IMG/VR virus record: IMGVR_UViG_3300045988_106777
Location: 1 to 32,507 of that record
Length of the DNA: 32,507 bases
Source of the DNA: a virus
Direction: 5' to 3' (one strand)
Both the position numbers and the translations under genes were made by a program. Of this stretch, positions 1-32,507 are shown piece after piece. The notes beneath the pieces were generated by a model, which worked only from the letters and a program-made list of their open reading frames with translations, had not been told where the DNA came from and made no database searches. Each line of letters begins with the position of its first letter. Within the stretch, counting starts at the first letter, position 1.

Positions 1-55
1 ATTACTTGCATTGCTCCACCTCCATCTGGTTGCGCAGCCTGCGGACATGGCGCAC
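1..55. repeat. Terminal direct repeat copy 1 (identical to 32453..32507); circular-assembly overlap
   Basis: attacttgcattgctccacctccatctggttgcgcagcctgcggacatggcgcac is present verbatim at both ends. Confidence 0.95.
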
Positions 56-348
56 ACGATCTCGCCGCGATAGTCGCTGTCTATGATTCCGGGAGCATTG
101 GAAAGCTGTAGCCCGTGGTTGATTGACAGCCCCGAACGGATGGCCTGCAACGCAAACATGCCGTGAGGCATGGCAAGGTGGATACCGGTACCGAACCTGA
201 CAATCTCGGACGGGAAAATGGTCTTTGGTTCCGTGATGTTGGCTCGCATGTCGCAACCTGCATCGCCCACGCCGTGAGCATATGACGGCTTGAGTTTCGG
301 GCTGTCGAATTGCGCTTGAATCACTTGGATGTTCGGTGAGACTTTCAT
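1..348 (-). CDS. dut: dUTPase-like protein, short form; 3' end wraps across the circular junction to a stop at 32438
   Basis: SD AGGAAGGA then ATG at 348. The translation MKVSPNIQ...GVGDAGCDM...FGTGIHL...IRSGLS...GIIDSDYRGEI carries trimeric dUTPase motifs I-III. The frame leaves the window at base 1, so it is absent from the ORF track. Joined to 32452..32438 it gives about 120 aa. Confidence 0.75.
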   Translation of the reverse strand, partial: MKVSPNIQVIQAQFDSPKLKPSYAHGVGDAGCDMRANITEPKTIFPSEIVRFGTGIHLAMPHGMFALQAIRSGLSINHGLQLSNAPGIIDSDYRGEIVCAMSAGCATRWRWSNASN

Positions 349-399
349 CTAGTCCTTCCTTTAGTAAAAGCCCCGCGTAATTTGCGTGGCTGGTTGGTT

Positions 400-618
400 C
401 TATTCGTATTGATATGGGATACAGTAGACAAAGCTATCGACGTACCTCATGTCGGTATATCGCAGCTGGTCACGGTACGTACGCTTGTGCTCTTCCTCGC
501 ACTTAAGGGCTTCATCCGCCGTGGCGAAGGCGCATGACGGCGTTTCCTGCTCGCATCCAATCTGAGGGTCGATGTACTCGTAAACGTCTGTCACAACGTA
601 GATTTGTCGCTCCCTCAT
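400..618 (-). CDS. Hypothetical protein (72 aa)
   Basis: SD GGAGGTG 7 nt upstream of the ATG. ATGA start/stop overlap with the upstream gene. Confidence 0.6.
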   Translation of the reverse strand: MRERQIYVVTDVYEYIDPQIGCEQETPSCAFATADEALKCEEEHKRTYRDQLRYTDMRYVDSFVYCIPYQYE

Positions 619-869
619 TTTTTGTCACCTCCAGTTCTATAGCGCTGTCTTTTACCGGCTTTCTCGTAGCTGTAGCATCCTGCCGCCGCGCTTGACGGGT
701 TGTTCGGTGAGTCGAGATGGTCGACAACGATATGCAACTTTTTGCAGTAGTAGACATTTGGCGTGAGTTCGCCGAATACATCGCGCTTGAGTTTCGTGTG
801 CTCTTCGTCAAGCGCGAGATGGCGGCACTCGCAGCAGTGGTTGTGGTAGCCAGCGCTGTCATATGCCAT
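615..869 (-). CDS. Hypothetical Cys/His-rich protein (84 aa)
   Basis: SD GAAGGAAGG upstream of the ATG. HNHCCECRH and YYCKKLH clusters suggest metal binding. Confidence 0.6.
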   Translation of the reverse strand: MAYDSAGYHNHCCECRHLALDEEHTKLKRDVFGELTPNVYYCKKLHIVVDHLDSPNNPSSAAAGCYSYEKAGKRQRYRTGGDKK

Positions 870-937
870 AGCTAACCTTCCTTCGAAGCTACCTCGCGCT
901 TCTTCTCATCGGTAATCATTCGTCCATCGACTCCTCT

Positions 938-2302
938 CTATAGCCTGTCGACCGCCTCGATGCGCTCTCCCAGCCAGCGCATGACTGGGACTGCCATGCT
1001 GTTTCCGCACGCCTTGTAGCGCAGAGAGTCAGGGCACTCCTCGGAAGGCTTTCCCTTCCACGGGATTCTTGTGTGGTTGTCCGGGAAGCCCTGTAAACGC
1101 TCGCACTCAAGTGGAGTCAGGCGGCGAACTACCGAGTTGATGCCGCTTTCTGCGATCGGCCCCGATTCGTCGGCGCCAATGCCGGAAGTCGCTCCTTGGT
1201 GGTTCTTGAAAGCGACGACTGGCGGGTCTTTGCGAGTGTGGGCGCTGATTGTTCCAGAAACCTCGGTGTCCACGCTCGTGTTCTTCTGCGTGTCGGTCAT
1301 GCACACGAGGCTCTGGTTGTTGACCGTGCTCAGTGTGCCGCTGATTTCATCTTGAATCAATGGTCCTTTGCCACTACCTGGTTTTGCCTGCCCTGTCTCG
1401 GATAAGCCAGCTGTGCATGTCTCACTCTCCTCGTACATAACCGCAGGATTGTGATAGTCGGCAGTGAGTGTCGGTGACTGCTCTACGGCAGCTCCGATGC
1501 CGCCTGACTTTGATCCTTGGTGGTACTTGAACTCCACCGCAGGACGATCAATCGTCGTCAGCGTATACATAGGCTCACCAGGTTCTTGGAAACCGTTCCC
1601 ATTGCCGACGTTCTTAGGCTTGCTCCCGATGATGTTCCCGGCGATTGAGAAGGTATCGTGCTGACTATCGTGGTTTATGCGTCCTGTTCCGCCACCTTGC
1701 GCAACGCAGCGTCCAGAAGCGGCGGCAACGGCTTTCCTCTTTTCTCGGCTCGACGGAGTATCCCAGCACATGCTTTCTGGCTCAAAGAGTACTTCGCAGG
1801 CGCGTGCGTCTCCAAGGTGTCCGACAAGAAAGAGACGCTCGCGTCTTTGGGCCACGCCGAAGAACTGCGCGTCCAGAACTCGCCACGCCAAACCGTACCC
1901 GAGGGCATCCATTTCTCGGAGCAGCTGTCCGAAAGCCGCCCCACCCTCACACGAGAGCGCTCCTTTGACGTTTTCCCACAGGAACCACCGAGGCATAAGC
2001 TCTTGAACACAACGTATGTACTCGAACATGAGTCCAGAAGCTCCCTTAAGACCTTCTCGTTTTCCTGCGATGGAGAAGGACTGGCATGGACTTCCTCCGA
2101 CAACAAGGTCAACTGCTCCATGAATCTCCTTTTTCCAATCTACTTTTGTGATGTCTCCGAGGTTCGGGACGTTCGGCCAGTGCTCGGAAAGCACCGCGCT
2201 CGGGAAGTCGTCTATCTCGCAGAACGCGAGTGGTTCCCATCCGAGCGGTTCCCATGCAAGTGTTGCCGCCTCGACACCGGAGAAGATGCTTACGTACCTC
2301 AT
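938..2302 (-). CDS. DNA (cytosine-5) methyltransferase with an enlarged target-recognition region
   Basis: Motifs FSGVEA (I), GSPCQSFS (IV), ENV (VI), QRRERLF (VIII), RRLTPLECERLQGFP (IX), GNSMAVPV (X). SD GGAGGTGG. ATGA overlap with the upstream HTH gene. Confidence 0.9.
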   Translation of the reverse strand: MRYVSIFSGVEAATLAWEPLGWEPLAFCEIDDFPSAVLSEHWPNVPNLGDITKVDWKKEIHGAVDLVVGGSPCQSFSIAGKREGLKGASGLMFEYIRCVQELMPRWFLWENVKGALSCEGGAAFGQLLREMDALGYGLAWRVLDAQFFGVAQRRERLFLVGHLGDARACEVLFEPESMCWDTPSSREKRKAVAAASGRCVAQGGGTGRINHDSQHDTFSIAGNIIGSKPKNVGNGNGFQEPGEPMYTLTTIDRPAVEFKYHQGSKSGGIGAAVEQSPTLTADYHNPAVMYEESETCTAGLSETGQAKPGSGKGPLIQDEISGTLSTVNNQSLVCMTDTQKNTSVDTEVSGTISAHTRKDPPVVAFKNHQGATSGIGADESGPIAESGINSVVRRLTPLECERLQGFPDNHTRIPWKGKPSEECPDSLRYKACGNSMAVPVMRWLGERIEAVDRL

Positions 2303-2529
2303 TCGTCCACCTCCATCACTAGATCGAATACGTCTATAGCCGTCTCTTCGGCAATGGAGAACAGGTTTCTTAGCGAAATGCTCCTACGACCGTTCAGTAG
2401 ATCGTTGAAATACGAAGTCGAGATGCCAAGAGTCTTAGCAAAATCGTCTTGCGTTAGGTCGTGGTCAATCAGATAGCGCTGGATGGCCTTCTTGTTGAGC
2501 GCGTAGGTTGCTAGTCTCTTGGATGTCAT
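2299..2529 (-). CDS. XRE-family helix-turn-helix protein (76 aa)
   Basis: LTQDDFAKTLGISTSYFNDLLNGRR is a classic HTH_3 pattern. SD AGGAGG upstream of the ATG. Confidence 0.7.
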   Translation of the reverse strand: MTSKRLATYALNKKAIQRYLIDHDLTQDDFAKTLGISTSYFNDLLNGRRSISLRNLFSIAEETAIDVFDLVMEVDE

Positions 2530-2713
2530 TCGTCCTCCTGTTCCACACCTCTACCGCCAGCTCATTACTTGGCGCGTGCGGCCCCTTAGTACCGCAGCTA
2601 TGGCAATAAAAGCCGTATCTAACCTCGTCACTATCCATCGTCGAGCTGGTGAATCGAGATAGATTAGTGGAGCCGCAGAAGGGGCATGGTTTCAGCTTGA
2701 TTTTGTCGGTCAT
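2465..2713 (-). CDS. Lar-like restriction-alleviation zinc-ribbon protein
   Basis: KPCPFCGS...YCHSCGTKGP...AVEVWNRR matches my recollection of the Lar family pattern. ATGA overlap with the upstream gene. The 3' end overlaps the next gene by 65 nt. Confidence 0.55.
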   Translation of the reverse strand: MTDKIKLKPCPFCGSTNLSRFTSSTMDSDEVRYGFYCHSCGTKGPHAPSNELAVEVWNRRTNDIQETSNLRAQQEGHPALSD

Positions 2714-3042
2714 TCGTCCTCACCGTTCTTCCAATAGGAATCGAACAATCCGCAATGATCGAGAACCTTGAACTTATTCCCGCCGAACTTGATTGGCTTG
2801 AACGAGTCGCAGTGCTCGTCCCAGTTCATAATCGGGCAGAACGTCCTATGGAAATCTCGGTTCGGTTTTGGCACACCGGCAAACTTCTTGCTTTTCAGAC
2901 CGTCGGTGGCGTGGAACATACACGCCAGGTGGTCACCAACGAGGTCATCGTATCCGCTGAACACGATGTCGCCGAACTTGCAATACAAGCAGTTATGCGG
3001 CAGCGACATTGCGAACATGTCGATGCGCTCGATGACGCTCAT
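2710..3042 (-). CDS. Hypothetical Cys/His-rich protein (110 aa)
   Basis: ORF with upstream GGTGA-type SD. CxxC plus several further Cys/His residues. No family recognised. Confidence 0.55.
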   Translation of the reverse strand: MSVIERIDMFAMSLPHNCLYCKFGDIVFSGYDDLVGDHLACMFHATDGLKSKKFAGVPKPNRDFHRTFCPIMNWDEHCDSFKPIKFGGNKFKVLDHCGLFDSYWKNGEDE

Positions 3043-3076
3043 TCACCATCACCCATCAGCTTGCGGATGCGCGTAA

Positions 3077-3433
3077 TTATGTCTTCCAAGCAGGCATGTG
3101 AGCAGGAGCCTTCACAGTTCTCGAGCTTGCAGCCGTCGCAGTCTTTTCTTTCTCGACCGAAATACGCGCAGACGATTTTTTCGGATGGTTCACAATCTTG
3201 CTCAAGTCGTCTTCAAGCTTCTCGAAGCTGTCTGGCGGTGTGATGTAGAAGCTATTGGTTTCATAAACTAGATCTTCTGGCGCACCAACAAGGCGCATCT
3301 CCCAGCAGAAACCGTCGTAACGCCTGAACGTGAAGCTGTATGGCTTAACCGACTCGCCGTTCGCGTTGTACAGAAACTCGACATCTAGCGGAATCTCGCG
3401 CCCCTCGGCATCCTTTGGTAGCTCTACGGTCAT
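3077..3433 (-). CDS. Hypothetical protein (118 aa)
   Basis: ORF preceded by AAGAAAGGA SD. The C-terminal 35 aa are low-complexity. No family recognised. Confidence 0.55.
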   Translation of the reverse strand: MTVELPKDAEGREIPLDVEFLYNANGESVKPYSFTFRRYDGFCWEMRLVGAPEDLVYETNSFYITPPDSFEKLEDDLSKIVNHPKKSSARISVEKEKTATAASSRTVKAPAHMPAWKT

Positions 3434-3565
3434 TCGGTATCCTTTCTTAGTTCGCTATATTTGCCGTTCTCGCTTGCTCATCCAGCGCTGACGGCGCGAT
3501 AATCAATCGACCCTATACGGTCTAGGGTCAAGCCAAAACCACGCCTTATACGCGCTGAAAATCGG

Positions 3566-3934
3566 TTATTCGGTTTTGTCCACATATGGGTAAGAGGTGC
3601 GGTTGAGAACCTTTGGACGCAGCTCCGCGCAATCGGCGCTCGGATAGGTCGGCGCCACTACTTTGCGTATGTTCGCCGCGCATACAGCAACGCTATATGC
3701 CATGTGTGGTGCCATGAGGTCTTCATCGCGCATATAGCCCCAGTAAATCCTGTCCACGTTGGCTAGCGCCGACTCCCACGCCTTGCACCTCGCGCGGTAC
3801 ATCTTCATGCGGTCGCGCGTTTTTGATAGCTTCGATTCGAGTCCTCGGCAATGGCGCTCTAGGTTCGCGTATCGACGCTTTAGATCGGATAGCTCTTCTG
3901 CGTAGTTCAAGGCAAGCGATTGGTAGTCCTGCAT
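3566..3934 (-). CDS. Hypothetical coiled-coil protein (about 122 aa)
   Basis: ATG at 3934 overlaps the upstream stop (TGATG). The ORF track starts 3 nt earlier at a GTG. Heptad-like charged N-terminal half. Confidence 0.55.
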   Translation of the reverse strand: MQDYQSLALNYAEELSDLKRRYANLERHCRGLESKLSKTRDRMKMYRARCKAWESALANVDRIYWGYMRDEDLMAPHMAYSVAVCAANIRKVVAPTYPSADCAELRPKVLNRTSYPYVDKTE

Positions 3935-4164
3935 CACTCATCACCGCTAAGCGTATTGATGAGGTTGTTTGAGCGGTTGTTTTTGCATCCGCAACTAGTC
4001 GTATTGCCACTACGTAAATTGCCGCCAGTTACGATCACTCGATTACCGCAATCGCATTGGCAAAGCCATTGGGTGTGCGGAGTCCTTCGCCTGTCGTATA
4101 CCTTTTCGATTACGGTCAGCATTCCGAAACGCTGGCCTGCTATATCGACCAGTTTCACGGTCAC
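3934..4164 (-). CDS. Small zinc-finger protein (FG.L.V...W.C.CDCG...SCGC pattern common in phages)
   Basis: GQRFGMLTVIEKV...WLCQCDCGNRVIVTGGNLRSGNTTSCGC. The start is either GTG 4164 or GTG 4158; the latter has better spacing from GGAG. Confidence 0.6.
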   Translation of the reverse strand: MTVKLVDIAGQRFGMLTVIEKVYDRRRTPHTQWLCQCDCGNRVIVTGGNLRSGNTTSCGCKNNRSNNLINTLSGDE

Positions 4165-4351
4165 TCCTATTCAATTTGTAACATTGTGCGTTGTTACGTT
4201 CGATTTCCTATTCCCATATTTCTATATATATATATATTTTTTTTAGAAGTTGGGAATTGGCTAGGATTTGAGCGTAACAACGCAATATAGCTATGTTTAC
4301 CTGCAAAGACTTTGTTACGTTTGGGATTTGGCGAAACGTAACAAATAGGCA
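4165..4351. other. Putative origin of replication: AT-only tract flanked by GTTACG-type iterons
   Basis: (TA)7T8 at 4223..4244. The 12-mer TGCGTTGTTACG at 4187..4198 is inverted at 4273..4284. TTTGTTACGTTT at 4311..4322 is inverted at 4334..4345. GGATTTG occurs at 4264 and 4324. The region lies directly downstream of the primase-helicase gene. Confidence 0.5.
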
Positions 4352-6550
4352 TTATTCGTAACGAACAGCGAACGCACGTACTACTTTTGCTGAGTCTTTA
4401 ATACGTGATGGTCTACTTTCGAGCATCGCGCCGTTTTTAAGCGTTACGTTCTCTTTGACCTTCGCCGTCCATGTTCTACGGGCATAAGGCGAACGCTCGC
4501 CGCTGTCATCGCACCACTGTTTGTATTCGCCGTAAACGGTTTCAATCGGACGGTTAACAAGCTGTTCGCCAGTGATGCCGCAATCGGCAATCCACCTGAC
4601 AACGGAATCGTTGTTAAGCCTGACCTCTTCCACCTCTGCCGCCATATCGGGGATAGTGGTGAGCGTGCCGCGCCGAATCAAGTCACCAAGCGCCATAAGA
4701 CCCAGCAGCGCCCCGCGCTCTAGGACTTCAGGCTGCGCTAGCTTCTCGGCTATGTGCGGATCGTAACCATCCGTGCCAGGCGAGAACCGTTTGCGGAACG
4801 GGATGAACGCCAAGCGCCTGAAGATGCCGTCCGTGGTATCCGATAGGCGCGGCACCGAATTCATGGAGAACACCATTGAAGCGCTCGGTCTGAACTCGTA
4901 TCCGTCGCCGTTCTTAACGTCCGTGTAGATTGCATCGCCGGTGACCAGCTTCTTGAACATGGATAGCTCGTCACCGCGAAGAAATCCGTCAGGGATGTCA
5001 TCACCAAGGTTAGCCAGCTTGCCGACTACGCGCCCCGCCTGGAACCGCTGACCCAAAGTCGCAATGTCCAGACTCGACGTGTTCTCGGTGCCTAGGATAG
5101 ATCGCAGCCAGTTCAGATAGGTCGATTTGCCGTTACTCGCCTTGCCGCTCGCGCCGCCAGCCTTTCCTATGAGCATGGGCGATTGGCTAAGAACGCGCCG
5201 CGAGCACATGCAAGCTCCTATGACCTCCTGCATGGCTAGCATCGTCGCGCTGTCGCCGTTGCTGATGGATTCCAAGAACTCATCGGCGGCGTTGCGCCCA
5301 ACGCTAAAGTTCAAGTTTACGGGCAGGGTTGCGATGATGTACATGGACGGGTCCGGTTCGACCTCGCGTTCCTCCAGCACGTCATAGGTGCAGTTGGCGA
5401 ACTGAACGTAATAGCCGCCGTCGAACTCGCGGTCGCTCGTCACACTCGGTGCCATGTCCATGATGTAGCTGGCGACTTCCGCTTTGTCCTGCTTCTTTGC
5501 ATCATCGGCGAGACGTAGCGTGCAACGGTTGATAGCGCGTGTACCGAACTCCCATCTGCGACCCGTCCACACTGCTGGTGCTCCGTCGATTTTTCTTGCG
5601 TGATTCTCGGACATTACCATCTTGGCAAGCTCGTTGGTTAGGATGCCGCCACGCTTGCCGCGAGGTGCCGCCCCTCCACCACTACCACTGGAATGCCCGG
5701 GTGCGCCGACGGTGCGCCCATCGTCACTTGGTTTGTATCCGATGCCGCCGCCCTGCTCATATTTGCACGCACTCTTTACGATGCGGTCGATATCGCGCGA
5801 GTCCATGGGCGGCTTGCAACGCATGAAGTTCGCGCCGAGTACGGCATTGTGAATCTCTTCATCCGAGCGCCCGATGCTTCTGAGGTGTGACGCATAGCGG
5901 AACAGCGTCTTGTCGCGCTCGCCAGACTTGATTTCTGCTGGTAGCGAAAACTTGCCGTTCTCCTTGCGAGCGTTTACCTCGTCCGAACCGTTGCGCTGGA
6001 TGTAATCGAGGAAGTCGTATACGTTATCGTCCGCTGTTGCTATGTCCACTTCCCAAGGCGATGCGATCCATTCGTACATCTGACCGTTTGGATGGATGGA
6101 GCCCGCAGCGACAACGAATGAGCCGTCACAGCGCACGTCCACGCCCAAGGTCGAGTTAGTGGATGGATGGATGTTCGTCCGGCCAGTCTTGAAGAAGTAG
6201 TGCCTTCCGCCGCTGCCGGTGACGGCTATTGGCGTGTCGGGCAACTCGCCGTGGGTTGTCTCCCACTCCTTGAGTGTAGCAAGCCCGTCCTTGGAATCTG
6301 ACACATCAAAATCGAGGACGAGCAGACCGCCGCTCGGAGCTCCGCACGTGATGCCGATGTTTGCGTTCGGATGCTTCGTCCAGTAGTTGATTACGTCGTC
6401 CGGGTTGTCCGTCCAGTCATTCAGGCCGTGGCGTGCCTCAGATGCCGGGACTTTTCCGCGCGGGGCCACCGGAAAGACGGCAAACCCGGCGCGGACGTAT
6501 GAAAGCGCCGTCCTTCCAAGCTCGGATAGGCGCGATTCGCGTTCATCCAT
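4352..6550 (-). CDS. Bifunctional Prim-Pol primase / P4-D5-type helicase
   Basis: N-terminus GFAVFPV...GLLVLDFD...GSGGRHYFF (Prim-Pol). PriCT-like segment ERDKTLFRYASHLRS. C-terminal NTPase with Walker A GKASNGKST. Confidence 0.85.
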   Translation of the reverse strand: MDERESRLSELGRTALSYVRAGFAVFPVAPRGKVPASEARHGLNDWTDNPDDVINYWTKHPNANIGITCGAPSGGLLVLDFDVSDSKDGLATLKEWETTHGELPDTPIAVTGSGGRHYFFKTGRTNIHPSTNSTLGVDVRCDGSFVVAAGSIHPNGQMYEWIASPWEVDIATADDNVYDFLDYIQRNGSDEVNARKENGKFSLPAEIKSGERDKTLFRYASHLRSIGRSDEEIHNAVLGANFMRCKPPMDSRDIDRIVKSACKYEQGGGIGYKPSDDGRTVGAPGHSSGSGGGAAPRGKRGGILTNELAKMVMSENHARKIDGAPAVWTGRRWEFGTRAINRCTLRLADDAKKQDKAEVASYIMDMAPSVTSDREFDGGYYVQFANCTYDVLEEREVEPDPSMYIIATLPVNLNFSVGRNAADEFLESISNGDSATMLAMQEVIGACMCSRRVLSQSPMLIGKAGGASGKASNGKSTYLNWLRSILGTENTSSLDIATLGQRFQAGRVVGKLANLGDDIPDGFLRGDELSMFKKLVTGDAIYTDVKNGDGYEFRPSASMVFSMNSVPRLSDTTDGIFRRLAFIPFRKRFSPGTDGYDPHIAEKLAQPEVLERGALLGLMALGDLIRRGTLTTIPDMAAEVEEVRLNNDSVVRWIADCGITGEQLVNRPIETVYGEYKQWCDDSGERSPYARRTWTAKVKENVTLKNGAMLESRPSRIKDSAKVVRAFAVRYE

Positions 6551-7055
6551 ATGGAACTCCTAGAATCTCACATATCCGGCGTGCCGTGTCCCGCTTGTAG
6601 CAGAACTCGAACCTTACGCCGTGCTCCTTTTCGAGCGTGCCGATGATGCGGGCAACGGTGCGCCCGTTCATCGGCTTGCTTCGGTACTTGACGCATTTGC
6701 TCCCGCGGTCAAACGGGTTGCACCTGCGGCATTTACGGCAAACGTAGCTCTTCCATTTGCACAGCTTCGAGCGGTCGTTGAACTCGGGGTGTTCCTCCAC
6801 GAGTATTACCAGGCGGTATCCCTCTGCTCGCGCCCTGTCGCACTCGCGGACGAACCTCGCGTGGTCGCGCCCGATGTTCCCCGCCACCTCCTGGACATCC
6901 TTCTTGGTGTCGATGGAGATATTGGAGCCTTCGAGCATGTAATCGCCGAACGGTAAGGCGGTATCCCTAGGCGCGAACTCCACGCCATGGGCTACCATCC
7001 ATTTTTCTATGTTGCCGTGCTTGGACTTTTGTTGCCGCGTATCCTCGATAATCAC
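6543..7055 (-). CDS. ERCC4/Mus81-like PD-(D/E)xK nuclease
   Basis: IIEDTRQ...FGDYML...ISIDTKKDVQE...RLVILVEE parallels the ERCC4 pattern DxRE...GDY...ERK. Confidence 0.6.
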   Translation of the reverse strand: MIIEDTRQQKSKHGNIEKWMVAHGVEFAPRDTALPFGDYMLEGSNISIDTKKDVQEVAGNIGRDHARFVRECDRARAEGYRLVILVEEHPEFNDRSKLCKWKSYVCRKCRRCNPFDRGSKCVKYRSKPMNGRTVARIIGTLEKEHGVRFEFCYKRDTARRICEILGVPYG

Positions 7056-7057
7056 GA

Positions 7058-7621
7058 TTAGTTGAACGGGATGGGGCCAGCGTATACGTTAGCCGCAGGA
7101 GCCGCCACCACCGCAGGAGTAGTGGAGGGGGCATTACCACCGTCGAGCTTCTTGGTATCGCGTGGCTTCACCTTGCCGTCGCGAACGTCCTGAACTGGCA
7201 CGACCTGACAGACGTTAAGGCGCGTCTTTACATCGCCGTTGTACTCGTACTCTTCCTCTTGGAGGTTGATGCCGACGAGACGGTTTGCGAACATGTCGAG
7301 ACGGCCAGCATCCCACGCGGCGAACGGGTCAAAGCCGGGGTTCGATGCCTGGATAGCTTCGAGACGGCCCTTGAGCATACCCAGCGCCGTGTCCTTGTAG
7401 CTCAAGAAGAAGTGGTGGGCGTATGGGTGCGACTGTCCCCAATCATCGGAGTAGTAGTTCGCAAACTCGCCCTCGGCAATGTCGAAAACGGCTTCGACAT
7501 ACTGCTTTTCGTCGTTGTCCATGAGCGATACGAGACGCGCGACATAGCCGCCAGGTGCGGGACGCTTGAAATCGCCTCCGTCTGCGGTCGCGTTCACACT
7601 GCCCCAGTTGACGTTACGCAT
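7058..7621 (-). CDS. DUF669-like phage protein (SSB-like partner of Sak4-type ATPases)
   Basis: PAPGGYVARLVS...AVFDIAEGEF motif, and synteny directly after an AAA_24-type ATPase. Confidence 0.55.
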   Translation of the reverse strand: MRNVNWGSVNATADGGDFKRPAPGGYVARLVSLMDNDEKQYVEAVFDIAEGEFANYYSDDWGQSHPYAHHFFLSYKDTALGMLKGRLEAIQASNPGFDPFAAWDAGRLDMFANRLVGINLQEEEYEYNGDVKTRLNVCQVVPVQDVRDGKVKPRDTKKLDGGNAPSTTPAVVAAPAANVYAGPIPFN

Positions 7622-7847
7622 GTTGTTTCCTTTCCGCTACGCTTCGTAGCTTGTTCTCAAAAAGGCGGTCGCGCTTATCGAAACATTGCGGTACCTCGCC
7701 CAGCGATGCCCTTAAAGCATCGAAGGTTCGGTCTGCCGCCACGTCCGGGTCGCAACCGCCCTGTATCAACTGTTGGTATCTGTCCTCGCAAAGACGCTCC
7801 ATCTCTGCGAGTGTCTCGTTACTTGGTATCTGCACCATCCGGCTCAA
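7614..7847 (-). CDS. Hypothetical protein (77 aa)
   Basis: ORF in the operon with short overlaps on both sides. Confidence 0.5.
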   Translation of the reverse strand: MSRMVQIPSNETLAEMERLCEDRYQQLIQGGCDPDVAADRTFDALRASLGEVPQCFDKRDRLFENKLRSVAERKQHA

Positions 7848-8469
7848 CGTCCTTGATGGGCTTCATGCCCCAGTACTCGCGCAATGCGGTATCTACTGCC
7901 TTTAGGTCGTTGTCCATCTTATCGGGCAAGCTACCCATGGGGGCTTTCGCCAAGTTGTGCCCGTTGTTCGCAGTGATGAAAAGGTGCTGTCCCTCTTCAA
8001 CCACGCAATCAATGACCACGGGGCAAGCGCCAGCGATATTCCACTTCTCATCGAGCATCTTGCCGATGGTCATGACCTTCTCGTTGCCGTTTATATCTTC
8101 GTCCACATGATGGAGGAAATAGACGATGGTATCTGGGCCAGTTGCTATTGCCGCGCTAATAAGTTGCTGGAAGTGCATGGCGATCTCTGTGAACTTCTCG
8201 TACCCTTTCTCCTTGGCACGATTGAAGTTCTCGTTTTGCATGAGATAGGTGGAATCGTCAATGACGTAGCAACGCCCTTGAGCGGTTCGTAGAGTATCGA
8301 AAATCTGTGCATACGTGGCACGGTTCGCCTGCGGGAACTTAGCCCCGCCACGGAACGGCAAAGGCTTGCCGAGGACATTGAAAATGCCTACCTCGTCTGG
8401 CGCGAAGTTGCGCAAGGAGGTGGACTTGCCCGAGCCTGATTTGCCTAGGACTAGAATTGCGGTTCCCAT
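7819..8469 (-). CDS. AAA_24 / Sak4-like RecA-fold ATPase
   Basis: Walker A GKSGSGKST at the N-terminus and Walker B-like CYVIDD. About 216 aa. Typical neighbourhood. Confidence 0.7.
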   Translation of the reverse strand: MGTAILVLGKSGSGKSTSLRNFAPDEVGIFNVLGKPLPFRGGAKFPQANRATYAQIFDTLRTAQGRCYVIDDSTYLMQNENFNRAKEKGYEKFTEIAMHFQQLISAAIATGPDTIVYFLHHVDEDINGNEKVMTIGKMLDEKWNIAGACPVVIDCVVEEGQHLFITANNGHNLAKAPMGSLPDKMDNDLKAVDTALREYWGMKPIKDVEPDGADTK

Positions 8470-8961
8470 CTATTCCACCTCCCCCGTAAGCAGTGCGGCA
8501 GCGGCAGCACCGAGGTTGTTACCGAGTGCTTCAACCACCTTTTGCGTCTGTACTCGAACGGTCGTTCCTGTCATCATCGGCGGCTCGAAACGCTCTACCA
8601 TCTCACACCCATCTGGCAACTCACCATCGGCAACAGCAGCTTCAAGAACCAAATCTGGCTTTACGGTGACAAGGCGGTTGAGCGTATCTAATCCGCCATC
8701 GGACGTGCGAAGCCACTCGACTAACTCCTGCGCGTTGGCGATGGATGGAAAATGCCCGACTTTCGGCTTGCTCATTCGCGCCGAGATCGTACCGACCTTC
8801 TGACCGTTCACGGTGAGCTGCTTCTGGGTAACGCCGTTTACCATGAAGTCATCGCGCATCTTAGCGTCCACTTCCTCGCGTACCTGCTTCTCGGCCTGCT
8901 TAACAGCCTTGCCGAAAGCGGTGATGACCGCAAGGCGCTCTTCGTTACTCACGTTCGGCAT
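8470..8961 (-). CDS. Hypothetical protein, possibly Gp157-like
   Basis: Coiled-coil N-terminus and position immediately upstream of the Sak4-like gene. The family call is by synteny only. Confidence 0.35.
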   Translation of the reverse strand: MPNVSNEERLAVITAFGKAVKQAEKQVREEVDAKMRDDFMVNGVTQKQLTVNGQKVGTISARMSKPKVGHFPSIANAQELVEWLRTSDGGLDTLNRLVTVKPDLVLEAAVADGELPDGCEMVERFEPPMMTGTTVRVQTQKVVEALGNNLGAAAAALLTGEVE

Positions 8962-9154
8962 CGCTAACCGCCTCGCAAATAGGCCGTCCTAATAAGATTG
9001 ATGATTCCTCCACCACGGGAAACTCATGCACGTGGCAATCGTCCTCGCCGCCGAAAAGGGCTCCGTTCGCGCCCTTGCTCACGGCAAGCGCCGTCTCCCT
9101 GTCCCTGTAAACGCCAATTGGCGTGTAGCCTTGGCTGACCACGTAAACCTTCAT
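8945..9154 (-). CDS. Hypothetical protein (69 aa)
   Basis: ORF with upstream AGGAGAA SD. Confidence 0.5.
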   Translation of the reverse strand: MKVYVVSQGYTPIGVYRDRETALAVSKGANGALFGGEDDCHVHEFPVVEESSILLGRPICEAVSDAERE

Positions 9155-9161
9155 AATTCTC

Positions 9162-9356
9162 CTAATTTAGATATCTTGACCTGTACAAGCGCACTACCTC
9201 GCGCTCAGCTTCTGACTTTGTCGCATCTGGGCTAACGGTATACAGCAGACGACGCACGCGGACGATTCCTGCTGGGCTGTACCGTTCGTCGTCGGTAACC
9301 TTCGATGCGTACCACGCTCCGTTTTTGCGCTCGACAGACCAACCCATGAATGACAT
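9162..9356 (-). CDS. Hypothetical protein (64 aa)
   Basis: SD AGGAG 5 nt upstream of the ATG. Confidence 0.55.
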   Translation of the reverse strand: MSFMGWSVERKNGAWYASKVTDDERYSPAGIVRVRRLLYTVSPDATKSEAEREVVRLYRSRYLN

Positions 9357-9363
9357 GATTCTC

Positions 9364-9531
9364 CTAGTAGTACATGCCGCTCGGCGCAGTGCCTTCGATA
9401 AGTCCGGCTATAGCTATGAGCGTGACCATCAGGACGACGCAAGCGACCGTCTGGGTTCGCTCGCTCAATCCGTGCCACCACGCGCCTAGGTTCTCGGCTG
9501 CATCGAACAGGCAATTTCCGATATAATTCAT
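9364..9531 (-). CDS. Small membrane protein (55 aa), below the ORF-track cut-off
   Basis: ATG 9531 preceded by AAAGGAGG (9538..9545). The translation MNYIGNCLFDAAENLGAWWHGLSERTQTVACVVLMVTLIAIAGLIEGTAPSGMYY has one hydrophobic helix. Stop TAG at 9364. Confidence 0.6.
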   Translation of the reverse strand: MNYIGNCLFDAAENLGAWWHGLSERTQTVACVVLMVTLIAIAGLIEGTAPSGMYY

Positions 9532-9533
9532 CT

Positions 9534-9598
9534 GAGACCTCCTTTCTGTCTGGTCTTGAGCCGTTTCCCGTGTTGGTAGCCCGTGGAACGGCTTTTTT
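9534..9598 (+). ncRNA. Hypothetical cis-antisense small RNA over the 5' UTR/SD of the 55-aa ORF
   Basis: TATAAT at 9522..9527 (no clear -35). Stem 9535-9539/9552-9556 with the anti-SD in its loop. Plus-strand-only terminator at 9559..9598. Confidence 0.3.
9559..9598 (+). terminator. Intrinsic terminator functional only on the plus strand
   Basis: AGCCGTT (9559-9565) pairs with AACGGCT (9587-9593), with extra CC/GG pairs, followed by T6. On the minus strand the stem is preceded by A5 and has no U-run. Confidence 0.5.
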
Positions 9599-9815
9599 AG
9601 TTTTCATTCATCCAGCGGTCGAACTCGCTCACGCTGATTAGCGCATTGCGCTTACCGTAGGTTTTAAACTTCAAGCGTCCCGCCTTGTGCTCCGCATACA
9701 ATGTGGATCGCGGCACGCCAGAATAGAGCGCCGTCTGACGGACTGTGTACGCCATTTGCGGTTTCAGCCCGGCGGCTATAGCGAATTGCAGCGCTCTGCT
9801 TTTGATATCTTCCAT
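9597..9815 (-). CDS. Excisionase/AlpA-like helix-turn-helix DNA-binding protein
   Basis: YTVRQTALYSGVPRSTLYAEHKAGRLKF resembles MerR-type HTH_17/Xis proteins. SD GGAGG upstream. Confidence 0.55.
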   Translation of the reverse strand: MEDIKSRALQFAIAAGLKPQMAYTVRQTALYSGVPRSTLYAEHKAGRLKFKTYGKRNALISVSEFDRWMNEN

Positions 9816-10376
9816 GCTTCACCTCCTAGAGCCGCCAGCGCGATACTGCCTAGGTACGCAATCAAAAGGGCTATACAAATTTCCTTATGACACGGCAGTA
9901 CCGCGTTCGCGGTTCTATATGGATTCAATGCGCCACAGCGCCATGCGGTACGTATCCTGATTTGCTTATAGGCGGACTGAGAACTAATCGAGATTTACGA
10001 CGTCTTGATTAGCGGATACGCACCACGTGACGCTGTGGCTTTGATATGGGATGCGTGGGATACGCGGTCATTTCCTACCGCGCTACGGCTCTCCACGCTT
10101 ACCGCCAGCCCGTGGGCTGGAATCTTCGTTTCGCCTAGCCAGCACCGGCTAGACTCGCGTATTACGCTGTCCTTCCTTCCGATACCTTGCAGGGCATCGG
10201 CAAAGGCTCTATGCGGTTCTCAAGGGGCGCTATCTCCCTTTGCGTCCCGCTCGCACCGTACTGGCGAGTGTGGTTGGCCCGATCGCAGGAGGCATGATCA
10301 CGTAGAGAGGTTCGTGATTCGCCAGTGCGGCGCGTGCGAAACGCATGTTTGATAAATCAGTGGTTGGATTGGTTAG
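9816..10376 (-). ncRNA. Candidate large structured RNA or cis-acting element (no credible ORF)
   Basis: At least ten perfect or near-perfect 6-11 bp helices (listed in findings). No SD-preceded ORF. The strand assignment is tentative. Confidence 0.35.
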
Positions 10377-10592
10377 TTAGACGTTAGTTTTACTAGCGTT
10401 TGAGCCGAAAAAAATATACTCGTAGTTTTTGGAAAGCAGCGAGCATATCGTCTTGGCTTGAAGAACAGTTGCCCTAGCTGGGTCTGCTTCAATTGCCGCA
10501 TATGTAGGGCGCGAACACCCCAGCTTATCAGCCATAAACTGCTGGGTGTATCCAGCTCGTTTACGCGCTTCTTCCAAAGTTTCGTTTGGCAT
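10377..10592 (-). CDS. Cro-like XRE-family HTH regulator
   Basis: GYTQQFMADKLGCSRPTYAAIE HTH. Divergent from the repressor gene across a 100-bp operator region. SD AAGGGGG. Confidence 0.65.
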   Translation of the reverse strand: MPNETLEEARKRAGYTQQFMADKLGCSRPTYAAIEADPARATVLQAKTICSLLSKNYEYIFFGSNASKTNV

Positions 10593-10629
10593 TTCGTATT
10601 ACCCCCTTTCGGTCTTTCAACTGTTTTGT

Positions 10630-10658
10630 ATGCTAGTTAAACTAGCGTAGCGTGTCAA
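10630..10658 (-). promoter_or_regulatory. Early lytic promoter (TTGACA-17 nt-TAGCAT)
   Basis: On the minus strand, TTGACA lies at 10658..10653 and TAGCAT at 10635..10630, with an exact 17-nt spacer that contains the operator palindrome. Confidence 0.55.
10633..10645. promoter_or_regulatory. Operator palindrome CTAGTT-A-AACTAG
   Basis: Perfect 13-bp palindrome inside the promoter spacer. A related site, TTAGTTTTACTAG, lies at 10384..10396. Confidence 0.5.
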
Positions 10659-10703
10659 CATATTTTTTCGTACAATGTAAAAAAGATTAACGAGGTGTTG
10701 GAT

Positions 10704-11351
10704 ATGGGAATTAGGGAAAATATAATTGAGCTGCGGAAACGCGAAAGATTGACGCAAGAGGAACTTGCAAAAATTGCAGGCGTGTCGCGTGGTGCTGTAT
10801 CTCAATGGGAGGGCGGTTTTTCTGAGCCTCGCATGGGAGCCATCCAGAACATTGCCGACCACTTCGGTATATCCAAGAGCGCGATTATTGAAGATGGTGG
10901 AATGTTTGACCGCATCCCGTCTAATGCGATCAAGCCCACTACAGCAAAACCAGCCTACGCTCCCCTATTAGGCCGCGTCCACGCGGGGGAAGCCCAGGAG
11001 CCTGATGTATTGCAAGACGCAATACCAGTGCCATACGAAATCATCAAGCGACACCCTCAGGGCTACTTCCTCCAGGTGGAGGGAGACTGCATGGATAACG
11101 TCTATCCAGAAGGCTGCTATATCCTCATAGACCCCGAGAAGCGCCCATCAAACGGCTCAATTGCGGTCGTTAGTATTGATGGTGCTGACTACGTAATGCG
11201 CCGCCTGTATCGCGGTGCCAACACGCTGATACTGTCACCTGATTCGCATAACGCCGAATACGAGGATATGGTATTTGCCGCCACCACCGAACATACGGTG
11301 GAGTTTCACGGCACAGTCGTTTGGTTTCAATCGTCAAAGGAGATGGAGTAA
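10704..11351 (+). CDS. cI/LexA-like repressor: XRE HTH plus an S24-peptidase-like C-terminal domain with variant catalytic residues
   Basis: HTH LTQEELAKIAGVSRGAVSQWEGG. Linker with HAGEAQEP. C-domain VEGDCMDNVYPEG...YVMRRLYRG. GAGGTG SD 6 nt before ATG 10704 (the ORF track starts at GTG 10695). Confidence 0.85.
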   Translation: MGIRENIIELRKRERLTQEELAKIAGVSRGAVSQWEGGFSEPRMGAIQNIADHFGISKSAIIEDGGMFDRIPSNAIKPTTAKPAYAPLLGRVHAGEAQEPDVLQDAIPVPYEIIKRHPQGYFLQVEGDCMDNVYPEGCYILIDPEKRPSNGSIAVVSIDGADYVMRRLYRGANTLILSPDSHNAEYEDMVFAATTEHTVEFHGTVVWFQSSKEME

Positions 11352-11361
11352 GCCAAGACAC

Positions 11362-11401
11362 AAAAAAGCGCACCACCAACCCGCCAAGACCAGTGGAGCG
11401 C
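11362..11401 (-). terminator. Possible minus-strand terminator between the int and repressor genes
   Basis: GCGCACCAC (11368-11376) pairs with GTGGAGCGC (11393-11401) with one A-A mismatch. The A6 at 11362-11367 gives a U-run only for the minus-strand RNA. Confidence 0.35.
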
Positions 11402-11444
11402 CGCCATTCCTGCAAACCTACAATTAGAAGGGAATAGGTTCATT

Positions 11445-12575
11445 ATGCCACGTTCATCATGGGGAACCAAAACCAAAATCGACAAGAACAAGTGGAGAAT
11501 CCGTTGGTGCGAGTGGGACGGGCTCAATCGCGTTCGCCGCTCAAAGACGCTCTATCCCTGCACCTCGCGTGAAGCGGACGATGAGTTGCGCCGCCTTTGG
11601 CAACTCCACCACCTGCCGCCAAATGAGCGTGTTGTTCCATGCCCGACATTCAAGCAGTGCTGGGATGAATGGTATTTCCCGCAGCTTGAAAAGCAGCTTG
11701 AGACTGGCGATATGTCGCGCAGCACATTCGTCAACTACCGTAGCGCATGGAGGTCAAAGGTCTCGCCGAAATGGGCAAACGTTGCCATGAATAAAGTGAG
11801 AGTTGAAGAATACCAACGTTGGTTGGACAAGTTCACTGCGGCACAGGCTCACGTCTCGCATATCATCATTCTCAATCTCGTCAACTGTGCGAGACTTCAC
11901 GATGTGGACGGCATTTCTTTTATCGATGCAAAATACAAAATGCCGCGCGAAAAGAAAAGCACGGGCGATAGCGGGCTAGAAGTCTACACGGTGGCTGAAA
12001 TTGACAGCATCCTTGAATCGTTGCGAGGTAGTCGCATCGAGGGCGTAGTGATCCTAATGGCTAAAGGCTCATGCCGTGTCGGCGAAGCAGCGGCAGCAGC
12101 GGTGAAAGACATTACGTTTGATGAATACAATGGTCGCACGTACGCCGTATACGACCTTTATCACCAGTATTCTCAGAACAACAGCTTTGAGCCGCTTAAG
12201 ACGGCAGAAAGCCGCCGTCCAATCATCATCCCGCCGCCATGGAGCTTGCGGCTCGCCGAGATAGCAAAGCAGCGCACAGAAGACCAAGAGCTGTACATCT
12301 GCGACAAAGGCACGGGAATGCCGATGGATCGCAAGAGAATTACAGGTGAGTGGCTAAGCTATTACAGGAATGGAACGATTGATTTGCGCTACCTGACCAT
12401 GACCAAATTGCGCAACTCATGGGCCACGGCAATGCTTTGGAAGTACGGCATTCCCGCACAGATGGTTGACAAAATGATGGGTCACGCTTCCAAGAATATT
12501 CTCGGCAAACACTACGACCGCCCCGACAAAGAACTGTTCATCGAGACGGTCGATAAGGCATACTTCGGAAATTAG
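11445..12575 (+). CDS. int: Tyrosine recombinase / phage integrase
   Basis: Box I CRVGEA and box II KLRNSWATAML...MMGHAS...LGKHYDR, with the terminal Tyr. N-terminal SAM-like arm region. Confidence 0.9.
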   Translation: MPRSSWGTKTKIDKNKWRIRWCEWDGLNRVRRSKTLYPCTSREADDELRRLWQLHHLPPNERVVPCPTFKQCWDEWYFPQLEKQLETGDMSRSTFVNYRSAWRSKVSPKWANVAMNKVRVEEYQRWLDKFTAAQAHVSHIIILNLVNCARLHDVDGISFIDAKYKMPREKKSTGDSGLEVYTVAEIDSILESLRGSRIEGVVILMAKGSCRVGEAAAAAVKDITFDEYNGRTYAVYDLYHQYSQNNSFEPLKTAESRRPIIIPPPWSLRLAEIAKQRTEDQELYICDKGTGMPMDRKRITGEWLSYYRNGTIDLRYLTMTKLRNSWATAMLWKYGIPAQMVDKMMGHASKNILGKHYDRPDKELFIETVDKAYFGN

Positions 12576-12777
12576 TTAGGTACCCTTAAGGACAAGTTAG
12601 GACGCAAAACCTTTATGCAAGCGTTCTACCTGCGTGTTTGTTAAAATGCCCTAGTCCTCGGCGAAGTAGTAGATAAGTGTTCTATAGGTCTCCATAGTGC
12701 TCCATAGTGCAGTTATACGTTTCCATAGGTCTCCATAGTAGTGCATATTTCAGAACTTATGGACTGAGTTAGGACGC
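12574..12777. other. Probable attP region with arm-type repeats
   Basis: AGTTAGG at 12574. AGTTAGGACGC at 12595..12605 and 12767..12777 (direct repeat) flank a CCATAG repeat cluster. The region is immediately 3' of int. Confidence 0.5.
12680..12744. repeat. CCATAG repeat cluster
   Basis: TTC[T/C]ATAGGTCTCCATAGT at 12680 and 12721. Tandem TCCATAGTGC at 12691 and 12701. Confidence 0.8.
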
Positions 12778-12792
12778 GGACTGCTGCAAAAC

Positions 12793-12828
12793 AAAAAAAG
12801 CCCCTCCCCACCAGATGGTGGAGAGGGG
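12793..12828 (-). terminator. Strong intrinsic terminator ending the late operon
   Basis: A 12-bp stem (12801-12812/12817-12828) with a 4-nt loop. The A7 at 12793-12799 gives a U7 tail on the minus-strand RNA. Confidence 0.8.
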
Positions 12829-12906
12829 TTATAAGTTGCGAACGTTTTTATTAGTAGGGGTTTCCGCCGTATGTTAGTGCGTCAACATGTGCTGCGTCGA
12901 TGCTAA

Positions 12907-14247
12907 TCATCGGCGGGTACCGTCAGACACGTAGCATTGCAGGCGGTCGAGCGCATAGCCGTAGATGCCAGCGTAGTCATCGCCACCGTAGGTGGAGCCG
13001 TCATCGCATACCTCGTCCCAGTACCCGGCGTGAGCAACGTCCTGGCTACGGTAGTAGACCTGCTTGTAGTCACCGCCCGGCGTGATGTAATACATCTGAA
13101 CGCCGTCTATAGTCTGGCCCCAGATGCCAGCCATGCCGTTTACGGAATCGTTGTAGTTGGCATACTGTACCCAGCCGAGCCAGCCGCTCTCTTTGGTGTG
13201 GACGCGATAGCGAAGGGTGCCGGAATCCACCCACGCGATGAGCATGTCGTGTGAGCCGTATGGCATACCAGCGAAGCCATCGGAATTTGAGTCGTTGAAG
13301 TTGGTCACAGCGTCATTCCACGCACCGTAACGGTTGTGGAGGGCGTAGTGGATGTTCACGCTCTTGCCCGTGGACTTCGGGAAACTCGTGCGAGTAGCAG
13401 AAGTGGAGGGCTGGTAGGTGCCTCCGTTACCATCGGTCGGTGCGATTGGAGCTACGTAGCCGCTTCCCAAATAAGCGGCAACAGCCTGCTTAAACTCGTA
13501 CCACGTCTTGCCATACTGACGGAAATAGCCGTTCGGGTCGGTGTGGTCACTTCCGCCCCAGCGCTGAGCAGCTTCGTAGTGGGAAAGCAGACGAGACGTA
13601 TCCCAACCGTGGGCGCGTAACTCATCGCCAGCCCACTTCACTGCCTCGTTCCACTGCTTGGCAAAGTCGCTAGCATTGGTGGCATGGGCCAGCTCGATGC
13701 CGATTGTATAGCCATTGCCGTTGCCCACGTGCCAGCACAATCGGTTCTCAGGCACAGTGTTGTACACGGTGGAACCGTCAAGCTCCATGACGTGATGGAC
13801 GGCGTAGGTATCATTGCGCGACCACAACAAAGTATGGTTGTAAGCGGAAGCGCCGGGGTTAGCCGTCTCATGGATGACGAGGTAAGACGCATTGAGGTAT
13901 CCGTGGCCGTTTGATACGTACTTATTGACGCTTTGGTAGGCTTCCGCGCCGCACGGGGCGGCAAGGGCCGCTACGAGTGCGAGAGCGACGAAAAAGGCGA
14001 TGCGGAGCGGCAGCTTACGCTTAGGGTCATTCGCTCCACCCGCTTTCATGCGGGCTGCATCGACCGACTGCTCAGCTGCTGCATAGATCGCTGCGCTGAT
14101 AACGCCACACACCGTGCCGACGATAGCAACGGTTTCGTTACTTGTAGTGATGCCAGCGATGCTCGCGGCGATGCTGCCGAGAAAGGCGGCTAAGCAAAGC
14201 CAGAACTTGCGGCTGGTCAGCTTGCGGATAATGTCTTCGGTAGTCAT
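12907..14247 (-). CDS. Membrane-anchored endolysin: holin-like 2-TMD N-terminus, signal-anchor, Amidase_2 domain and three aromatic wall-binding-like repeats
   Basis: N-terminus MTTEDIIRKLTSRKFWLCLAAFLGSIAASIAGI...VAIVGTVCGVISAAIYAAA, then KRKLPLRIAFFVALALVAALAAPCGAEA. Amidase motifs YLVIHETA...CWHVGNGNGYTIGIEL...SHYEAAQRWGGSDHTDP. SD GGAAAGGGGA before ATG 14247. Confidence 0.8.
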   Translation of the reverse strand: MTTEDIIRKLTSRKFWLCLAAFLGSIAASIAGITTSNETVAIVGTVCGVISAAIYAAAEQSVDAARMKAGGANDPKRKLPLRIAFFVALALVAALAAPCGAEAYQSVNKYVSNGHGYLNASYLVIHETANPGASAYNHTLLWSRNDTYAVHHVMELDGSTVYNTVPENRLCWHVGNGNGYTIGIELAHATNASDFAKQWNEAVKWAGDELRAHGWDTSRLLSHYEAAQRWGGSDHTDPNGYFRQYGKTWYEFKQAVAAYLGSGYVAPIAPTDGNGGTYQPSTSATRTSFPKSTGKSVNIHYALHNRYGAWNDAVTNFNDSNSDGFAGMPYGSHDMLIAWVDSGTLRYRVHTKESGWLGWVQYANYNDSVNGMAGIWGQTIDGVQMYYITPGGDYKQVYYRSQDVAHAGYWDEVCDDGSTYGGDDYAGIYGYALDRLQCYVSDGTRR

Positions 14248-14251
14248 CTGG

Positions 14252-14557
14252 CTATCCCCTTTCCGCGCACACTGGCGCATTTAGGATTTCGTGGTAGTAC
14301 TGCGTTCCCACGCCGTTGCCGCCGAGTGCGTGGTACGCCGTATAGACCTGCTCGGTCTCGCGCTTGCGATCGTCAGGGCAATAGCCCTTCTCGACCGTGC
14401 GCTCGTGAATGTCGTAGAGTCTGCTGCGGAGCAGGGTCTTGGTGCCCTCCTGATTGGCAAGGATTAGGCTGTAGAGCCGCTTAAGTGCCACCAGAACAGC
14501 CCCCAAAAGAGCGGCAACGAACCACGACATGGCCGAGTCGATGATTGCTGTGTCCAT
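14252..14557 (-). CDS. Putative holin / lysis membrane protein (101 aa, one N-terminal TMD)
   Basis: SD GGAGGTG 5 nt before ATG 14557. TMD WFVAALLGAVLVALKRLY. Positioned directly upstream of the endolysin. YHALGGNG motif. Confidence 0.5.
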   Translation of the reverse strand: MDTAIIDSAMSWFVAALLGAVLVALKRLYSLILANQEGTKTLLRSRLYDIHERTVEKGYCPDDRKRETEQVYTAYHALGGNGVGTQYYHEILNAPVCAERG

Positions 14558-14613
14558 CGCATCACCTCCATTCCATGGCAATATCTGGCCATCGTCCCCC
14601 GCGTCTTGAATGC

Positions 14614-14667
14614 AAAAATCCCAGACGAAACGCGGCGGTCTACCATGCGAAACGTCTGGGATTTTTT
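14614..14667. terminator. Bidirectional hairpin terminator between the tail-fibre region and the lysis genes
   Basis: AAAAATCCCAGACG (14614-14627) pairs perfectly with CGTCTGGGATTTTT (14653-14666). There are A-runs and T-runs on both sides and a 25-nt partly paired loop. Confidence 0.6.
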
Positions 14668-14672
14668 AGAGA

Positions 14673-14701
14673 TTGGACTGTTAAAAATGATGTTTTACTA
14701 T
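14673..14701 (+). promoter_or_regulatory. Candidate sigma-70-type promoter TTGGAC-17-TACTAT on the plus strand
   Basis: Hexamers at 14673-14678 and 14696-14701 with exact 17-nt spacing, immediately after the bidirectional terminator. Confidence 0.4.
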
Positions 14702-14847
14702 GCAGCCGCTATGTCGCACTACCTGCAATCATTCCGCACGGTGGTGGCGAGGGCGAGCGATTCATACACGGCGGCGATGGAGATGTAGGGCATTCCGTAT
14801 CCCGGCTTACCTCGCCATGCGTCTTCTCGACAGCGTCGACGTCTTAC

Positions 14848-15105
14848 GTGCCATTCCCGGTCGACCTCTCGTCTGCTACTTTTGTCGTCCTCACCACGAG
14901 CGTCAACGGCAATGCTCGCGGATTGGCGAGCACGGTTATGACGGCGTCGAGCTTCGTTTCTGAATGCTTATCAGGCGATAAATCGATGCAGGTCGTATAC
15001 GCTTCTGAACAAGACAACTATACGGCGTATGCGTATTACTCCAGCGGCAAAGTGTACTTGAAGTCGAGGAGCCAGTACGACAGCGCGGTCTTCATCGTGT
15101 TGTGA
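14848..15105 (+). CDS. Possible opposite-strand moron ORF (start uncertain; open frame extends from 14545)
   Basis: A 186-codon stop-free frame. G/C-ending codon bias from about 14800. Beta-rich, non-repetitive C-terminal translation. No good SD; candidate starts are GTG 14848, TTG 14923, ATG 14938 and ATG 14986. Confidence 0.3.
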   Translation: MPFPVDLSSATFVVLTTSVNGNARGLASTVMTASSFVSECLSGDKSMQVVYASEQDNYTAYAYYSSGKVYLKSRSQYDSAVFIVL

Positions 15106-15175
15106 CGACGACAGCCCGACATACGGTAAGGTTGCTCTTCGGAATCTGGTCTTGGCCCATCGGGTAATGCCTGTC

Positions 15176-15988
15176 TTAAACCCTCAGATACGTGCAGCAG
15201 CTCTTTATCTGACCGAGTACAGTGTTCTGCGGGAGCACATACTGCTTGATTTTGATTTCGCCCTTGGTAGTAATGCGAATCCAGAAGCTTACCGGGTATG
15301 ACGAGGTGGTGAATCCCAACACCGGTAACTCGAGGTCATAATTTCGCGGCGCGAACTCAGCGGGCATCGTCGCAAACGTGGTGCCCGGGTTCTTGTTCGT
15401 AACAGTGCCAGCCGCTACGTCGAGCCACATCGTGACGCAATCCCCGTATCGCATGACCTTGCCAGACTGCACGGCCCACCCGTTAGCCGGTTTGAACGAG
15501 CCTTGTGTCTGGGATACGGAATCCCCGATGGTCGATAGCGAAGCGACAGGCTCGAAGAGCTTGACAGGCTCGCCCACGCTGATTCCATCCAACGGAACAC
15601 GCCACAGCTTCAAGTCGTTCGCAGTCACCTTTGGGTCTGCAGCGGTGCCCGTCGTGGGCGTGCCCTTGATTACGACCGGCGTGATGGACTCGATGCCAGC
15701 GCTGGTCTTCGCGTAGCGCGCCACAATCAGGTCGTTGCGCTTCTGTCCCTGCGTACCAGATTGGATGGTCAGGCTAGTAGCAGCATGGTTCCAGAAGCGC
15801 TTGCCGCCGACCATGCCCACGCCGGTGCCGAGCGTCGCTGAATTTGCACTCTGCATCGTGAGCGCGAAGTCGTCTCCGTACTCGAGAACGCAATCCGCCT
15901 TGCCGATTGTCGCGACGTTGAGCGCCGACAGGTCGTCCGAGCTGATGTGCTTGGTACCAGTCATTCCGTCAACTATCTCGAATGCCAT
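15176..15988 (-). CDS. Tail fibre / receptor-binding protein candidate (270 aa)
   Basis: Last large gene of the tail module. Beta-rich, Gly/Thr-rich sequence with no enzymatic motif recognised. Confidence 0.5.
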   Translation of the reverse strand: MAFEIVDGMTGTKHISSDDLSALNVATIGKADCVLEYGDDFALTMQSANSATLGTGVGMVGGKRFWNHAATSLTIQSGTQGQKRNDLIVARYAKTSAGIESITPVVIKGTPTTGTAADPKVTANDLKLWRVPLDGISVGEPVKLFEPVASLSTIGDSVSQTQGSFKPANGWAVQSGKVMRYGDCVTMWLDVAAGTVTNKNPGTTFATMPAEFAPRNYDLELPVLGFTTSSYPVSFWIRITTKGEIKIKQYVLPQNTVLGQIKSCCTYLRV

Positions 15989-15989
15989 G

Positions 15990-16223
15990 CTACTGCTCCT
16001 TCGCGTTGCTCATGAACTGCTGGAACTCTCCGTCGTGCTTCGCGGCGAGCTTCTTGTACTCGTCGGTACACGATTTGCACAGCAGGCGTGTAGCCTTGCT
16101 GCCGTACTGGTCGAAGCGCTCGACATCACGCCAGTCGTTCGCGGCGGCGCTGTTTGCCGCCAGATACGCATCAGCGCCGCAGCGGTCGCAGACGTAGTGG
16201 GTGTAATTCTCGGTTTTTGCCAT
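15990..16223 (-). CDS. Small zinc-ribbon-like protein (77 aa)
   Basis: CDRCG...CKSC pairs. SD AGGAGG upstream. Confidence 0.55.
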   Translation of the reverse strand: MAKTENYTHYVCDRCGADAYLAANSAAANDWRDVERFDQYGSKATRLLCKSCTDEYKKLAAKHDGEFQQFMSNAKEQ

Positions 16224-16233
16224 ATTTGACCTC

Positions 16234-17886
16234 CTATTTAGTCCTTAGCCATGTGTTAGGACCGATGCTCGGTTGCCTCGTCCAGGTGCCGCCGAAGTTG
16301 TTAGGGTTCGCCCCGCTCGTCTCAACGTAGAAACCAACTGGGTGAGCCGCGAGGAATCCGGCGGCGGCAGAGTCGCCATCGACCGTGATTGACAGGTCGC
16401 TTGATCCGTCCCATGTCGCGGAGCCGTTCACAGCTCCCGTGATAGCAACGGTTCTTGTTGAATCAAAGCCATTGGCCGTCTCGGCGCTCTTCGCAACGGT
16501 CGCGCCCGTCATGATGCCGTCAAGTAACGCCTTGTCTACGGCGGACATAAGTCCTGCAGCGTCTTGAGTGGCGTTTTGGTACGTTGTGTCCGTTGCGCTG
16601 ATTTTCGCGCCATCCAGCGTGATGTTTTTACCCGCTATAAGTGCGTCCTGCTTGGTCGAGATTGCCGTCGCGTTCGCCGCGATAGCCTGGGCGTTAGCAG
16701 CCGCAGCATCGTTCGCCGCATTGGCGCGTTCCTCGGCTTTTCCAGCTGCTGCAAGGGCGTTAGATGCCTCCGTTCGCGCCTCATCCACCTTTGTGGAGAT
16801 TGAGGATAGGTCTGACGCATCGACATCTGCGTTGAACGTGTAATTGTCCAGCGTCAAGCCCTTGCCCGCGAGGTATGCGTGCCCTCCGCCTCCGCTGCTT
16901 TCAGCCGCGCCCGTTGAACTCGTCTTGGTGGTGGTATCGCTGCCGACCTCATATGAATAGGCAGCGACGCCGCGCTCGACTTTGACCACTTTCTTGCTCA
17001 CGGTCGCCGTAACGGTCGTGCCGGTGGAGTTGTCGCGCGCGCTGATGATGTCGCCGACGTCAACGTCCATGTCATCATGAGCATCGACCTCAACGGTTCC
17101 GCTCGTCTGGTATTCGAGCAGCTTCTTCTTTCCCTCGGTCTCAAGTTCGCTGGTACTAGCATTCGAGTAGTCGTATAGCGCGCATATTTCGTCAATTCCG
17201 AAAAGTGTTTGTTTGTGGCTAACGTTGCCGTTCTCGTCCGCGTAGAAATGGACGATTGCGCGGTTTTCGAGTTGACCAGTTCCAGCACACAGCAGGTGGT
17301 TTACGCACCGGTGAACCGACGTTATCGTGAAGTCGAGCAAATCCGAATCGACCTTGTTAGCGTAGTCTACGATTGGAGGCATGGACAGCTCGATATAGCC
17401 GTCCATTCTCCTCATCGCCAGCTTTCTGCCATTTGCCTTGGCAAGAGCCATGAGACCGCTATATCCGTCGCAAAAGCGCTCGAAGGTGTAACTAACGGTC
17501 GAATCGTCAGAAGCTGATTTGAACAGGCTCTCAAGCCCCATGCGTGCTATCAGCGAGGTAAGCACATCGCCCGTCTTGCCGTTGACGGTCAGATACCCGC
17601 TGCCAGAATCGGGCGAAAGCCTGCGTCCCGCCAAGATGCCGTGCCACGTGCGCCCCTTGCACTCTACCGTGCCGGTAGCGCCGCGTCCAGACCCGCGCTT
17701 AACCTGGTCGATTACGCCGCCGTATTCGGTTGCGTCGATATAGACAAGCTGTCCAGCTGCGGGTGCGCTCCTATCCTCAACGGTTAACGTGAGTGCATTC
17801 TCGTCCGCGCCGAACGCGACGTCGAGCGTGAAATCTTCAATCTCACGAACGTTGCCGAGCTTGGTATCAGCAACCACTAGCACCAC
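16234..17886 (-). CDS. Tal-like baseplate/tail tip protein with central Ala-rich coiled coil and C-terminal binding-like domain
   Basis: Follows Dit. Coiled coil EARTEASNALAAAGKAEERANAANDAAAANAQAIAANATAISTKQDAL. GTG 17886 lies 9 nt after GAGGAGGAGGG (the ORF track start 17913 overlaps Dit). Confidence 0.55.
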   Translation of the reverse strand: MVLVVADTKLGNVREIEDFTLDVAFGADENALTLTVEDRSAPAAGQLVYIDATEYGGVIDQVKRGSGRGATGTVECKGRTWHGILAGRRLSPDSGSGYLTVNGKTGDVLTSLIARMGLESLFKSASDDSTVSYTFERFCDGYSGLMALAKANGRKLAMRRMDGYIELSMPPIVDYANKVDSDLLDFTITSVHRCVNHLLCAGTGQLENRAIVHFYADENGNVSHKQTLFGIDEICALYDYSNASTSELETEGKKKLLEYQTSGTVEVDAHDDMDVDVGDIISARDNSTGTTVTATVSKKVVKVERGVAAYSYEVGSDTTTKTSSTGAAESSGGGGHAYLAGKGLTLDNYTFNADVDASDLSSISTKVDEARTEASNALAAAGKAEERANAANDAAAANAQAIAANATAISTKQDALIAGKNITLDGAKISATDTTYQNATQDAAGLMSAVDKALLDGIMTGATVAKSAETANGFDSTRTVAITGAVNGSATWDGSSDLSITVDGDSAAAGFLAAHPVGFYVETSGANPNNFGGTWTRQPSIGPNTWLRTK

Positions 17887-18701
17887 GGCGGCTCGCCCTC
17901 CTCCTCGTACCACGTGAGGTCAAATCCAAAGCTCATGTCCCATGCGACCTCATGCGAGCCAGTCGGTATCGGCTCGAAGATATACTCGCCGCTGCCAAGT
18001 CCGCTACCACGGTGCGCCTTTGCGAAGGCGTCGATAACAGCCCCGTCAGCATCCGTGATAGTAACGGTGCGCGAAATCGGGTCGATAGTCATGTAGCCTC
18101 CCTCTGGCACAGTCGCGTCGACCTTGTACCAGCTCTCGCCGATACGGATTGCAGGGTTTACCGCCGTGCCGTAGATGGTCAGCTTTACGGGACTTTCCAA
18201 CCACTCCCCCGCTTCGATGGAGGACGTGGTAAACGGGATGCCTAGGTCATAAGGAAGGTCATAGGGCAAATCGAGGTATTCATAGCTATCAGCGCTCACG
18301 GTAAGCGGCAAATACTCGACCGTGTGCGGCTTGCGCCAAACGCCGTCGAGCAGCACGACCGTGAGCGCCATGGTCACGACAACCTCGTTGATGTCAGACG
18401 GCTCAGCCTTCACGATATACGCGCGTTGGCTCCAACCGTCCGCGATGATGGTTCCGGGCGTGCCCTCCATCATGTCGCGGTCCGCCACGCGCCTTAGCGT
18501 GTTCGCCATGGCGCGGTCGAGAACTTTCAGCTCAATATCGCATTCCCGCGCATCGCGCGAAATGCCTGAAAGCGAGCGGTAACCCACCGTATAGTTCCAT
18601 GCCCTGCCGCGAATCGCCGCAGCAGTTCCGGCGAAAACGCCGTCAGCGTCAAGCTGCACATGGATGGAGCCTGTGCCCGATACGTACTCAAGCTTACGCA
18701 T
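17877..18701 (-). CDS. Distal tail protein (Dit)-like siphovirus tail component
   Basis: Position immediately after the tape measure gene and about 275 aa in size. ATG 18701 overlaps the TMP stop. Confidence 0.55.
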   Translation of the reverse strand: MRKLEYVSGTGSIHVQLDADGVFAGTAAAIRGRAWNYTVGYRSLSGISRDARECDIELKVLDRAMANTLRRVADRDMMEGTPGTIIADGWSQRAYIVKAEPSDINEVVVTMALTVVLLDGVWRKPHTVEYLPLTVSADSYEYLDLPYDLPYDLGIPFTTSSIEAGEWLESPVKLTIYGTAVNPAIRIGESWYKVDATVPEGGYMTIDPISRTVTITDADGAVIDAFAKAHRGSGLGSGEYIFEPIPTGSHEVAWDMSFGFDLTWYEEEGEPPWC

Positions 18702-21324
18702 AGGCAACCGCCTTCCTTACCTTGCGCCCGAAATCGCTCTCGCCCATGACGGGCGTGCATTCGGAGATGATCGCGGGGAGGTTGTTACCGAGCCAGCCGA
18801 TAACAGCCTCCGCCGATTCATCGCGCGATGCCGATACATCCATAGCCACTCGCGCGGCAGCGGACTTGATTCCGCTCACGCCGCGAGAAGATGCGCTGAA
18901 GTCAACGGGTCGCGCGACAAGCGCGTCGTTAACGGTGACCATAGCCTTCTCAGCCATTGCAGCGGTGGAGGAAGCGGCACCGACAATCGACTTGCCGAAG
19001 TCGCCCATGAGCGCCTTGCCGGAGTACGTGGTGTAGCCATGTCCAGAGAACGGGCCCCATTTAGCGGGCGAGAACGGGAACAGGCCTCGGATTGTCTCGA
19101 CCGCGCCCTCCACGGAAGACGTCACGGAGCCTATTGCGCTCTCGATGCCGGACTTGAGGCCGTTGAGAATCGACTTGCCCGATTCTACCAGCCAGGAGCC
19201 AGCACCTGAGAAGAAGCCCGTGATTTTGTCCTTGATGCCCGTCACTGTCGTGTATACGGAGTCGATTCCACTAGTCGCAGCGGCCCTGATTCCATTCCAG
19301 ATTGAACTAAATGCCCATTTTATTGCGCCCCAGGTGCCAGACCAAACGCCGCTGATAGTGTTCAACACGGAGCTGATAATCGAGCTTACTGCGCCGATCG
19401 CGGTTGAAACGATGTTTTGGATACCAGTCCACACTGTCTCAATTATGGACTGAATGCCAGTCCACACTCCACTCCAGTCGCCGTTGATGGCGGCGAGGAC
19501 GGTGCCAATGACAGCGTTTATTACCTGCATCACGGTCGTGATAACCGTTTGGATAACAGGCCAAACAGCATTGATAACCGCAGCGATAACCGCGCATGCA
19601 GTGGAAAAGACCGTTTGGATAATCGGCCAAACGACGGAGACAACCGCCATGATAACGTTCATTACCGTAGTGATGATGGTTTGAATCACGGGCCACACTG
19701 CATTGATAACGGCCATGATAACCTGGCACGCCATCGAGATGTAGTTCTGCACCGTGGGCCAGACCTGCGTTACGATGAGCTGGATAGCACTCATCACGAC
19801 GGAAACGACAGCCTGAATCACGGGCCAAACAGCCTGGATGATGCTTTGAATCACAGAGCAAGCCGTGGTGAAAGCCGCCTGAATCGTCGGCCATGCAGAT
19901 ACGACGAAATCCTTAACAGCACCCATTACCTGCGTTGCGACCTGTTGGATAACGGGCCAGTATTGGGTAACAGCGCCCTGAATCACGGAGCAAGCCGTGG
20001 TAACTGCCTGCTGGATGTAAGGCCACACCTGAGCCGCCGCAGATTGGATACCAGACCAGGCGGAGTTGATGGCGTTGCGCACGTCCTCGTTAGTGTTGTA
20101 GAGCTCTGCAAGGCCGACAACGACCGACGCGATTGCAGCGATCACTAGACCGACAGGGCCGCCCGCAACCGCAGAAAGCGCCGCGCCAAGTGACTTAAAG
20201 CCGGATACGATACCGAAAACCTTCTGCATTCCGCCCATGGCAGGCAAAAGCAGAGTGAATGCCGTGATAGCGGGCATGATAGCTGGTGCAAGCTGGTTGA
20301 AAGCGTTAACGATTCCATCAAGGAAACCGCTAGGCAACGCGCTTTTGATTTGACCGAAAACGGAAGCGATGCCGCTCACGCCTTTTGAAACAACGTCCTT
20401 GATGCCATAGATAACAGTAGCGATTGCATCAGCGGTCTTGCCAAAGCTGCCGCTAAAGGCGTTAATCGCGCCGGAGATGTTTTCAGCTCCAAACGCATCG
20501 ATGATCGTCTGAACGGCTTTCGCAACGCGGTTCGAGATGTTATCGAGCGCGGTGCCGATGCCCTGCGTTGAGTCCTTGGCCTGCTGCGCGAACGATGCGA
20601 AACCATCCACGCCCTCTTGGTCGAGTTTCAGAACGGCTGCGTTGAAATCATCCATCGTAATGGAGCCGTCTTTTAGGGCATTGTACAGGTCTTTAGAGTT
20701 AGCGGTCGGGCCAATAAGCGCCTTCGCCACCTGGTTTAGCTGCCCAGGCATGACCTCCTGCAAGGTCTTCCAGTCTTGCAGTTCGGGCTTGCCTTTGCTC
20801 AGGATTTGGCTGTATTGCTGCATCGCACGGGATACGTCCGCCGTCGATGCGCCCGATGCCAGGCACATGTCGTTGAACGCGATGCCGATGTTTGTTGCCT
20901 CGTCAAGCCCTCCGCATAAAGGAGCGAGCTGCTGCACCATGCCCGTAAGCGCGGGCAGCGACGTCGGAAGACCGTCAATAGAAGCGCTCATCTTCTTGAT
21001 TGACGCCGTGGCTTCATCGCCTGAATACCCAAGGTTCTTCATGACCTTCGGGAAATTGTTCATGGTGTCGACTCGTCCGATTGCACTACCCAAAGAGTTT
21101 GATATCGCGTCAAACGCCTTGCTCGTGACGCTCGAAACAAGGCCCATGACCGCACCGGCCTTGGCGGATAGCCCGGAGCTGAACTTGCCGCCAGCGTCTG
21201 AGCCAGCCTTGCCGCCAATCTTGGATGCGCCGGAGAAAGCGCCGTCAAGCTGGTCGGCGATTGATGATGTCAGGTTATCGAATTTCGGCGTGAGCAGCAC
21301 GGAGCCGCTCGCCACATCAGCCAT
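18694..21324 (-). CDS. Tape measure protein (876 aa)
   Basis: Longest gene. Follows the G/G-T chaperone. Hydrophobic central region and Trp-periodic repeats. Confidence 0.9.
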   Translation of the reverse strand: MADVASGSVLLTPKFDNLTSSIADQLDGAFSGASKIGGKAGSDAGGKFSSGLSAKAGAVMGLVSSVTSKAFDAISNSLGSAIGRVDTMNNFPKVMKNLGYSGDEATASIKKMSASIDGLPTSLPALTGMVQQLAPLCGGLDEATNIGIAFNDMCLASGASTADVSRAMQQYSQILSKGKPELQDWKTLQEVMPGQLNQVAKALIGPTANSKDLYNALKDGSITMDDFNAAVLKLDQEGVDGFASFAQQAKDSTQGIGTALDNISNRVAKAVQTIIDAFGAENISGAINAFSGSFGKTADAIATVIYGIKDVVSKGVSGIASVFGQIKSALPSGFLDGIVNAFNQLAPAIMPAITAFTLLLPAMGGMQKVFGIVSGFKSLGAALSAVAGGPVGLVIAAIASVVVGLAELYNTNEDVRNAINSAWSGIQSAAAQVWPYIQQAVTTACSVIQGAVTQYWPVIQQVATQVMGAVKDFVVSAWPTIQAAFTTACSVIQSIIQAVWPVIQAVVSVVMSAIQLIVTQVWPTVQNYISMACQVIMAVINAVWPVIQTIITTVMNVIMAVVSVVWPIIQTVFSTACAVIAAVINAVWPVIQTVITTVMQVINAVIGTVLAAINGDWSGVWTGIQSIIETVWTGIQNIVSTAIGAVSSIISSVLNTISGVWSGTWGAIKWAFSSIWNGIRAAATSGIDSVYTTVTGIKDKITGFFSGAGSWLVESGKSILNGLKSGIESAIGSVTSSVEGAVETIRGLFPFSPAKWGPFSGHGYTTYSGKALMGDFGKSIVGAASSTAAMAEKAMVTVNDALVARPVDFSASSRGVSGIKSAAARVAMDVSASRDESAEAVIGWLGNNLPAIISECTPVMGESDFGRKVRKAVAYA
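19498..20058 (-). repeat. Tandem 22-aa (2 x 11) Trp-phased repeats inside the tape measure
   Basis: Eight consecutive units starting WP[VYTI][IV]Q spaced exactly 22 residues apart (aa 434-609), preceded by W423. The units alternate between TTACSVIQ-type and VM..V-type halves. Confidence 0.85.
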
Positions 21325-21328
21325 TCAA

Positions 21329-22164
21329 TCACCCCTTTCCGCCATTTCCATCCACCTCTACCGTGACCTCGGCTATTCGGCGTGGAGCGAAAAGCAGCTC
21401 GTCCACCCTCGCTTTGCTCACATCGAGATGGTTCTTTTCTTCTTTCTTCTTTGGTGCCTTCGGGCGCGGTATCGGCTTGGGCTTCCTGCCCTTGCCGCCT
21501 CCCAACCCGTAGGCGATATTTGCGAGCTGGTCGGAGATGAGCGCTAGGATGTACGTCTGCTCATCCCATGCCAGCTCTGGGTGTAGGCGTTTCAGCGTGC
21601 GCGACGATAGGGGTAGCTGGACGGCAAGAACGGCGATAGCGCCGAACTCGCCCGCGTCCATCAAACCGTCTAGGTTGAGGCCGTAATACTGCTGGAAGTC
21701 GGCGTAAAGCTCGTCTCGCCCGTCGAGCAGGACGGGAACGAGCGCCGCTAGTTTTTTACTTCGATGCCCTCGAACAGCGCATTCTCGATGCGCATGATTT
21801 CCTCGAAGTCCTTATAGCCCATCTTGGCCTTTACGACCGCGCACACCTTGTCATCGACCTTGCCGCCGAAAACGAAATCGTAGAGCGCCAGAGCGTCGGA
21901 AATCGGCGCGTCCTTGCCCTCGTTCGCGTATTTCTGGAACTTGCCGAACATTCTGATGAACTCGCGCGACTTGATGCGGCGCATGTCGATTCGGTACGTC
22001 TCTCCCTCGAACTCTACGTCCTTCTCATAGGGTTCCTTGGTGTCCTGGACTACCTTGAAATTGGGCTCGCGGTCCATGTAACGGGCCGTGAGTGCCTCGC
22101 GCTGGTTCTCCTTGGCGGTCGCGTACTCGCGGAGCTGCTCGGGGGACATGTCTTCGATATTCAT
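21329..22164 (-). CDS. Tail assembly chaperone frameshift fusion (gpG-T analogue, -1 shift)
   Basis: The -1 frame after AAAAAAC reads KKLAALVPVLLDGRDELYADFQQYYGLNLDGLMDAGEF..., continuous with ORF 21329..21664, which lacks an SD of its own. Confidence 0.75.
21748..22164 (-). CDS. Tail assembly chaperone (gpG analogue)
   Basis: Lies between the major tail protein and the tape measure. Ends ...EVKN on the slippery A_AAA_AAC. Confidence 0.8.
   Translation of the reverse strand: MNIEDMSPEQLREYATAKENQREALTARYMDREPNFKVVQDTKEPYEKDVEFEGETYRIDMRRIKSREFIRMFGKFQKYANEGKDAPISDALALYDFVFGGKVDDKVCAVVKAKMGYKDFEEIMRIENALFEGIEVKN
21751..21757 (-). promoter_or_regulatory. Slippery heptamer A_AAA_AAC for the -1 programmed frameshift
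   Basis: GTA AAA AAC TAG in the zero frame. The stop codon follows immediately. Confidence 0.75.
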
Positions 22165-22184
22165 TTGAATCCTTTCGGTAGGCT

Positions 22185-22247
22185 CATGGAGGACGGTGGC
22201 AACGGCTCTAGCGCCTACTACCAGAGCCGCCGTCGCCGCCCTCCATG
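22185..22247 (-). promoter_or_regulatory. Long intercistronic stem-loop after the major tail protein gene
   Basis: Outer stem CATGGAGG/CCTCCATG and inner stem GGCTCT/AGAGCC. No U-run. Confidence 0.5.
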
Positions 22248-22278
22248 CGAAATGGGCGGTCTTTTGTCGTGGCTGCCG

Positions 22279-22884
22279 CTAGGCGGCTACGGTGGTGGTG
22301 TCGTAGATGTACTCGCGCATGGTGTCTCCGTCGAATGCGTCAGAGGGCAGGCACTTGATGGTGGGCGAGTAAGCTGCGAGATCGGAGTTGTTCATCTCCA
22401 TGTCATCGCGCTCGACGATCACACCGTTGGGAACGACGACGCGCTTCACCTTGGTGTCGGAAACTACGCAGTCAAAGATATAGAGGTGAGACGCGGTGAA
22501 GTTCTTGTTGTGGCGCACGGTCGTGGTGCCCTTGTTGTCAGTAGTGACGTTCGCGTCGCCGTAGACAGACTTCAGAACGGAATCACGGGTTTCGAGGAAG
22601 CTAACCTCGATGGTCTCGCCGAAACTTGACATGGGAGAGGCAACGATAGCGCCGGACCAATCAGAGATATCGTCGGTGTCGGTATCGGCGGCAATTGTGA
22701 TGCCGTCCTCGGAGATGTAGCCAAGCGACTTGAGCGTGGTCTGGGACTCGCAAAGCTCCGCAAGGGTCTTTTTCATATCGAGGAACGGTGTCGGGTCGGT
22801 ACCGGCGGGGGCGACGCATGCGTAGCCGCCCTCGCGGCCCTTGGCGATACCGAGGTTGGAAGTATCGAGCATGGATTCAGCCAT
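22279..22884 (-). CDS. Major tail protein
   Basis: About 200 aa, acidic and Thr-rich. Positioned upstream of the chaperone pair. Confidence 0.75.
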   Translation of the reverse strand: MAESMLDTSNLGIAKGREGGYACVAPAGTDPTPFLDMKKTLAELCESQTTLKSLGYISEDGITIAADTDTDDISDWSGAIVASPMSSFGETIEVSFLETRDSVLKSVYGDANVTTDNKGTTTVRHNKNFTASHLYIFDCVVSDTKVKRVVVPNGVIVERDDMEMNNSDLAAYSPTIKCLPSDAFDGDTMREYIYDTTTVAA

Positions 22885-22919
22885 GTTTTCAATCCTTTCT
22901 CAAGAGAAGAGCCGCCACG

Positions 22920-23270
22920 CTATGGGCGCGTGACGGCGTAGAAGTCGAGTTGATAGCGCGAAGTGCCGCTATCTGGGTCTGGGAAGGCATAGATGCCTCC
23001 AACGGAGCATGAGCACACGTTGGGGCACGTCTCGCGCATGTTGACCAGTACCTCGCGCGCCATGAGCGCGAGCGTGTAAGCCTCCGTCTCCGTTTCGGCC
23101 CACACCTGGACGGCAAGGTTCGGTTCGTCCTTGCCGAGCGAGTATCCGCCGCCCGTGCGCTCGACGGTGGTGAACCGTTTTGGGCGCTTTGCGGGGACGG
23201 TAGAGCTTGACGGCACGCCCAACCCTTTTCGGAGCGCGGCGCATGTCGCCGCTATCACGTCGAAGCTCAT
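22920..23270 (-). CDS. Tail terminator / tail completion protein candidate (DUF3168-like)
   Basis: Position before the major tail protein. ATGA overlap at 23270 with the upstream gene. Confidence 0.45.
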   Translation of the reverse strand: MSFDVIAATCAALRKGLGVPSSSTVPAKRPKRFTTVERTGGGYSLGKDEPNLAVQVWAETETEAYTLALMAREVLVNMRETCPNVCSCSVGGIYAFPDPDSGTSRYQLDFYAVTRP

Positions 23271-23563
23271 ACGCCGCACCCCTTCTTTAATGTGTTGTGT
23301 TTAAGGTTGTCGATGTATGCGTCGGAGTTCGCAACGCCGACGCGGGCGGATGCAGTCTTGCCTAGCATCTTCAGCTGGCATTCGTATACGGGGTTTCCGT
23401 TCGAGAGATGAGCGAGCGCATTGCATCGCGCCGCCGCCTTCTCTCCCTGAGCCATGAGCATGGAGGACACGGCTCCGCCCTTGGTTATCTCGACGATTCC
23501 GCGCTCGATGGGCCTGATTCTTCCGACGCGCCGCATCTTGAGCGACCATCCGCCCTTAGCCAT
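23267..23563 (-). CDS. Neck / head-tail joining protein candidate (98 aa)
   Basis: ATG 23563 overlaps the end of the upstream gene. The ORF-track N-terminal extension lacks an SD. Confidence 0.4.
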   Translation of the reverse strand: MAKGGWSLKMRRVGRIRPIERGIVEITKGGAVSSMLMAQGEKAAARCNALAHLSNGNPVYECQLKMLGKTASARVGVANSDAYIDNLKHNTLKKGCGV

Positions 23564-23906
23564 CGCACACCCCGCATTCGACGGCGCGGTTCCAGTCACC
23601 AGGGCAGTTAGCTTCAACGTAAGGTTGAGGGTCGCCGATGACTTGGTATTCGCGCCCTCCATACCTAATCAGGCAGTCGCGGAGGGATGCCGTGTACGTC
23701 TTGGGGAAGTGAAAGGTCATGGAGACGGTCACGCCGTTCGGTCGTGATGCCTCCAAATCACTTGTTGCGCCCGGCTGCGGGAGGACGTTGGCGACGGACT
23801 CTGAGACCCATTCGCCGGGCACCTCGTTGCCGTGCTCGTCCACTGCGCCTGGTCCACGCCGCAAGACCTCGACGGCGCAACCGCTAATCAGCTGCATACC
23901 GGTCAC
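23556..23906 (-). CDS. Head closure / head-tail adaptor (SPP1 gp16-like)
   Basis: About 115 aa and positioned after the gp6-like connector. The ...IRYGGREYQVIG... pattern is typical of this family as I recall it. Confidence 0.55.
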   Translation of the reverse strand: MTGMQLISGCAVEVLRRGPGAVDEHGNEVPGEWVSESVANVLPQPGATSDLEASRPNGVTVSMTFHFPKTYTASLRDCLIRYGGREYQVIGDPQPYVEANCPGDWNRAVECGVCDG

Positions 23907-24270
23907 CCGCCATCATCCGGCAGGACAGGACAGCGCCGGAGTTAAGACCCAGAAGGTCAAGCTCGGACGGAAGAGGGCGCATGTACTGGTCGAGCAGCGA
24001 TACGGACGCCGTGTAGCTCCCCGCCGTCTGGCTGTACTGGCTCACGCCTCCCATGCCAGCGGGTGCAGACAGGGCGCGGCTCACCATAGCCATGCACACG
24101 GTGGAGAGGTTGAGATCTAATACCTCGTCCTCCCCAGCAGCGTAACCATCCATCTTTCCGAGAAGGTAGCCGGTCGCTCGCAACAGCAGCGCGTCTAGCC
24201 GCTTCTCGTCGGCTACCGCGCCATAAGCCGCCTCATATTCATCGGCGGTCGCAAATGCCTTGATAGCCAT
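23884..24270 (-). CDS. gp6-like head-tail connector protein
   Basis: First gene after the capsid gene. The N-terminal FATADEYEAAYG...LDALLLRATGYL resembles DNA-packaging/connector (QLRG-type) proteins. Confidence 0.6.
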   Translation of the reverse strand: MAIKAFATADEYEAAYGAVADEKRLDALLLRATGYLLGKMDGYAAGEDEVLDLNLSTVCMAMVSRALSAPAGMGGVSQYSQTAGSYTASVSLLDQYMRPLPSELDLLGLNSGAVLSCRMMAGDRYAAD

Positions 24271-24282
24271 AGTGAATCACTC

Positions 24283-25170
24283 CTAGGCGGCGACGCCGTT
24301 GTCGATGCGAACGAAGTCGTTGACGTCGCGGACGATGAAGCCGACCTCGAACTCGCAGCGGACGGCGAACATGTTGCGCTGCCAGAGGTTGAGCGTCTTG
24401 GAGCCGCTCGTGAGCGTAGCCTGGTCGGAGATGGAAATGTTGACGTCCTTGACGATGCCGTAGCGTGCGGCGCTCCAATCGCCGCCGAAGCCGATGACCT
24501 CAGCCGCCTTAGTGCCGGAAGAAACGGCTGCCTTGTGCGCGGACTTGGTGAAGTACGTGGGGACGGAGAGCACATGGCCCACTGCGCCGTCGGTCTGGAC
24601 GTTGTTGATGAACAGCGGGCGGTTGGTGGTGTCCTTGGTCTTGAGCAGCAGGGTCTTGGCCTGCGGGGAGAGGACGAAGGCGTTGAGGTCGCCGTCTGCC
24701 TCGGCAACCTTGCCGATTGCATCGACGAAGGCGTCATAGGTCTTGGTGGAGGCGTCTACGACGTTGGTAACGCCCTTGAGGGTGTCGAAGCCGGTACCGG
24801 GGGCGGTGCCGAACATGACGGTCTCGTCGAACTTCTTGGCGATAGCGAACGGCAGGCGGGATACCAGCTCGTTGTAAAGCGCCTCGGTGTTGTCGCGGAA
24901 CTGGTTGGAGAACGGCTCGATGATAGCCAGCGTGTAGCCCTTCATGTCCTTGGTGGTGAGGGTGTGCTGGGATACGGGCTTGTTCTCGGTCTCGGTGACC
25001 CAATCGGCGGCGGGCTCGCCCGTGATGACGGGGATGGTCAGTCCGTTGCCGGGAAGGTCGATGCGCTGCGCGAGCTGCATGATCGCGGAGCTTTTGAGCG
25101 TCTTTGCCCAAATCTCGTTGGAAACGGAAGAGGGAAGGGTGATGGAGGTCTTGTTGATGCCTTCAGCCAT
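24283..25170 (-). CDS. Major capsid protein (HK97 fold)
   Basis: Follows the scaffold gene. 295 aa. A...IWAKTL...AIMQLA start and the overall pattern are typical of Phage_capsid-type proteins. Very high G/C-ending codon use. Confidence 0.85.
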   Translation of the reverse strand: MAEGINKTSITLPSSVSNEIWAKTLKSSAIMQLAQRIDLPGNGLTIPVITGEPAADWVTETENKPVSQHTLTTKDMKGYTLAIIEPFSNQFRDNTEALYNELVSRLPFAIAKKFDETVMFGTAPGTGFDTLKGVTNVVDASTKTYDAFVDAIGKVAEADGDLNAFVLSPQAKTLLLKTKDTTNRPLFINNVQTDGAVGHVLSVPTYFTKSAHKAAVSSGTKAAEVIGFGGDWSAARYGIVKDVNISISDQATLTSGSKTLNLWQRNMFAVRCEFEVGFIVRDVNDFVRIDNGVAA

Positions 25171-25186
25171 GTTTTTTTCTCCTTGT

Positions 25187-25684
25187 CTAGTTAAAGGCGT
25201 TCTTCATGAATTGCGCGAAATCGTCCTTCGCGCTGCCCGTCTGCTTGATTTCGGCGTGCTTGCCGTCGCCCAGCACCACGGGCACGGTGGGCTGCTCCTT
25301 GGTCGAGTACTTGTCTGCGAGCTTCTCGGCCTTGGACATGAGGTCGTCACGGTCTGATGCCGAGATGAGTTCGAGCAGGTCGGACGGCACGCCCGTTTCG
25401 GTCGATACCTCGCTAACCCACTGCTTCTTGTCCTTCTCGGCCTGAAGCGCATCGGCACGAGCAATAGCGTCCGCGAGTTGCTGCTGGAGCTTCTCATGCT
25501 CGCTCATCTGAGCCTCTTTGAGCGCTGCTAGCTCGTCGGCTGCGTCCTTGTTCGCCTTAGCCTTGCGCTCCCATTCTCGTGAATGCTGCTTCATCTCGTT
25601 GTACTTTGCCTCCCAATCGACATGAGCGGTGTCGCCGTTCGGATCAACCTGCTGCGTGTCGGTATGGTTCTGGTCGTCTGCCAT
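25187..25684 (-). CDS. Capsid scaffolding protein
   Basis: Acidic coiled-coil protein of 165 aa located directly upstream of the capsid gene. Confidence 0.7.
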   Translation of the reverse strand: MADDQNHTDTQQVDPNGDTAHVDWEAKYNEMKQHSREWERKAKANKDAADELAALKEAQMSEHEKLQQQLADAIARADALQAEKDKKQWVSEVSTETGVPSDLLELISASDRDDLMSKAEKLADKYSTKEQPTVPVVLGDGKHAEIKQTGSAKDDFAQFMKNAFN

Positions 25685-25756
25685 GACGAACCTCCTTACC
25701 GCGCCGTTCGGCGCTGTCCCCCGACGCCGTTCGGCTTCGGGTTGCGGATAGATATG

Positions 25757-25777
25757 AAAAAAGCCCTCGCGGGGCTT
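25757..25777 (-). terminator. Short intrinsic terminator-like hairpin directly after the MuF gene
   Basis: The minus-strand RNA reads AAGCCC-CGCGA-GGGCUU followed by a U-run, starting 4 nt after the stop at 25781. Confidence 0.4.
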
Positions 25778-25780
25778 GAT

Positions 25781-26935
25781 TCATCTGGTTATTCGGCGCA
25801 TATCGGATAGTCCAGAAGCGCCCTTTGATTTGGTGTCTATGAGAATGGCGGTCTCGCCGTCTTGGAGGCTGTTCCTAACGCTTTGAACGGCTCCGCTTAT
25901 GCCGTCCACGAGCAGGACGTAATGTCCCGCCGTGTCGGTCCCTCCATCTTTTCGCTCTCGGCGCATGGAGGAGATTGATGACGAGACTGCGCCGCCTGTT
26001 GCGTCGGCCATGCCCCATGTAAGGCCGTTCATACGCAGAGGCGCGCCCTTGCGGTCGGTGATTGACGTTGTGTAGCCGTGCTCAGCGAGCGCCGCCGTGA
26101 AGCGCTTGTATTCGCCCGTGCCTGACTCGACCTTGCCGCCGTTCCAGCTCCAATCGAGCGACCGGCGGTTTATCTCCTTGCATATCTCGTCGGTAATCTT
26201 CTTGTTGACGATTTGCGCTGGTAGCCCCGCCATCTCGCGCCTGATTGACGCGGGGTCGATGGTCGAGCGGGCGTCTAGGTATACGTCATAGAGCCAGTCA
26301 GGGTCGTAGCCCTCAACAGTGGTGAAGTCGTCGCCCGCCACCACTCGGCAATCGCAGCGGTCGTGGAAGCGGTTGAAGGCGAATCCCATGTCGCCTGCTG
26401 CCTTGCGTGACGTGTAATCGAAGCCGCGAGATGCGAGCATCAAGCAGAATCCGCACGTCTCTTTTCCGGTCGGCACGCGGGCGTAGCGCACGCCCTTGGA
26501 GTAGTCACGCTCCGCGTTGCGGATGGTGGTCTTGTTCGCCGCCCTTCCGACGTTCTCGTATGCGCGCTCGGCGAGTTTCTGGGCAAACGAATCGAACGTG
26601 TCCGGCGTCAACTGACGCATCAGATAATCGACCTGTCTGCCGGTAGAATTAACCGAGACGGGGTTGTACACGGCGGACGGCTGGACGGATATGCCCAACT
26701 CCTCCATCGTCACGTCATACGCCGAGCACGCGATTGTAGCGGCCCTGTCGCCGAACGTCTGGACGCATGTCGTGAGCGTCTGCATGGCGAACTCGCGCAT
26801 GGTTTCAGCGTCAATCATGCCGCCGTTGAGCTGGTAGAAGGAGCGCAGCGCGGTCTGCATGAAATTGAACGCCGCCTGTTGCTGGGCGTTGAGCGCCGCA
26901 GTGTATTCAGCAAGCCTACTCGCCGATATCTGCAT
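25781..26935 (-). CDS. Head morphogenesis protein, SPP1 gp7 / Mu F family, with an extra C-terminal domain of about 150 aa
   Basis: RVPTGKETCGFCLMLASRGF...FHDRCDCRVV is the MuF signature. Positioned after the portal gene. Confidence 0.85.
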   Translation of the reverse strand: MQISASRLAEYTAALNAQQQAAFNFMQTALRSFYQLNGGMIDAETMREFAMQTLTTCVQTFGDRAATIACSAYDVTMEELGISVQPSAVYNPVSVNSTGRQVDYLMRQLTPDTFDSFAQKLAERAYENVGRAANKTTIRNAERDYSKGVRYARVPTGKETCGFCLMLASRGFDYTSRKAAGDMGFAFNRFHDRCDCRVVAGDDFTTVEGYDPDWLYDVYLDARSTIDPASIRREMAGLPAQIVNKKITDEICKEINRRSLDWSWNGGKVESGTGEYKRFTAALAEHGYTTSITDRKGAPLRMNGLTWGMADATGGAVSSSISSMRRERKDGGTDTAGHYVLLVDGISGAVQSVRNSLQDGETAILIDTKSKGASGLSDMRRITR

Positions 26936-28349
26936 CGTCCACGCCCTCCGGTTGCGGGGTCGGCTGCTGCTGTGCCGCCTGTGCGGACGCCTGCGCCGCC
27001 GCCTGTACTATTTGAGAGTAGCGAACCTCGCGCAAGATGGAGTCGATTGTCGGTTCCGAATAGCCGAGGTCTCGCCAGAATTGGCGCGTACCGGAATAAG
27101 CGGGAACTGCGGAATTGACCTTGATTGCGAAATCTGCGTTTGCCGCCTTGGAGGGACGCAAAACGTCGGCGAATCGCGGGGTGATATCTGCCGCGTCGAA
27201 ATCAGCCGCGTTGACGGCTCCGAGCGCCATGCGGGCGATGTTGCCCAATGCGATGCCGTTCATGCGGTTTACGTGCTCAGCTTCGACAATAAGGCGCTGC
27301 TGGGCGGCGAACATCGCCTCGCTCGACGTTGGGTTGTCGAATACGATACCAACCTCGTCGAGTGGGATGCACGCCTCGCTCGCAAACTGCTTGCCCAACA
27401 TCTCAAGATGGTCTATGTGTGGCTGCATGGTCATCTGCGAGAGCTGCCCAAGCTGCGGGGTGTCGCCGTTTTTGTTCGGCGTGACAAGCAACATGGAGTC
27501 GGCGTACATCTCGACCTTGCGCTTCGACATCTCCTCGGCGGTCTTCTTGTCCACGCCGAGAAGGTATCGCTGTGGCCACGTATAGAATGTAGCGGCAATC
27601 TCGGTGCGCGCGCCGACACACAGGGCACGGTCGATGAGGCTACGAACGGTGCGGTTGATACGGCTCTTGCCGAAAGGGCGCGTCAAAGACGGACGGTAAC
27701 GCAATGGCTCCATGAGCGGGCGGCCAAACGGGTTTGCCACTTTCTCAGCAATCCATGAATCGCCAACCTTGCGACATGAATAGGTGTACTCGTCCGTGTA
27801 CATGTTGACCCACGTTGGCACGCGCAGCCCGCTCGAATCAACGTCGATATCGACTACGCAGATTCCCGCCTTGATTCGCTTCTTGCGCTCGTCCCATATA
27901 GCCGCCGCGTCGAGCGCAGAATGCGCCGATACGATCACATCAGGCTCGCCCGGCATTCCCTTTGATACAGTCAGGAAGGCGCACGAATCCGTAAGCTCGG
28001 ATGTTACCGCCTGCTCGTAAATCTCGGTCAAAGTAGTGGTGGGAATGATTGAGCTCAACGCCTCGGCGCTTCCCCCGTCGAACCCATCCAGAACAGAGCG
28101 GTTCGCGAGAACGTCCACGCACTTGCCTCCCCACCCCATTACGATGTTGAGGTTAACGAGGTCGGATGGCATGGATGAATCGGTTGTGACGGGCATTACC
28201 TTGCCCTTGTAATACGCCTCGTTGCGGATGTTCGAGCCTAGGTGGCGCTGCCATTCTGCCAACAGCTTGTTGAATACGTCAACCTCCTCGCCCGTGAGGT
28301 TCATCATGGACGGGTCGACTTGGTAGAGCGTCGGATTTTCGTTCTTCAT
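26916..28349 (-). CDS. Portal protein
   Basis: 477 aa, between TerL and MuF. ATG 28349 forms an ATGA overlap with the TerL stop. Confidence 0.8.
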   Translation of the reverse strand: MKNENPTLYQVDPSMMNLTGEEVDVFNKLLAEWQRHLGSNIRNEAYYKGKVMPVTTDSSMPSDLVNLNIVMGWGGKCVDVLANRSVLDGFDGGSAEALSSIIPTTTLTEIYEQAVTSELTDSCAFLTVSKGMPGEPDVIVSAHSALDAAAIWDERKKRIKAGICVVDIDVDSSGLRVPTWVNMYTDEYTYSCRKVGDSWIAEKVANPFGRPLMEPLRYRPSLTRPFGKSRINRTVRSLIDRALCVGARTEIAATFYTWPQRYLLGVDKKTAEEMSKRKVEMYADSMLLVTPNKNGDTPQLGQLSQMTMQPHIDHLEMLGKQFASEACIPLDEVGIVFDNPTSSEAMFAAQQRLIVEAEHVNRMNGIALGNIARMALGAVNAADFDAADITPRFADVLRPSKAANADFAIKVNSAVPAYSGTRQFWRDLGYSEPTIDSILREVRYSQIVQAAAQASAQAAQQQPTPQPEGVDDADIGE

Positions 28350-29749
28350 AGAATAACGCATCCCCCCTCGGGGTCTCGTTTGGTCGTCTTGGCGGCCCAG
28401 TAGGCGATTACAGCCGCCTCGATTGGCGCGGACGTATCGCCGCCGTAGGCCCACCCTCCATCGCTACCAATGGGGCGCTTGCGGGCCTCAAGGGCACTTT
28501 GGTTTAGCGCTTCTTGGGCGTTGTCCTCGCCGCCGTCCCAATGGGTGACGGTCTTGTCTATAAGCGCTTGGGAGAACATGGATGTAGCCGCGATCACGTC
28601 GCGCGTGGAGGTGGCGTATAGCGCTTGGCGCGGATACCACTCGCGCAGGCGGTCGAGGAGCGCAGCCGCGCCGTTTCGCCCGTCAACTGCCACGGCTGCT
28701 GTGGTGTCGGCCATCTGCTCGGTGCAAAGGAAGTCGGTCAGCCATGACAGGCCATCGGCTATGGTTCCTTGCCCGATATGCTCGATGTAAGCCGAACCGT
28801 CTTCTTGCAGGCGGCAGGCGCACAGGGCGATTTGTGAGCCGTCCGGCGAGAACTTCACGCCGAACGTCTTCTTGCCATCCGTGGGCACTTTGGCACGCGG
28901 AATAGCCAAAGACAGCCAAAGCGATTCGTCTATCACGCTCGCGCTGCTCGAACCGCTCCACCAATCCAGGCGCTCGTGTGCGAAGCCGGAGATATTGCCC
29001 TTGGCTCCGGCGAACTCCGATTCCGTGTAGCTCTCGTCGAGCACGTAGCCCATGGACGGGTTAGATTCGTAAATATCGTCCAGGATGTCGGCGAACGTGC
29101 AGTCTTTGGGCGGCAACTTCTCGCACGCCCACGACGCCCAGCACATACGCCTCATGCCGCCCTCTAGGACGGACTTGCGCACGCGGGCGAACACGGTACC
29201 GGCGCTCCGCTCATTGGGAGGCGTGCCCATGTACAGGATTTGGCGCTCGCCAGTGGACGATGCGGCGAGCGTGTAAGCTATCGCGTCGTACTGGGTGTCG
29301 GTAAGCTCCTGGGCCTCGTCGTACACGACCAGCTGTATATCGTCGAAGCCACGAGCCGTGCCGTTCGTGCGGGCGATGAACTCGATTGAGCCGCCGTTCT
29401 TGAGGAAGATTGCCTCTTCGCCGTTCGTCCTGCGTATGCGCTCCACCAGCTCCACCAGCTCGGGGTGGCACTCGTCGGTGAAATAGCGCACGAGGCGCAT
29501 AAACGACTTCTTTGCGGTCTTTACGCGATGTGCGGTGTGGAGGATATGCCATCCGCAAACGGCGAGTCGGTAAAGCTCGTAGATTTCGAGCGCAGCGTTC
29601 TTGCCGTTCTGTCGTGGCACGTCCAGTCCACACGTCACATAGGCTGGCTTTCCGTCCTCGCTGCACGAGCACCAGTCCGTCAGGATGTAGCGCTGCCATG
29701 GAAAGGGCGAGATGCCGAGGTCTTCGCCGAGGGCTACCGCGTCGTCCAT
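28346..29749 (-). CDS. terL: Terminase large subunit
   Basis: Walker A-like DVPRQNGKN and Walker B VVYDEAQE, with a C-terminal nuclease half. ATG 29749 was chosen because the ORF-track TTG 29890 overlaps TerS by 107 nt. Confidence 0.9.
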   Translation of the reverse strand: MDDAVALGEDLGISPFPWQRYILTDWCSCSEDGKPAYVTCGLDVPRQNGKNAALEIYELYRLAVCGWHILHTAHRVKTAKKSFMRLVRYFTDECHPELVELVERIRRTNGEEAIFLKNGGSIEFIARTNGTARGFDDIQLVVYDEAQELTDTQYDAIAYTLAASSTGERQILYMGTPPNERSAGTVFARVRKSVLEGGMRRMCWASWACEKLPPKDCTFADILDDIYESNPSMGYVLDESYTESEFAGAKGNISGFAHERLDWWSGSSSASVIDESLWLSLAIPRAKVPTDGKKTFGVKFSPDGSQIALCACRLQEDGSAYIEHIGQGTIADGLSWLTDFLCTEQMADTTAAVAVDGRNGAAALLDRLREWYPRQALYATSTRDVIAATSMFSQALIDKTVTHWDGGEDNAQEALNQSALEARKRPIGSDGGWAYGGDTSAPIEAAVIAYWAAKTTKRDPEGGCVIL

Positions 29750-29783
29750 CTCACTATAGGCGACAGCGCCATCGCGATAGACC

Positions 29784-30164
29784 CTACGCGGTTCTTGCCT
29801 TCCTCTTCTCACGGTTTCCCGAGACGATGGAGAGGATGCTTGTTTGCTTTGCTCCACTCTCCACCTCCTCGTGTGTGTCGCAAATTCCAAGCTGCTTGTT
29901 CAGCTGCCGAATCTCCGCCGATGCTGTTTTCAACGTGCCGATTTGTGGGAATGCCTTCAGGTCTCCCATGTCGTTGTTGTATGCGGTCTGCCCGCCGAAG
30001 CTATCCAGCTCGTCTTGGGCTGTCTCCGCGATCTTGTACCATTGGCAAAGCAGGGACAGCGCCGGTGCGTCTGACTGTGCGAAATTGCGACCATGCGTTA
30101 GCTCGTCCCATTTCGCGGACTTGAAAGCGTCCGACTCGACGCCGGGTGGCTTTGTGATAGGCAT
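29784..30164 (-). CDS. terS: Terminase small subunit (P27-like)
   Basis: WDELTHGR...LSLLCQWYKIAETAQDEL...NKQLGI resembles the P27 small-terminase family. Positioned between HNH and TerL. ATG 30164 is preferred over GTG 30200. Confidence 0.65.
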   Translation of the reverse strand: MPITKPPGVESDAFKSAKWDELTHGRNFAQSDAPALSLLCQWYKIAETAQDELDSFGGQTAYNNDMGDLKAFPQIGTLKTASAEIRQLNKQLGICDTHEEVESGAKQTSILSIVSGNREKRKARTA

Positions 30165-30183
30165 GCGATCACATCCAATCGGT

Positions 30184-30211
30184 AATAAAAAAGCCGCCAC
30201 TTTGGACGGCT
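30184..30211 (-). terminator. Intrinsic terminator-like hairpin just upstream of terS
   Basis: The minus-strand RNA reads AGCCGUC-CAAAGU-GGCGGCU (7 bp including one G-U) followed by UUUUUUAUU. Confidence 0.45.
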
Positions 30212-30330
30212 GAAAGATGTTTTGGTGTCATTGTGGCGTGCGTTGCGCTCATACGGGATGATGTCCGAAATTAGCATTCGCACAACCTTTGACCTGCTGT
30301 TTTGTTTAGTCCTTGAGAAATTCCACACTT

Positions 30331-30440
30331 GGGGGGTATTTCAGCCCAGGCGCGATGGGGGCTATGGGGGCGTGGGAGGGGGACTCCCCCACCCCTGCAA
30401 CCAAAGCATCGAATCGGCGACATATGGTTATCGATAACCA
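30331..30440. other. Candidate cos / packaging-recognition region
   Basis: G6 at 30331. ATGGGGGC twice (30355, 30364). GGGGGA-C-TCCCCC at 30378-30390. Perfect 16-bp palindrome TGGTTATCGATAACCA at 30425-30440. Located between HNH and terS. Confidence 0.4.
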
Positions 30441-30453
30441 ATGTGCATCGCGG

Positions 30454-30768
30454 TCATGCGGTCCAGTCTTGCGATGCGTTCGGTTTCGGAGCTTTACGCT
30501 TTGGACGGCCGCCAGCCTCGCATGTGAAGCCGATTCGGTTTCCCTTGCGCTCGTTGCATATGCGGTGTGCAGGCTGCACGTTGCTAGGGTCAAGCTCATC
30601 GCCGCCAAATGAGACGGGGATGATCTCGTCAAGCTCATAGCTCCATGGGTGGAGAGGCGGGAGGCTATAGTCTATGGGCCTCCCGCATATTGCGCATGGT
30701 AGCCCTAGTGCCTTGACCCTTTGCCTGAGTATGCGGCGGCGATGCCCGTTGCGGTCGTTGCGTGACAT
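30454..30768 (-). CDS. HNH endonuclease (terminase-associated)
   Basis: CAICG...YELDEIIPVSFGG...NVQPAHRICNERKGN. Adjacent to the terminase genes. Confidence 0.85.
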   Translation of the reverse strand: MSRNDRNGHRRRILRQRVKALGLPCAICGRPIDYSLPPLHPWSYELDEIIPVSFGGDELDPSNVQPAHRICNERKGNRIGFTCEAGGRPKRKAPKPNASQDWTA

Positions 30769-30935
30769 CCATTGTCCTTAGTGGTGGGGGCTGTGTGTGC
30801 GAGGGGGGCGCACTGAAGGAGGGACAGCCCCGCTATAGGTTGGTGGCATATGCCGCCACGACCCCTCATAGATACGGCATGTGTGGCGTTGTGATGCCAT
30901 CAAATGCCGCACCTTAGTTATACGGGATTGTTGGG

Positions 30936-31001
30936 GCGAAGGGTTGCGAAATAGGGCGCAGATTGGCGCTGAATGCCGCAGGATAGCGAAATAGTGCGCA
31001 G
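30936..31001. repeat. Two 26-bp direct repeats (21/26 identical) spaced 40 bp start-to-start, upstream of the late genes
   Basis: 30936..30961 and 30976..31001 share the core GCGAAATAGnGCGCAG. ATGCCGC recurs at about 30849, 30904 and 30974. Confidence 0.75.
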
Positions 31002-31010
31002 TCGAGGCAC

Positions 31011-31042
31011 AAAAAAGCCCCGCACGCCGTAGCGAACGGGGC
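31011..31042 (-). terminator. Strong intrinsic terminator ending the early operon
   Basis: AGCCCCG/CGGGGCU 7-bp stem plus an inner CGC/GCG stem, then U6. It starts 5 nt after the stop at 31047. Confidence 0.7.
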
Positions 31043-31046
31043 TGGA

Positions 31047-31547
31047 CTAGAGAAGGGCCGCCTGGCCTAATCCGGTTCTTGCACGGGCCATGCCGACTGA
31101 ATCGACCCAATCGAGCGCGCAGGACACATCGACCTGGGCCTGTCGCTCGGACACGCCCAATGCGCTCGCGGTCTGATGCCAAGGCATGTCCTCGATGTAG
31201 TGCAGCTCCAAAGCGTCCGCCCAGCGCTGCGTGATATTCGCCGCGCGGATGCCACGGCAGAGCTCGCGCCCCTCCTCCACCTGGTCGGTAAGGTCACGGA
31301 TTTCTGCCGCTGCCGATTTCTCGGCGTCCATGCGCAAATCGGTGGCGCGCATGGCGTCGCGGTTGCCGGTTCCGTGCCCGATCGCATCATAAGTCTGTGC
31401 GCGGACAGATTCTCGCGCGCGCATAGACGCGATTATCGCCAGCCTACGGTCGATTGAGCGCTGGCACGCCCTGATGTACTCGAAATATTCGCGTGCCGTC
31501 AATCGAGACCCCCAGATTTGATTGAGAAATGCATGTTTTACCTGCAA
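31047..31547 (-). CDS. Sigma-70 region-4-like late transcription regulator candidate
   Basis: ALELHYIEDMPWHQTASALGVSERQAQVDVSCAL resembles a sigma region 4 HTH. Last gene before the packaging/structural operon. Confidence 0.5.
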   Translation of the reverse strand: MQVKHAFLNQIWGSRLTAREYFEYIRACQRSIDRRLAIIASMRARESVRAQTYDAIGHGTGNRDAMRATDLRMDAEKSAAAEIRDLTDQVEEGRELCRGIRAANITQRWADALELHYIEDMPWHQTASALGVSERQAQVDVSCALDWVDSVGMARARTGLGQAALL

Positions 31548-31568
31548 TATTATACCGCGCGGTACAAC

Positions 31569-31889
31569 CTAGGCGACCACGCTCACCGCCCTGTATGCGT
31601 CCTCCTTGCGGTTGAGCGCGAGCACTTCACGGTAACAATGATAACAGAATCCAGTCACGCAATATGTTGTCCGTCCGCACATGGGACAGATAACGGGCTT
31701 GCTCAGGCGCTCGCGCTTCGGCTTCGAGCTGCCTGTGATGCGGAACGAGAAGCCAAGATAGCTCTTAGTTCCATTATTGATGTACCTTTGCATCGTGGAC
31801 TCGGCGATACGGTTTGCGCGAGCCGCAGCAGCGATTGATGGGTATGTTACTCCATCAGAGCGAGTGACGGTGTATCCAGTGGTCTTCAT
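31569..31889 (-). CDS. DNA-binding protein candidate (NUMOD1-like HTH plus C4 zinc ribbon)
   Basis: YPSIAAAARANRIAESTMQRYINNG followed by CPMCG...CYHC. ATG 31889 overlaps the upstream stop (the ORF-track GTG 31937 is unlikely). Confidence 0.45.
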   Translation of the reverse strand: MKTTGYTVTRSDGVTYPSIAAAARANRIAESTMQRYINNGTKSYLGFSFRITGSSKPKRERLSKPVICPMCGRTTYCVTGFCYHCYREVLALNRKEDAYRAVSVVA

Positions 31890-32176
31890 TCGGCATCGCC
31901 TACGCATGGGGTCTTGTCCAACGCGCCAGAAAGCCACATTGTGAACGCAGTAGACAGAACCACCATCACGGCGCGGTCGAACTCAACGTCCGTGACGCAC
32001 TTGGAATCGCGCCTCTTTGCATCGACGTTAGCGCCGAAGGGCTGAACGAGAGCCGTTCGGATCGTGTTCAATGATTCAGCCATGGCACTCTTGTCCGATT
32101 CGCTGAAGCCACCTTGACATCCCGCGAACGAGAGCATCGCTTCTAGCGTTGGGTTGTGCTTGAATGACTTGAGCAT
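31886..32176 (-). CDS. Hypothetical protein (96 aa)
   Basis: ORF in the operon, overlapping both neighbours. Confidence 0.5.
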   Translation of the reverse strand: MLKSFKHNPTLEAMLSFAGCQGGFSESDKSAMAESLNTIRTALVQPFGANVDAKRRDSKCVTDVEFDRAVMVVLSTAFTMWLSGALDKTPCVGDAE

Positions 32177-32463
32177 ATCGGCTCCACCTCCTTGCGCAGC
32201 TTATTCAGGCAATCAATGGCCTTGTCTATGTCTGATAGCGCCTGACCTTTTGACAAGCAGCGCCAAATGTACTTAAACGCACAGCACCACCACCATACGA
32301 TGATTGCCGAGTGGTCGAACCTGTCCTCCCACCACGTCATAGCTGATTGCATGGCGCGTGTCGCGGTGATATATCCGTCACCGAGATAGTGACGTGGGCA
32401 ATTCGCGTCGTATGTGAGAACCTTGCTGGAATCGTCCTCAAGCTCCACACCCATTACTTGCAT
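32143..32463 (-). CDS. DUF3310-like phage protein
   Basis: PRHYLGDGYI...FKYIWRCLSKGQALSDIDKAIDCLNKL resembles the DUF3310 pattern. SD GGAGGTGGAG upstream. The start overlaps the end of the dUTPase gene. Confidence 0.5.
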   Translation of the reverse strand: MQVMGVELEDDSSKVLTYDANCPRHYLGDGYITATRAMQSAMTWWEDRFDHSAIIVWWWCCAFKYIWRCLSKGQALSDIDKAIDCLNKLRKEVEPICSSHSSTTQR

Positions 32464-32507
32464 TGCTCCACCTCCATCTGGTTGCGCAGCCTGCGGACAT
32501 GGCGCAC
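32453..32507. repeat. Terminal direct repeat copy 2 (identical to 1..55)
   Basis: Exact 55-bp identity with the window start. Confidence 0.95.

Follow-up and report, generated by a model that had tools for sequence, protein, structure and literature searches.

A probable large multi-domain structured RNA upstream of an excisionase-like gene in temperate phages of Collinsella and related human-gut bacteria

The window analysed here, i.e. the whole stretch of 32,507 nucleotides of the IMG/VR virus record IMGVR_UViG_3300045988_106777, carries the gene set of a temperate phage or prophage, including an integrase, CI and Cro, Sak4, a primase and a cell-wall hydrolase with an amidase_2 domain. A CI-like repressor and a tyrosine integrase face a leftward early operon, in which a cro-like HTH_3 gene is followed by a 561-bp gap, a gene for a 72-aa HTH_17 protein, several small genes and then genes for Sak4, for a nuclease of the ERCC4 type, for a PrimPol/D5 primase and for a C5 methylase. 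The features around the gap are as follows:

11445-12575, plus strand: tyrosine integrase
10695-11351, plus strand: CI-like HTH/S24 repressor
10630-10658, minus strand: PR-like promoter candidate (TTGACA-17-TAGCAT), a consensus match only
10377-10592, minus strand: cro-like HTH_3 gene, the upstream neighbour of the RNA described below and outside the conserved unit
9822-9826, minus strand: Shine-Dalgarno sequence (SD) GGAGG, within the HTH_17 translation-initiation region 9812-9826
9813-9815, minus strand: ATG start codon of the HTH_17 gene
9597-9815, minus strand: 72-aa HTH_17 excisionase-fold gene, directly 3′ of the RNA

The candidate promoter would drive cro, the structured RNA and the early operon. 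Elsewhere in the window, a C-5 cytosine DNA methylase gene (938-2302, minus strand) lies at the distal end of the early/replication region, and a strong intrinsic-terminator-like hairpin (12801-12828, minus strand; 12 bp including 9 G-C pairs, followed by a T-run) is found in the space separating the integrase and amidase_2-domain genes, likely the attP-side intergenic region.

The gap itself (9816-10376), which the initial annotation had described as free of open reading frames (ORFs), indeed holds just two on its minus strand, of 33 and 38 aa, and the ATG of the 38-aa ORF is replaced by CTG in most homologues. The plus-strand ORF 10005-10352, noted earlier as lacking an SD, is 115 aa long, has a TTG start and has no match in Pfam or PHROG. 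Stop-free stretches differ widely in frame and length between near-identical copies, and the variable columns show no codon periodicity (22/30/31 by phase). It had also been envisaged that homologues might carry an intact protein gene here, but no ORF is conserved across the copies. A decayed gene, or any coding reading, was thus rejected for want of a conserved frame, of periodicity and of a family match for the 115-aa ORF, and the structured element sits between two complete genes.

When both strands were folded, as had been advised, the minus-strand RNA reached a minimum free energy of -236.6 kcal/mol compared with -187.9±6.9 kcal/mol for dinucleotide shuffles (z = -7.0; none of 100 shuffles was as good), and the plus strand gave z = -4.0. 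As a control, 561 nt of neighbouring coding sequence on the minus strand (8900-9460) gave z = +0.49. The claim that helices are denser here than expected by chance is therefore borne out, the gap beating its shuffled-sequence control and the coding stretch failing to do so. The strand evidence had been called mixed; this was not upheld, as G·U asymmetry settles on the minus strand, which is the sense of the early operon. In the main-family pair tables G·U is the commonest type in 13 pairs and 15 further pairs show a one-sided change to G·U in some copies, whereas mismatches of the A·C type, equivalent to G·U on the plus strand, occur in 3 pairs only. Because G·U variants far outnumber A·C-type mismatches, the structure is assigned to the minus strand. 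The same strand still falls below its shuffles with DNA parameters (z = -5.0) and replication genes lie downstream, both of which would suit a single-stranded or other DNA-level element, such as an origin or a single-strand initiation site for the PrimPol/D5 primase. However, iterons, tandem repeats and an AT-rich tract are all absent, the element has the orientation of the operon and is joined to a ribosome-binding site, and the 13 predominantly G·U pairs, together with the many G·U variants, fit RNA better. We consider such an element, along with a decayed gene or chance hairpins, barely credible.

Twenty-six distinct near-full-length copies of the element were found in Collinsella prophages and human-gut metagenomes, namely 22 distinct full-length ones that make up alignment A3 and 4 more among L069-L073, which came from contigs encoding more divergent HTH_17 proteins. 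With the flanking 72-aa protein as query, seven IMG/VR contigs were found that carry the element at 81-96% identity, a genome scan with a conserved 20-mer placed it in four Collinsella genomes or metagenome-assembled genomes (MAGs) and in one 'Clostridiales' MAG, and a metagenome scan with an 18-mer added human-gut contigs. Two genome-scan matches (L021 and L027) were discarded as chance 20-mer matches within a coding gene, as were many of the 18-mer matches, also due to chance. Beyond this main family, two divergent lineages (L074 and L080/L081) have the same domain order and lie upstream of HTH_17 homologues with 56-69% identity. L074, whose contig begins inside the element, scores 77 bits with nhmmer, and L080/L081 score 60 bits, over the core only; the two lineages fold independently, with z = -4.0 for L074 and z = -7.6 for L081.

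Wider searches did not extend this set. BLAST of the element and its 6-kb neighbourhood against 50,697 GenBank phage records gave no match, four more exact or degenerate patterns run on IMG/VR returned the same seven contigs or a subset of them, and a covariance model of the core domain D3 (see below) found no copies in related loci that lack the element (L008, L009, L075, L076, L079, L082 and others). The sequence was not found in the first 200 of the 408 supplementary files of a 2021 structured-RNA survey; large-scale surveys of candidate structured RNAs in gut microbiomes and phages concern short motifs, with a mean of 67 nt. The distribution is narrow in the collections searched, with a few dozen copies in three lineages from the human gut and, as far as these collections show, the family is confined to temperate phages and prophages of Collinsella (Coriobacteriia, Actinomycetota) and related human-gut bacteria.

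The consensus structure comprises a closing helix, P1, around five domains, D1-D5, listed here in 5′ to 3′ order of the RNA:

9818-10356, minus strand: the complete structured RNA, with the 5′ strand of P1b at one end and its 3′ strand at the other, delimited by the RNAalifold consensus, pair counts and fold z-score
10361-10363 with 9812-9814, minus strand: P1a
10351-10356 with 9818-9823, minus strand: P1b, UUUAUC (UUUACC in most copies) with GGUGAA
10241-10345, minus strand: D1, a 25-bp irregular helix (10319-10345 with 10241-10267) with two capping hairpins (10298-10317 and 10277-10293)
10222-10240, minus strand: small hairpin (5 bp) past D1 and ahead of D2; the conserved junction CUUGAGAACCGCAUA comes next
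10101-10217, minus strand: D2, multi-branch, with closing helix 10213-10217 with 10101-10105
10053-10098, minus strand: D3, a hairpin and the most conserved core, with asymmetric internal loop GAGCCGUA and covarying stems
9932-10039, minus strand: D4, a long hairpin of 24 pairs (10014-10039 with 9932-9957) with an apical helix of 9 pairs (10004-10013 with 9983-9992)
9827-9917, minus strand: D5, a long hairpin of 21 pairs (9894-9917 with 9827-9850) with an apical helix of 8 pairs (9883-9891 with 9861-9869)

All six local stems and all four long-range pairings of the initial annotation are helices of this consensus, and three long inverted repeats, I1 (D4), I2 (D1) and I3 (D5), were recovered independently. 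The RNA measures about 539 nt here and 530-625 nt in other main-family copies. Its 5′ end lies 20 nt past the stop codon of the cro-like gene, its 3′ end in the ribosome-binding site of the next gene, and the 5′ strand of P1b forms the 5′ border of conservation, just past the stop codon of the variable upstream gene. One P1b position shows the pair types CG:15, UG:5 and UA:1, and, judged by eye from the sequences, L065 and the L069 subgroup can form the same pairing as well, although their flanks differ. The loops of D1 carry CCUCUCU, CCUCCU and CCAACCAC motifs, with similar loop motifs in L074 and L081; D1 is nearly invariant in the main family and is therefore backed by folding rather than by covariation. 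We also note that CCAACCAC is present twice in the RNA, just 5′ of P1 (10357-10368) and at the D1 apical junction (10269-10276), and that ACCAACC/AACCACC motifs resembling it occur in D1 of L074 and L081. The junction CUUGAGAACCGCAUA is kept in L074 and L081.

Within D2, a swappable module is of type A here (about 10169-10212, with hairpin 10179-10200) and of a longer type B in other copies; the two types are unrelated, each folds alone, and type B has four covarying pairs. Further D2 hairpins lie at 10157-10167, 10133-10154 and 10106-10119. The D3 loop AGGAAAUG (10069-10076) is identical in the three lineages and in all copies except L001, which has AGAAAAUG, and a D3 covariance model, R1, detects the core in all three lineages. 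Other conserved single-stranded motifs are the internal loop GAG(A/U)GCCG and, in D2, CCAAGAACG...CAACGAG. Whole extra hairpins are inserted in some copies at two linker sites (about 10040-10052 and 9918-9931; columns 367-403 and 529-552 of alignment A3). One inserted hairpin is built from one or two copies of the self-complementary octamer UUCUAGAA, which in principle could mediate RNA-RNA dimerisation.

Evidence for selection on the fold came from within and between lineages. The RNAalifold consensus on the 22 distinct copies of the main family contains 149 pairs, with 99.4% of cells paired. Divergence in the main family is low, the mean difference being 2.7% in paired columns compared with 14.4% at third codon positions of the adjacent gene. 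Covariation among homologues, which the initial annotation had named as a check, is present in the cross-lineage alignment A4, where 33 of 81 aligned pairs are compensatory on both sides; column shuffles gave 5.5±1.9 such pairs (none of 500 reached 33), and sliding the partners by 1-3 columns gave 2-8. D2 adds 15 compensatory pairs out of 45 across lineages, and per-domain analyses, in agreement with A4, gave 8 of 24 for D4 and 12 of 27 for D5. A pseudogene and chance hairpins are excluded by this covariation, the absence of a conserved frame and the z-scores. The proposal of a large structured RNA thus draws strong support from folding statistics, conservation and covariation across three lineages, and we conclude that the minus strand of the gap very probably encodes a multi-domain structured RNA of ~540 nt, with P1 around D1-D5, that belongs to a previously uncatalogued family.

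The long, nearly perfect helices of D1, D4 and D5 (21-25 bp), all three internal to the operon, invite comparison with RNase III processing sites, such as the hairpins found between or ahead of early genes in T7 and lambda. Cleavage within these helices would detach the cro message from the early mRNA that follows it and determine the half-life of each. For such punctuation, however, single hairpins would suffice, and it leaves unexplained the conserved AGGAAAUG and CCAAGAACG...CAACGAG motifs, the multi-branch D2 and the constant domain order across lineages; we regard it as improbable.

Comparison with catalogued RNAs was negative throughout. Infernal searches against Rfam, suggested in the initial annotation, found no relevant family, consistent with an uncatalogued RNA: cmscan of the whole stretch with the 4227 families of Rfam 15 gave no match at the gathering score, the region 9500-10700 searched at E≤10 gave only a spurious miRNA match outside the element, and the homologues and divergent lineages gave only tRNA and sub-threshold miRNA-type matches. 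ARAGORN detected no tRNA or tmRNA in the window, and the element-bearing loci that were scanned are also without tRNA. A group I or II intron was rejected for lack of an Rfam match and because the element lies between two complete genes; membership in ROOL, GOLLD, OLE, HEARO or raiA, for lack of a covariance-model match; and a known riboswitch aptamer or T-box core, again for lack of an Rfam match. OLE RNA (RF01071) is likewise about 600 nt long, highly conserved and rich in helices, but it is chromosomal, found in Bacillota and associated with Oap proteins. The element represents a new RNA family with no detectable relation to catalogued families.

From its location, the initial annotation had also likened the gap to nutR/tR1 or put. 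As with lambda nut and HK022 put, the element is cis-encoded in the early transcript of a temperate phage, just past the cro/N-side promoter, and its promoter-proximal place in the early operon, behind whichever promoter and immunity module, is what would be expected of a put-like RNA that binds RNA polymerase in cis and confers terminator resistance downstream. Specific support for this antitermination proposal was nevertheless not obtained. The boxA sequence GCTCTTTA, allowing up to one mismatch, is absent from 9816-10376, and the element has no boxB either. Several internal terminators had been noted in this genome; the early operon holds 18 terminator-like sites where 13±4 are expected, which is not above chance, and there is no excess downstream. 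In L080 the element lies behind an opposite-strand gene and not behind a promoter-proximal cro. Known nut and put sites are, moreover, roughly one tenth of the 540-740 nt of the element: HK022 put has two stem-loops and about 70 nt, just past the early promoter, compared with about 540 nt and five domains after cro here, and lambda nut, with its boxA/boxB, is unrelated in size and architecture. A put-like role is thus very unlikely.

Directly downstream of the RNA, the 72-aa protein matches Pfam HTH_17 and PHROG 66 (excisionase/regulator), with TIGR01764 below its cut-off. A PDB sequence search gave no match, and the best PDB fold matches found by Foldseek for its AlphaFold model (pLDDT 84) are the excisionase RdfS and mycobacteriophage Pukovnik Xis, the latter with 1.6 Å rmsd over 50 columns; the Foldseek E-values are only about 0.02-0.1. 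The translation-initiation region of this gene is partly occupied by the 3′ strands of P1b (9818-9823) and P1a (9812-9814).

Linkage between RNA and gene is strict in one direction. In all three lineages, wherever a contig extends into the HTH_17 gene, the RNA is found immediately 5′ of it. What lies upstream of the RNA differs: four or more cro-like genes, unrelated to one another and accompanied by different CI repressors, occur there, L026 (from Collinsella sp. CM84Y_54) and L073 each have an additional small gene, and in L080 the neighbour is encoded on the opposite strand. HTH_17 homologues without the RNA are found in L079, L082 and L083. The immunity region is mosaic (L001-L007, L022-L026, L069-L073), with a recombination border exactly at the RNA 5′ end. 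In L069/L071/L072 the ribosome-binding region is different (AAAGGGGGAGGGAUGAAAG) and the HTH_17 protein is only 68% identical, with the RNA still at 82-87%; by manual reading, these copies nevertheless retain the potential for a helix of UUUAYC with GG(A)UGAA over the start codon.

Some related loci carry other elements in the equivalent position. In L008 (3221-3296) and L075 (312-388), both without the large RNA, a tRNA-Arg(CCU) gene stands in this slot, with the cro-side genes on one side and the HTH_17 homologue on the other; a GC-rich hairpin lies downstream of the tRNA and right before the next ribosome-binding site. Upstream of the tRNA, L075:68-311 contains stretches resembling D1 and the D1-D2 junction (GCCUCCUGGCAUCGG, CUUUGAGAAUCGAAU and CCCCUUGCAAGG), which gave no match with nhmmer or with the D3 covariance model; this stretch may be a reduced or remnant element fused to the tRNA. 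A further prophage has, ahead of its HTH_17-like gene, 735 nt (L009:3707-4441) without a long annotated gene. This stretch shows no similarity to the element in sequence, includes a small ORF with an SD and, judged by only 20 shuffles, folds with z = -5.4; it is possibly another structured RNA at the equivalent place. Finally, between the element and the ribosome-binding site of the third lineage (L080:3890-3960; L081:750-800) there is a GC-rich 11-bp hairpin (GGCCGCCUCCCC...GGGGAGGCGGC) without a U-tract, which could be a terminator or attenuator, or a stabiliser of the RNA 3′ end.

The reading that we favour, tentatively and with somewhat less than even confidence, is that the RNA is a cis-acting leader gating the HTH_17 excisionase-fold gene. 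As the RNA starts 20 nt after cro and ends in the next ribosome-binding site, an early lytic transcript from the PR-like promoter would include it. With the full fold closed by P1, the 3′ half of the SD, the spacer and the start codon would be paired with the 5′ end of the RNA. How the large RNA is folded, which could be set by co-transcriptional folding kinetics or by a ligand or protein, would then govern translation of the xis-like gene and perhaps also the processing or the stability of the early transcript. Excisionase expression would thereby be kept apart from the cro/CI switch, which fits the recombination of the RNA-xis unit as a block behind unrelated immunity modules. The sense orientation of the RNA and its physical joining to the translation-initiation region of an excisionase-like gene speak for such a leader. 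Riboswitch-type leaders are likewise located right upstream of one gene family in the same orientation, with a closing helix over SD and start codon, and just as their expression platforms vary, so does the gene junction of the element, with pairing to the ribosome-binding site in the main family and a separate hairpin in L080/L081. Differently from riboswitches and T-boxes, the element is two to five times larger, has no aptamer match, revealed no mutually exclusive fold and has surroundings that point to no ligand. Repeat I4 suggested that the 3′ strand of D5 might instead pair with the beginning of the coding region, but this pairing was no better than shuffles in any lineage, and a pairing of UAGAGCC in the type-A module with GGCUCUA near the SD (I5) was attributed to chance, since the type-B sequence differs there.

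Several observations weigh against the leader. With its 540-740 nt and five domains conserved over the full length, the element far exceeds the translational leaders known so far in elaborateness; P1, at 6+3 bp, is short, and few events underlie its covariation; and HTH_17 homologues exist without any RNA. In L080/L081, D5 is set apart from the ribosome-binding site by an independent GC-rich hairpin and some 80 nt, and their GACC...GGUC pairing around the SD is also found in relatives that lack the RNA, so the direct link between RNA and ribosome-binding site is not universal.

The same observations bear on a second reading, in which the element is a stand-alone 'ornate' phage RNA acting in trans, as proposed for ROOL and GOLLD, and processed from the early transcript. 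Given the size of the RNA, the L080/L081 hairpin, the tRNA in the slot and the RNA-less HTH_17 genes, we hold this to be nearly as likely as the leader. Such an RNA might self-assemble, bind ribosomes, tRNAs or host proteins, or counter host defence, and its place before the xis-like gene would be the first accessory slot past the immunity switch. Large functional RNAs typically show this combination of size, multiple domains, strong sequence conservation and peripheral hairpins that can be swapped or inserted. ROOL (RF03087) and GOLLD (RF01998), which assemble into homo-oligomeric nanocages, are likewise encoded by phages or prophages, longer than 500 nt and multi-domain, with a conserved core and variable periphery. 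These phage RNAs often adjoin tRNAs (PMC12286853), an association echoed by the tRNA-Arg(CCU) found in exactly the slot of the element in L008 and L075; in L080/L081 the RNA has a strong hairpin of its own on its 3′ side, ahead of the ribosome-binding site, and so do those tRNAs.

However, neither ROOL and GOLLD nor any other Rfam family matched in sequence or structure, even at E≤10, the window has no tRNA, and in the main family no spacer, promoter or terminator separates cro, the RNA and the ribosome-binding site. Possible antisense targets within the phage were at chance level (14 nt or less), and so strict an association with a single gene family would be more usual for a cis element. Differently from ROOL and GOLLD, the host clade here is Coriobacteriia, no tRNA is adjacent in the window, and the RNA runs into the ribosome-binding site of one particular gene. 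That it represents a new class of self-acting large 'ornate' RNA, similar to ROOL and GOLLD, in phages of gut Actinomycetota, with a slot shared with tRNA-Arg(CCU), is possible but rather doubtful. For such a class, the presence of tRNA-Arg(CCU) in the slot of sister phages would hint at a role in translation, tRNA supply or evasion of host defence, possibly via self-assembly.

Only a short list of bacterial or phage RNAs exceeds 500 nt and has extensive conserved structure, namely rRNAs, RNase P RNA, group I/II introns, OLE, GOLLD, ROOL and HEARO, and each such large RNA is a ribozyme, a ribonucleoprotein scaffold or, as recognised recently, a self-assembling nanocage. With the element, an abundant genus of the human gut contributes one more well-supported class, a defined structural target with boundaries, domain map, core and variants in hand. 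The element is situated at a decision point, between the immunity switch on one side and excision and replication on the other. Should it gate the excisionase, as in the leader reading that we favour, prophage excision would be subject to unusually elaborate control by RNA. If instead it acts in trans, the phenomenon known from ROOL and GOLLD would reach the phages of Actinomycetota, where it would be tied to a tRNA slot.
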